Part shown: positions 1 to 64,000 of the stretch, piece by piece
Position numbering within the stretch: position 1 is the stretch's first letter
Layout: every line of letters begins with the position of its first letter
From: an uncultured Chlamydiales bacterium
GTDB lineage: Bacteria > Chlamydiota > Chlamydiia > Chlamydiales > Rhabdochlamydiaceae
DNA: 64,000 nucleotides
Assembly: GCA_963700985.1 (NCBI GenBank)
Contig: OY969554.1
Location: forward strand, 1,248,001 to 1,312,000
Direction of reading: 5' to 3'
Notes under the pieces: generated by a model
Database searches by the model: none
What the model was told of the DNA's origin: nothing
What the model saw: only the letters and a program-made list of their open reading frames with translations
Position numbers and translations under genes: made by a program

Positions 1-279
1 ATAACAGAAGAGGATCTGCTCTTCTTTGAGCATGGGGAATTCACTTTTCTGAAGTTCTTTAACTTTGATTACCATATCAGCATCAAAGATCTCTTTTGCA
101 CTAGGCACAATCTTGGCCCCAGCTTGTTTATACATCTCATCAGTAAAACCAATGGCGACGCCAGCTTGTGTTTGCACGCGCACTTCATGGCCTGCTGCGA
201 TCAGCAGTTTAACAGTTTCTGGAGTTGCTCCTACGCGATACTCGTGGTCTTTAATCTCTTTTGGAATACCAATGATCAT
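1..279 (-). CDS. ald: Alanine dehydrogenase, N-terminal part (runs off the window)
   Basis: Not in the ORF track. Manual translation gives MIIGIPKEIKDHEYRVGATPETV...MVIKVKE, a typical AlaDH N-terminus. It has a GGAG RBS and an ATGA overlap with the dapF stop. Confidence 0.88.
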   Translation of the reverse strand, partial: MIIGIPKEIKDHEYRVGATPETVKLLIAAGHEVRVQTQAGVAIGFTDEMYKQAGAKIVPSAKEIFDADMVIKVKELQKSEFPMLKEEQILFCY

Positions 280-1094
280 CTTGTTTCTCCTTCTAAAACC
301 AAATTTCCCGTAAAGCTTAATACAGCTGGCCCCTTGAGCACCATTCCTTTTTCAGTTCTCTCTGTTTCAAAAATAGTATTTGAGCGAGTAACGACTCGAA
401 TTCGTCCGAATAGCGGAAACTTTTCAGGTGCTGCAAAAGCAGCAGCTACCGCTGCAGTTCCGCACGCCTGCGTCTCATTTTCTACGCCGCGCTCGTAAGT
501 ACGCACCAACAATAAATTTTCGTGTAATACGGGTTGAACAAATGTCACATTGGCACCTTCAGGAGAAAAGTGCGGATGGAATCGCACCACTTTTCCCAAA
601 GAAAAAACCGGCTCTTCATCGATATTCTGGGTGAAAATTAATGCATGCGGCACACCGCTGTCGACCAGGTCTAAAGATCTTCCTTCGAGAGAAATCGCTC
701 GTTCGATAAAGCGGGGCGTAGGATGTAAGACTGCAACTTGATCTTGATATGCGTGGCAAGAGAGAATTGATGCAGCTGTTTCAATTAACGCTTCGTTTTG
801 AATCACATTTAAACTTTGCGCAAAGCGAAAGAGGCAGCGGATTCCATTCCCGCACATGGCAGCTTCACTCCCATCCGCATTGAAAATACGCATGCGAAGA
901 TCGGCACGCTGAGAAGCTTGAAGTAAAATAAGGCCGTCGGCACCTATTGCGTGGTGCCGATGGCATAAACGTTGGATGAGGGCAATATTATCTAACGGAA
1001 AATGATTTTTCCTATCGTCGATAAGAATAAAATCATTTCCCGCTCCATGATACTTGGAGAAAGGAATACCCAAAAGAACACCCGAGGCTGTCAA
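276..1094 (-). CDS. dapF: Diaminopimelate epimerase
   Basis: KYHGAGNDF, NADGSEAAMCGNGIRC, GVPH and ERGVENETQACGT motifs. The start is uncertain: the ORF extends to 1163 inside clpP, and TTG at 1094 was chosen. Confidence 0.95.
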   Translation of the reverse strand: MTASGVLLGIPFSKYHGAGNDFILIDDRKNHFPLDNIALIQRLCHRHHAIGADGLILLQASQRADLRMRIFNADGSEAAMCGNGIRCLFRFAQSLNVIQNEALIETAASILSCHAYQDQVAVLHPTPRFIERAISLEGRSLDLVDSGVPHALIFTQNIDEEPVFSLGKVVRFHPHFSPEGANVTFVQPVLHENLLLVRTYERGVENETQACGTAAVAAAFAAPEKFPLFGRIRVVTRSNTIFETERTEKGMVLKGPAVLSFTGNLVLEGETR

Positions 1095-1095
1095 C

Positions 1096-1704
1096 TTATG
1101 CGAGTTCCTTATAAGAGCCAACAATCTTATCGAGAAGGCCGAATTTGAGCGCTTCATCAGCACTCATCCAGGTATCGCGATCGATGGCTTTTTCAACAGT
1201 CTTGGCATCCTTGCCGGTAGCTTCTACATAGACTTCGACAATCGCTGCACGAGTTTTCAGCAACTCCTTAGCTTGGATATCTAAATCTGTTGCCTGGCCT
1301 CTGATCACACCACCAATTGAGGGCTGGTGAATCATGATGCGCGAATTACGCGTTGCAAAGCGTCTTCCCGGTGCGGCACAAAGACTTAAAATCGATCCCA
1401 TCGAGGCGGCAAGGCCTGTCACCAAAGTTGTGACGGGCGAGGTGATCATTTTTACTTGATCCCAGACTGCAAAGCCCGCATCGACTGACCCACCTGGTGA
1501 GTTAATCACCAAAAGGATGGGCTTACCTGGATCGGTTAATTCTAGATACCAGAGTTTGCGAATCGCATGCTTGGCGCTGCGTTCATCTACGGCTTCGCAG
1601 AAAAAAATACGGCGAGCCTTGAGAAGCTCCTCATCGATTTTATCATCGACAGAGGATGACTTTTTCTGATGGGTAAATTCTGGATCTTCGTTGTTCCTTG
1701 GCAT
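1096..1704 (-). CDS. clpP: ATP-dependent Clp protease proteolytic subunit
   Basis: [23 protein letters not shown] and [18 protein letters not shown] motifs. Confidence 0.97.
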
Positions 1705-1758
1705 GATGCTAACCTCGCATTGGTGAAGTTAAATTGTTTAAGTGATTCTTCTTCCACT

Positions 1759-3240
1759 CTACTCAATGATAAGTTCAGGGTAAAGAGGAAAGCGGCTGAG
1801 CAAGCCGGCTGCTTGCTTTTGTAGCGCGGAAAGCACCTGAGGGTCGATCTTTACTTTTGCCCGGCTCATCCCATCTCCTTTTTCGGCAGGGGCAGGTTTA
1901 GTAGCTTTTAGAAGAGAGACGAGCATTTCAGCTATCTCTTTCATCTCGTTTTCTTTCATTCCAAGGGTGGTAAGGGCTGGCGAGCCGATCCGCACACCTG
2001 AAGTATACCAGGCTCCTTGAGTATCAAAGGGAATAGCATTACGATTAACCGTAAAATGCGCCTCGCGTAGCGCTAGCTCCGCCTGCCTGCCCGTCAAGCC
2101 AAAGCTTGAATAAACATCGAAGACTAGAAGATGGTTGTCTGTACCACCCGTGGTAACTTTTATTCCCTTAGATACGAGGTGGGTAGCTAAAGCATGAGCG
2201 TTTTTAACCACCTGCTGCGCATAGTGTTGAAAGGAAGAGGTGTTAGCCTCCTTAAATGCCACGGCTTTAGCTGCCATCACATTGGGAAGAGGACCTCCTA
2301 AAACAATCGGACACCCCTTATCGATCACTTCACGATATTCTTCCTTGCAAAGGACTAAGCCTCCTCGAGGACCGCGCAAAGTTTTATGGGTAGTTGAGGT
2401 AACCACATGCGCAAACGGAATGGGATCAAAGTTGCCTTTCATCACCTTTCCAGCCACAAGACCTGCAAAGTGGGCCATATCAACTAGCAGAGTTGCACCC
2501 ACGTTATCGGCAATCTCGCGCATTTTAGCAAAATCGATAAGGCGGGGATAGGCGGAGTAGCCCACCACTAAAATGGCTGGCTTTTCGCGTTTTACCTGAG
2601 TGAGAAGAGCCGCATAATCAATCAGACCTGTATCTGGGTTTACATCGTAAGAGACTGACTGCATCATCTTAGCCGAGACATTATGTCTGTAACCATGGGT
2701 TAGATGGCCCCCAGAGTTGAGCGAAAGCCCCATCATTTTCTGACCCACAAGCAGCTGTCTTACGCGCTCATACTCTTCAGGAGAGAGCTCATCAATACTC
2801 TTTTTCCCTAAAGCTGCCACCTCTTTATTTTGGACGCGCTGGATCAAAATAGCCCAGTAGGCCACCAGGTTTGCATCCGCTCCCGAATGAGGCTGCACAT
2901 ATGCATGGTCGCAGCCGAATAACTTCTTGGCTTCGGCAATAGCGGCGCCTTCAATCGCATCTATATTATCACACCCAGCATAGAAGCGATGCTGAGGATA
3001 GCCTTCAGCATACTTATCCGTGAGCAGGTTGCCCATAGAGAGCTGAACTGCATAAGAGGAGTAGTTCTCTGAGGCGATCATCTTTAAATAGGAGCGCTGA
3101 TCTTTCAGCTCTTGGACGATCTTCTCAGCAATCAGAGGAAATTCACCTTTAATCACATCGAGAGACGCCATATAAGCGATAGCTGCTGGAACTCGCTTTT
3201 CTTGGGGTATTTTATGATAATATTTTTCCAGAAATGACAT
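1759..3240 (-). CDS. glyA: Serine hydroxymethyltransferase (long chlamydial type)
   Basis: MIASENY, KYAEGYP, VQPHSGADAN, GGHLTHG and TTHKTLRGPRGG motifs. Confidence 0.97.
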   Translation of the reverse strand: MSFLEKYYHKIPQEKRVPAAIAYMASLDVIKGEFPLIAEKIVQELKDQRSYLKMIASENYSSYAVQLSMGNLLTDKYAEGYPQHRFYAGCDNIDAIEGAAIAEAKKLFGCDHAYVQPHSGADANLVAYWAILIQRVQNKEVAALGKKSIDELSPEEYERVRQLLVGQKMMGLSLNSGGHLTHGYRHNVSAKMMQSVSYDVNPDTGLIDYAALLTQVKREKPAILVVGYSAYPRLIDFAKMREIADNVGATLLVDMAHFAGLVAGKVMKGNFDPIPFAHVVTSTTHKTLRGPRGGLVLCKEEYREVIDKGCPIVLGGPLPNVMAAKAVAFKEANTSSFQHYAQQVVKNAHALATHLVSKGIKVTTGGTDNHLLVFDVYSSFGLTGRQAELALREAHFTVNRNAIPFDTQGAWYTSGVRIGSPALTTLGMKENEMKEIAEMLVSLLKATKPAPAEKGDGMSRAKVKIDPQVLSALQKQAAGLLSRFPLYPELIIE

Positions 3241-3348
3241 GCGACCCTCCCTTTCTTAAGCTGCGGATTGTGGCAAAAAACAGGAAATGTGGGAAGCTAA
3301 AGCTGATTTTTACAAAATTCCTTCAAGATCATTCGAGGAGATAAAATA

Positions 3349-3483
3349 ACAGGATATGCAGGATCGCCGCAAAAATAGAGCATGGGGCGGCAGGATGGAG
3401 GAGGATAGAAAAGAAAACTATTCTCTCTTAAATCTTGCCTATCCTGCGCCCCCTGGATTAGGGGGCGATCCTGCCTATCCTGT
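3349..3483. repeat. Intergenic palindromic element with CAGGAT-rich terminal inverted repeats
   Basis: ACAGGATATGCAGGATCGCC (3349-3368) and GGCGATCCTGCCTATCCTGT (3464-3483) match 19/20 as inverted repeats. An internal GC hairpin lies at 3447-3467, and ATC(T/C)TGCCTATCCTG occurs twice. Confidence 0.75.
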
Positions 3484-3507
3484 GACAAGCTTATTAGGAC
3501 GGGCTAC

Positions 3508-3822
3508 TTAGGCGACGTGGGCAAAACGCGGTGTATACTGCACTGTCTTACAAGCCATTAGACGATGATTTTCACCTTCTTCATAAGACTGATCGTTAAC
3601 CAGCACTTTGAATTCGCACTCTTTAATTGGGAAATCAGTTTCCCAAACCCAAGTATCGGCGCCCATATTTTTCATCAGTTTGCCTTTTTCCCAGCTTAAA
3701 CCGCCGCCGCTTCCGCGAATGTATAAAGCATTTTTGAAACCTACGTCAATTTTAACCACAACTTTTGTACAACACTGCTTGGAAGAGGATTCTTTACCAA
3801 TATGGTGCTTCTTCATATGCAT
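3508..3822 (-). CDS. Small stand-alone CBM20-like carbohydrate-binding domain protein
   Basis: The pattern DVGFKNALYIRGS..LSWEKG..M...TWVW...EFKVLVND...EEGENH resembles CBM20. Confidence 0.6.
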   Translation of the reverse strand: MHMKKHHIGKESSSKQCCTKVVVKIDVGFKNALYIRGSGGGLSWEKGKLMKNMGADTWVWETDFPIKECEFKVLVNDQSYEEGENHRLMACKTVQYTPRFAHVA

Positions 3823-3979
3823 TTCTCCTTCACTTAGGTGGAACTAACTTCATTCTGCATACTTTACCCAAGAGTTGTCAAATAAAAATTTAACACCTGC
3901 CACCTCTTTTCTCTTGAGCATTATTGGTATTAATCGATAATGTACTCTTGCTAAAAAAACTTACCATCAAGAGAGAAAA

Positions 3980-4747
3980 ATGCAAGAGCGGCTTCGTCCA
4001 ATCCTGGACATTCAAGAACTAGACATGAAAATGATCCGCCTCATGCGCGTCAAGAAAGAGCGCCAGAAGGAGCTGCAGCAGATCGAACTCATCCGTCAAG
4101 AGCTCAATCAACAGCTGTCTGAAAAAGAGCGCGAGGTCACAGAGCTCAATAAAACGATTCAATCTTTTGAACAGAAGATTCAAGACACATCTGCAAAAGT
4201 TAAAAAGCTTGAGACTCAACAGAATAACATCAAAAAAGTCGATGAGTTCAATGCTCTCACTCAAGAGATGACAGCTGCTGAAAGAGAGCGCATTGCCCTT
4301 GAGCAGAAAGTCTCTGATATTGTCGATAAAAAGAATGCTGAAGAAGAGCTCTTCGAAAAAATCAAAGATAGCTTAAAGACCTCCGAAGAGAGCAGCAATG
4401 CTTTATCAAGAGAGATTGAAGCTAGCATCAAGTTAATCAATGAAGAAGGTCAAAGCCTGAAAGTACAGCGCGAAGCGCTTGCAGCTAAGGCGGATCCTGA
4501 AACTCTGCAGATCTACGAAAGATTGCTGCGCAATAAAAAAGATCGCGTTCTTGTAGCGATTGAAAATCGCACATGCAGCGGCTGCCATATTGTTCTGACT
4601 GCCCAGCACGAGAACCTCGTCCGAAAAGGCGAAAACCTCGTCTTTTGTGAGCACTGCTCACGCATTCACTACTGGCAAGAGAGCGAAGCACTCGAAGGTA
4701 CTGCTGTGGCAACTAAGCGCCGCCGTCGCCGTATGGCCAGCACCTAA
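3980..4747 (+). CDS. cdsZ: Coiled-coil plus C4 zinc-ribbon protein (CT398/CdsZ-like)
   Basis: Long coiled coil followed by CSGCH...FCEHCSRI. It sits next to rnpB, as in Chlamydia. Confidence 0.88.
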   Translation: MQERLRPILDIQELDMKMIRLMRVKKERQKELQQIELIRQELNQQLSEKEREVTELNKTIQSFEQKIQDTSAKVKKLETQQNNIKKVDEFNALTQEMTAAERERIALEQKVSDIVDKKNAEEELFEKIKDSLKTSEESSNALSREIEASIKLINEEGQSLKVQREALAAKADPETLQIYERLLRNKKDRVLVAIENRTCSGCHIVLTAQHENLVRKGENLVFCEHCSRIHYWQESEALEGTAVATKRRRRRMAST

Positions 4748-4754
4748 AGTTTTT

Positions 4755-5116
4755 GGGAAGGCAAAGCAATCGCCTCGGTTACCGAGGAGGAAAGTCCGGA
4801 CTTCGCAGGAGAAGATACCAGTGAAACACTGGGGGCTGTAAAGCCACGGAAAGTGTAACAGAAAATACACCGCTACCATTAAGGGCAACTTTAATGATAG
4901 ACAGGCTGAAAATGCTGGCTTTATGAGCCGGCCACACCTGCAGCGATGCAGGGTGCTGTAAACCCTATCTGAAGCAAGACGAATTATGGGCCACTACTGC
5001 TCTCCGCAGGGTCCAAGATACCAAGTCGCTTGAGGATCATGGCAACAGGATCCCTAGATGAATGATTGCTCGTTGCCCGCAAGGGCCACCGACAAAATCC
5101 GGCTTAACGCCTTCCC
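4755..5116 (+). ncRNA. rnpB: RNase P RNA (type A)
   Basis: GAGGAAAGTCCGGAC, GGAAAGTGTAACAGA and ACAAAATCCGGCTTA conserved blocks; P1 helix GGGAAGG/CCTTCCC. Confidence 0.97.
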
Positions 5117-5150
5117 TATTTTTAAAGAGCCATTAGCTCAAAAAGCTCAT

Positions 5151-6374
5151 ATGACCCTATTGAGACTTGTTACTCTCCTCTTCTTTTTCTCTACCTCCGC
5201 TCTAAGCGCCGAAGTTTTAGATTCATATGCGCAAGGTTACCTCGAAGAATGTGGGGGCCAGCGGATTTTACATCTTAAAGGATCTGCTCATGAGCGAGGT
5301 GTTCAGCATGGCAAGCTCCTCAAAGAGTTAATCCAGCAAAATGTCTCCACTTTTCTTGAAGGCAAAAGATCGGCCCTTCTCACTCAACGAGGCATCCATT
5401 TCCAAGAAAATTTACCCAACATCCTCAAGCATATCCCCAAACACCTCTGGGAAGAGATGGAAGGCCTGGCAGAAGGCGCAGAGATTCCTTTTGAAAAGAT
5501 CCTTCTTTTGAACCTCTTTCCTGAAATGTTCCATTGCAGCGCTATTGTTGCAAGTGGAGATGCTACTCGAGACGGAGAGCTCTACCATGTACGCGTGCTC
5601 GACTATGCAATAGGAAAGGGACTGAGAAAAAGTGCTGTGCTTCAAGTAGTGGAACCAGATAGTGGCTATGCTTTTTTAAACGTCGGCTACGCTGGATTTA
5701 TCGGCTCTGTCACAGGGATGAATACTCAAAAGATCGCAGTTGGCGAGATCGGTGGCCACGGATATGGCGCTTGGGATGGAATCCCGATGGCCTTTTTAAT
5801 GCGTATGATCTTGGAAGGCACCTCCACCCTCAACGAGGCAAAAGAACTCTTAATGCACGCCCCACGCACCTGTGAATATTTCTATATTCTATCCGATGGC
5901 AAAGACAGCTCATCGATTGGAGTCTATGCCACGCCCGAACAGATTCAGTTCATCGAACCCGGCACAACGTGCGCGCTGCTTGGAATTGATAAGAAAGTGG
6001 GCGTAGATTGTGTGGGCGGCTGCCAAATCAAACAGATGCCTTATCAGACTATACTCTATCGCCCCGATAACTCTATCGCAGGGCTCTTGCAACACCAGCC
6101 AAAAAAATGTTTGCTGCTCACAGGTCTAACACATCCTGAACGCTATCCCGTACTCGCTGAACGCCTCGTGCAAAATTTCGGATCGATCGACGAGAAGGTT
6201 CTCCAAGAGATCATCCAAGGAGAAGGTGGCAAACTCTCAAATCTGCATAATGCAATCTTCTTGCCCACCCAGCTTAAAATCTGGATCGCGCATGCAGGGC
6301 AAAATGACGAGCCTGCTTATACACAACCCTACACTGAGTTTTCTCTGAATGAATTGATCTTACAAAAACCTTGA
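5151..6374 (+). CDS. Secreted Ntn-hydrolase (peptidase C45/acid ceramidase-like)
   Basis: Signal peptide from ATG 5151 (the upstream start overlaps rnpB). Motifs: ERGVQHG, EEMEGLAEG, FHCSA nucleophile, YHVRVLDY, GSVTGMN. Confidence 0.75.
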   Translation: MTLLRLVTLLFFFSTSALSAEVLDSYAQGYLEECGGQRILHLKGSAHERGVQHGKLLKELIQQNVSTFLEGKRSALLTQRGIHFQENLPNILKHIPKHLWEEMEGLAEGAEIPFEKILLLNLFPEMFHCSAIVASGDATRDGELYHVRVLDYAIGKGLRKSAVLQVVEPDSGYAFLNVGYAGFIGSVTGMNTQKIAVGEIGGHGYGAWDGIPMAFLMRMILEGTSTLNEAKELLMHAPRTCEYFYILSDGKDSSSIGVYATPEQIQFIEPGTTCALLGIDKKVGVDCVGGCQIKQMPYQTILYRPDNSIAGLLQHQPKKCLLLTGLTHPERYPVLAERLVQNFGSIDEKVLQEIIQGEGGKLSNLHNAIFLPTQLKIWIAHAGQNDEPAYTQPYTEFSLNELILQKP

Positions 6375-6400
6375 TTCTGTAATCCTTACGACGGCGAAAA

Positions 6401-7585
6401 ATGAGTTCCGTTTCACCTGTCTTTATTCCGTTTAATACTGCCCCTATCCTATTTACTCGGCAGTGTGATTATTCATCGCAACTGCCACAGGTGTGTCGTT
6501 CTTGGAGGATAACAATTAATGCTGTCCTTGAACATGACTTAAAGCACCTCGAAGAACCCGAGTTTCAGCCATATATTACGAACGCTTTTGAAGCTTTAAA
6601 TACTGCTCGAGATAATTACTTCTGCGTATTCAGGCGCTTATACCAACTGCTCGCGCAAGATCTAAAACTTCTTACACCTAGATATGCAGCCACTCTTCGT
6701 GAGAGATTTCATGGATGTCTATCTGTGATGAGATTTCTGAGTATGGGAAAAGAGATCTTCCACTTACAAAGAGTTCAACAAATCTGGCAAAGGGTTGGGC
6801 AGCAATACCCACATCCTTTTACCATTCTTCCGCAGGATATTACACAGCCTCTTGAGATGAACTTTTGCCTACTCCGGAAAAAAAACATAGCGCATTTTTC
6901 GAGAGTCACTCACTTAGATTTAAGCGTGTTAAATCTCTCAAAACTTCCGAAATCTTTGTCTAATTTTGTGGGAATTGAAACGCTCGATCTTTCCCATAAC
7001 AAACTCACAAGACTTCCCAATTGGCTCAAAGATTTAAAAAAATTGAGGATGCTCAAAATATCTGGGAATCCCTTTCCTGAAAAAGATCGTATGAGAATAG
7101 TAGAAAAACTAGCTCTGCTGATGAAACAAAACTTACTCACAGTTGTAACTTCTGATGCAAGCCTTAATATACAGCTTGGAATGGTAAGTGATCACATTCA
7201 GGCTCTTTTTGCTATATGGGGCCGAGTTGAAGTTCAACTCTTTAAAAAGCCGCTCAAGCTCACTACTCCAATAGAGATCGAAGAAACTCTAATAAATTTA
7301 CCCCCTTCTCTTTGTGATCAAGTCACAGAACTTAGTGTAAGAAATGCCAATTTAAATGATTTCCCAAACATATTTACTCGTCTGCGAAAGTTAAAAACAC
7401 TCGATCTTTCTGGCAACCGATTTACCAACCTTCCCGAGGCGATTCTTTCATTTAAGAAGTTGAGCTTTCTCAATCTGAAAAAAAACCCAATTCCTCCTGC
7501 AACCCAACGGCTCATCACAAAAAAAATAGAAGCTCTACCCAACTTTAAAGCCGTCGATCAAGCTTCTAACTGTGTAATTATGTAG
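6401..7585 (+). CDS. Leucine-rich repeat protein with F-box-like N-terminus and C-terminal CaaX (CVIM)
   Basis: LxxLDLSxNxLxxLP repeats in two blocks, VCRSWR near the N-terminus, ends NCVIM. Confidence 0.85.
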   Translation: MSSVSPVFIPFNTAPILFTRQCDYSSQLPQVCRSWRITINAVLEHDLKHLEEPEFQPYITNAFEALNTARDNYFCVFRRLYQLLAQDLKLLTPRYAATLRERFHGCLSVMRFLSMGKEIFHLQRVQQIWQRVGQQYPHPFTILPQDITQPLEMNFCLLRKKNIAHFSRVTHLDLSVLNLSKLPKSLSNFVGIETLDLSHNKLTRLPNWLKDLKKLRMLKISGNPFPEKDRMRIVEKLALLMKQNLLTVVTSDASLNIQLGMVSDHIQALFAIWGRVEVQLFKKPLKLTTPIEIEETLINLPPSLCDQVTELSVRNANLNDFPNIFTRLRKLKTLDLSGNRFTNLPEAILSFKKLSFLNLKKNPIPPATQRLITKKIEALPNFKAVDQASNCVIM

Positions 7586-7590
7586 ACTGA

Positions 7591-7637
7591 ATTTTTATAG
7601 ATTTTTTATAAACCCCTTATATTTTTATAGATTTTTT
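7591..7637. repeat. 17-bp direct repeat ATTTTTATAGATTTTTT x2
   Basis: Copies at 7591-7607 and 7621-7637, between the two LRR paralogs. Confidence 0.7.
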
Positions 7638-8904
7638 GAAGATGACTTCAAAAGTTTTACTATCCGGATCTATAACGCCCTATATATTGCATTTCGCTTT
7701 AGACAACGCCTACGTCTCCAGCGTGTGTAAGCCTTGGTGGATTGCGTTAAATAGAATTCTCAAACAAAACATTGAAAATCTAAGTAAACAGCTCAGCCCC
7801 TTCTATGCTAGAGCTTTTGAACTTCTCGACAAGGATCATCCAAATTACTATCTGGTTTTTGCACGGCTTAATGTTCTTCTTTTGGCCCGCCTAAAACCAC
7901 TGGATCTTGAAAGAAGTGTCACTCGTTCTATTAAGCATGATTTTCACGGCTCGTTTTCTACACAAAGGTTTCTAAGAACACATCAAGAAATCGGCTTGTT
8001 AGAGGAAGCGGCTAAAAAAATCGGAGGCAGAATCGAGAGGCGATCTTACTTGAATTGCGGGCTCTCAACACCGCACGAATTTCTCGAGCTTCTATATCAC
8101 GACAACCATGCATGGCGGCGCAAACACATATTGAGTTTGGATTTGCAAAGGTTGGATCTAAAAATATTGCCTCCACTTCGTTTCTTAAATCTCGTGGCTT
8201 TAGATCTCTCACATAATAAGTTAACGAAGCTGCCTGATGCTATTAGACATAGCGCAAACCTTCAAATTTTAAACCTTTCATATAATGATCTAACAAAACT
8301 GCCCGATGCACTTGGCCATCTTGAAGACTTAAAACACCTCAATATTGAAGGAAACCCCTTCCCGAAAGAGACATTCCCTGCGATAGCAAGGCAAATAGCT
8401 GATCTTACGTACTTGGAAACGCTGGAAACGGAATATACTAAGGAAGGGGAACTACTTGATCAGGTTGTGCTAGAAAAAAAATATGGGCGTGCTTTGTTCA
8501 CGATCTGGAAACAACTCCGCACTGTAGCTTCTCTTCCAGATCTTTTTAAACCTTCTCATCTCCGTACTGCTCTCACAGGAAACAACCCTGTATTTGAACA
8601 ACTAATTGTCCTTTCTCTAAAAAACCATGGCTTAGAGGAATTGCCTGCCGAGCTTTCTTGCTTTTGCAACCTAGAGGTATTAGATCTATCCTCAAACCGA
8701 TTTACAGATCTTCCTGATGCCGTTCTCACGCTCAAAAGATTGCAAAAAATCGACCTGAGCAAAAATCTCTTCGAGCCTGCTATTTTTTATAGTATTCTGC
8801 AGAGACTAAAAACATTGCCCCAGCTTAAAAAAGTCTATTACGGCGACATCACATACACCTTTAGAAATGGCGAGCTGTCAACAGGTTGCTGCGTAATTCT
8901 GTAA
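7636..8904 (+). CDS. Leucine-rich repeat protein with F-box-like N-terminus and C-terminal CaaX (CCVIL)
   Basis: LRR repeats, VCKPWW motif, ends GCCVIL. It is a paralog of 6401..7585. Confidence 0.85.
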   Translation: MKMTSKVLLSGSITPYILHFALDNAYVSSVCKPWWIALNRILKQNIENLSKQLSPFYARAFELLDKDHPNYYLVFARLNVLLLARLKPLDLERSVTRSIKHDFHGSFSTQRFLRTHQEIGLLEEAAKKIGGRIERRSYLNCGLSTPHEFLELLYHDNHAWRRKHILSLDLQRLDLKILPPLRFLNLVALDLSHNKLTKLPDAIRHSANLQILNLSYNDLTKLPDALGHLEDLKHLNIEGNPFPKETFPAIARQIADLTYLETLETEYTKEGELLDQVVLEKKYGRALFTIWKQLRTVASLPDLFKPSHLRTALTGNNPVFEQLIVLSLKNHGLEELPAELSCFCNLEVLDLSSNRFTDLPDAVLTLKRLQKIDLSKNLFEPAIFYSILQRLKTLPQLKKVYYGDITYTFRNGELSTGCCVIL

Positions 8905-9090
8905 TAGACCTCTTGCGTAATTCGCTTTGTCCGAAAAAATCGAAGATTTTTTCTCTGGTTTTTAGAGCCAGCTTGCTGGCTCGTGTCGCATTGACGAGGC
9001 GACCCCAAATTGGGTCGATGAGGAGATGCGATAAAAACCAGAGGAAAAAGGGTGGTTTTAGCGGGCAAATGGAATTACGCAAGAGGTCTA
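8905..9090. mobile_element. RPE-like/MITE-like palindromic element (186 bp)
   Basis: Perfect 19-bp terminal inverted repeats TAGACCTCTTGCGTAATTC/GAATTACGCAAGAGGTCTA, with nested internal stems. Confidence 0.8.
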
Positions 9091-9102
9091 ATAGAAAAAA
9101 GA

Positions 9103-10059
9103 CTATTTATCTTTGAGAGCTGAGGGATGGGCTTTCTGGTAGACATCGCGCTTTAAACGCGTGGAGACTTGCGTGTAGATGGTGGTAGTGGCAAGCGAGC
9201 TATGACCAAGTAGCATTTGAATAGTCTTGAGATCCATGCCTTTTTCAAGCCAGTGCGTTGCAATCGTATGCCGAATTGTATGCGGGGTAATCTTCCCCGA
9301 CAGTCCACTAGCCAATAAGTATTCTTCGAATTTGCGATCTATCGAACGCACAGTGATGCGCTTGCCCCATTTGTTCAGAAAGATCGCTTCTTCATCTTGC
9401 TGAGGTTGATGGATCTCAGAACTTAAATGACGCTCGGAATCATCTAAATATCTCTGTATCCATGAGACAGCTGTTTGAGTAATCGGCACCACGCGCTGCT
9501 TTTTTCCTTTGCCCATCACGCGCGCTTGCCGCCTAATAGGATCGACATCAGTTCGGTTCAAAGCAGCCAGTTCACTGATGCGCAGCCCAGAGCTATAAAA
9601 TAGCTCCATGATACATCGATCGCGTAGTCCTAGGTAAGTGCCCGTATCCGGAGCCGAAAACAGGCGCTCGACCTGTTCATAGGAGAGCGAGGCCGGAATG
9701 GTCTTTTCCAGTTTGGGGCTATCGATCTCATCCAAGGGATTAAAAGAGATAAGCTTTTCTTTACATAGAAAATGAAAAAAAGAGCGCAAGCTCGAAAGGC
9801 GACGTAGGATGGTGCGTTTTTTGGCTTGTTTGAAGCTCAAGGCAGCCAGAAACCCGCGAATATGCCTTTTGTCGATATTCGCAATAGGCACAGAAATATT
9901 TTCACTCTCAAGGAAAAACCTGAAACTCTCGAGGTCCATACCATAATTGCGTATGGTGTGGACAGAGGCGTTCCTCACGACGCGTAAATACTCTAAGAAT
10001 CGGGTGATAACTGTCTTGACGTCATCCATTGTGTATATGCTAAGATTAACCAAATTCAA
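9103..10059 (-). CDS. xerC: Tyrosine recombinase XerC
   Basis: RDRCIMELFYSSGLRISE, MGKGKKQR, TPHTIRHTIATHWL and LLGHSSLATTTIYT motifs. The true start may be near 10029. Confidence 0.88.
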   Translation of the reverse strand: MNLVNLSIYTMDDVKTVITRFLEYLRVVRNASVHTIRNYGMDLESFRFFLESENISVPIANIDKRHIRGFLAALSFKQAKKRTILRRLSSLRSFFHFLCKEKLISFNPLDEIDSPKLEKTIPASLSYEQVERLFSAPDTGTYLGLRDRCIMELFYSSGLRISELAALNRTDVDPIRRQARVMGKGKKQRVVPITQTAVSWIQRYLDDSERHLSSEIHQPQQDEEAIFLNKWGKRITVRSIDRKFEEYLLASGLSGKITPHTIRHTIATHWLEKGMDLKTIQMLLGHSSLATTTIYTQVSTRLKRDVYQKAHPSALKDK

Positions 10060-10079
10060 GAATACAAAAACAGATTTTC

Positions 10080-11663
10080 ATGATCACCCTAAATAATATT
10101 TCGAAAAAGATCGGTAGCCGCGTTCTCTTTGAGAATGTCACCGTGACGTTTAGCACACATAATCGCTATGGCCTTACTGGGCCGAATGGAGCTGGGAAAT
10201 CCACTCTATTTAAAATTATCATGAAGCAAGAGGACCCAACTAGCGGAACAGTGACCTTGCCGCGTAAGGTGGGCTTTTTAAGACAGAATATCGAAGACTT
10301 CCGCGATTTTAGAGTGCTCGATGTGGTCATCATGGGTAACCAGCGGCTCTGGGATGCCTTTGCCGAAAGAGATCGCCTCTATCTAGAAGAGATGACCGAC
10401 GATGTCGGAATTCGTTTAGGCGAGCTTGAAGAGATTGTGGGAGAAGAGAATGGTTATGAGGCCGAGGCTGAGGCCGAAATGCTGCTCATCGGAATGGGTA
10501 TCTCCGCAGAATTCCACCAGCAGCAGATGTCCGCTGTCCCCAACGATATTCAATTCCGCGTGCTGCTCTGCCAAGCGCTTTTTGGCAATCCCGAAGCCCT
10601 GCTTCTCGATGAACCGACCAACCACCTTGACCTTGAGTCGATCAGTTGGCTCGAGACCTTCCTGCATCGATACACAGGCACACTTGTTGTCGTCAGCCAT
10701 GACCGCCACTTCCTCAACGCCGTCACGACGCATATCGCTGATATCGATTATGAGACGCTGATCATCTATTCGGGCAATTACGACGACATGCTCGTAGCTA
10801 AAACTGCAGTACGTGAGCGCACTGAATCTGAAAATAAGAGCAAAGAAAAAAAGATTTCTCAACTTCAAGAATTTGTGGCGCGCTTCGGTGCAGGTACTCG
10901 TGCCAGCCAAGTACAATCTCGCATACGCGAGATTGAACGTTTAGCCCCCATGGATCTTAAAAAATCTAACATTCAAAGACCTTACATCCGTTTCTATCCA
11001 CCTGAAAAACCCTCGGGCCAGGTCGTATTTAAGATCGACAACCTTTCCAAAGGTTATGATGGGAAAAAGGTCATTGATAAGGTTACCTGCGACATCGTGC
11101 GCGGCGAAAAAATCGGTGTGATTGGAAACAACGGCAAAGGAAAGACCACCTTGCTCAAAATGCTCGCTCAAGTGCTTCCTCAAGATGGTGGCGGCATTGA
11201 AGTCGGCCATCAAGTGCAGATCGGCTATTTCCCTCAAAACCACAATGAAATCATCGATAAGCGCTCATCGATGACTGCCTTTGAGTGGCTTAAAAAGCGC
11301 CGAGATGGCGTTTACGATCAAGATATTCGCAGTGTGCTTGGAAAGATGCTCTTCGGTGGCGATGACGCCTTTAAACAGATCTCTGCCCTTTCGGGAGGAG
11401 AGACTGCCCGCCTCATCATTGCCGGCATGATGCTCTGCAATTACAACGTGCTGGTTTTGGATGAACCTAACAACCATCTCGACCTGGAAGCTGTCTCTGC
11501 CCTTGCCTGGGCTCTGCAAGACTATAAAGGCACGGTAATCATCGCCAGCCATGATCGAGATCTGATGAACCGTGCGACCACTAAAACGTTTGCCTTTGAA
11601 GATAAAGGCATGCGCATCTTTGAAGGACCGCTGGAAGAATACTTAACGGTTCACGCCAAATAA
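10080..11663 (+). CDS. ABC-F family ATPase
   Basis: Two NBDs (GPNGAGKS, GNNGKGKT), DEPTNHLD and LSGGE; no TM domain. Confidence 0.93.
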   Translation: MITLNNISKKIGSRVLFENVTVTFSTHNRYGLTGPNGAGKSTLFKIIMKQEDPTSGTVTLPRKVGFLRQNIEDFRDFRVLDVVIMGNQRLWDAFAERDRLYLEEMTDDVGIRLGELEEIVGEENGYEAEAEAEMLLIGMGISAEFHQQQMSAVPNDIQFRVLLCQALFGNPEALLLDEPTNHLDLESISWLETFLHRYTGTLVVVSHDRHFLNAVTTHIADIDYETLIIYSGNYDDMLVAKTAVRERTESENKSKEKKISQLQEFVARFGAGTRASQVQSRIREIERLAPMDLKKSNIQRPYIRFYPPEKPSGQVVFKIDNLSKGYDGKKVIDKVTCDIVRGEKIGVIGNNGKGKTTLLKMLAQVLPQDGGGIEVGHQVQIGYFPQNHNEIIDKRSSMTAFEWLKKRRDGVYDQDIRSVLGKMLFGGDDAFKQISALSGGETARLIIAGMMLCNYNVLVLDEPNNHLDLEAVSALAWALQDYKGTVIIASHDRDLMNRATTKTFAFEDKGMRIFEGPLEEYLTVHAK

Positions 11664-11667
11664 GCCC

Positions 11668-12264
11668 ATGAGCCAAACGATTCTGCCCGCCGCTCTTTCA
11701 CACGCTGAGAAACTCAAAGCCATCGAGTATCATTTTGCTCAAATCATGCAAACTCTTGGGCTCGATCTCACGCAGCCATCATTGGCCGATACCCCAAAGC
11801 GCGTAGCAAAAATGTATGTCGACGAGTTCTTCTCTGGCCTCGATCCTGAAAACTTCCCTAGAATGAGCTTCTTCGATCCTCCAGAAGCAGATGCCGAGAT
11901 GGTCTTAATCCGCGACATCACCGTAGAGAGCATTTGCGAACACCATTTCGTTCCCATGAGTGGACACGCTTATGTGGCCTATCTTCCCAATAAAAAGATC
12001 ATCGGTCTTTCGAAAATCCCTCGATTAGTGAACTACTTTTGTCGGCGGCCTCAGCTTCAAGAACGCTTAACCGCACAAATCGCCAATGCGCTTGTCCACC
12101 TGCTCGAAACAGAAGACGTCGCAGTTTGGATCGAAGCGAAACACTACTGCATCGCCATGCGCGGCATCAAAGACACCTCAAGCACCACCGTTACTCAAGA
12201 CCTCCGCGGTAAGTTCCGCTCCGACTCTACCCTGGCCCAACAGTTTCTATTAAGTATCGGTTGA
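11668..12264 (+). CDS. folE: GTP cyclohydrolase I
   Basis: DTPKRVAKMY, SICEHHFVP, GLSKIPR, RPQLQERLT and HYCIAMRG motifs. Confidence 0.96.
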   Translation: MSQTILPAALSHAEKLKAIEYHFAQIMQTLGLDLTQPSLADTPKRVAKMYVDEFFSGLDPENFPRMSFFDPPEADAEMVLIRDITVESICEHHFVPMSGHAYVAYLPNKKIIGLSKIPRLVNYFCRRPQLQERLTAQIANALVHLLETEDVAVWIEAKHYCIAMRGIKDTSSTTVTQDLRGKFRSDSTLAQQFLLSIG

Positions 12265-12324
12265 ATATAAAATAATTTTCAAACTATCGTAAAGGTAGCT
12301 TAGAAAAGAGGGCATCAGAAACAT

Positions 12325-12552
12325 ATGGCTAGAAATGTAGACTTGAACGCAGCTTCTGCAACTCCTCATGAACAGCCTGCTTCCCCTGAAGTCAAGCTTG
12401 CACGAGAGCTGAAAGTCCCTCTGCAAAACTTCTCTGAAGAATTAAAAAATCTTACGCCGATGTCGGCCCGCAGCGACCCTTCGCTTTCCAAAATCAGCGA
12501 AACGATCATTCAATTATACGACATTGCCAAGCGCGCTGCTAAAATAGAATAG
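12325..12552 (+). CDS. Small hypothetical protein
   Basis: ORF with a plausible RBS, co-oriented with the next ORF. Confidence 0.55.
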   Translation: MARNVDLNAASATPHEQPASPEVKLARELKVPLQNFSEELKNLTPMSARSDPSLSKISETIIQLYDIAKRAAKIE

Positions 12553-12559
12553 AGGATTT

Positions 12560-12799
12560 ATGCTTAAAGAAAATCTCAAAGACGCAGGGCAGATCTTGCA
12601 AAATATCCTCAATCAGCCTCTCTCGATCCCTGGCATGACTGAAACCGTTACGCTGCTTTCAGCTGCCCAAGATTATCAGCCTAACCAAGGTGAAGATTCG
12701 GTTCTAAGCAAGGCAATGCTCTCCATCCTGCTTTACCCAGAACCCTCTCAGATCCTGCTGCGCGAGTTGGACATCCTCTACAGCGAAATCAACGTTTAA
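12560..12799 (+). CDS. Small hypothetical protein
   Basis: GAGGA RBS; follows the previous ORF after a 7-nt gap. Confidence 0.55.
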   Translation: MLKENLKDAGQILQNILNQPLSIPGMTETVTLLSAAQDYQPNQGEDSVLSKAMLSILLYPEPSQILLRELDILYSEINV

Positions 12800-12824
12800 T
12801 TCTCACAAAATTTCCTCCTATTCC

Positions 12825-12877
12825 GCATATTTTCCTCAATATGTCCATTTTTTCTGGACATTCCAAGGAAAACATGC
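12825..12877 (+). promoter_or_regulatory. Long imperfect inverted repeat overlapping the AbiE promoter (likely autoregulatory operator)
   Basis: GCATATTTTCCT..ATGTCCA/TGGACAT..AGGAAAACATGC. TGGACA and CATAAT promoter-like hexamers precede ATG 12890. Confidence 0.65.
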
Positions 12878-12889
12878 ATAATAATATAT

Positions 12890-13507
12890 ATGAACTTTGA
12901 ACTATTTAGAAAGCTGACTCCGATAGAAGTATTTGACTACCAGCTACTTGCAAATTACCTAAAAGATCATAAAAAGCCACGGGATAAGGTCGCGTCTTTA
13001 ATCACTGAAGGGAAGATAGTTAGGATAAAAAAAGGCTTATATATTTTCGGCGAAGATTGGCGCCGCACCCCAATCAGCTTAGAAATGCTTGCAAATCTCG
13101 TCTATGGCCCATCATGCATCTCTTTTGAATATGCCCTTACACACTATGGTTTGATTGCCGAACGTTCTATGGTCATCACTTCTTTAGCTATCGGCGATTC
13201 AAAAACTTTTCAAACCCCTCTTGGAACATTTGAATATCGCGCCATTGATAGAGAAAAATTCAAAGTGGGAATAGAATATAGAAATTTAGGAAAGGAAGGC
13301 GGCTATTTTATCGCATCTAAGGAAAAAGCTTTAGCAGACCTTGTTTATCGGACACCAAGGATTCGAACTCTAGAACAGCTTCGCTACTATCTATTCGAGG
13401 AAATGAGAGTGGATGAGACGATGTTCAGAGCGCTTGATCCACATAAATTAAACGACATCTCTCATGCTTATAACAAAAACAGCGTCAAAATGCTGAGTAA
13501 ATTATGA
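12890..13507 (+). CDS. Type IV TA antitoxin AbiEi-like
   Basis: RIKKGLY, LVYGPSCISFEYALTHYGLI and EKALADLVY motifs; ATGA-coupled to the toxin. Confidence 0.85.
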   Translation: MNFELFRKLTPIEVFDYQLLANYLKDHKKPRDKVASLITEGKIVRIKKGLYIFGEDWRRTPISLEMLANLVYGPSCISFEYALTHYGLIAERSMVITSLAIGDSKTFQTPLGTFEYRAIDREKFKVGIEYRNLGKEGGYFIASKEKALADLVYRTPRIRTLEQLRYYLFEEMRVDETMFRALDPHKLNDISHAYNKNSVKMLSKL

Positions 13508-14391
13508 CCACAACAATTGGAAGTTTATTAGAGAGCTATAACCCTAAGTCAAAAAACGAATATGAAAATGCGATTCAAGAAATCATGCAAGAAATCGCGT
13601 TAATGGGCTTATGGAGAGCTAAGTTTTTTGAGCATGCTGCTTTCTATGGCGGGACAGCTCTCCGAATCTTATATGGGCTTGATCGATTCAGCGAAGATCT
13701 TGATTTTTCTCTGCTCAAACCGGATCCTACGTTTAATCTACTACCTTTTCTAAAAGCACTTGAGGAAGAATTAGAAATTTCAGGCCTTAAAGTGAGCGTG
13801 GAACACAAAATTAAACATCCTCAAGAATCCATACGTTCAGCATTTCTAAAAACTGGAACATTGGAAACTTTCATTCGTATTGGTTTAGATGAATCCTTAA
13901 AAAGGCATACTCAATCAAACGAAGTCATTAAAATAAAACTGGAAATCGACATCGATCCACCTGGAGGTTTTGCTACCGAAGTTCGCTATCTCACCAAACC
14001 CATTCCATTCTCTGTTTGCACCTATTCGCCTCAAGATTTATTCGCTGGAAAAATGCATGCGGTTTTATGCCGACCTTATAAGGTTCGCGTGAAGGGAAGA
14101 GATTGGTATGATTTCATTTGGTACGTGAACAAAGGATTTCCTTTGCATTTGGCTCACCTGGAAACCCGCATGAGACAATCAGGTAATTACACCTCTGAAA
14201 AACCACTTACAAAAGAATCTTTCATGGATTTGATGGAGAAAAAGATCTTAGCGTTAGATCTGCATGCAGCCAAAGAAGATATTCGAAGATTCATTAGAGA
14301 TCCCAGAATTCTCGACGGTTGGTCTACAGAGTTTTTTATGAGTCTTTTGCCCAGAATTCAATTTTCTAATTCAGAAAAGAAAAGCCCGTAG
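13504..14391 (+). CDS. Type IV TA toxin AbiEii-like nucleotidyltransferase
   Basis: FYGGTALRILYGLDRFSEDLDFS, IKLEID, AGKMHA and KGRDWYD motifs. Confidence 0.92.
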   Translation: MTTTIGSLLESYNPKSKNEYENAIQEIMQEIALMGLWRAKFFEHAAFYGGTALRILYGLDRFSEDLDFSLLKPDPTFNLLPFLKALEEELEISGLKVSVEHKIKHPQESIRSAFLKTGTLETFIRIGLDESLKRHTQSNEVIKIKLEIDIDPPGGFATEVRYLTKPIPFSVCTYSPQDLFAGKMHAVLCRPYKVRVKGRDWYDFIWYVNKGFPLHLAHLETRMRQSGNYTSEKPLTKESFMDLMEKKILALDLHAAKEDIRRFIRDPRILDGWSTEFFMSLLPRIQFSNSEKKSP

Positions 14392-14405
14392 GGTCCAATC
14401 TTTGA

Positions 14406-15335
14406 TTAAATAGGGAGTCCATATTTCTTATGGATCTCATCGTGATGCTTTTCGACTTCTAAGTGCGTGAAAATTTCCGCCTGCATATTCAGTGAATTTT
14501 TTAAATACTGCTCAATTTGGCTGGCTATCTCATGAGCTTTTCCAAGCATGAGATCTTCAGGAAATAACAGGTGAAATTCCACTGTGATTTTATTTCCGAT
14601 AAGTCGGCATCTAAGATGATGGAAATCAAAATTTCGCTGTTTTTTTTCTGCGTTAAGCAGATCGACAATTCGCTTATAAAGGCTTATGTCGATCTTATCC
14701 ATTAACCCGCCGACAGATTTTTTGATCAGTTTGCTACCGGTCCACAAGATATTTGTGGCGGCGAGAATGGCGATCATGGGGTCAAAAAGAGTAATGCCAG
14801 TTAACTTCACCAAAAATAAAGCGACGATCGCCGCAAAGCTAGTCCAGCAATCAGTTAGAATATGTTTGCCGTTCGCTTCTAAAATGATCGACTTGTGCTT
14901 CTTCCCTTTTCTAATCAAATAGACGCTGAGGACCAGATTAATAATCACGGCAGCTACGATAAAAATTGTGCCGAAGCTGATATTTTCTAGCTCAGAGCCA
15001 TGTAAAATTTTTAGGAAAGCTTCGTAGTAGATGAATAGAGCGGCGATGATAATCATGGCGCCTTCAAAACCGGCTGAAAAGAAACTTATTTTCTCATGCC
15101 CATAAGGGTGATTCTCATCAGCCGGTCTTAAGCTGAACCACATGCTATAAGCGGCAAATCCAACTGCAAAAACATGTATTACAGACTCTGCAGCATCGGA
15201 AAGAATGGCGGTCGACCCTGTGATGAAATATGCATAAGTTTTAAAGAACAGCATGAATACGCCAACCAGAAATGATAGTTTCATGGAGAACTTCATGTCT
15301 TTTTGATCAGAGGGCGTAAACGAACAGGTATCCAT
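14406..15335 (-). CDS. Cation diffusion facilitator transporter
   Basis: SDAAES, HPYGHEK and GKHILTD motifs; multiple TM helices. Confidence 0.92.
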   Translation of the reverse strand: MDTCSFTPSDQKDMKFSMKLSFLVGVFMLFFKTYAYFITGSTAILSDAAESVIHVFAVGFAAYSMWFSLRPADENHPYGHEKISFFSAGFEGAMIIIAALFIYYEAFLKILHGSELENISFGTIFIVAAVIINLVLSVYLIRKGKKHKSIILEANGKHILTDCWTSFAAIVALFLVKLTGITLFDPMIAILAATNILWTGSKLIKKSVGGLMDKIDISLYKRIVDLLNAEKKQRNFDFHHLRCRLIGNKITVEFHLLFPEDLMLGKAHEIASQIEQYLKNSLNMQAEIFTHLEVEKHHDEIHKKYGLPI

Positions 15336-15347
15336 GTTTTACAATCT

Positions 15348-16253
15348 CTATTTTGGGAAAGGGAAGTTCTTGAGATCGTCGGCAGTGAAGGTATTGGGAA
15401 AGATGGTTTTAGCTTCTTGCGCAAACTCTTCGAGGTCTTGATAGCGCGCAGAAAAATGCGTTAAGATTAACTCTTGAACGCCAGCTTTTTTGGCGATTTC
15501 AGCCGCTTGTTTAGCTGTGAGATGGTTGTATTCTTCAGCAAGCTCGCGATGACGTTCGAGATATGTGCTTTCGCATAAGAGAATCTTAGCACCCTTAGCA
15601 ATATCGATGGCTGCTTGGCAATAAGAGGTGTCGACCACCACAGCGATCACATCTCCAGGGCGAACATGGCTTACTTCATCTAAGGTGATGATTCGGCCAT
15701 CTATTTCTATCTTTCCATCTTGCTCGAGCTTGCGCACAAGTGGGCCCCTCACTCCAAAGCTATCGAGCTTCTGCTTATCAAACTTGCGGGTGTTGGCTTC
15801 TGTCACGCGCCATCCAATATTTTCGATACCGTGTTTTAAAAACTTGGCCTCGATGCGGAAGGTCTCATCTTCGTGCACAAGCCCTTCTTCACTCACAGGG
15901 TGTTCAATTACATGGATGTTTTCATGATATGCACAGCAGTAGCGTAGGCGATCAAAATAGACCTTGCCGCTTGCCGGATAGTAGCAGTGAATAGGATGCG
16001 CGACTTTATCGAGGTTAAGGCGCATCAACATCGAGCCTAAGCCTAGGCAATGATCGCCGTGGAAATGGCTAATAAAAATTCGATTTACCGTAGGTGGAGC
16101 AACGTTGGCGAATATAAACTGGCGCTGAGTCCCTTCACCCGGGTCAAAAAGCATCCCCTCGCCATTCCATCTAAAGAGATAAGCGCCATGGTTACGTGTA
16201 CGAGTAGGCTGCTGACTTGAACACCCTAAAATCGTCAAATCTCTAATGCTCAT
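15348..16253 (-). CDS. rnz: Ribonuclease Z
   Basis: [27 protein letters not shown] and LTHFSARY motifs. Confidence 0.95.
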
Positions 16254-17407
16254 ACCGCCTCACGCGCAAAAAAAGAAAATCTTCCGAGCAAAATGCCAGT
16301 CAAGCCCCCTATTACGTGAGCGGTATTTGCGATATTTGCCGATAAAGGCGAATGCGCAAAAAGCTGCATAGCAAGAGAGAAGACTTCGAGGGCAAACATC
16401 GCCAACACAAAGATCAGCAGGAAGAAAACTGTCATGCGCGATAAAGGATATCCTTCCCATGGGGCGACTTTCTGGCGCATCCAGATAAAGCCTGCCATTC
16501 CAACAACGACTCCAGAAAAGCCTAAGAAGAAAGGACCGCTCACCAGGTATTGAGCTACATTTGAAGCAATCGATGTGGCGATGATTAACAAAAGCATGCG
16601 CCATTTACCAGCACGCTCTTCAATCTGCTTGCCAAGGATCCAAAGCCAAGCCATGTTAAATAGGATATGCAAAAAGCCGCGATGTAAAAGACAAGGTGTA
16701 AAAAGACGCCAGATCTCTCCCTCGCGAATCTTTTCAAACATCGGCGGAGCAGGCGCATTGGTATCCTTCTCTTGCTCGACGAATGAATAGATGCCTTTCC
16801 AATAGGGAATAGCTTCGGCAGCGGCGATCTGCATCTGCTCATCTTTTGGTAGACTATGCACGTCGGCTGCAGATTGAATCGGAAGGGAATACAGCACTTG
16901 CGCCAATGCAGAAAATGCATGGGGATAATCAAAAAGCAGCTCTTGTTCAAGAGGTGTAAAACCCATCTCGATAGCAAGAGGTCCATGCTCTTGGACTACC
17001 TTCACTTCTTGCAACCCATTCCAGAAGAAAATTAAGATGCAGAGCGAGAGGAAAAAATTCGTAAGTGTAAAGGCAACTCCAAGTTTAGGCCTTACCGCAA
17101 CCTTAATGCGAAATCTTTTTTTATGCGATGGAACCTCGGGCGCAATATCTTCAACGATTGGATGAACGGCTGAAAGTGGTGCATCTCCGTCTAAAACAAA
17201 ATCTTGCGGAGCCTGCTTAAAGCGCTCGAACCAAGCTGAGGCGATCTTAAATTGATTCTCTTCTTCAACCCAGACTCTTACAGCATGCTTACCAGAATCG
17301 ATATCATGATAGGCTTCATAAGAGCATGCAATTCCCTCTTTTTGAGACAGAAAGTCGCAAAAGAGATGGGCTTCTTTTTCATCCGCAAAGGTTCCGAGTA
17401 GACGCAT
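16250..17407 (-). CDS. Rhomboid intramembrane serine protease (GlpG-like)
   Basis: WRLFTP, HILFNM, GFSGVV and AHVIGG motifs. Confidence 0.92.
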
Positions 17408-17408
17408 G

Positions 17409-17927
17409 TTAAACAGATGCCTTTATCTTGCTAATGATAGTGGAGGTGGAGAGACCTGGAACCAATGACACAATATGCACACGACCACCATGAGATCGAA
17501 CTGTTTCGGCTTCAATGCAGTTTTCTCCATATTCAGCTCCATTGACATGCACATGCGGGCGCACTTTCTCTAGCAGCTGGCGCGGATCGGTCTCTTCAAA
17601 CCAGGTGACATACTTGACATACTCTAAGGCCGCCATCATGCGCAAGCGAAACTCAAGCGGAATGATCGGTCGATCTGGACTTTTATACTGTCTGATTGAG
17701 GCGTCGCTATTTAAAGCCACCAGCAACACATCAGCTTGCAATGAAGCTTGATAGATCATCTCCAGATGACCTGCATGTAGCAGGTCGAAAGAACCGTTCA
17801 ATGTGGCAACGGTTTTTCCCTGTTTTTTGATCTCTTCAATTTTCACAGCAAGCTCACTTGGATGAATGAGCTTACGCTTACAAAAATCTGCATAGCTTTT
17901 AGGGGAAAGCGACACGGTAGACCTCAT
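17409..17927 (-). CDS. Cytidylyltransferase-superfamily protein (RfaE domain II/ADP-heptose synthase-like)
   Basis: NGSFDLLHAGH, ALNSDAS..K..RPI and GLSTSTII motifs. The start is uncertain because it overlaps the end of lon. Confidence 0.85.
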   Translation of the reverse strand: MRSTVSLSPKSYADFCKRKLIHPSELAVKIEEIKKQGKTVATLNGSFDLLHAGHLEMIYQASLQADVLLVALNSDASIRQYKSPDRPIIPLEFRLRMMAALEYVKYVTWFEETDPRQLLEKVRPHVHVNGAEYGENCIEAETVRSHGGRVHIVSLVPGLSTSTIISKIKASV

Positions 17928-20349
17928 CGTAGTGTTCAACAAAGTGCACTTTAAGGCCTTTTTTAAGGTAGGCAGGCAGCTCGTCGTAATCTCGCGCATT
18001 ATCTTTGGGGAAAATGAGAACTTTTACTTTAGAGCGTTTGGCTGCGATGAGTTTTTCCTTTAGTCCGCCAATTGGCAAAACTTTTCCTGTTAAAGTGATC
18101 TCACCTGTCATGCCTAAATTTTCACGTACAGGCTTGTTCTTCAAAAGCGAAATCAGTGCCGTTACCATGGTTACACCAGCCGAAGGTCCATCTTTTGGTG
18201 TTGCACCTTCAGGAATATGCACGTGCACTTGACACTTCTCAAAGAAGCCGATTTTTGGCGCATATTTTTTAACATTGCTATTGAGATAAGACCAAGCGAT
18301 CTGTGCAGACTCCTTCATGACGTCACCAGCTTGACCGGTCAGTTTCATCTCAACCTTTTCCGCACTCACACGAATTGCTTCAACATAGAGTGTAGCGCCC
18401 CCGTGTGAAGTCCAGGCCAAGCCCATGCATACACCCACAGGCGTGTGCTCATAATAGCGATCTGAGGTAAAAATAGGCTTGCCGAGATAGTCTTTGAGAT
18501 TGCTTTCCGTGATCTGGTAGTGCTCTTCTTTTTTGGTGCGCTTTTCCATGCCTTTGACGATCTTCACGGCTACTTTGCGCAGAACCTTTTTAATTATGTT
18601 CTCCAAATTTCTAACACCAGCTTCACGCGCATAACCGTTGATGATCTGCTTTAAAACACCACGTGTAAATTCCACATCAGATAATTTAAGACCCATCGCT
18701 TTGCGGTTTCGCGGAATCAGATACTTTTTGGCAATTTCAACTTTCTCCTCCAAAATGTACCCCGATAGCCGTAAGACATCCATACGGTCTTTAAGGGCAT
18801 CTGGAATTGTATCCAGCACGTTAGCCGTCACAATGAATAGCACATTGGAAAGATCGCAACGCACGTCTAGATAGTGATCCAAGAAATCTTTGTTCTGCTC
18901 TGGATCTAAAACCTCAAGCAGCGCCGAGGCTGGATCGCCATGGTAGCTCGATCCCATCTTATCTACCTCGTCGAGCATGATGATTGGATTCATCGCTTGA
19001 GTAAACTTAAGCGCTTGAATCAACTTTCCAGGCATCGCCCCGATGTAAGTACGTCTATGACCTTTAATCTCCGCTTCATCGCGCATACCACCCACTGAAA
19101 AGCGGTAAAACTGACGATTTAAAGCGCGCGCAATACTTTTGCCAATGCTGGTCTTTCCAACGCCTGGGGGGCCAACTAAACCAATAATACTGCCCTTTAC
19201 GCCGCCGCTTAACTTACCAACGCTGATAAATTCTAAGATGCGTTCTTTAATATCGTTGAGACCATAATGGTCCTCTTCCAAAACTTTCTTAGCCACTTTT
19301 AGATCGTGATGCTCTTGGCTGTACATTCCCCATGGGATAATGGTGAGCCAATCGAGATAATTACGGCAGACAGCATACTCTGCGGATTGCACTTCCAACA
19401 CGCTGAGTTTTTCTAGCTCGTCTTTGATTACCGTCATTACATCAGCAGGAACTTCGCGTTTCTTTAAACGGCCTTCAAATTTCTCGACATCTACCGTCTT
19501 ATCATCTTTTTCCAGGCCCAGCTCTTTTTTAATTGTCTTGAGTTGCTCGCGCAAAAAGAACTCGCGCTGCGTCTTGGAAATAGATGATTCGATCTTCTGA
19601 TTGATGCTGTTTTGCAATTTGCTGAGATCGAGCTCTTTTTTAAGCAGCATGAGCGCTTTATCAATACGCCCTTGCAGGTCGAATGTCTCTAAAACGTCTT
19701 GAAGCTCTTCACGGCTGGCAGTAGTTAATGCCACTGCAAAATCGGCGAGTTTACCTGGCTCAGTAAAATCCGAATGTCCTAAAAAGATTTGCAACTCTTC
19801 TTTAAACAAAGGATTGAGTTTAAGCAGCTCTTTGATCGTTGTGATGATGCTGATGGAATACGCTTTGAGCTCTTTTGAGAGCTTACCTGGGATGTCATCA
19901 TGATAAGCCACTTGCGCTTTCAAATTTTTCCCAGCACGCAGCGGCTTGACTACACTGATGCGCTTTTCCATATTAAGCACAACTTGAGCGCCACCTTGCT
20001 CCATGGGAATGATCCGCAAAATTCTAGCCAACACACCCACAGAATAGAGATCATCGAACCCAATCTTATAGATGTTGACGTCTTCCTGTTTAGTGAGGAA
20101 GAGTCCCATGCATTTATGCTCGGATTTGGCCACATTTTTCAAAATTTCGTAATACGCTCCAGGCTCGATAACGAGAGGTGCGGCCATGCCTGGGAAAAAT
20201 GGACGTCTTGTAAGGGGGATGACAAAGACTTGTTCGGGCGATTCAGACTGAGCTTTTTCTCTATTCTGATCTTCCTTAATCGATTCCTTGACCGTCTCGA
20301 CAATAGATTCTTCTTCTGATCCTGGATCGTTGTTCTTTTCGTTATTCAA
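17899..20349 (-). CDS. lon: Lon protease
   Basis: GPPGVGKTS, GHRRTYIGAMPG and PKDGPSAG motifs. Confidence 0.98.
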   Translation of the reverse strand: MNNEKNNDPGSEEESIVETVKESIKEDQNREKAQSESPEQVFVIPLTRRPFFPGMAAPLVIEPGAYYEILKNVAKSEHKCMGLFLTKQEDVNIYKIGFDDLYSVGVLARILRIIPMEQGGAQVVLNMEKRISVVKPLRAGKNLKAQVAYHDDIPGKLSKELKAYSISIITTIKELLKLNPLFKEELQIFLGHSDFTEPGKLADFAVALTTASREELQDVLETFDLQGRIDKALMLLKKELDLSKLQNSINQKIESSISKTQREFFLREQLKTIKKELGLEKDDKTVDVEKFEGRLKKREVPADVMTVIKDELEKLSVLEVQSAEYAVCRNYLDWLTIIPWGMYSQEHHDLKVAKKVLEEDHYGLNDIKERILEFISVGKLSGGVKGSIIGLVGPPGVGKTSIGKSIARALNRQFYRFSVGGMRDEAEIKGHRRTYIGAMPGKLIQALKFTQAMNPIIMLDEVDKMGSSYHGDPASALLEVLDPEQNKDFLDHYLDVRCDLSNVLFIVTANVLDTIPDALKDRMDVLRLSGYILEEKVEIAKKYLIPRNRKAMGLKLSDVEFTRGVLKQIINGYAREAGVRNLENIIKKVLRKVAVKIVKGMEKRTKKEEHYQITESNLKDYLGKPIFTSDRYYEHTPVGVCMGLAWTSHGGATLYVEAIRVSAEKVEMKLTGQAGDVMKESAQIAWSYLNSNVKKYAPKIGFFEKCQVHVHIPEGATPKDGPSAGVTMVTALISLLKNKPVRENLGMTGEITLTGKVLPIGGLKEKLIAAKRSKVKVLIFPKDNARDYDELPAYLKKGLKVHFVEHYDEVYRVAFP

Positions 20350-20473
20350 AATTGTTCCCCATCTAGACGATGTAAATTGTATCTTACGTAGTTGGAAAAA
20401 TTTACCATCTTACTTAAAAAGCCGCAAGGATGCATCTAGTGTTTTTTCCTTCGACTTGCTATTCTATCTCTCT

Positions 20474-21082
20474 ATGACAGCACTATTAATTGACACTAGC
20501 TCTCCCAATGCTTTTATTGCCCTTGCACAAGAGGGAGAACTGCTCGCTCTCAAATGCTTAAACGGCGACAGCCAGCTCTCGAGAAATTTTTTACCATCTA
20601 TCCAAGATCTCATGCGCAGTTGTGAGCTGGGTTTTAAAGAATTGAACTATGTCGCAATTGGCATTGGCCCCGGCTCTTATACAGGCACACGCGTAGCTGC
20701 AACCGTTGGAAAAACGCTGAGTTTCGCGGTGAATATTCCCCTAATCGGCTTTTATTCCCCCTTGGCCTTTCTTCCCTTTGAAGAGGGCTGCTTTGCCGCC
20801 CTTCTCGAAACAAAAAAAGGTGATAGCTTCCTACTAAAAGGTAAAAAGAAGCAGGGAAAACTGGTGGCTCCATTCACGCATGGCTATTTCTCTCCGGCCG
20901 CCCTCGCTACCCAGCTTTTGGATGTCACGCATATCTTCAGCGATAGCTCAATAGAAGATTCGAGGTATGTAAAATCTGCTTTAGAGCTTCCAAGCTTGGC
21001 TGCATATACCTATGAGAGATGGCAAAAAGGAGAGCATGACGCACAAGACTTGGAGCTCCTCTATTTTAATGCTTTAACTTAG
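20474..21082 (+). CDS. tsaB: tRNA threonylcarbamoyladenosine biosynthesis protein TsaB
   Basis: LLIDTS and GIGPGSYTGTRVA motifs; ATG 20474 chosen as the start. Confidence 0.92.
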   Translation: MTALLIDTSSPNAFIALAQEGELLALKCLNGDSQLSRNFLPSIQDLMRSCELGFKELNYVAIGIGPGSYTGTRVAATVGKTLSFAVNIPLIGFYSPLAFLPFEEGCFAALLETKKGDSFLLKGKKKQGKLVAPFTHGYFSPAALATQLLDVTHIFSDSSIEDSRYVKSALELPSLAAYTYERWQKGEHDAQDLELLYFNALT

Positions 21083-21152
21083 GGATTGATCGATATCCCC
21101 CCGATGAGTAAGATTAGCAGTGCAATTTTATAACAGCTAGGTTCTAAGATTC

Positions 21153-21356
21153 ATGACAAGCGTCAAACTTCGCCCAGGCGAACCACTCGATAAAGCCCTC
21201 CGCGTTCTCAAGAAAAAACTTGATAAAGAAGGCGTTATGAAGGCAGCAAAAGCGCACCGTTTCTATGACAAACCCTCTGTCAAAAGCAGAGCTAAGTCTA
21301 AAGCTGCGCTAAAATATAAGAAAATCAAGTCAAGTCCTCCAAAAATTTCTTTCTAG
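21153..21356 (+). CDS. rpsU: 30S ribosomal protein S21
   Basis: [14 protein letters not shown]...HRFYDKPS. Confidence 0.95.
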
Positions 21357-21361
21357 TTAAA

Positions 21362-21383
21362 GAGCCTATTAATAGATAGGCTC
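21362..21383 (+). terminator. Hairpin after rpsU
   Basis: GAGCCTAT-TAATAG-ATAGGCTC; no strong U tract. Confidence 0.45.
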
Positions 21384-21410
21384 CTAGCACTCGGTTAACA
21401 CGGGTGCTAA
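21384..21410 (+). promoter_or_regulatory. CIRCE element (HrcA operator) upstream of dnaJ
   Basis: CTAGCACTC-N9-GGGTGCTAA compared with the consensus TTAGCACTC-N9-GAGTGCTAA. Confidence 0.88.
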
Positions 21411-21477
21411 AATCACGCTGGAAAAAAGTCGCGTTTCATGCTATTATTTGTGTAAATCAATTAACTGTAGATGACCC

Positions 21478-22638
21478 ATGACAGATTTTTATCAAACATT
21501 AGGCATCCAACGCGGGGCCACTCCTGACGAGATCAAAAAAGCGTACCGCAAAAACGCTGTTAAATATCACCCTGATAAGAATCCCGGCGACCCTAAAGCC
21601 GAAGCCAAATTCAAAGAAATCTCCGAAGCTTACGAAGTCTTAAGCGACGAAAAAAAACGCCAGATCTATGACCAATATGGTGCAGATGCCTTAAAAGGTG
21701 CTGCAGGTATGGGTGGCATGGGTGGCGGACATCCGGGATTCTCCTCGATGGAAGAAGCTCTACGTACATTCATGGGCGCTTTCGGCGGATCTGCCGGCTC
21801 TGACAATATCTTCGAATCACTCTTTGGCTTTGATAATGACGCTTCTGAAAGCAGCGCACGCCAAGGCGCCAGCAAGAAGATGAACTTAACTATTTCCTTT
21901 GAAGAAGCGGTCCGAGGCGTTGAGAAAGAAGTGGCTCTTACTGCCTATCAGACCTGCACAACTTGCGATGGAAATGGAGCAGCCTCTCCTGATAGCATCA
22001 AAAAATGCGTGCGCTGCCAAGGCACCGGCCAACTACATCAATCGCGCGGCTTTTTCAGCATGGCTACCGCTTGTAATCAGTGCTACGGTCGCGGAAAAAT
22101 CATCACCAAAGCTTGCCCGACTTGCGAAGGTGAAGGACGCGTTAAAGAAAAACAGCGTGTTACAATCAAAATTCCTCCCGGCGTTGATAACGGCATGAGA
22201 CTCAGAATGTCAGGCTATGGAGATGCAGGCGAAGGCGGCGGACCTCCTGGCGATTTATACGTCTTTATCACCGTGCAGCCTCACGAAGTTTTTGAACGCG
22301 AAGGTGATGATGTGTTGCTCGAGATCCCTATCAGCTTCTCTGAAGCTGCATTAGGCTGTAAAAAGGAGATCCCCTCTCCTCTTGGCAAATCTTGTCGGAT
22401 TACCATTGCTGAAGGAACCCAATCTGGAAAGGTGCTGCGTGTTAAAGGCGAAGGCATTCCCAATGTACATGGCCAAGGCACTGGAGATCTTTTAACCAAG
22501 ATTATCGTTGAAACACCCGTTCGCTTATCTGAAAAGCAGAAAGAGTTACTTGAAAAATTCGGCGAACTTGAGAAGGAGAATAACTCTCCTAGAAAGCAGG
22601 GTTTCCTCGACAAGATTAAAGGCTTTTTTAGCTGCTAA
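21478..22638 (+). CDS. dnaJ: Chaperone DnaJ
   Basis: HPD J-domain, G/F-rich region and four CxxCxGxG repeats. Confidence 0.98.
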
Positions 22639-23527
22639 TTTTATCCTCTTCCTTCGGGAAGAGGTAGACCATCAGGAAGGCGCCGATGACGACCAGTATA
22701 AACCCTAAGAAGGTATAAACTGAGATTTCGCGCCCCCAGATCAGCCAGTCTACCATTATCCCAAAGATCACGCTTGCATAGAGAAAAACACTGATCATGC
22801 GCACGGGCCCATGCTTGCAGGCGAGCGTATAGAGAATCTGAAAAGAAACTCCGGTTAAGCCGATCATTCCAAGCCAAAAGATCCCGCTCCAATCAAGAGA
22901 GTTCCAGTTTTGCTGCGGGTTGACGAGCACGACCACTCCACTAGCCACAACTCCGACCAAAAAATAGTAGAATAATGTTCGCTCAAAGGGCTCAGTATAA
23001 TGCGCAAAACGCAATGCAACGGATGAAACAGCCCCAAACATTCCCGCGATAAGCGCCCATAGCGATGCGACCTGAAAAACACCTTCCCCAGGGTTTAAAA
23101 CTAGAATAATGCCTAAAAAGGCCACACCAATCCCCCAAAAGATCTTATGTGGAATGGGAATGCCTCTCCATATTAGTGCCACGAACGGCACGAAAATAGG
23201 CATGGTATTAAAGAGTAGGGTCGCATCAGTTAAATATAGCGACTTCAACGAGTAGTAATAGAAAAAGATACTCCCAAGACCCGCAAGGCCTCGCACTAGA
23301 TGGATCTTCCATTCGCGCGTGGTAAGCAGCTGCTTCCAACTCACCGCACGCGAGATCTCAATCCAGATAGCAATTACGAATAAAGAGAGTAGCATTCGGC
23401 CAAAAACCATCATCTCAACTGAAAGAGAAGAAGAGGCATACTGCGCCATCGCACCTGTCAGGGTGCTAAAAAGCGAGGCAATTAATACGTAGGGAATGGC
23501 CAGGTGTAACTGCCTTTTAGGGCGCAT
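22628..23527 (-). CDS. DMT/EamA family transporter
   Basis: About 10 TM helices in two EamA-like halves. Confidence 0.85.
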
Positions 23528-23600
23528 CTTGCTATAAACCTACAGTTAGGATAGTTATCTATGTGGTAGCGCAGAAAAGAAAAATAGGCAATCCCCGAAT

Positions 23601-24671
23601 ATGAAGCCTCAACCAATTAAGCCGGAAAAACTCCCTATTCGTTCTTTGGATTGCCACACACTTGGAGAGCTCCTTAGCCAAGCTTATTTTACTCTGGGCC
23701 GATTTGAAGCTTTAACAGCCATTTGTGCAAATCCGAAAACGATCTTTTCGTTGCTCGTCAAAGAAGAAGCCTTAAACTCATTACACGCCCAACACATCGA
23801 GCTCTTTTTAAAACAACTTTTCGAAGAAGCTTCTACTGCTAAGGTGAAACAAGTTCTCAACTATGAGAAAGCTTGGAAAGAAGCTTCATCTCTCGCTAAA
23901 AAAGCTCCCATTTCTCTAAATCTTATTAAAAAAATGCACACAGTGATGCGCGGAAGATCGAATAGGCCCTCGCCTCATCTCGGAAAGTTTCGTTCATTGC
24001 AAAACTGGATCGGCCCCGAAGGCGGAAAAATCGAGGAAGCCTACTTTTTTCCACCGAAACCTACGCATGTAGCGGCTTTCATGGAAAACCTAATGCATTA
24101 TTTACGTGAGACCAAGCAAGACAAACTCATTCAACTCGCGCTTTTTTTTGCACAGCTTCTCATCATCCACCCTTTTATGGATGGAAATGGCCGAGTTGCA
24201 CGGCTCTTAATTCCTCTTTTTCTCTACAAAAAGAAGATCCTCTCGCAGCCGCTTTTCTTTATGAGCGGCTATTTTATGACGCATCGCGTGCGCTATTTTC
24301 AAAAGCTATATGACATCTCTGCAGAAAAAGATTGGGAAGGTTGGATACGCTTTTTCTTAATCGGAATTATCGAGCAAGGAGAACAGAATTGTACGCAAGC
24401 AGAAGCTCTTTCCTCTCTGCATGTTCAAATGCGCTCGAGTTTAACTAAGTTGCTTAAAGCCCAAGATGCAAAAAAGATTGTGGACTATCTCTTCCTGCAC
24501 CCGATCTTTAATGAAGAAGAGCTGCTCGAAAAAAAACTAATCTCTAATGCAGCCATGCGCAAGGCATTGCGTCATCTTGCAATGCAAGGTTTCTTAAAAA
24601 GAGAGAAGAGTAAAAAAGAAAAGAGGTGGCTTGCACCACCTCTTCTTCACATCAGCAAACTACACAAGTAG
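23601..24671 (+). CDS. Fic domain protein
   Basis: Canonical HPFMDGNGRVAR motif, plus GKFRSLQNWIG. Confidence 0.92.
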   Translation: MKPQPIKPEKLPIRSLDCHTLGELLSQAYFTLGRFEALTAICANPKTIFSLLVKEEALNSLHAQHIELFLKQLFEEASTAKVKQVLNYEKAWKEASSLAKKAPISLNLIKKMHTVMRGRSNRPSPHLGKFRSLQNWIGPEGGKIEEAYFFPPKPTHVAAFMENLMHYLRETKQDKLIQLALFFAQLLIIHPFMDGNGRVARLLIPLFLYKKKILSQPLFFMSGYFMTHRVRYFQKLYDISAEKDWEGWIRFFLIGIIEQGEQNCTQAEALSSLHVQMRSSLTKLLKAQDAKKIVDYLFLHPIFNEEELLEKKLISNAAMRKALRHLAMQGFLKREKSKKEKRWLAPPLLHISKLHK

Positions 24672-24673
24672 AC

Positions 24674-24946
24674 TTATGTAGGTGTGTTGCCTGGGCCCAT
24701 TGTTCCACCACCGCCAATTGCGCTCTTTTTGAGCGTAGCTGCAGCAGGTTTCTTTCTTCTAACAACTTTGCGTTTTGCAGGCTTTTTCTTAGCAGCTGGT
24801 TTTCTTTTAGCTGGCTTTCTCTTTGCAGCTGTTTTTCTCACTGCTTTTCTTTTAGCTGGTTTTCTTTTTACAGCTCTTTTCACTTTGCGTTTTACTGCAG
24901 TTTTACGCTTTTTAGGCGCTGCTTTTCTCTTTGCTTTTTTTGCCAT
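24674..24946 (-). CDS. Histone H1-like, K/R/A-rich nucleoid protein (Hc1/Hc2-like)
   Basis: KRKPA/KRKAA/KRKTA pentapeptide-like repeats; GAGGA RBS. Confidence 0.8.
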   Translation of the reverse strand: MAKKAKRKAAPKKRKTAVKRKVKRAVKRKPAKRKAVRKTAAKRKPAKRKPAAKKKPAKRKVVRRKKPAAATLKKSAIGGGGTMGPGNTPT

Positions 24947-25228
24947 AATTTCCTCTATTGTCGTTTATTCAAGAGTCCGAACCTCTTAAGTCTGAAAAAA
25001 GTGACTAGAGATAGACTCTCTGTTCCGAGCTTTTTTTGCTCATGAACACACATTGTCAGCATTAAAAATTTTATTCAATATTGAACAGCAGAACCGAAGA
25101 AAAAAAATTATGTTTATACTCTTCGCAAGAATCAATTTGCGCAAAAATTTCAAGGAAGGTTGTTTACTACATATGTAGGAAGAAGATAAAATAGGTGTTA
25201 ACTATAAATTCTTGTTTTTAGGAGAGAT

Positions 25229-26647
25229 ATGAAAAAATTTTTAATTCTTTTTACACTCGCTTCGTTTTCGCTATTTCAACCTTTGCATTGTGAAGAGGCG
25301 ACATCAGACGCAATGGAAGAATATCCCGTTGTAGTCTTAGGCGGAGGAGTTGGCGCTCTAACTTCAGCCACATATCTCGCACGCGCAGGAATCTCTCCAC
25401 TTGTTATTACAGGACCTACACCCGGCGGAGCACTTACTCAATCACACTCTGTTCAGAATTGGCCCGGTGAAACCGAAATTTCCGGAATCGATCTCGTTGA
25501 GAAAATGCAAGCTCAAGCTCTTTTAAATGGCGCAGCATTACGACCAGAGGTTGTCGTAGAAGTGGATTTTTCTAAACATCCCTTCATCATCACCACCAAA
25601 GATCCTTACAAAAATGAATTAAAGAAAATCAAAGCGCAAGCTTGCATCATTGCTGTGGGTTCTGTTCCAAATCTGTTAGGTGTTCCGGGAGAAAAAGCAT
25701 ATTTTTCGAATGGTGTTTATAGCTGTGCAGTCTGTGATGGTTCGCTTTACAAAGATAAGACGGTGGCAATTGTAGGCGGTGGCGATGCTGCACTTACTGA
25801 AGCAAACTATCTTTCAAATATCGCTAAAAAGGTCTACATCGTCGTTCGCAAAGAACAATTTAAATCTGTTGAAGAACAGCGTAAACGCGAAATTTTATCT
25901 CGTGCAAATATCGAGGTGCTCTATCGCACTACAATCGAAGAGATAAAAGGCGATGGCGAAAAAGTGACTTCGCTTGTGCTTCAAAAAGATGGTAAACAGA
26001 AGGGAGAACTTCCTGTTGATGCACTCTTTTTAGCAATTGGCGCAAAACCAAATACAGAACTATTCAAAGGTCAGCTAGCTCTTGACGAGCAGGGCTTCAT
26101 CCTTCTGGAAAAACAACAACAAACTTCGGTTAAACGCGTATTTGCATTAGGCGACGTTGTCGACCGTGATTTCAACCAAGCGATTACCGCTGCGGGAGAT
26201 GGTGCAAAAGCTGCCCTCCAAGCACAAAAAGCAATTAGTTTTGCGCCAAGTCTTGCGGAAGAAAAAAAGAAAACCCACTCTGACGTCTCGATTCCAATGC
26301 TAAAGAGCTCTAGTCAACTCAAGCAAGAGATTGAAAAAGCGGGCAAGCCTCTTTTCGTCTACTTTTCTTCGCCCACGTGCGGACCTTGCCGCAGTTTTGC
26401 TCCTATCTATCAACAATGGGCTAATGAGAACTCTTCAAAAATTCGCTTTTTGAAAGTCGATATTACAGAGGCCTCAGCAGAGCTTAGTAATCGCTATCAA
26501 ATTAGAGCCATTCCGTGTCTAATTGTTCTTGATAAAGATGGGAATGTCATCCGTAAAGAAGAAGGCACAAGACAGCTTTCTGCGGTCGGCGTGCGCCTTT
26601 CAGAGCTGAAGAAAAAAGATCAGCTCGATTCGACTGATATCCGTTAA
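25229..26647 (+). CDS. Thioredoxin reductase-thioredoxin fusion with predicted signal peptide
   Basis: GGGVGA, CAVCDG, VGGGDAA and ALGDV (TrxB), followed by a CGPC thioredoxin domain. The N-terminus is MKK plus a hydrophobic stretch. Confidence 0.9.
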   Translation: MKKFLILFTLASFSLFQPLHCEEATSDAMEEYPVVVLGGGVGALTSATYLARAGISPLVITGPTPGGALTQSHSVQNWPGETEISGIDLVEKMQAQALLNGAALRPEVVVEVDFSKHPFIITTKDPYKNELKKIKAQACIIAVGSVPNLLGVPGEKAYFSNGVYSCAVCDGSLYKDKTVAIVGGGDAALTEANYLSNIAKKVYIVVRKEQFKSVEEQRKREILSRANIEVLYRTTIEEIKGDGEKVTSLVLQKDGKQKGELPVDALFLAIGAKPNTELFKGQLALDEQGFILLEKQQQTSVKRVFALGDVVDRDFNQAITAAGDGAKAALQAQKAISFAPSLAEEKKKTHSDVSIPMLKSSSQLKQEIEKAGKPLFVYFSSPTCGPCRSFAPIYQQWANENSSKIRFLKVDITEASAELSNRYQIRAIPCLIVLDKDGNVIRKEEGTRQLSAVGVRLSELKKKDQLDSTDIR

Positions 26648-26813
26648 GAGATTGTCCACAAACTAGGCCTTTTAGAGATTTGCGGAGCTTTTCGATGAGA
26701 TTTTTTCTCCCTCGACGAAGACAATGTCGGGACGGTGACATGGCTGAGGAGGGGGAGGAAAAAGATCGCGAAAAGATCTCAAAGATCGAAGGCCTAGTTT
26801 GTGGACAGTCTCT
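26647..26813. mobile_element. RPE-like/MITE-like palindromic element (167 bp)
   Basis: 25-bp terminal inverted repeats with 24/25 match (AGAGATTGTCCACAAACTAGGCCTT/AAGGCCTAGTTTGTGGACAGTCTCT), plus nested stems. Confidence 0.8.
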
Positions 26814-26951
26814 AATACAGAAGGGCCTGTTCAATAAATTATTGGTACAACAAACCTCTTAACATGTGTATTAATATTTTTTAATACTAAATTAACTATA
26901 TTTAGTATCTTCAAATCTATATAATATCAATTAATAAAAAAGAGGTTTTTA

Positions 26952-27242
26952 ATGTCAGCAATTTCTCGCTGTTTACCCTGTTTATTTCCAAAATCCCCTC
27001 AGCCTGAACAAGCACCTCACCAAGTGAGCGTACAAGCTCAAAAAGGTAAATTAAGTGATATCCCTTCGCTAGACGATCACACAGTTGAGCTAACCCTGCC
27101 AGGAAGCGCCGATGTCGCTATGGAAGAAGCACCTAGACCAGTTAAAAGCAAGGGCTTGATTAGGCTCTCTCAACCGACTCTTGCTCGCACGGCTCCTTCT
27201 TCAACTCTGCTTGATGCTATAGATTCAATAATAAAGGTTTAA
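26952..27242 (+). CDS. Small disordered hypothetical protein
   Basis: AGAGG RBS and AT-rich promoter region; S/P-rich sequence. Confidence 0.65.
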   Translation: MSAISRCLPCLFPKSPQPEQAPHQVSVQAQKGKLSDIPSLDDHTVELTLPGSADVAMEEAPRPVKSKGLIRLSQPTLARTAPSSTLLDAIDSIIKV

Positions 27243-27244
27243 GC

Positions 27245-27859
27245 ATGGCAACAGCTATCGGCTCAACACCACCGACAAATGCACCTATGCCTGCAGCGGC
27301 GAATGTGCCTCATGATCCCCATCGAATCCTTCGGGATTTGATTACGATCGTTGCTATAATTGCAATCGGAACGCTTGCTTCGTCGACATTCGCGATTGGC
27401 GTTGGAGTGGGCGTTTTAGAATCTCTGGTTTTTTTCCCAGCTTTTGCCTTAGCTGCAAAATGCGCCGGTATGCAACCTTTTGGATTACCGCCAAATTACA
27501 ACACTTGGATGAGCAATTGCGTGGCACCAATTGTCGAAGAGTGCCTATTTAGAAGCGTGATACAGCCACTTGCTGAAAAACCAATAGCCTACATTCTGCC
27601 AGCTTTAACCGTTGAGATTTTAGGCGCACAATTTGCACTAGCCAGCTTAGTCACCATTGTTGTGACATCGCTGCTTTTTGGAGTCTCCCATCTTTTCAAT
27701 GGTCATCCAAATGCGTCGAGTCAAGCGATTCATGCGACATTAGGAGGAGTTTTATTAGGTATAGTGGCCGTCCATTTTGGACTTTTAGCCTCTATTGCTG
27801 CCCATATGGTGCATAATACAACCGCAGGCGCACTTGGCGCCTACGCGGAGTTTGCTTAA
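27245..27859 (+). CDS. CPBP (Rce1/Abi-like CAAX protease family) intramembrane metalloprotease
   Basis: EECLFR, FGVSH and AHMVHN motifs. Confidence 0.9.
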   Translation: MATAIGSTPPTNAPMPAAANVPHDPHRILRDLITIVAIIAIGTLASSTFAIGVGVGVLESLVFFPAFALAAKCAGMQPFGLPPNYNTWMSNCVAPIVEECLFRSVIQPLAEKPIAYILPALTVEILGAQFALASLVTIVVTSLLFGVSHLFNGHPNASSQAIHATLGGVLLGIVAVHFGLLASIAAHMVHNTTAGALGAYAEFA

Positions 27860-27867
27860 GAAGCTTT

Positions 27868-29667
27868 TTAGGAATTCTTTTTCTTCTTGTCGAGCTCTTC
27901 TGAAAGCTTGATCAATTTCTCATACTGCTCAGCGATTTCTTTTTCACGCGCGCTTGTTTTCTTATGAATCTCTTGGATCTTCTGCCTATCACCTTTAGCC
28001 GATGCTTCAGCTAACAGGAGTTGATCTTTAGATTGCTCGCCTTCCATTTCTAAAAGCGTTTTCTCAAGGCGAAAAACTTCATTCTCCAAAGTTTTTAGCG
28101 CTTTAGTGTGTTCAGAGCCACCTGATTTCCCTTTCTGTTCAGAAGAAGCGGATTTGGATTTAGCCTTAGGTGGTGGCCCTTCTTCTTCCCAGCCCACAGT
28201 TTCTAGAAACTCTTCATAACTACCCAAAAAGATCTCCTGCCTGCCAGCATGACACACAACCAATTTGTGAAGTTGCAGACGCTTCAAGATAAGCTCACTG
28301 TGCGTGACGAGAATGCACGCACCAGAAAATTCTTCTAGAGCATCGATAAGCGCTTCGACAGACTCAATATCGAGATGGTGCGTAGGCTCATCCAGAAGCA
28401 GTAAGTTGCAAGGCTTGGCTAATATTTTGCCCAAGAGAACGCGGCTCTTTTCTCCGCCCGAGAGCACTGAGATTTTTTTCTTAGCTTTGTCTCCACCAAA
28501 CATCATCTGCCCACAGATGCGTCTTACATCGGTAAAATTCAGCCGCGGGTTGGCTTCTCCAATCTCCTCTTCGATGGTTCTGGAAGCTCCCAATCTTTGA
28601 ATATTAGTCTGTCCAAAGTAACCAATCAGAGTTTGATCAGCCTGTTTGATTTCACCCTTTTGCGCCGCAAGCTCTTGTGTGAGCAGACGCAGAATGGTGG
28701 ATTTACCGTAACCGTTCTTACCGATGATTGCCACTCTTTCTCCTCTTTCGATAATGAGTGAGAGTTCTTGGATCAAAGGCTTCTCATTTTCAAAGGCAAA
28801 ACTGAGCTCCTTCGTTTCAATCATCTTATTTCCCAAGAAAGGAGTCTCATGGAAGTTGAAGTCGAGGTGATAGAGTTTTTTGAGTTCTTCCATAGCAGGA
28901 ATGCGATCCAGCATCTTCTTGCGTGATTGCGCCTGACCCGCTTTCGAGGCTTTAGCCCCAAAACGATCTACAAAAGATTGGAGATGCTCGCGTTTCTTCT
29001 CGAGATTTTGACGCGTTTTGGCATGCACCTCTTCATCGATGACGATCTGTTTGAAAAACTCTACAGTGCCACCTTGAACTTTACGCACTTTGCCCCGATG
29101 CAGACCCATCGTGTGCGTCGTGATGCTATCCATAAACTCGCGATCATGCGAAATAAGAATGAGTTCTCCCTTCCAGCGGTGCAAAAAACGCGTTAAGAAG
29201 CGCAGCGAGAGAATATCTAAATAGTTGGTAGGTTCATCGAGCAAGAGGCAATCGGGCTCGGAAAGCAGCACTTTTGCAAGGTGCAATCGCAGCTGATAGC
29301 CGCCCGAGAATAATTCAGGAGCCAGATCAAACTCTTCTTCTTTAAAGCCCAAACCTAAGAGCATCTTCTCGGCCAAATAGATCAGATCCCTTTCTTCTTC
29401 TCTTAAACCCATGCAGGCTTCTTCTAAAACGGTGGGACGCGTAAAGCGGATGTGCTGATCTAAATAACCGAGAACATAACCTTTGGAAAAAGAGATGCTT
29501 CCTCGATCGGGTTTTTCTTGGCCCACAAGTAGACGCATTAGCGTTGTTTTCCCCGAGCCATTTCTTCCAACAAGACCGAGGCGCTCTCCTTTATTAATCG
29601 TAAAAGAGACATTTTCAAAAACGCTTTCGCCATTATAGGCAACTGTAAGATCATCAGCTTGAATCAT
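27868..29667 (-). CDS. ABC-F family ATPase with C-terminal coiled coil
   Basis: GRNGSGKT, GKNGYGKS, DEPTNYLD and LSGGEK motifs. Confidence 0.93.
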   Translation of the reverse strand: MIQADDLTVAYNGESVFENVSFTINKGERLGLVGRNGSGKTTLMRLLVGQEKPDRGSISFSKGYVLGYLDQHIRFTRPTVLEEACMGLREEERDLIYLAEKMLLGLGFKEEEFDLAPELFSGGYQLRLHLAKVLLSEPDCLLLDEPTNYLDILSLRFLTRFLHRWKGELILISHDREFMDSITTHTMGLHRGKVRKVQGGTVEFFKQIVIDEEVHAKTRQNLEKKREHLQSFVDRFGAKASKAGQAQSRKKMLDRIPAMEELKKLYHLDFNFHETPFLGNKMIETKELSFAFENEKPLIQELSLIIERGERVAIIGKNGYGKSTILRLLTQELAAQKGEIKQADQTLIGYFGQTNIQRLGASRTIEEEIGEANPRLNFTDVRRICGQMMFGGDKAKKKISVLSGGEKSRVLLGKILAKPCNLLLLDEPTHHLDIESVEALIDALEEFSGACILVTHSELILKRLQLHKLVVCHAGRQEIFLGSYEEFLETVGWEEEGPPPKAKSKSASSEQKGKSGGSEHTKALKTLENEVFRLEKTLLEMEGEQSKDQLLLAEASAKGDRQKIQEIHKKTSAREKEIAEQYEKLIKLSEELDKKKKNS

Positions 29668-29750
29668 TTATCTATATAATAAGAGGTTGATTAAAAAAAT
29701 ATTTACACAATGAATTTCCCTCAGTTTTACCACATTAATTTAATAATGTC

Positions 29751-29780
29751 TTGAATTAACGCATCAATCTGCGTTAAACT
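29751..29780 (+). promoter_or_regulatory. Sigma70-type promoter with palindromic operator in the spacer
   Basis: TTGAAT-18-TAAACT, with TTAACGCA-N6-TGCGTTAA at 29756-29777. Confidence 0.55.
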
Positions 29781-29787
29781 TGTTGCT

Positions 29788-29916
29788 ATGAAAACAAATG
29801 GATCTAAATTCTATTCTCTTTCGGAGAGTGTGAACACTAGCGGCAGCCTTGCCTCTAGTGATAAGTCCTTTTGTGTCGTCGCTATTCTTAATATTTCTCT
29901 GCTGATTGTGCGCTAA
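29788..29916 (+). CDS. Putative 42-aa leader peptide
   Basis: MKTNGSKFYSLSESVNTSGSLASSDKSFCVVAILNISLLIVR; starts 7 nt after the -10 hexamer and has an I/L/V-rich end. Confidence 0.4.
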   Translation: MKTNGSKFYSLSESVNTSGSLASSDKSFCVVAILNISLLIVR

Positions 29917-30028
29917 CACGCACATACACATTTAACTACCCTCACATTTTTATTTTTCAACAAACAAATTAGAAAAACTAATTAGAGCGCGCCTACTTTG
30001 TAGGTACCCTCTTAGCAGAGGAATTATT

Positions 30029-30934
30029 ATGTCATCAACTAGTGAAGTACGCTCATCGCGTACATTAAATGAAGCCGGTCAAATTTTTAATGGCGTGGCT
30101 TCTAGCGTAGGTATGTTAGCCGTGGTGCAGCCAGGTTTTGCTATCAAAACGGCTCTTTTTTGCGGGGATGGATTTCCCGCTTTCAGAGCCTTGTACAGCG
30201 GATTTGGGATGAATTGTGCGGGTGTTGCACCTGCTCAAGCCACGGCATTTATGGTAAATGGAATGATGGAGAGTTATTTCAAACATGTGAATAACGGGGA
30301 GCCCACAACAAATATGCAAAAACTCTTCGGAGGATTTGTAGGAGCAACTGCAGGCGCTCCATTTGCTGCCATATTTGAAAGACCCATGGTCATCCAGCAA
30401 CGCGAGAAAAATGCCGCCCAAACAGCCATAGCCAAACTCCTCAAGCAAGGATACACGCCGAAGGAGGCAGAGGCAACGGTCCCAAAACCGAGCACAGCCA
30501 AGGAAGCAGTAATCAAGATCTACCAACAAGATGGCGCAAGAGGCTTTGTAAAAGGTTTAGGGCCAACCCTTGTTAGAGAAAATAAATTTGGTGTGTGCTT
30601 CTTTGCTGTTAGAGAAATCATGGAAGAGTCCATGGAGAATTCGGTGCAAAACGCTAAAGTGCGGAGCGTAGTTGCAAGTGTAGGCACAGGAGCTTTTGCC
30701 GGCTTTCTCAGCTCACCTGGGGATCGCGTTAAAACGCTCGTGCAGGGAGATCTCAAAGGCTCCTACTCGCCATGGAAAGTGACGAGAGAATTGGCGAGCA
30801 AAGAAGGCTTTACAGCTCTCTGGAAAGGTGCTGGTGCACGGGCAACGCTTGTGGCAAGCGCAATGCTTGTAATGGGAGAAGCTAAGCAGGCTTTTCCGGC
30901 ATATTATCCTGACTGGATGCACAAAAAAATGTAA
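30029..30934 (+). CDS. Mitochondrial carrier family (SLC25-like) protein
   Basis: Three-repeat layout of ~300 aa with carrier signatures QPGFAIKT, SPGDRVKTLVQ, ALYSG, DGARGFVKGLGP and EGFTALWKGAGA. Confidence 0.88.
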   Translation: MSSTSEVRSSRTLNEAGQIFNGVASSVGMLAVVQPGFAIKTALFCGDGFPAFRALYSGFGMNCAGVAPAQATAFMVNGMMESYFKHVNNGEPTTNMQKLFGGFVGATAGAPFAAIFERPMVIQQREKNAAQTAIAKLLKQGYTPKEAEATVPKPSTAKEAVIKIYQQDGARGFVKGLGPTLVRENKFGVCFFAVREIMEESMENSVQNAKVRSVVASVGTGAFAGFLSSPGDRVKTLVQGDLKGSYSPWKVTRELASKEGFTALWKGAGARATLVASAMLVMGEAKQAFPAYYPDWMHKKM

Positions 30935-30956
30935 TCCTTTCAGCGTAATCTTTCAT

Positions 30957-30988
30957 GGGCCCGTGCAAACGCACGGGCTTTATTCTTT
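30957..30988 (+). terminator. Intrinsic terminator between convergent genes
   Basis: GCCCGTGC-AAAC-GCACGGGC followed by TTTATTCTTT. Confidence 0.75.
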
Positions 30989-32282
30989 ATGGCAGTGAAG
31001 AGGGAGTAGTAGGTTTGCAATAGGTCTCTTTCACACCTAGCATTAGGAACAGAGAAATAACCAAAAATATAGGAATAATCAGAAAAGCCGCTTTGTAAGA
31101 GTGAAGCGCAAAAGCTCGCGCACCATCTACCATTCTTCCATCCCATCCCATGTCGAGAAATTTTCCTGTTAATGGATCAGAAAAGGCTCCAAGCGATGCA
31201 TCAAATGCATTCATAAAGCCGATTGCCGTGGCGGCCAAAAATGGCTGCGTAACTTCACGAATCATCGTAAATGAGAGCAGAAAGCTGCTGATTGAAAATC
31301 CAAAAATAAAAAGCAATAAAGCGAGCAAGGAATAAGAGATACCAGGGGCGTAAATAACCGTCGTTATCGAAAATAACGCGAACAGCGTCCCCCAAAACAT
31401 TACTATGCGCCGACGACCTATCCAATCAGAAAACCAGCCGAACATAGGCGCGCCTACTGCAAACCCAATGAAAATCAGAGAAACTGATTGCGACGCGATA
31501 TTATGACTCAAATTAAAAGATTCTGCCACAAAAGGCACACCCCATAATCCACCAAATACCATGACTGGTGCAAAAGCAAAGCCGCTGTAAGCAGAAAGCC
31601 ACCAAGCTTGCGAATTTTTGAAAATCACCTTCAAGCTATCCCAAAGAGAGATCTTGGTAGACACGATGTGTTTTTCTCTTATGTGATCAGGTGCTCGATC
31701 GCGGACGACCAGCCAAAAGATGCCAGCTAAAATCAGCCCGGCAAAACCGATGATTTCTAAAGAATTGCGCCATTCAAAAGCCGCGATAAATTCAGCAAGC
31801 GGAGCTTGCCCACCCACTGCACCTAGCATTGCCAACGTCATCATTAGACCTGCCATAAAAGCGAAGTGGCGAAAAGGGAACCAGTTTGCAATCAGTTTCA
31901 AACAGTTAACGGCTGCAAAAGCCGCGCCAGCACCTGTTAAAAAGCGCCCAACTCCTGCAAGAAATAGAGTGTCAGCGTTTGCAAAGATCAAACTACCACC
32001 CGCACATACAGCAATTGAAATCGTAGTGACTTTTCTTGGCCCAAATTTATCAAGCAATAGACCGGCCGGAATTTGCAGAAGAAGATAAGCATAAAAGTAA
32101 CAAGCCGCAAGATTGCCGAGCTGCACGCCATTAATGTGAAACGTCTTCATGAGCGTTGAAGTCATCACACTTGGAGAGACCTCCAGCGCATATTTGTAGA
32201 ACATAAAAAACGCGCTCAACAACCAGATGGTCCACGCCCGTATCGGGTAAGCCAACTTCTCGCGTGTATCTTTCTTTGACAT
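30987..32282 (-). CDS. MFS transporter
   Basis: Motif A GLLLDKFGPRK and GWFSDWIGRRR; 12 TM helices. ATG 32282 chosen as the start. Confidence 0.92.
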   Translation of the reverse strand: MSKKDTREKLAYPIRAWTIWLLSAFFMFYKYALEVSPSVMTSTLMKTFHINGVQLGNLAACYFYAYLLLQIPAGLLLDKFGPRKVTTISIAVCAGGSLIFANADTLFLAGVGRFLTGAGAAFAAVNCLKLIANWFPFRHFAFMAGLMMTLAMLGAVGGQAPLAEFIAAFEWRNSLEIIGFAGLILAGIFWLVVRDRAPDHIREKHIVSTKISLWDSLKVIFKNSQAWWLSAYSGFAFAPVMVFGGLWGVPFVAESFNLSHNIASQSVSLIFIGFAVGAPMFGWFSDWIGRRRIVMFWGTLFALFSITTVIYAPGISYSLLALLLFIFGFSISSFLLSFTMIREVTQPFLAATAIGFMNAFDASLGAFSDPLTGKFLDMGWDGRMVDGARAFALHSYKAAFLIIPIFLVISLFLMLGVKETYCKPTTPSSLP

Positions 32283-32385
32283 GACGCTCTCCAAAAATAA
32301 ATTCGATTTATCGCAGTATAGCAAAGCGCTGCCCTCTGCTGTCACCAAAAAAATGTATTGCGAGTTTTAACTTAAATCCTCAAAA

Positions 32386-33645
32386 ATGCGCTGTCAAAAA
32401 AATTATAACAAGGAAGCGTCTGTGAAAAACGCACATCGAATCTGCACAGGATTATCACTCATTGCAACCAGCCTTCTGCTAAGTGAAGAACTACATTGCA
32501 ATCCGACAATCTCCACCGAAATAGCTGTGGAAACAGCCGCGCAAGAAAACTTGCAAGTACCACTATTAGCAGAGGCTCCTGCCGATGTAAAACAAAGCAG
32601 GAAAGAAAACACGCATTGCGCTGTAAAAGCTAATGGATCAGATGCCTTTTGCAGAAGGTTCGAAGCACACCTAGATTTCCTATATTGGAAAGCCGATGAA
32701 GATGGATTAGAGTATGGCACGAAGATGGTCGCCCCTCCTTTGATCGGCGAATCTTCAACTGCAAAGACAAAATTGCTCGATCTTCATTTCGAATGGGACC
32801 CAGGCTTCCGCTTAGGTGCAGGATATACCTTTGATCAGCTCGACTGCTGGTCGCTTAATTTAAATTGGACACACATTCGTAATCACGCTCATGCAAAAGC
32901 ATCAGCTAAAGGCATTGAATCGCAAACCGGCAGTGTAGATACAATTATCTCTCCATGGGTAAATCTGCTTTTTGAATTGAGAGCTGGAGCCTCTAAAGCT
33001 GAAGCGCATTGGCATGTGGATTATAACACTCTGGATCTAGACTTTAGCCGAAGCGTGTCTCTAAGCAAAAAATTCAGCTTAAATCCCCACTTTGGTCTTC
33101 GAGGAGCCTGGATCGACCAAGATTATAAAGCTAAATATAAAAGTGTTTTCATTCTTGCGGAAAGTTCGCCTCATTTTACGAGAAATGTAACTTTTAAAGG
33201 CAAAAACGAGTTCAGCGGATTTGGATTAAGAGGCGGCACAGAGCTCCTCTGCCATTTGAGCCCCAACTGGCATATCTTCTCTCAATTTGCAGGGAATCTT
33301 TTGTACGGCAGATTTAGAGTGAACATGAAGAACCTGCATGATCAAGGGTTAGGAGAAGGAGATATCCCTCCTATGCCTCTCGACTTCAAAGCCTCCGAAC
33401 ATTTCTGGCGTGTGCGCCTCAGCTTCGAAGAAGCAATTGGACTGGGCTGGGATAGATCTTTCCGATGCGATAAGTATCGCTTAAGACTCCGCGCAGCATA
33501 CGAGCTCTCTCAGTGGCTTAACCAAAATGAACTCTTTTACACCTTCTACTTCCGTGGGCAAGATACAATTTCTAGCGTTCCCATCCGAAGCCAAGGCGAT
33601 TTAAGTTTTCATGGAATTCGTGCCGGGCTCCAATTCGACTTTTAA
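32386..33645 (+). CDS. Outer membrane porin-like protein (Lpg1974/MOMP-like)
   Basis: FLYWKADEDGLEY, WDPGFRLGAGY and GDLSFHG...FDF motifs, ending in Phe. Confidence 0.8.
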   Translation: MRCQKNYNKEASVKNAHRICTGLSLIATSLLLSEELHCNPTISTEIAVETAAQENLQVPLLAEAPADVKQSRKENTHCAVKANGSDAFCRRFEAHLDFLYWKADEDGLEYGTKMVAPPLIGESSTAKTKLLDLHFEWDPGFRLGAGYTFDQLDCWSLNLNWTHIRNHAHAKASAKGIESQTGSVDTIISPWVNLLFELRAGASKAEAHWHVDYNTLDLDFSRSVSLSKKFSLNPHFGLRGAWIDQDYKAKYKSVFILAESSPHFTRNVTFKGKNEFSGFGLRGGTELLCHLSPNWHIFSQFAGNLLYGRFRVNMKNLHDQGLGEGDIPPMPLDFKASEHFWRVRLSFEEAIGLGWDRSFRCDKYRLRLRAAYELSQWLNQNELFYTFYFRGQDTISSVPIRSQGDLSFHGIRAGLQFDF

Positions 33646-33666
33646 AATGGAAAACAGGATGACTAA

Positions 33667-34104
33667 CTAGCTCACCAATAGGGGTCTTCTACTTGGATTG
33701 GCCGCATGCAAAAGCTCAGCGTATTTTTCAAGACTTGGCCTTGCATAGGCTCTTTCATAACGTGCATAGGCATTTGGAGATTTTGATTTTAGTCTCTTTG
33801 AAACTTCTCTAATAGTTGACCCGCCTCGTAAGCGTTGTCTTTTTAAGCCAAGAGCGAGCAAAAGTTTGTCTTCTGTTGCTCCCATCCCAATAACGCCATT
33901 TTCATAGAGATTAACCGCGAGTTGGAATCGCTTGCCGAGTAATTCTTCATATGAGTCTTTTAAAAGCTCCATCACAGCATCTTTAATCATCTCTAAGGCT
34001 TCTTTTCTAGTGCGTCCTTGGGTCATGACATCCAGAAAAGAAACTTCGATGAGCCACCCTGAACTATCAGGATCTTTCCAAACTCTGCCTTCTAACTCAA
34101 TCAT
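33667..34104 (-). CDS. HicB-like antitoxin with C-terminal HTH
   Basis: MTQGRTRKEALEMIKDAV (HicB-like) and TIREVSKRL...YARYE (HTH). Confidence 0.78.
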   Translation of the reverse strand: MIELEGRVWKDPDSSGWLIEVSFLDVMTQGRTRKEALEMIKDAVMELLKDSYEELLGKRFQLAVNLYENGVIGMGATEDKLLLALGLKRQRLRGGSTIREVSKRLKSKSPNAYARYERAYARPSLEKYAELLHAANPSRRPLLVS

Positions 34105-34181
34105 TGACGTATACGCTTAAGTGAACAAAGCTAAATTTTTAGCAGATATAAGAATTCCTCAGAACCACTATTCGAAAGTAA

Positions 34182-34838
34182 CTATAGCTTTGAAAAATGA
34201 GCAAGATCAGCAGGCATGTATTCCATGGGTCGAGATATCGAAACCAAACGAGAAGCATCTGTTACTAATTGAGGTAAGAGACAGCGTTCAAGATGTTCGA
34301 TGCGAATCTTAGTTTTATCCGAAGAAACCTGTATTAGTTCATGACTATGAAAGTAACGAGGAGGAGCCACAGTTGTGATCCGTTTTTCTGGAAAATGCCT
34401 TCGTACCATCTTAATGGCTGGCGCAAGATCAGAATCGTTCGAAATAACAAGAGCACGGTCGAATGCATCTTGATACGCTAGATCAAGAAGAAACAAAGCA
34501 ATATTGACATTCGTCTCTTTTTCTTCATGACCAACCCACTTATGATCACAAGATGGACATTTTCGATTCTTCTTTTTGAAGTGTCCGAGAATGGGCACTA
34601 CCCCTGTTAATTCTAAAGCACGGATATAAGCCTTTTTACATCTTTGTGTGGATTCGGCGACATGTTCAGCATATGCGGAAAAGTAAAACACTTGAGAAAG
34701 CTATTCAGTATGAGATTTGAGAAATACCTTTGAGAGAGCTCTTAAATCTGTCCATTTTAGTTCAGAACGACGAAGAGTCGATATTGCATGGTAAAGATTA
34801 AAACCATCAATGAAACAAACTACACGTTGTCGATCCAT
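34182..34838 (-). pseudogene. NYN (LabA/DUF88, PIN-like) RNase gene interrupted by one in-frame TAG at 34701-34703
   Basis: MDRQRVVCFIDGFNLYH...SHTE*LSQVFYFSAY...EEKETNVNIA...ISNDSDLAP, all in one frame from ATG 34838. Confidence 0.85.
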
Positions 34839-34849
34839 GAAGAACCTTT

Positions 34850-34912
34850 AAAAAACGTGCCACGAGCCGGAGCCCGTGGCTTTCGCATGGGGTAATCCAT
34901 GCGGGACGATAC
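34850..34912 (-). ncRNA. Putative two-hairpin small RNA/leader with terminator upstream of the NYN gene
   Basis: On the minus strand: CGCATGG-ATTACC-CCATGCG, AAA, GCCACGGGC-TCCG-GCTCGTGGC, then ACGTTTTTT. A promoter-like TTTACA..TACGAT lies upstream. Confidence 0.55.
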
Positions 34913-35009
34913 AACCATCGTAATAGATCGAAAGATTTCTTGTAAAATAGTTTTGAAAAGGCATTGATGCTACTTTCCTTAACATACTCCAGCCAGAAAG
35001 CGATTGCAC

Positions 35010-35342
35010 TTAAGTTAAGGGCTCTAAACCTTGAGCCATTGCAAAAGCAAAGATACCAATTAGAGAAAGAATAGTAGATAACTTCTGATCTAGGAGCTCT
35101 TCATGACTTTTCTGTCCCCAAGTTAGAATTTTTGATCCCAAGGCACCTAAAGTTGTCCCCCAGCAGATATATCCAGTATAACAGAGAAGTGTTACACAGA
35201 TTTTTGCAACCGGAAAAAAACTGTTAATTAAAAAAGATGTAACCAAAGCCAGCAGCACGATTCCCATACTACACGTCAACATTTTCAAATATGAATTTTT
35301 AACCTTTGTAGTGCCATTTTCACTCTCTAATGCAGTAGACAT
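35010..35342 (-). CDS. Small membrane protein
   Basis: GGAGG RBS; three hydrophobic segments. Confidence 0.65.
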   Translation of the reverse strand: MSTALESENGTTKVKNSYLKMLTCSMGIVLLALVTSFLINSFFPVAKICVTLLCYTGYICWGTTLGALGSKILTWGQKSHEELLDQKLSTILSLIGIFAFAMAQGLEPLT

Positions 35343-35458
35343 TGTAAAACCTCCAAAATTGCTAGTTGAATTTGAGATCAGCAGACTCGAATTTTATAAA
35401 ATGCACTATTAGGTTTCAAATCTTATAGCTCTAGTCATAGAGGAAAGCTGTTCAAAAA

Positions 35459-36514
35459 CTAATCCGAAGAATGAAGCTTTAGGGGCCACCCGTTGGCGGC
35501 TTTTTCTTTGGTTTTTTGGAGAGCTTCAGAAAGTTCTGCATCGATTGAGGTAAGCCGAAGCACATTTCCATCGTGAAGGATCCAAGGGTCAATTCCGCGA
35601 CAGCGGAATTTTATGAGAAGAGTGGCCTCTGATGGTTCCACCAAGCTGTAGTATTGAAGAGGATCTGCAAGCATGCCCATTCTGTTTTGAATTAATCGAT
35701 CTTTTGATCCGCGCAATTTGTTCCAAATGACTTCATCTGTGCCAAAGTGAAATTCATTCCAAGAGATTAGGCCAATTTTCAGCCCATGTAAAATCGCATC
35801 AGCAAGCCAGCGCGAGGTCACATAATTCTGGGCGCTCCCCCAACAATCTTCGGTCATAAACAGCGAAAAGCGCATCAATTTAGCGGCGAGATCTTTTCGA
35901 GTACTCAGCCACTTTCCCTCTACAAAAAACAGATCATTGAAAAACTCTTGTGCTTCTTCTCGAGTTAAAAAGTTCTGAAAAAAGGCGCCTTGAATATTGT
36001 AATCGATTCTATCCGCACACAGATTTGGAAGAGACTGTTCTAGCATGCTGAATTTATTCCGCTTTGGAAGAACTTGCTCTACGGAAAAACCGTGTTTATT
36101 CAAGATCTCTTCTATGCCCGAAACTGCTAAGTAGAATCTAAAAATTGTAGATTGGTAATCATCTTCTTGATACTCCTTCTCAAAAACCCAATCTCCTACA
36201 TGCGAAAAAGCCGTATGCGAAACGTCATGCAGAAGCCCTGCGATCTGCTCTTCAAGCGATGCCCCTTTTACTTTTAGAATCGCAAATACACCGAGCGAAT
36301 GATCAAAACGCGTATACTCTTCGTGGTGTGTTGTATAATAAGCCACGCCATACTGATGGATGGATTTTAGTCTTTGAACAGCTGGCGAATTAATCAATTC
36401 GATGAGCACTGGCTCTTCAACTTCAACCGCGCCATAAAAGGTCTCTACCCTTGCACCAAGCAGCTCGAGACTAAGACAAACAAAGAAAATTAATAATCGT
36501 GAAGAAAAAGTCAT
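35459..36514 (-). CDS. HD-domain phosphohydrolase with possible signal peptide
   Basis: RFDHSLGV, GLLHDVSHTAFSH and LCADRIDY motifs. Confidence 0.9.
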   Translation of the reverse strand: MTFSSRLLIFFVCLSLELLGARVETFYGAVEVEEPVLIELINSPAVQRLKSIHQYGVAYYTTHHEEYTRFDHSLGVFAILKVKGASLEEQIAGLLHDVSHTAFSHVGDWVFEKEYQEDDYQSTIFRFYLAVSGIEEILNKHGFSVEQVLPKRNKFSMLEQSLPNLCADRIDYNIQGAFFQNFLTREEAQEFFNDLFFVEGKWLSTRKDLAAKLMRFSLFMTEDCWGSAQNYVTSRWLADAILHGLKIGLISWNEFHFGTDEVIWNKLRGSKDRLIQNRMGMLADPLQYYSLVEPSEATLLIKFRCRGIDPWILHDGNVLRLTSIDAELSEALQKTKEKAANGWPLKLHSSD

Positions 36515-36516
36515 AT

Positions 36517-36870
36517 TTAGCTTTTTATGCTTTCGTAAACCCAAGCGAATATGCCCGAAGATAAGCGAACTTTGACTCTCCGATAATCTGCTACTTCATA
36601 CTTATCTGCCTCTTCTAGCTCTTTGAGAGAAACTTCAAACACCATCCCTTGAACTTGATCTTTCGGATTGCCTGAAAAGTGAATGATCGAGTGAACATCT
36701 TCTCCGCTCTTGGCAATCACATCTGGATCGGTAATTTGTAATTTCTCTAAGCGATAGCCTGGAAGATGATCTACCCTTCCGGTCAATTTTCGCCCAAAGG
36801 TCGCAATTTGAACTTTTTCGTATTGCAACGTTCCATAAGAGAACAGATTTTCTGCGTCTTCTTTTTTCAT
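36517..36870 (-). CDS. Gamma-glutamylcyclotransferase (AIG2-like) family protein
   Basis: LFSYGTLQ...ADKYEVADYRR. Confidence 0.88.
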   Translation of the reverse strand: MKKEDAENLFSYGTLQYEKVQIATFGRKLTGRVDHLPGYRLEKLQITDPDVIAKSGEDVHSIIHFSGNPKDQVQGMVFEVSLKELEEADKYEVADYRRVKVRLSSGIFAWVYESIKS

Positions 36871-37135
36871 ATGTTTTTTGCCACAAAATCTCTATTCAAA
36901 CGAAACATTTATAATAGAGCACATTTTAAAATTAAAGATGGAGCGAAACGTCCATTTTATTTTTGGAGGTTAGATCTTTGCCTGAAAATCATCTGAAAGC
37001 GGGAATTTTGAGAAGAGACAGCTTTTTCGTGTTTCAATGTTGCCTAGGAAAACAAATTTTACGCATATCCAAATTTATACCCTAATGATAACCTTTAGCT
37101 CATAGTTCACGAACTAACCTTTACAGGATCAATAT

Positions 37136-37933
37136 ATGCTGCGCTGGCTTTGCTTTGCTTTAATTTTGAACTCTGCTTCTTTACTAGCTGGGGAAATTCT
37201 TACAACCAGCGATTTTAGTGTGATTGAAGAGATAGCCGAGGAATTAGACAGCAATTCGCTTGTGTTATTTGATGTAGATGCCACCTTGATCGTGCCTAAA
37301 GAAGCAATTTTAAAGCCTGAGGGTAAAGAATTATTCAAACAGCTTACTAAGGGTTATAAGGATCGAGATCTGTTTCGGGACATTCGTATGCAAGCCCTTC
37401 ATTCGCTCGTTGACAATCGAAGCCTTCCTTTTATTCAGAAGTTAAAAGAAAGGAAAATCCCAGCCTTAGCTTTCACAGCAGCTCCTGCGAAAATAAGGGG
37501 CGTGGAGCAGCCAGCTGATTGGAGAGTAAATGAATTAAAACGGTATGGGTTTGATTTTAGCAAAACTTTTTCGAATTGTAATTTTTTGGAACTTCCAAAA
37601 AACGCCAGCGAACAACATATTCCCATGTTTAAATCAGGTGTCCTTTTTTCTTCCTTTCACCCAAAGGGCGATATTTTAGTCATCTTCTTACAAATGATGG
37701 ATCTGCATCCTAAAAAGGTACTCTTTGTCGATGATGAAATTGAGCATGTGCGTTCAGTTGTTACATCTTTAGAAGAGCATGGAATTGAATGCATAGGGAT
37801 ACATTACACTGCTGCAAATAATAGCAGCTTCGAACTTAACGCCGAGCAAGCTCGCTTTCAAGTGGATTACTTCGCAAAACATAACGTTTGGCTAAGTGAC
37901 CTTGACAGCCAAAAATTACTCCAATCCCCATAA
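37136..37933 (+). CDS. Secreted HAD-like protein (DUF2608-like)
   Basis: LFDVDATL, KGDIL and LFVDD motifs; signal peptide. Confidence 0.75.
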   Translation: MLRWLCFALILNSASLLAGEILTTSDFSVIEEIAEELDSNSLVLFDVDATLIVPKEAILKPEGKELFKQLTKGYKDRDLFRDIRMQALHSLVDNRSLPFIQKLKERKIPALAFTAAPAKIRGVEQPADWRVNELKRYGFDFSKTFSNCNFLELPKNASEQHIPMFKSGVLFSSFHPKGDILVIFLQMMDLHPKKVLFVDDEIEHVRSVVTSLEEHGIECIGIHYTAANNSSFELNAEQARFQVDYFAKHNVWLSDLDSQKLLQSP

Positions 37934-37947
37934 ACTTTTGCATGATC

Positions 37948-39093
37948 CTAATCTGCAAGATTTTGTAGGGAATTTTGGTCAAAATTTCTTAGAAAACTAT
38001 CTAGTAAGCGAACCATATTATCAAAGTCGCTTCGATCAGTAATTCCATAATGCGCATGCACATATCTTGTGGGTATGCCCAAATTGATCACGTAAGTTCC
38101 ACATCCTGCACCTTGCAGACGACAGCCATCGTGTCCGTAATTGATGAGTTCCGCTTCGTACTGGAATGGGATGTCATATTTTTTTGCCAAAAATGAGAAG
38201 CAATTAACTAAGCCATTACTTGGTAACATACTGTTGTCATAAACAAAAATGGTGGGTCCCATGCCAAGGCAAGGATAGTTCGAAAGGTGGTTAGGAAATA
38301 AAACGGGGAAATCTCTGGCGATTCCAACTTCGATATTTACCACAACGTCAGGATGCGTACTTGCAAAAACTGCTTGCGATCCTTTCATCACAAACTCCTC
38401 TTGAACAGTGGCTGCAATGACAACTTCACAAGGCAATTCTACCCCTTTAAGTTTTTGCAAGGTGGTAATGATTGCCGCAAGCGCGATGCGGTCATCAAAA
38501 GCTTTAGCACAATAGCGTTGTGTGCCATTCAGAACTTGAAAATCTACATCCGGAGTAATAGGAAGTCCTGGACGTATTCCTAAATCTTCGGCTTCTTTTT
38601 TTGTCTTAACACCAATATCTAAAAACATCTTCTTTTGTGAGAGTGGGGGTATGGTCGGATAGCCGACAATAACGTGAGAAGATTCTATCCCGGTGATCCC
38701 AGAAATAGACCTTTTTGGTGTTGAAATTATCCACTTCTGACCGATAACAACTGGATCTATCCACCAACCAACATTATCGAAAAAGATAAACCCATCATCG
38801 GAGATTTCCCTGACGATGAATGCGACTTCATCCATATGAGCCATTAGAAGAATACGTGGTTTTTTTGTCTCTTTTTCGCGAAATCCAATTAGGTTTCCCA
38901 TCTTGTCCGTTTTCATTTCAATCAGCAGATCTTTCAGCTGATCCTTCATGATGTTTCGAACAGGACCTTCAAAACCACAACCGCCTGAAGCGTTTGTAAG
39001 TGAGCGGATTAATTCAATCGTAGGATCATTTTCAGCGCTCAAGGAAAGCGTAGCGCTGCAGAGAAGTAGTGTTAGCAAGAGTTTTTTAAGCAC
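37948..39093 (-). CDS. M42 family aminopeptidase with signal peptide
   Basis: AHMDEV, KAFDDR, TVQEE and PTRYVHA motifs. Confidence 0.9.
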   Translation of the reverse strand: MLKKLLLTLLLCSATLSLSAENDPTIELIRSLTNASGGCGFEGPVRNIMKDQLKDLLIEMKTDKMGNLIGFREKETKKPRILLMAHMDEVAFIVREISDDGFIFFDNVGWWIDPVVIGQKWIISTPKRSISGITGIESSHVIVGYPTIPPLSQKKMFLDIGVKTKKEAEDLGIRPGLPITPDVDFQVLNGTQRYCAKAFDDRIALAAIITTLQKLKGVELPCEVVIAATVQEEFVMKGSQAVFASTHPDVVVNIEVGIARDFPVLFPNHLSNYPCLGMGPTIFVYDNSMLPSNGLVNCFSFLAKKYDIPFQYEAELINYGHDGCRLQGAGCGTYVINLGIPTRYVHAHYGITDRSDFDNMVRLLDSFLRNFDQNSLQNLAD

Positions 39094-39176
39094 GGATGAA
39101 CCTTTTGTATAGTTTGGTTCGATTCTAATTTCTTTCTGATATTCGCAAAAAGAAATTTCCCAGATAGATCAAAAAC

Positions 39177-40028
39177 TCATAGAGGGAACTTTGAAAAGAG
39201 CTCGATAAATTTGAGTGCAAACACAGTGGGAGTCATGTTCTTTTCAAATAGTGCATAGAGAGTGTAGCTCATCGGATTGAGCTCTTCAAACACGGGTTTT
39301 ATTGCACGATTTTGATGCGCAATATAATCAGGGCAAAGTCCAATCCCAAGACCTTCTTGGACGAGTTTTGCAATTACACTCCAGCTAGAAACTTCCATCA
39401 AAATCGGCAGCTCTTTTGCATGTGCTTCTCGATAGCGTGCTTTTAACAAATTGGTCTCGATGCGCTCTTCGGAATCGAGCAGAAAGGGAAGAGCTAAGGG
39501 TTTTTTTACCTCTTTGGCGGCATAGAGACGATATGATCCCTTATGCAGGGGGTAACGCTCAAATGGAGAGAGATCATCGTTGTCGAGCAGAATTCCAAAG
39601 TCGATCGTCCCCTTTTTGATCCACTCCTTGATATTCGCGTAATGCCCCAATCGGAAATTGATTCTAAGATTCGGCAGATGCTCCTTTGCAAGCTTCAGAT
39701 ATTGAGGAAGACATGCCAATGCAAAGCTATGGGTGCATCCAAAAGTAATTCTTCCTGCATCCCTTGATAAGAAATCCTCAGTGCTCTCGATCGCTTTAAA
39801 AATTTGCTTCGCGTGCGTGAAGAGTTGCTTGCCCTCTTCCGTTACTTTGAAACGATTGGGCTGATGCGAGATAAGCCCGCAGCCCAAATTCGATTCGAGC
39901 TTATTAATCCCTTGACTGACAGCAGATTGGCTTACGTGGTTTAGTCTTGCGGATGCTGAAATACTACCACTTCGCACGGCATCGCAAAAATATTTTAAAT
40001 AAATGAGATTTAAATGAAGTTTTGTCAT
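39177..40028 (-). CDS. LysR family regulator
   Basis: HTH GSISASARLNHVSQSAVSQGINKLE; divergent from the NUDIX gene. Confidence 0.93.
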   Translation of the reverse strand: MTKLHLNLIYLKYFCDAVRSGSISASARLNHVSQSAVSQGINKLESNLGCGLISHQPNRFKVTEEGKQLFTHAKQIFKAIESTEDFLSRDAGRITFGCTHSFALACLPQYLKLAKEHLPNLRINFRLGHYANIKEWIKKGTIDFGILLDNDDLSPFERYPLHKGSYRLYAAKEVKKPLALPFLLDSEERIETNLLKARYREAHAKELPILMEVSSWSVIAKLVQEGLGIGLCPDYIAHQNRAIKPVFEELNPMSYTLYALFEKNMTPTVFALKFIELFSKFPL

Positions 40029-40120
40029 AAGCCCAACTTATAGCATCTTTAAATAATATGAATTTCTCTTATTATTTGCCACTATCCTAATATTAGGTCA
40101 TCTCAAATTTGGAGGCCTCA

Positions 40121-40615
40121 ATGACAAGCGAGTTTCTAACACTATTTGCAGCTAAAGAAGCTAAGCGATTTAAGTTAAAAGTAGGAATCTTTGTCGTACT
40201 GCTCGATCGAGGAAAAGTCTTACTTCTACGTAGATTTCAAACGGGCATTGCGGACGGAAAATATGTTCTTCCCATGGGTGGGCATGATGGCAAAGAGCCC
40301 CTCACGCAAGCTGTAATCCGCGAGGCCAAAGAAGAGATCAATATCGATCTAAAACCCGAGAACTTGTCCGTGTGCCATGTGATGCATCGTTTCCATCCCA
40401 TGCCAGAAGACTTATCATTCGAACAGATCGACGTCTTTTTTGCGGTAAAGAGCTACAAAGGCACCATCACAAACAATGAGCCTGAAAGCTGCGACGAGCT
40501 CGCTTTCTTTGCTTTAGACAATCTCCCAACCACCACCGATGCGTTTATTTGTCATGCGCTTAAGTGCATACAAAATGGGCAGTTTTTTTCCGAGTATGGT
40601 TTTGAGGGGGTATAA
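40121..40615 (+). CDS. NUDIX hydrolase
   Basis: GGHDGKEPLTQAVIREAKEEINI Nudix box. Confidence 0.9.
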   Translation: MTSEFLTLFAAKEAKRFKLKVGIFVVLLDRGKVLLLRRFQTGIADGKYVLPMGGHDGKEPLTQAVIREAKEEINIDLKPENLSVCHVMHRFHPMPEDLSFEQIDVFFAVKSYKGTITNNEPESCDELAFFALDNLPTTTDAFICHALKCIQNGQFFSEYGFEGV

Positions 40616-41574
40616 TGATTAAGCATCTGATGTTCGCTTCATGTATCAGCAGTCTCTGTGCCGAGAGAGATATTTCTTGTTTGGATTTAAATCAATTTAC
40701 GCACGGCACAAAAGAAGAAAGGCGAGAGTTTGCCCGAGACTTTGGAAAGGCGCTTGAACAAACCAGCTGTATTGCCATTCGAAATAGTGGGATTGAGCCT
40801 ACCTTGCTCGATCAAGTGCTTGAGAAAGCAAGCGCATATTTCAAGCTGCCCCTCGATGCCAAAATGCGCGCGAATACGCATGATGGTTTAGTGGGCTACA
40901 CCCCCTTTCAACAAGAACATGCCAGAGATTATCCCATCGGAGATCTGAAAGAGTTTTATCATGTGATGGGAAATTTGCAGCCCGAGCACTTGTGGCCACA
41001 AAAGATCCCGCAGTTTAAAGAGATCATCTTAGCATTTTATGCTGCGTGCAATGCTTGTACACGATCTCTTCTGGAAGCAACCGCTTTGTATCTAGGATGT
41101 GAAGAAAACGAGACCATTTTATCTGACTTTCTCACAGAAGATACGAGCATTCTTCGCCTGCTTCATTACCCTCCGGTGGATGAATCTTCATCAAATTCTG
41201 GCGCCCACCGCTCTCACGAACATGAAGATATCAACTTGATTACCATCATGCCCAAAGCTTCGGCTCCGGGGTTGCAAGTGAAAACACGAGAGGGAAAATG
41301 GATCGACATAATCGTGCCCGATCATACGATCATTGTAACGCCAAGTGATCTATTAGCGCTGATTTCAAAGCAAAAAATCCGCGCTGCTACACATCGGGTA
41401 ATCAACCCTCCCCAAGGTGACAGCTCCACGCGTTACTCCTTTCCATTTTTCGCTTCTCCGTCAGTTAAAGCTTTTCTTCCAGTACTCAATGAAAATGGCA
41501 GAGTAGAATGCTTCATTTCTTACGAAGAGCTGCTCGATAAGCGCTACAAAGAAATAAATCTTAAAAAGGGCTGA
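40615..41574 (+). CDS. 2OG-Fe(II) oxygenase (IPNS/DIOX family)
   Basis: LRLLHYPP, HED, GLQV, HRV and RYS motifs. Confidence 0.92.
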   Translation: MIKHLMFASCISSLCAERDISCLDLNQFTHGTKEERREFARDFGKALEQTSCIAIRNSGIEPTLLDQVLEKASAYFKLPLDAKMRANTHDGLVGYTPFQQEHARDYPIGDLKEFYHVMGNLQPEHLWPQKIPQFKEIILAFYAACNACTRSLLEATALYLGCEENETILSDFLTEDTSILRLLHYPPVDESSSNSGAHRSHEHEDINLITIMPKASAPGLQVKTREGKWIDIIVPDHTIIVTPSDLLALISKQKIRAATHRVINPPQGDSSTRYSFPFFASPSVKAFLPVLNENGRVECFISYEELLDKRYKEINLKKG

Positions 41575-41676
41575 TATAAATGCCATTTTTCAAATAATGC
41601 AAGGCGCTGTTGTCGTAGGTTTCCAAAAACTATATTTTGATGAAATCGAGACCCTCTGTTACAAGCAGATTAGAGG

Positions 41677-42870
41677 ATGCGCAATATGAGTATTTGGCTG
41701 CTGGCAGCTTTGTGGTTTCTGATGGCTCTGGTGGCGGATTTCTTCTCATTTAAGCTAAAAATCGCGGTCGCCCTTTGTGAAATCGTGGTGGCGCTTCTGG
41801 TAGCCTACCTAATCGGCCTCTGGATGCCTGAATATACCTCTCTCGGATCAGACACTCCTTGGGTTAAAACACTGGCGGGCTTTGGTGCAGTGATGTTGAC
41901 CTTTCTGGCAGGCACTGAGCTCAATCCCGATTCGCTTAAAGGCCAGATGAAAGAGATCTTGCTCATTGGCCTAGCTGGCTTTCTTATCCCCTTTTTAGGT
42001 TGTACAGCTATCGCCTACTATTTGCTGCATTGGAGCATAGCTGCAAGTTGGCTCACAGGCATTGCGCTTTCTACTACTTCTGTGGCGGTGGTTTATGCGG
42101 TGATGTTGGACTTAGGGCTAAATCGCACACGTTTTGGAAGAGCTGTTTTAGCTGCCTGTTTTGTGAACGATCTTGGAACAGTTCTTGCATTAGGATTCAT
42201 CTTTTCGCCCTTCACTTGGAAGTCTCTGGCGTTCATTGGCGCTACGATTGTGGTGCTCTTCATGTTGCCTAAATTGACTAGAAAGACATTTAAAGCTTGG
42301 GGCACACGCCATTCGGAACCTGAAGCTAAGTATCTGCTTTTTTTCTTGTTTGGGTTGGGATTTTTAGCTTATTGGTCGGGAAGCGAACCTGTGCTGCCAG
42401 CCTACATCATGGGCATGGTGATCGCTTCGATTTTTGAAAAAGACACAATGCTGGTAAAGCGCATGCGAGCAATTACATTCGGTTTGCTGACGCCCTTCTA
42501 CTTTTTGCGCGCAGGCGCGCTTGTTTCACTCCCCGCACTCTTTATGGCTCCGCTTGTCTTTGTAGTGCTGTTTTTTGCCAAGATGGTGACCAAAGCAATT
42601 GGCGTCTACCCAGCTGCAAAAATGTCTAAATATCCCGAAAAGGATGCAATTTATACGACACTGCTTATGTCAACTGGGCTGACCTTCGGTACGATTGCGG
42701 CTCTATTTGGGTTAAATAATAACCTAATCGACCAAGGCCAATACTCGCAGATTGTGGCCACGGTGATTGCAAGCGCAATCATTCCGACGCTCATTGCAAA
42801 TGCCTTCTTCTTGCCGCGTCATCATCTCGAAGCTCCAGGCAAAGAGTCGCCCGAGATACCACTCAATTAA
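41677..42870 (+). CDS. Cation:proton antiporter (CPA2-like)
   Basis: FLAGTEL, ALSTTSVAVV and ACFVNDLG motifs; many TM helices. Confidence 0.9.
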   Translation: MRNMSIWLLAALWFLMALVADFFSFKLKIAVALCEIVVALLVAYLIGLWMPEYTSLGSDTPWVKTLAGFGAVMLTFLAGTELNPDSLKGQMKEILLIGLAGFLIPFLGCTAIAYYLLHWSIAASWLTGIALSTTSVAVVYAVMLDLGLNRTRFGRAVLAACFVNDLGTVLALGFIFSPFTWKSLAFIGATIVVLFMLPKLTRKTFKAWGTRHSEPEAKYLLFFLFGLGFLAYWSGSEPVLPAYIMGMVIASIFEKDTMLVKRMRAITFGLLTPFYFLRAGALVSLPALFMAPLVFVVLFFAKMVTKAIGVYPAAKMSKYPEKDAIYTTLLMSTGLTFGTIAALFGLNNNLIDQGQYSQIVATVIASAIIPTLIANAFFLPRHHLEAPGKESPEIPLN

Positions 42871-42875
42871 TACGG

Positions 42876-44270
42876 CTATTTGAGGGTGACGTTGCCTTCT
42901 TGATCGATTAAAAACTCGCCTTGCTGCAGAGATTGTGGAGCGCTTTTAGCTACGCCAGCGATTTTGTTAAAGTTAAGTGGGACTTCAGGATTGGCGCGTT
43001 TTTGAGCGAGCTGCTGTTTATGTTTCTCGAGCACGCGTGACACAAATGGCAAACCGAGTGTGACCGTTTGCGAGAGTCTTTGAGGATCTGTATTTCCTAA
43101 CTGTGCATTATTTGCGAGGTTGACCAGCACGGCAGGAATGTAAGTTGGCGTACGGCCCTCTTTTTCCCCTTTTTGCACATCGAGTTGCGCGCTGATCTGA
43201 TCGCGAGTCTTCTGATCGAGCTTAAGCAGTGCAGCACGTAAGGTCTTGCCTTCACCAGGTGTAAAAAGCCTAATCATCGCTCCAAGCCGTGTCAAAACGC
43301 GATCGTTGCGATCGGCAGGGTTTAACCCGAGCCACCCGGCTCTGGTAGTAACATATGCATCATAAGCATCCCATTCGCTCTTTTTAGGATCCTCAAGCAC
43401 GCGGCATGCATCTTGTGTGGCTTGAACGGCCTTGTGTGTAAGTTCGGTGTAAATTAGCGAAGACTGGTTATTGACATGTCCTAAGACTCCGGCCACATCA
43501 CATGTGTGTACAAAAAAATCAAAAGCGAAAGCTGTCGGATCAGAACTTACAATGCCATTCTCTTTCAGGGTGGTGAGCATGGCGGGTCCGCCTTCGAGAT
43601 GGGTTACATGTCCGAAATGCGCAAGATTGGCCACTTTTATTAGAAGGGCTTTTGCAGCTGCAGGAAGTGCAATAAAGGAGGGGCAAAGTTCAGGCTGCGC
43701 TGCCAGGATGTGCATCGCCTCTCCATGAAAATCATCGTGGTCAGGGGCTGAGGCTCCAAAGGGCTTAAATAGGGTGCGAGCCTTTTCGCTTTTTCCCATA
43801 TCACCTAGCACTAAGGCGGTTTCCATAGCTTGAGCCATCTCAATCTGCGTGAGCCCTTGGTAGTTCGATTGCAGCAAGCTCTTTCCCTGCAAGTGAAGCG
43901 CACGAAAGCTCTCTCTAGAAAGCTTAGTTGCCTCTGGTTGAGCCGCAGTAAATTCCTGATAAGCTTTATCGCTGCCATCGAGGATAAGCTTTAAACAGCG
44001 CAGAGTCATAAGCGTGCGATCAAACTCTACAAATTTTTGACCGAAAAGGCGCTCGGAATAAGAGCTACCTAACTTGGCTTCTCCCTCTTCGGTTTTACGC
44101 ACAGTGCTGTCCGCCAGCCAGAGAATTTCCGGGTATTGAGCTATGCTCTTTTCTACCCACGCCCTACCATCCAATTGTGTAAAAACGATCGGTTGGGAGC
44201 TTTTAGCTGCATCTAAATTGAAAGAGGAGAAAAATAGGCTTGCAAGCAGAAGTAAAGATAATTTTTTCAT
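42876..44270 (-). CDS. Secreted hypothetical protein with HD-like motifs
   Basis: Signal peptide; LGDMGKS, DHDDF, HVTHLE and CDVAG motifs. Confidence 0.7.
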   Translation of the reverse strand: MKKLSLLLLASLFFSSFNLDAAKSSQPIVFTQLDGRAWVEKSIAQYPEILWLADSTVRKTEEGEAKLGSSYSERLFGQKFVEFDRTLMTLRCLKLILDGSDKAYQEFTAAQPEATKLSRESFRALHLQGKSLLQSNYQGLTQIEMAQAMETALVLGDMGKSEKARTLFKPFGASAPDHDDFHGEAMHILAAQPELCPSFIALPAAAKALLIKVANLAHFGHVTHLEGGPAMLTTLKENGIVSSDPTAFAFDFFVHTCDVAGVLGHVNNQSSLIYTELTHKAVQATQDACRVLEDPKKSEWDAYDAYVTTRAGWLGLNPADRNDRVLTRLGAMIRLFTPGEGKTLRAALLKLDQKTRDQISAQLDVQKGEKEGRTPTYIPAVLVNLANNAQLGNTDPQRLSQTVTLGLPFVSRVLEKHKQQLAQKRANPEVPLNFNKIAGVAKSAPQSLQQGEFLIDQEGNVTLK

Positions 44271-44303
44271 TTGAACCCTAGTTTTAAGGGGGAATTATAC
44301 GGC

Positions 44304-45425
44304 TTATGCAATTCCATGGAAGAACTGTTGATGACGCTCAAGCATTTTTTTAAATGTCTTTGCATCGAGCTCTGCTAGTTCAGCCGGAGTTAAGGCTTCC
44401 GTATTGGGAATAAAAGTACCGCCTAAGACACCTCGACAGGGCAAGCCGCTTTGATGTTCAGAACTAACTGCAAGCTTCTTGGGGAACATGTAGATATATT
44501 CTTCTTTTCCATCCTGGAGAAGGGAATGATAGATCATATAATCCAGGTGACCATTTCCAGCTTGTGTATTTAGCAAAAGAAGATGCCCGCGCACAGGAAC
44601 GATCTTTGCATCGCGATTGAGCTCTTTTCCGCCTAAACCAGTGCAATTAAAAATACAAGTTTCTGCGATCTCATCAAAAGAGCCGATGTGTTCATTGGTT
44701 AATGGAATTCCTAGCCTAATAACCTCTGCCATAAGCTGCTGCATGAGGTGCGTGGTGTCCATATAATAGGTCATGTATTTCAGAAAATTGGAATGCTTCA
44801 CGCCCTTACCAAAATCCAGCGTAATCTCTTCTGGCGGAGGGAGCAGTTTACGTGCAGCTAAATCTTTAATGCCCGCTTCGGTATCTTTCCCACAATAGAC
44901 TGGCAGGTAGCGCACAGTCTCTTTACTGAGATAAGCGTGCTTTCCTTGACCGATGCATTCATACACTTTAAAGGTCTCTTCACCGATGACATTTAAGTGC
45001 TCTTGCTCTTCTGGAGATGTCTTTACGGAAACAAAAGCAAAATAGCCGCCTGCACGCCATGAGGCTGTATCGTAAATCTCATCAGCAACAATCCCAACTA
45101 CATTGTATCCAAGACGTTTGAGTTCGATGGCAGCAGTAAGTCCAACGCACCCAGCACCAACCACGCGGATAGGAAGTTGTTTTGAAGAAGCAAAATCGCG
45201 TTGAAAAAGCTGAATCGCCTCATTTACAGATCCAAAAAGCGTGGTCCAACCAGCGCCCCCATGTCCATAGCAATTGATGATCTTCTTTTCCTGCCGGATC
45301 TCCGTTGAGATATTAAACTCTCCTTCACGGGTCGGTCGTGTGCAGGTTATTCGCTGCAAAATTGTTTCTGCACTTATAATTGGTGGTGTGAGTTTGACTT
45401 CAGTAGAAGTTTCTTGAGAAAGCAT
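44304..45425 (-). CDS. D-amino acid oxidase-like flavoprotein (permuted)
   Basis: CYGHGGAGWT near the N-terminus, then VGAGCVG, FNCTGLGG and PVRGH. Confidence 0.85.
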   Translation of the reverse strand: MLSQETSTEVKLTPPIISAETILQRITCTRPTREGEFNISTEIRQEKKIINCYGHGGAGWTTLFGSVNEAIQLFQRDFASSKQLPIRVVGAGCVGLTAAIELKRLGYNVVGIVADEIYDTASWRAGGYFAFVSVKTSPEEQEHLNVIGEETFKVYECIGQGKHAYLSKETVRYLPVYCGKDTEAGIKDLAARKLLPPPEEITLDFGKGVKHSNFLKYMTYYMDTTHLMQQLMAEVIRLGIPLTNEHIGSFDEIAETCIFNCTGLGGKELNRDAKIVPVRGHLLLLNTQAGNGHLDYMIYHSLLQDGKEEYIYMFPKKLAVSSEHQSGLPCRGVLGGTFIPNTEALTPAELAELDAKTFKKMLERHQQFFHGIA

Positions 45426-45974
45426 TTACAAACCTCTTAATCGATAAAGAACATGCAAACTTAGTGGATGATCAAGCGGAAGCTTAGGATGGTGAAAATC
45501 ACCCTTGAGATCGTGCACCATGCCTATTTTTTCCATCACGCGTCTTGAACGAATATTTGCCGGCACGGTGAAGGCGACAATCTCATTTAGCACAAACTTT
45601 TCAAAACCGACTTGCAAGACTGCGCGTGCAGCTTCACTTGCATATCCTTTGCCCCAAGCGTGATAAGCCAGGCGCCAGCCGATCTCTACGCAAGGTGTAA
45701 AATGCGCTTCAAACTCGGGCACATTCAGTCCCACAAATCCGATAAATTCGCCCGTGTCTTTGATCACACACGCAAACATTCCAAATCCCTGTTTCTCGAA
45801 CCTTGTACGGATTTTATTTGCAAATTCTATGGATTCCGCCTCGGTGAGCAGCTTGGGCATACACTCCATGACGCGTGGATCTTTATTCAGCACAATAAAA
45901 GGCGCTAAATCTTCAGGCAACCAGTCTCGAAGGATCAGCCGATCGGTCTCTATCTGTTCCATACAAGGTGCCAC
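45426..45974 (-). CDS. GNAT (RimJ/RimL) acetyltransferase
   Basis: ETDRLILR, EIGWRL, WGKGYASEAA and NIRSRRVMEKIGM motifs. Confidence 0.93.
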   Translation of the reverse strand: MAPCMEQIETDRLILRDWLPEDLAPFIVLNKDPRVMECMPKLLTEAESIEFANKIRTRFEKQGFGMFACVIKDTGEFIGFVGLNVPEFEAHFTPCVEIGWRLAYHAWGKGYASEAARAVLQVGFEKFVLNEIVAFTVPANIRSRRVMEKIGMVHDLKGDFHHPKLPLDHPLSLHVLYRLRGL

Positions 45975-46144
45975 TATAAATTTCTTAAAATTAAAAATCC
46001 CGCAAGAAGCAAAACTTGGAGAGAGTTTGCCACGCTCTCGCTAGAATTTTATTCAAATAAACAAAGCCATAAGCATCGACTTATAAAAAAGGTAACTTTA
46101 GAATAATCTGCCCAAATAGAGGATTTTTTCAAATCAGAGGAATT

Positions 46145-47140
46145 ATGTCAGTACGCTTCGATCCTTCAAGTTCATCAGCTACCAGCCCGCCTACTGTTAC
46201 TTCATCAACGACAACAACTCCTTCAGAAACGGAAAAAACTCAAGCAACAGCACAAAAAAACCTTTGTCCTGGGCCTGGATGTTCTAAACTTGCGACCAAA
46301 CTATGCGGCAGATGCAGAGCAATTTCTTATTGTGACGCACCATGTCAGAGAGCTGATTGGGAAACTCATCGAAAGGCTTGCATACCTATCAATGCACCGA
46401 AAGAAGCTGCTCCTGAAAAAAAAGAAGATCCAGTCGATGCTCTATGGAAATCCATAGAAGCGACAGCTAAATTTTGGCTGGGTGGAGGCATGATAAAAAC
46501 TCTACAATTTGGAACCTTCGAAAATTCCTGCGCCTTCTGGTCCCACATGAATGAACTTCATGAAGATGTGCTTCATGAGACATTTGCCAAAGCTGCTATG
46601 GGACATAAAGGTAATGGTGTTGCATTAGATTTAGGCTGTGGCAGGGGGGAATTTTCTCTTTTTCTTGCCTACACGAAAGAGCAGTCAGAAATAATTGCGG
46701 TTGATAGTTCAAAAGCCGCACTGAATCTTTTGGAGGAGCAAGTCAATCGCAGAAATAGCTCTTTGCTAAAGGAAGGAAAATTAAAAACCGTTCATCAGGA
46801 TATCACCGAATTTAATTTTAACCGCAAATTTGCCCTCATCGTAGCCAATGATGTTTTGCCCTATGTAAATCCGTCAAAACTACGCTCTTTATGGAATAAA
46901 ATATTCGACTCTTTAGAGCCGAACGGGCTTTTTATGGGTTCTTTATTTTATCGTTCGCAAAACCGCCACCTGTTGATTGTTAGAAAGGAAAACTTGATGA
47001 GAGAAATAGGAGCCAATTTTATCGACACACCACATATGGCCAGAAATCTATTAACGCTCACTGGTTATAAAATAGAAATCCTCCAAACTCGTTCTGAAGC
47101 TGAAGCAACTATTGATTTTGTCGCCAGAAAACAGTTCTAG
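46145..47140 (+). CDS. MYND zinc finger plus class I SAM methyltransferase (copy 1)
   Basis: CPGPGC...CGRCRAISYCDAPCQRADWETHRKAC, then LDLGCGRG; S/T-rich N-terminus. Confidence 0.9.
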   Translation: MSVRFDPSSSSATSPPTVTSSTTTTPSETEKTQATAQKNLCPGPGCSKLATKLCGRCRAISYCDAPCQRADWETHRKACIPINAPKEAAPEKKEDPVDALWKSIEATAKFWLGGGMIKTLQFGTFENSCAFWSHMNELHEDVLHETFAKAAMGHKGNGVALDLGCGRGEFSLFLAYTKEQSEIIAVDSSKAALNLLEEQVNRRNSSLLKEGKLKTVHQDITEFNFNRKFALIVANDVLPYVNPSKLRSLWNKIFDSLEPNGLFMGSLFYRSQNRHLLIVRKENLMREIGANFIDTPHMARNLLTLTGYKIEILQTRSEAEATIDFVARKQF

Positions 47141-47173
47141 CATATCAAGATGCATCTATCCCCCTAAAACCTG

Positions 47174-47233
47174 GATCAGTCTCTATCTGTTCCATACAAG
47201 GCACCACTAAAAATTTCTTAAAATTAAAAATCC
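47174..47233. repeat. Duplicated remnant of the GNAT 5' end and upstream region (copy of 45941-46000)
   Basis: Near-identical 60-bp segments, offset by 1233 bp. Confidence 0.85.
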
Positions 47234-47381
47234 TGCATGAAGAGAGCTGAAAAAGTTTGTCCCTCACGCTGAAAGTTTTATCTTGAAACGGAAGAAAGCT
47301 ATAAACATCGACTAAAAAACGAGGTAAATTTAGAATATGTAGCCCAATTATAGAGGTTTTTTTTCAAATTAAGAGGAAATT

Positions 47382-64000: not shown

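Follow-up and report, generated by a model that had tools for sequence, protein, structure and literature searches.

In the type III toxin–antitoxin systems ToxIN, CptIN and TenpIN, the antitoxin RNA is a tandem repeat array that the toxin processes; the fold of these toxins is of the ToxN/AbiQ type. In the AvcID system, according to the available text of that paper, a non-repetitive small RNA encoded beside the toxin gene inhibits the toxin protein, and shut-off of transcription leads to the loss of the labile RNA and to the activation of the toxin (PMC10511110). In AbiF/RCd22, the gene for an RNase-like abortive-infection toxin is preceded by a structured non-coding RNA, and action in cis and action in trans can coexist, as stated in the accessible part of that paper (PMC12373285). 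HEC-09 is a candidate defence gene in PADLOC-DB that was found embedded in defence systems, and its NYN domain was described, in the available text of the preprint, as similar to that of MARF1 and as having conserved aspartates (Payne et al., bioRxiv 10.1101/2024.01.29.577857). The only published test of HEC-09 used a clone with an inducible promoter and approximately 150 bp of native upstream DNA where possible; this clone protected against none of the phages tested, and toxicity was remarked on, in the same text, only for candidates other than HEC-09 (bioRxiv 10.1101/2024.01.29.577857). HEC-09 was handled there as a single-protein candidate, and the terms "non-coding" and "ncRNA" occurred 0 times in the main text (10.1101/2024.01.29.577857).

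The locus described here lies in the window, that is, the whole 64,000-nt stretch of DNA that was analysed, and consists of a small RNA gene followed by an NYN ribonuclease gene. It shares its gene order with ToxIN, CptIN and TenpIN, lacks a protein antitoxin as they do, and is, like them, mobile and found on plasmids; it differs in that its RNA is one two-hairpin unit and its protein has an NYN fold and is outside the ToxN/AbiQ/CptN/TenpN family. The type III reading that the earlier note had put forward was retained for the conserved promoter–RNA–terminator–nuclease layout; a tandem repeat array and a ToxN-type fold, which are among the defining features of type III systems, are missing. AvcID and AbiF/RCd22, as far as they are described in the texts cited above, are precedents with the same gene order and with neutralisation of a protein by an RNA. 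The mechanism of AvcID is the one proposed here, whereas its toxin AvcD is a deoxycytidylate deaminase, not a nuclease, and its RNA is unrelated (no Rfam match was obtained here); AbiF/RCd22 has another protein family (Abi_2/AbiD/F, HEPN-related) and another RNA motif. We favour, at just short of an even chance, a type III-like module whose small RNA, once terminated, would bind the NYN nuclease and hold it in check. Under this reading, we infer binding of the RNA to the protein, toxicity of the nuclease, its neutralisation, and a role in defence or addiction.

The small RNA gene in the window

The elements of the locus were arranged in the type III style, with one promoter followed by the RNA, an intrinsic terminator and the nuclease gene on the same strand (Table 1). 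The earlier note had claimed a TTTACA-18-TACGAT promoter, a 7-bp and a 9-bp hairpin, the latter with a C(UCCG)G tetraloop and a G-U pair, and a U6 tract 11 nt before the NYN start codon; all of these were present in the sequence, with the ATG at 34838. The P2 stem, in which seven of the nine pairs are G-C, is followed by T6 as in an intrinsic (Rho-independent) terminator and was also flagged by a terminator scan.

Table 1. Features of the RNA–NYN locus, with positions in the window.
Feature	Position	Strand	Description
Sigma-70-like promoter of the small RNA	34917..34946	-	-35 TTTACA at 34946-34941, 18-nt spacer, -10 TACGAT at 34922-34917; 9/12 match
RNA motif, covariance model R1	34850..34911	-	62 nt; 5' single-stranded UCCC, P1, short linker, P2, U-tract
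UCCC 5' of P1	34903..34906	-	Its final C doubles as the opening base of P1; best-conserved stretch of the motif
Hairpin P1	34884..34903	-	CGCAUGG - AUUACC - CCAUGCG; 7 bp, 6-nt loop; predicted fold
Hairpin P2, intrinsic terminator stem	34859..34880	-	GCCACGGGC - UCCG - GCUCGUGGC; 9 bp, one G-U; followed by ACG and T6
Terminator U6 tract	34850..34855	-	Then 11 nt, including a weak AGG that resembles a Shine-Dalgarno element, up to the start codon
NYN-domain ribonuclease gene, HEC-09 family, pseudogene	34182..34838	-	218 codons

A cmsearch of the window with R1 returned a single match (68.2 bits, E 2.7e-12). The folding energy of the 87-nt stretch was -35.8 kcal/mol, versus -22.3 +/- 3.3 kcal/mol for shuffled sequences (z = -4.06), and 0 of 200 shuffles were as stable. 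The G+C content was 58% for the RNA and 31-47% for the adjoining 100-nt windows, which bears out the GC-rich RNA in AT-rich surroundings described at the outset. The sequence of P2 occurred once in the 64-kb window (chance expectation 0). No tandem repeats were detected in 34000-35400, and no notable repeats were found around the module; a 19-nt direct pair with 79% identity, at 34204 and 35375, was probably due to chance. The Rfam 15 covariance models gave 0 matches at E<=10 on 34100-35100, and in 8 diverse loci no match overlapped the motif at E<=1, by which a known RNA family was ruled out. The short CGT/ACG arms, which were thought to close the RNA by joining its 5' and 3' ends, are present in the window copy but absent from the RNAfold prediction, and only 53.6% of their cells were paired across the homologs; these arms were dropped.

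Conservation of the RNA and its linkage to the NYN gene

Covariation was evaluated in an alignment of 69 sequences against a structure of 20 pairs, which comprised the 16 pairs of P1 and P2, the pair 9-38 and three closing-arm pairs. Changes on both sides were seen in 18 of these pairs (181 cells). The proportion of paired cells was 85.7%, versus 32-45% when the partners were slid, and the covariation score was 0.409, versus 0.06-0.125; this score was reached by 0 of 500 shuffles. The same two hairpins were obtained independently by RNAalifold, with compensation in 13 of its 14 pairs. For P1, double-sided changes occurred in 9-15 of the 69 sequences for six of the seven pairs, and in one sequence each for the pairs 10-37 and 16-31. 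The halves of P2 were paired in 96.5% and 91.7% of cells, and eight of the nine pairs had double-sided changes. G-U pairs were frequent (26 of 69 sequences at one pair, 20 of 69 at another), indicating that the fold is fixed as RNA on the NYN sense strand. Two C of the UCCC stretch were invariant, and the T and the third C were kept in at least 90% of the 69 sequences. The motif consists of two plain hairpins without further internal loops or junctions, and the loops are variable or simple UNCG-type tetraloops. A conserved, covarying two-hairpin motif upstream of homologous NYN genes, which the earlier note had suggested looking for, was found, and both hairpins covary strongly. The RNA is an undescribed structured motif with strong covariation that occurs in many phyla.

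The loci were gathered by a search with the NYN protein, and matches of R1 were counted within these loci. A match lay directly upstream of the gene, in the same orientation, in 79 of the 80 testable NYN copies, a count that comprises the window and 78 of the 80 copies in 79 loci (L076 had no upstream DNA and L078 no match). Homologs that lack the upstream structure had been named as what would speak against the proposal, and the opposite was seen. Ten of the R1 matches were outside the seed alignment, and the pairing of RNA and NYN gene spanned Chlamydiota, Proteobacteria, Spirochaetota and others. A promoter match of at least 8/12 that ended 3-9 nt ahead of the start of the RNA model was present in 47 of 81 RNA instances, compared with 2-6 of 81 at other offsets and 7.4% in shuffles. 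At least seven T were found among the final 10 nt in 69 of 82 instances, and the distance from the end of the RNA model to the NYN start codon was always about 0-30 nt, with a median of 10 nt. Given the strength of the terminator and the mere 10 nt or so left before the start codon, expression of NYN needs read-through. One motif copy was present per gene, except in L007 and L010, where two copies stood in tandem; in L007 the entire promoter–RNA–terminator unit was duplicated. Apart from these tandem copies, an RNA without its own NYN gene was seen as an orphan in L033. This orphan precedes a different gene (Bro-N), so that the RNA may have a role that is not tied to NYN.

It is hardly credible that the conserved stretch is an ordinary terminator of the upstream gene with a chance hairpin, that it acts at the DNA level (as a transposon end, repeat or recombination site) or that it encodes extra N-terminal residues of NYN. 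P2 with its T-run is a textbook terminator, and the public gene calls of 5 of 22 homologs run through the RNA. However, the upstream genes differ at almost every locus, yet the RNA and a promoter that separates it from them are conserved, and if the element worked as DNA or from the opposite strand, its abundant G-U pairs would be mismatched (A-C). Moreover, an upstream ATG in the P1 arm changes together with its pairing partner, the frame of this ATG in the window is out of phase with NYN, and the element is unrepeated in the window.

The main rival to the type III-like module is a 5' leader that acts only in cis, which we consider rather unlikely. Its terminator would keep the nuclease low, and NYN or a host factor would recognise UCCC/P1 in its own mRNA, for example for cleavage of the leader, without an antitoxin in trans or addiction. 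Regnase-type NYN/PIN nucleases target stem-loops of their own mRNA. Such a leader would fit an RNA that is always in cis, at the short distance from the start codon given above, and that is a single unit without repeats; it would also fit the HEC-09 clone with upstream DNA, for which the available text of the preprint reports neither toxicity nor protection. Furthermore, in 56-58 of the 69 sequences the 5' CCCG could instead pair with the CGGG of the P2 arm over 4 bp, the only candidate found for the alternative pairing of a riboswitch or transcription attenuator. However, this pairing was formed in 83.6% of cells versus 82.3% in shuffles, and in the 10-13 sequences with an altered P2 arm the 5' CCC did not change in step; an antiterminator made of the 5' CCCG and the P2 arm can thus form but shows no compensatory changes. 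P1 and P2 are separate, stable and non-overlapping, and hence no conserved antiterminator is visible. An excess of short RNA from a strong terminator would be useless for simple damping, and the tandem units of L007 would be terminators in series that choke expression further. Because action in cis and in trans coexists in AbiF/RCd22, according to the accessible part of that paper, the leader overlaps with the type III-like reading. The points that speak against the type III-like module include the single short RNA unit, the lack of protection by the tested HEC-09 clone in the available text of the preprint, a layout that also fits a leader acting only in cis, and the orphan RNA ahead of Bro-N in L033.

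The same linkage and covariation would also be expected of an RNA that serves the nuclease as a cofactor or substrate and does not inhibit it. Such an RNA would be processed or carried as a guide, scaffold or sensor, with the ribonucleoprotein as the active form, and the invariant single-stranded UCCC could serve pairing or recognition. We regard this as improbable, given that guide-like targeting needs more than the approximately 4-5 conserved unpaired nucleotides available and the loops are variable or plain tetraloops. No RNA-guided NYN protein is known to us.

The NYN protein and its broken copies

In Pfam, the window protein, read with X at the TAG codon, gave a match to NYN (PF01936) of 41 bits, above the curated cut-off of 24.2 (E 3.4e-10, residues 5-170). 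The HEC-09 profile of PADLOC matched the window gene with E 8.8e-52 over model positions 2-201 of 203, and it matched an alphaproteobacterial homolog (E 1e-49) and an E. coli plasmid homolog (5e-49) over its full length; only the HEC-09 and NYN models of PADLOC gave matches, and no model of NCBIfam matched. The PDB sequence search returned 2qip alone (E 0.038). An AF2 model of the homolog P0001, which is 83% identical, had a pLDDT of 90.9, and Foldseek matched this model to 2qip (1.2e-9) and to the MARF1 NYN structures 5yaa and 6fdl (3e-6 to 4e-5), with target-normalised TM values of 0.66-0.75. Judged from this model, the protein has an NYN fold (MARF1/LabA-like, PIN-like). The NYN assignment made earlier is upheld by the score above the curated cut-off and by the fold match, and the MARF1-like description of HEC-09 in the available text of the preprint agrees with our fold search.

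The acidic motifs IDGxN, EKETD and NDSD are common to the family and to the MARF1/LabA-like NYN proteins. D11, D110, D135 and D137 are invariant in the family (D110 in 34 of 34 homologs), and these residues probably correspond to the catalytic residues of MARF1. The identity to those proteins is only 10-18%, and the present family has a C-terminal extension and, as an insertion, a beta-hairpin in which a CxxC motif (C94, C97) is invariant. To our knowledge, no MARF1/LabA-like NYN protein has a cognate small RNA gene. Literature searches found nothing that links an NYN protein to an RNA partner. HEC-09 and the window gene belong to the same protein family, as the full-length profile match indicates; however, the defining context of HEC-09, embedding in Hma (helicase-methylase-ATPase) or other defence systems, was not seen in the 79 loci. 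The system had been called undescribed, which holds for the RNA, of which no description was found in the available texts, but not for the protein, which is already HEC-09.

Homologs with 60-83% identity are intact and have approximately 218 aa. In the window copy, codon 46 (34703-34701) is an internal TAG, at a position that encodes Glu in the closest homologs, and the sequence reads EKETN (Asn codon 34511-34509, residue 110), whereas EKETD is found in 22 of 22 aligned homologs. The inactivation supposed earlier on account of the TAG and of Asn in place of the usual Asp is thus confirmed; the complete acidic active-site set is not kept, and the window protein is an NYN member by descent, not a working enzyme. 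The RNA is still intact beside this dead gene. Four further NYN ORFs were broken (L017, the first copy of L022, L036 and L052), and the RNA was kept in all of them (43-74 bits); the opposite decay, an intact gene without the RNA, was seen at most in L078. This asymmetry is weak evidence for the module, since the gene offers a target some 10 times the size of the RNA and few RNA-first losses are expected in any case. Some of the broken ORFs, in metagenome assemblies, could be assembly errors.

Neighbourhood, candidate mechanism and plasmids

When every ORF of 60 aa or longer within 3 kb was clustered by BLAST, no conserved partner gene emerged, and a Pfam search of 146 nearest-neighbour ORFs gave no conserved partner either, the neighbours being mostly unrelated housekeeping genes. 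Hence, NYN is the only module-encoded candidate to recognise UCCC and P1. The conserved RNA, the promoter at a fixed distance and the absence of any other conserved gene indicate that the layout is a conserved self-contained module. The RNA and the NYN gene form one mobile module, possibly a toxin or defence system of a new kind under RNA control.

In the proposed mechanism, the small RNA gene and the NYN ribonuclease gene would share one promoter as a self-contained two-part module. Transcription would start a few nucleotides ahead of the invariant UCCC, and most transcripts would end at P2 and the U-tract, releasing a free two-hairpin RNA of approximately 60-70 nt. A minority would read on into the ORF of the nuclease; its ribosome-binding site would begin a few nucleotides past the U-tract. 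The cognate partner of the nuclease would be the RNA, which would probably be bound by its UCCC tail and at the junction of P1 and P2; so bound, the RNA would keep the nuclease inactive both in trans and in cis as a 5' leader. A drop in RNA supply, for example through phage-induced shut-off of transcription or plasmid loss, would free the nuclease and arrest the cell, which would follow the logic of type III toxin–antitoxin or abortive-infection systems. We think it somewhat less likely than not that this RNA supplies HEC-09 with a second component that has so far been missing. The module would then be a new, phylogenetically wide type III-like family, the first with an NYN/MARF1-like toxin and with a minimal non-repetitive RNA of approximately 60-70 nt, serving abortive infection or plasmid addiction, including on the 3.5-kb enterobacterial plasmids.

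If the RNA does control the nuclease, a new toxin fold (NYN) and a very small RNA architecture would be added to the RNA-antitoxin systems. Moreover, HEC-09, which was unprotective when tested according to the available text of the preprint, would become a two-part system that can be tested differently, and the main cargo of tiny natural E. coli plasmids would gain a function. On a cautious reading, the RNA motif merits an entry in RNA family databases, and it corrects gene calls that now translate through the RNA. In the public gene calls, 5 of 22 aligned homologs were extended in this way, giving "MRKPRAPARGTFF...".

The search with the protein found 352 loci in a collection of 185,579 species genomes, spread over many phyla, and some genomes had 2-3 divergent copies. 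The protein family also occurs on ColE1-like plasmids of 3.5-4.2 kb in E. coli, Salmonella and Klebsiella, which have only 3-6 annotated genes, this one included. Such a distribution fits selfish or accessory behaviour. With default filters, R1 found nothing in the plasmid homologs, which have approximately 41% protein identity; with the filters off, it gave only a weak match (12.8 bits, E 0.45), at the correct place in a Methylobacterium nodulans plasmid. The leader of the enterobacterial plasmids is too diverged for R1 and has four hairpins and a strong terminator (z = -7.3). The matches listed for this leader were all plasmid records, 18 in number, the accessions of which largely coincide with the small plasmids that bear NYN, so that no orphan leader is evident. 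Phage records gave 3 weak protein matches and no more.

Among the nearest neighbours in the 79 loci, a DNA methylase was seen once (L053) and integrases in two loci; integrases were near the module in a few loci, and tRNA genes lay within approximately 500 nt in 9 of 79. The neighbours in the window are a small membrane protein and an HTH protein. A HicB-like N-terminus of the HTH protein was dropped, as Pfam gave only HTH_3 and HTH_31. This downstream protein of 145 aa was absent from 78 of the 79 loci, and in the remaining one, L018, a gene with 81% identity lies on the other side of NYN.

The NYN module of the window and its protein family

The promoter, the two hairpins, the T6 tract and the NYN ORF described in the earlier note were all present in the window sequence, and their positions are listed together with those of the neighbouring features and of the relevant relatives. 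The RNA stretch folded at −35.8 kcal/mol, versus −22.3 ± 3.3 for its shuffles (z = −4.06), and none of the 200 shuffles equalled it. The NYN copy of the window is a pseudogene, in agreement with the inactivation noticed earlier: codon 46 is TAG, and residue 110 is Asn (motif EKETN), where Asp was found in 22/22 aligned homologs and in 34/34 of a second alignment. The gene had likewise decayed while the RNA was kept in L017, L036, L052 and the first copy of L022 (L-numbers denote loci of relatives).

Features of the module, its surroundings and related loci
Feature	Location	Strand	Remarks
RNase P RNA, bacterial class A	window 4754–5121	+	225 bits; sole Rfam match of the window above gathering score
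Legionella_OMP-family outer membrane protein	window 32386–33645	+	flanks the region
145-aa protein, C-terminal HTH_3 domain	window 33667–34104	−	directly 3′ of the NYN pseudogene
NYN-domain ORF, 218 codons	window 34838–34182	−	Pfam PF01936, 41 bits; ATG eleven nt past T6 tract
TAG codon 46	window 34703–34701	−	within NYN ORF
T6 tract	window 34855–34850	−	
Hairpin 2 (P2), 9 bp	window 34880–34859	−	UCCG loop, one G-U pair
Hairpin 1 (P1), 7 bp	window 34903–34884	−	
G+C-rich RNA stretch, 62 nt	window 34911–34850	−	
Promoter-like TTTACA-18-TACGAT	window 34946–34917	−	
Direct repeat pair, 19 nt, 79% identical	window 34204–34222 / 35375–35393		probably chance
HD-domain protein	window 35459–36544	−	flanks the region
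Duplicated RNA unit	L007 3700–3990		whole promoter-RNA-terminator unit in tandem
Second RNA copy	L010 3823–3988		own promoter not obvious
Orphan RNA	L033 2367–2436		nearly identical to copy at 337–406 fronting the NYN gene
81%-identical HTH_3 gene	L018 3409–3843		directly upstream of NYN module
Over-extended NYN ORF	L080 1482–2207		

Of 1525 candidate proteins, 1348 were related to the window NYN at E ≤ 1e-3; many were intact, about 218 aa long and 60–83% identical to it, and 990 clusters (50% identity) were reached by profile at E ≤ 1e-30. A single search through 185,579 species genomes yielded 352 confirmed NYN loci, and the 79 best were retrieved. These 79 fell in Chlamydiota/Verrucomicrobiota, Alpha-, Beta-, Gamma-, Delta- and Zetaproteobacteria, Acidobacteriota, Gemmatimonadota, Spirochaetota, Binatia and Thermodesulfobacteriota, and several genomes carried two to three divergent copies. 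The AF2 model of an 83%-identical homolog was confident (pLDDT 90.9), and its best PDB matches were the LabA-like protein 2qip (1.2e-9), followed by MARF1 NYN domains. In public records, the gene calls of five of the 22 aligned homologs (P0002, P0011, P0014, P0026 and P0120 of protein alignment A1) ran the ORF upstream through the RNA motif and produced the N-terminus 'MRKPRAPARGTFF...'. The homolog P0098 was labelled '6-hydroxy-3-succinoylpyridine 3-monooxygenase HspA' by one source, which looks like an annotation transferred by similarity.

The family matched HEC-09, a candidate defence family in PADLOC (window gene, E 8.8e-52; alphaproteobacterial homolog, 1e-49; E. coli plasmid homolog, 5e-49). 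Payne et al. (bioRxiv 10.1101/2024.01.29.577857) presented HEC-09 as an NYN-domain candidate that they found within Hma defence systems. By that preprint's account, the clone combined an inducible promoter with, where possible, some 150 bp of the native upstream sequence, it failed to protect against any of the phages tried, and toxicity was reported for HEC-03 and HEC-04 only. The words 'non-coding' and 'ncRNA' are absent from its main text.

Conservation and covariation of the RNA

The 140 nt upstream of each NYN gene had a common order almost everywhere, namely promoter, (A/G)UCCC, P1, a linker of 0–4 nt, P2 and a U-run. Covariation was scored in a MAFFT alignment of 69 instances on a given structure of 20 pairs (16 core P1/P2 pairs, pair 9–38 and three 'closing arm' pairs). 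Both sides had changed at 18 of the 20 pairs (181 cells), and the covarying two-hairpin motif that the earlier note proposed to look for upstream of homologous NYN genes was found. Paired cells amounted to 85.7%, versus 32–45% with the partners slid by 1–3 columns, and the covariation score was 0.409, versus 0.06–0.125. The observed values were matched by 0/500 column shuffles, a control that is blind to relatedness, whereas the slid-partner control is not and was equally clear. RNAalifold recovered both hairpins unprompted, with 13/14 pairs compensated. The short closing arms, by comparison, were not borne out as a conserved feature, being only 53.6% paired across homologs. G-U pairs were frequent (pair 50–64 in 26/69 and pair 41–70 in 20/69), so the fold belongs to the RNA of the NYN sense strand rather than to DNA or the opposite strand.

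A covariance model from this alignment was run on the window and the best 79 of 352 loci (664 kb), and 84 matches were obtained at E ≤ 1. Directly upstream of NYN copies lay 79 of them, ten of which were absent from the seed alignment: exactly one in the window (68.2 bits) and those of 78 of the 80 copies in the loci, including both genes of L022, each with its own RNA. L078 had no match upstream of NYN at E ≤ 1, and the contig of L076 stops 22 nt ahead of the gene. The other five were second tandem copies in L007 and L010, the L033 orphan and two weak matches (E 0.15 and 0.4). The orphan lies 2 kb downstream, past an ArgR gene and 80–170 nt before a 461-aa Bro-N domain ORF. Rfam 15 gave no match at E ≤ 10 around the window motif and none overlapping the motif in eight diverse loci.

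Genomic setting and small plasmids

Clustering of all ORFs within 3 kb of the best 79 of 352 loci revealed no conserved neighbour gene. By Pfam, most of the 146 nearest flanking ORFs were housekeeping genes of unrelated kinds (aminoacyl-tRNA synthetases, enolase, EF-P, heme and murein enzymes, type III secretion genes), and a few were of mobile or defence type, namely integrases (L042, L058), a DNA methylase (L053) and Bro-N, RhuM and DUF2442 proteins. Nine of the 79 loci (L017, L029, L045, L050, L051, L052, L071, L074 and L078) have a tRNA gene no more than about 500 nt from the module, which is above expectation by rough reckoning and suggests island-like insertion. The window's HTH_3 protein had a homolog in L018 and none in the other 78 loci, and its gene is perhaps another small mobile gene using the same insertion spots. 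The 19-nt repeat pair encloses most of the module and an upstream 110-aa membrane-protein ORF. The Legionella_OMP-family and HD-domain genes that flank the region in the window, together with the homolog taxonomy, were consistent with an environmental member of Chlamydiota.

Relatives of about 40% identity were found on ColE1-like plasmids of 3.5–4.2 kb in E. coli, Salmonella and Klebsiella. L080 (NZ_AP023432.1) and L081 (NZ_CP101551.1), for example, carry an HEC-09-type NYN gene preceded by a four-hairpin leader, and a divergent HTH gene; the annotation of one plasmid of this type comprises just three genes (HTH, NYN and Rop). A plasmid-borne NYN occurred in 12/5426 complete E. coli genomes, on a small plasmid every time. 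The longer leader of the enterobacterial plasmids forms four hairpins and has a strong terminator (z = −7.3); it has diverged too far for the covariance model, which gave no match. On a Methylobacterium plasmid, the UCCC-P1-P2-U order was recognisable (12.8 bits with search filters off). The small enterobacterial plasmids are a natural, tractable system to test the module.

Transcription signals and the proposed role of the RNA

A sigma-70-like match of at least 8/12, with its −10 end 3–9 nt before the model start, was found for 47/81 instances, versus 2–6/81 at three other offsets and 7.4% in shuffles; in many of the 'weak' instances a promoter could still be seen, its −10 element departing from the canonical one. 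The 3′ end was T-rich (at least 7 T among the last 10 nt) in 69/82 instances. The RNA model ended a median of 10 nt before the NYN start codon (range −1 to 29). The gene therefore lacks space for its own promoter, and its expression relies on terminator read-through.

That the single-stranded UCCC is invariant and P1 conserved implies that a specific factor recognises the RNA, and the NYN protein is the candidate because it alone travels with the RNA across phyla. The likeliest reading, at slightly less than an even chance, is that the RNA binds and restrains the NYN nuclease. This reading draws on co-travel, on RNA-only duplications, on the short RNA that a strong terminator would yield in excess, on solitary insertion at many genomic sites, on carriage by tiny plasmids, and on the recurrent decay of the protein gene in copies that keep their RNA. 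The RNA-plus-protein arrangement has precedents in AvcI/AvcD and RCd22/AbiF. The main rival reading, a purely cis-acting autoregulatory leader, comes next in probability, at well below an even chance. No conserved antiterminator was found in its support, and a cis leader and a nuclease-restraining RNA can coexist. A cofactor or guide role of the RNA is improbable.

Full-text searches of the literature outside subscription journals turned up nothing relevant on NYN with an RNA antitoxin, type III toxin-antitoxin, ncRNA defence or an RNA motif. The finding of the earlier note is real, on stronger support than its author could know; the protein family is already on record as the candidate HEC-09, but its conserved RNA partner appears undescribed. 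A plain terminator, a DNA-level element and a coding extension were contradicted by the data.
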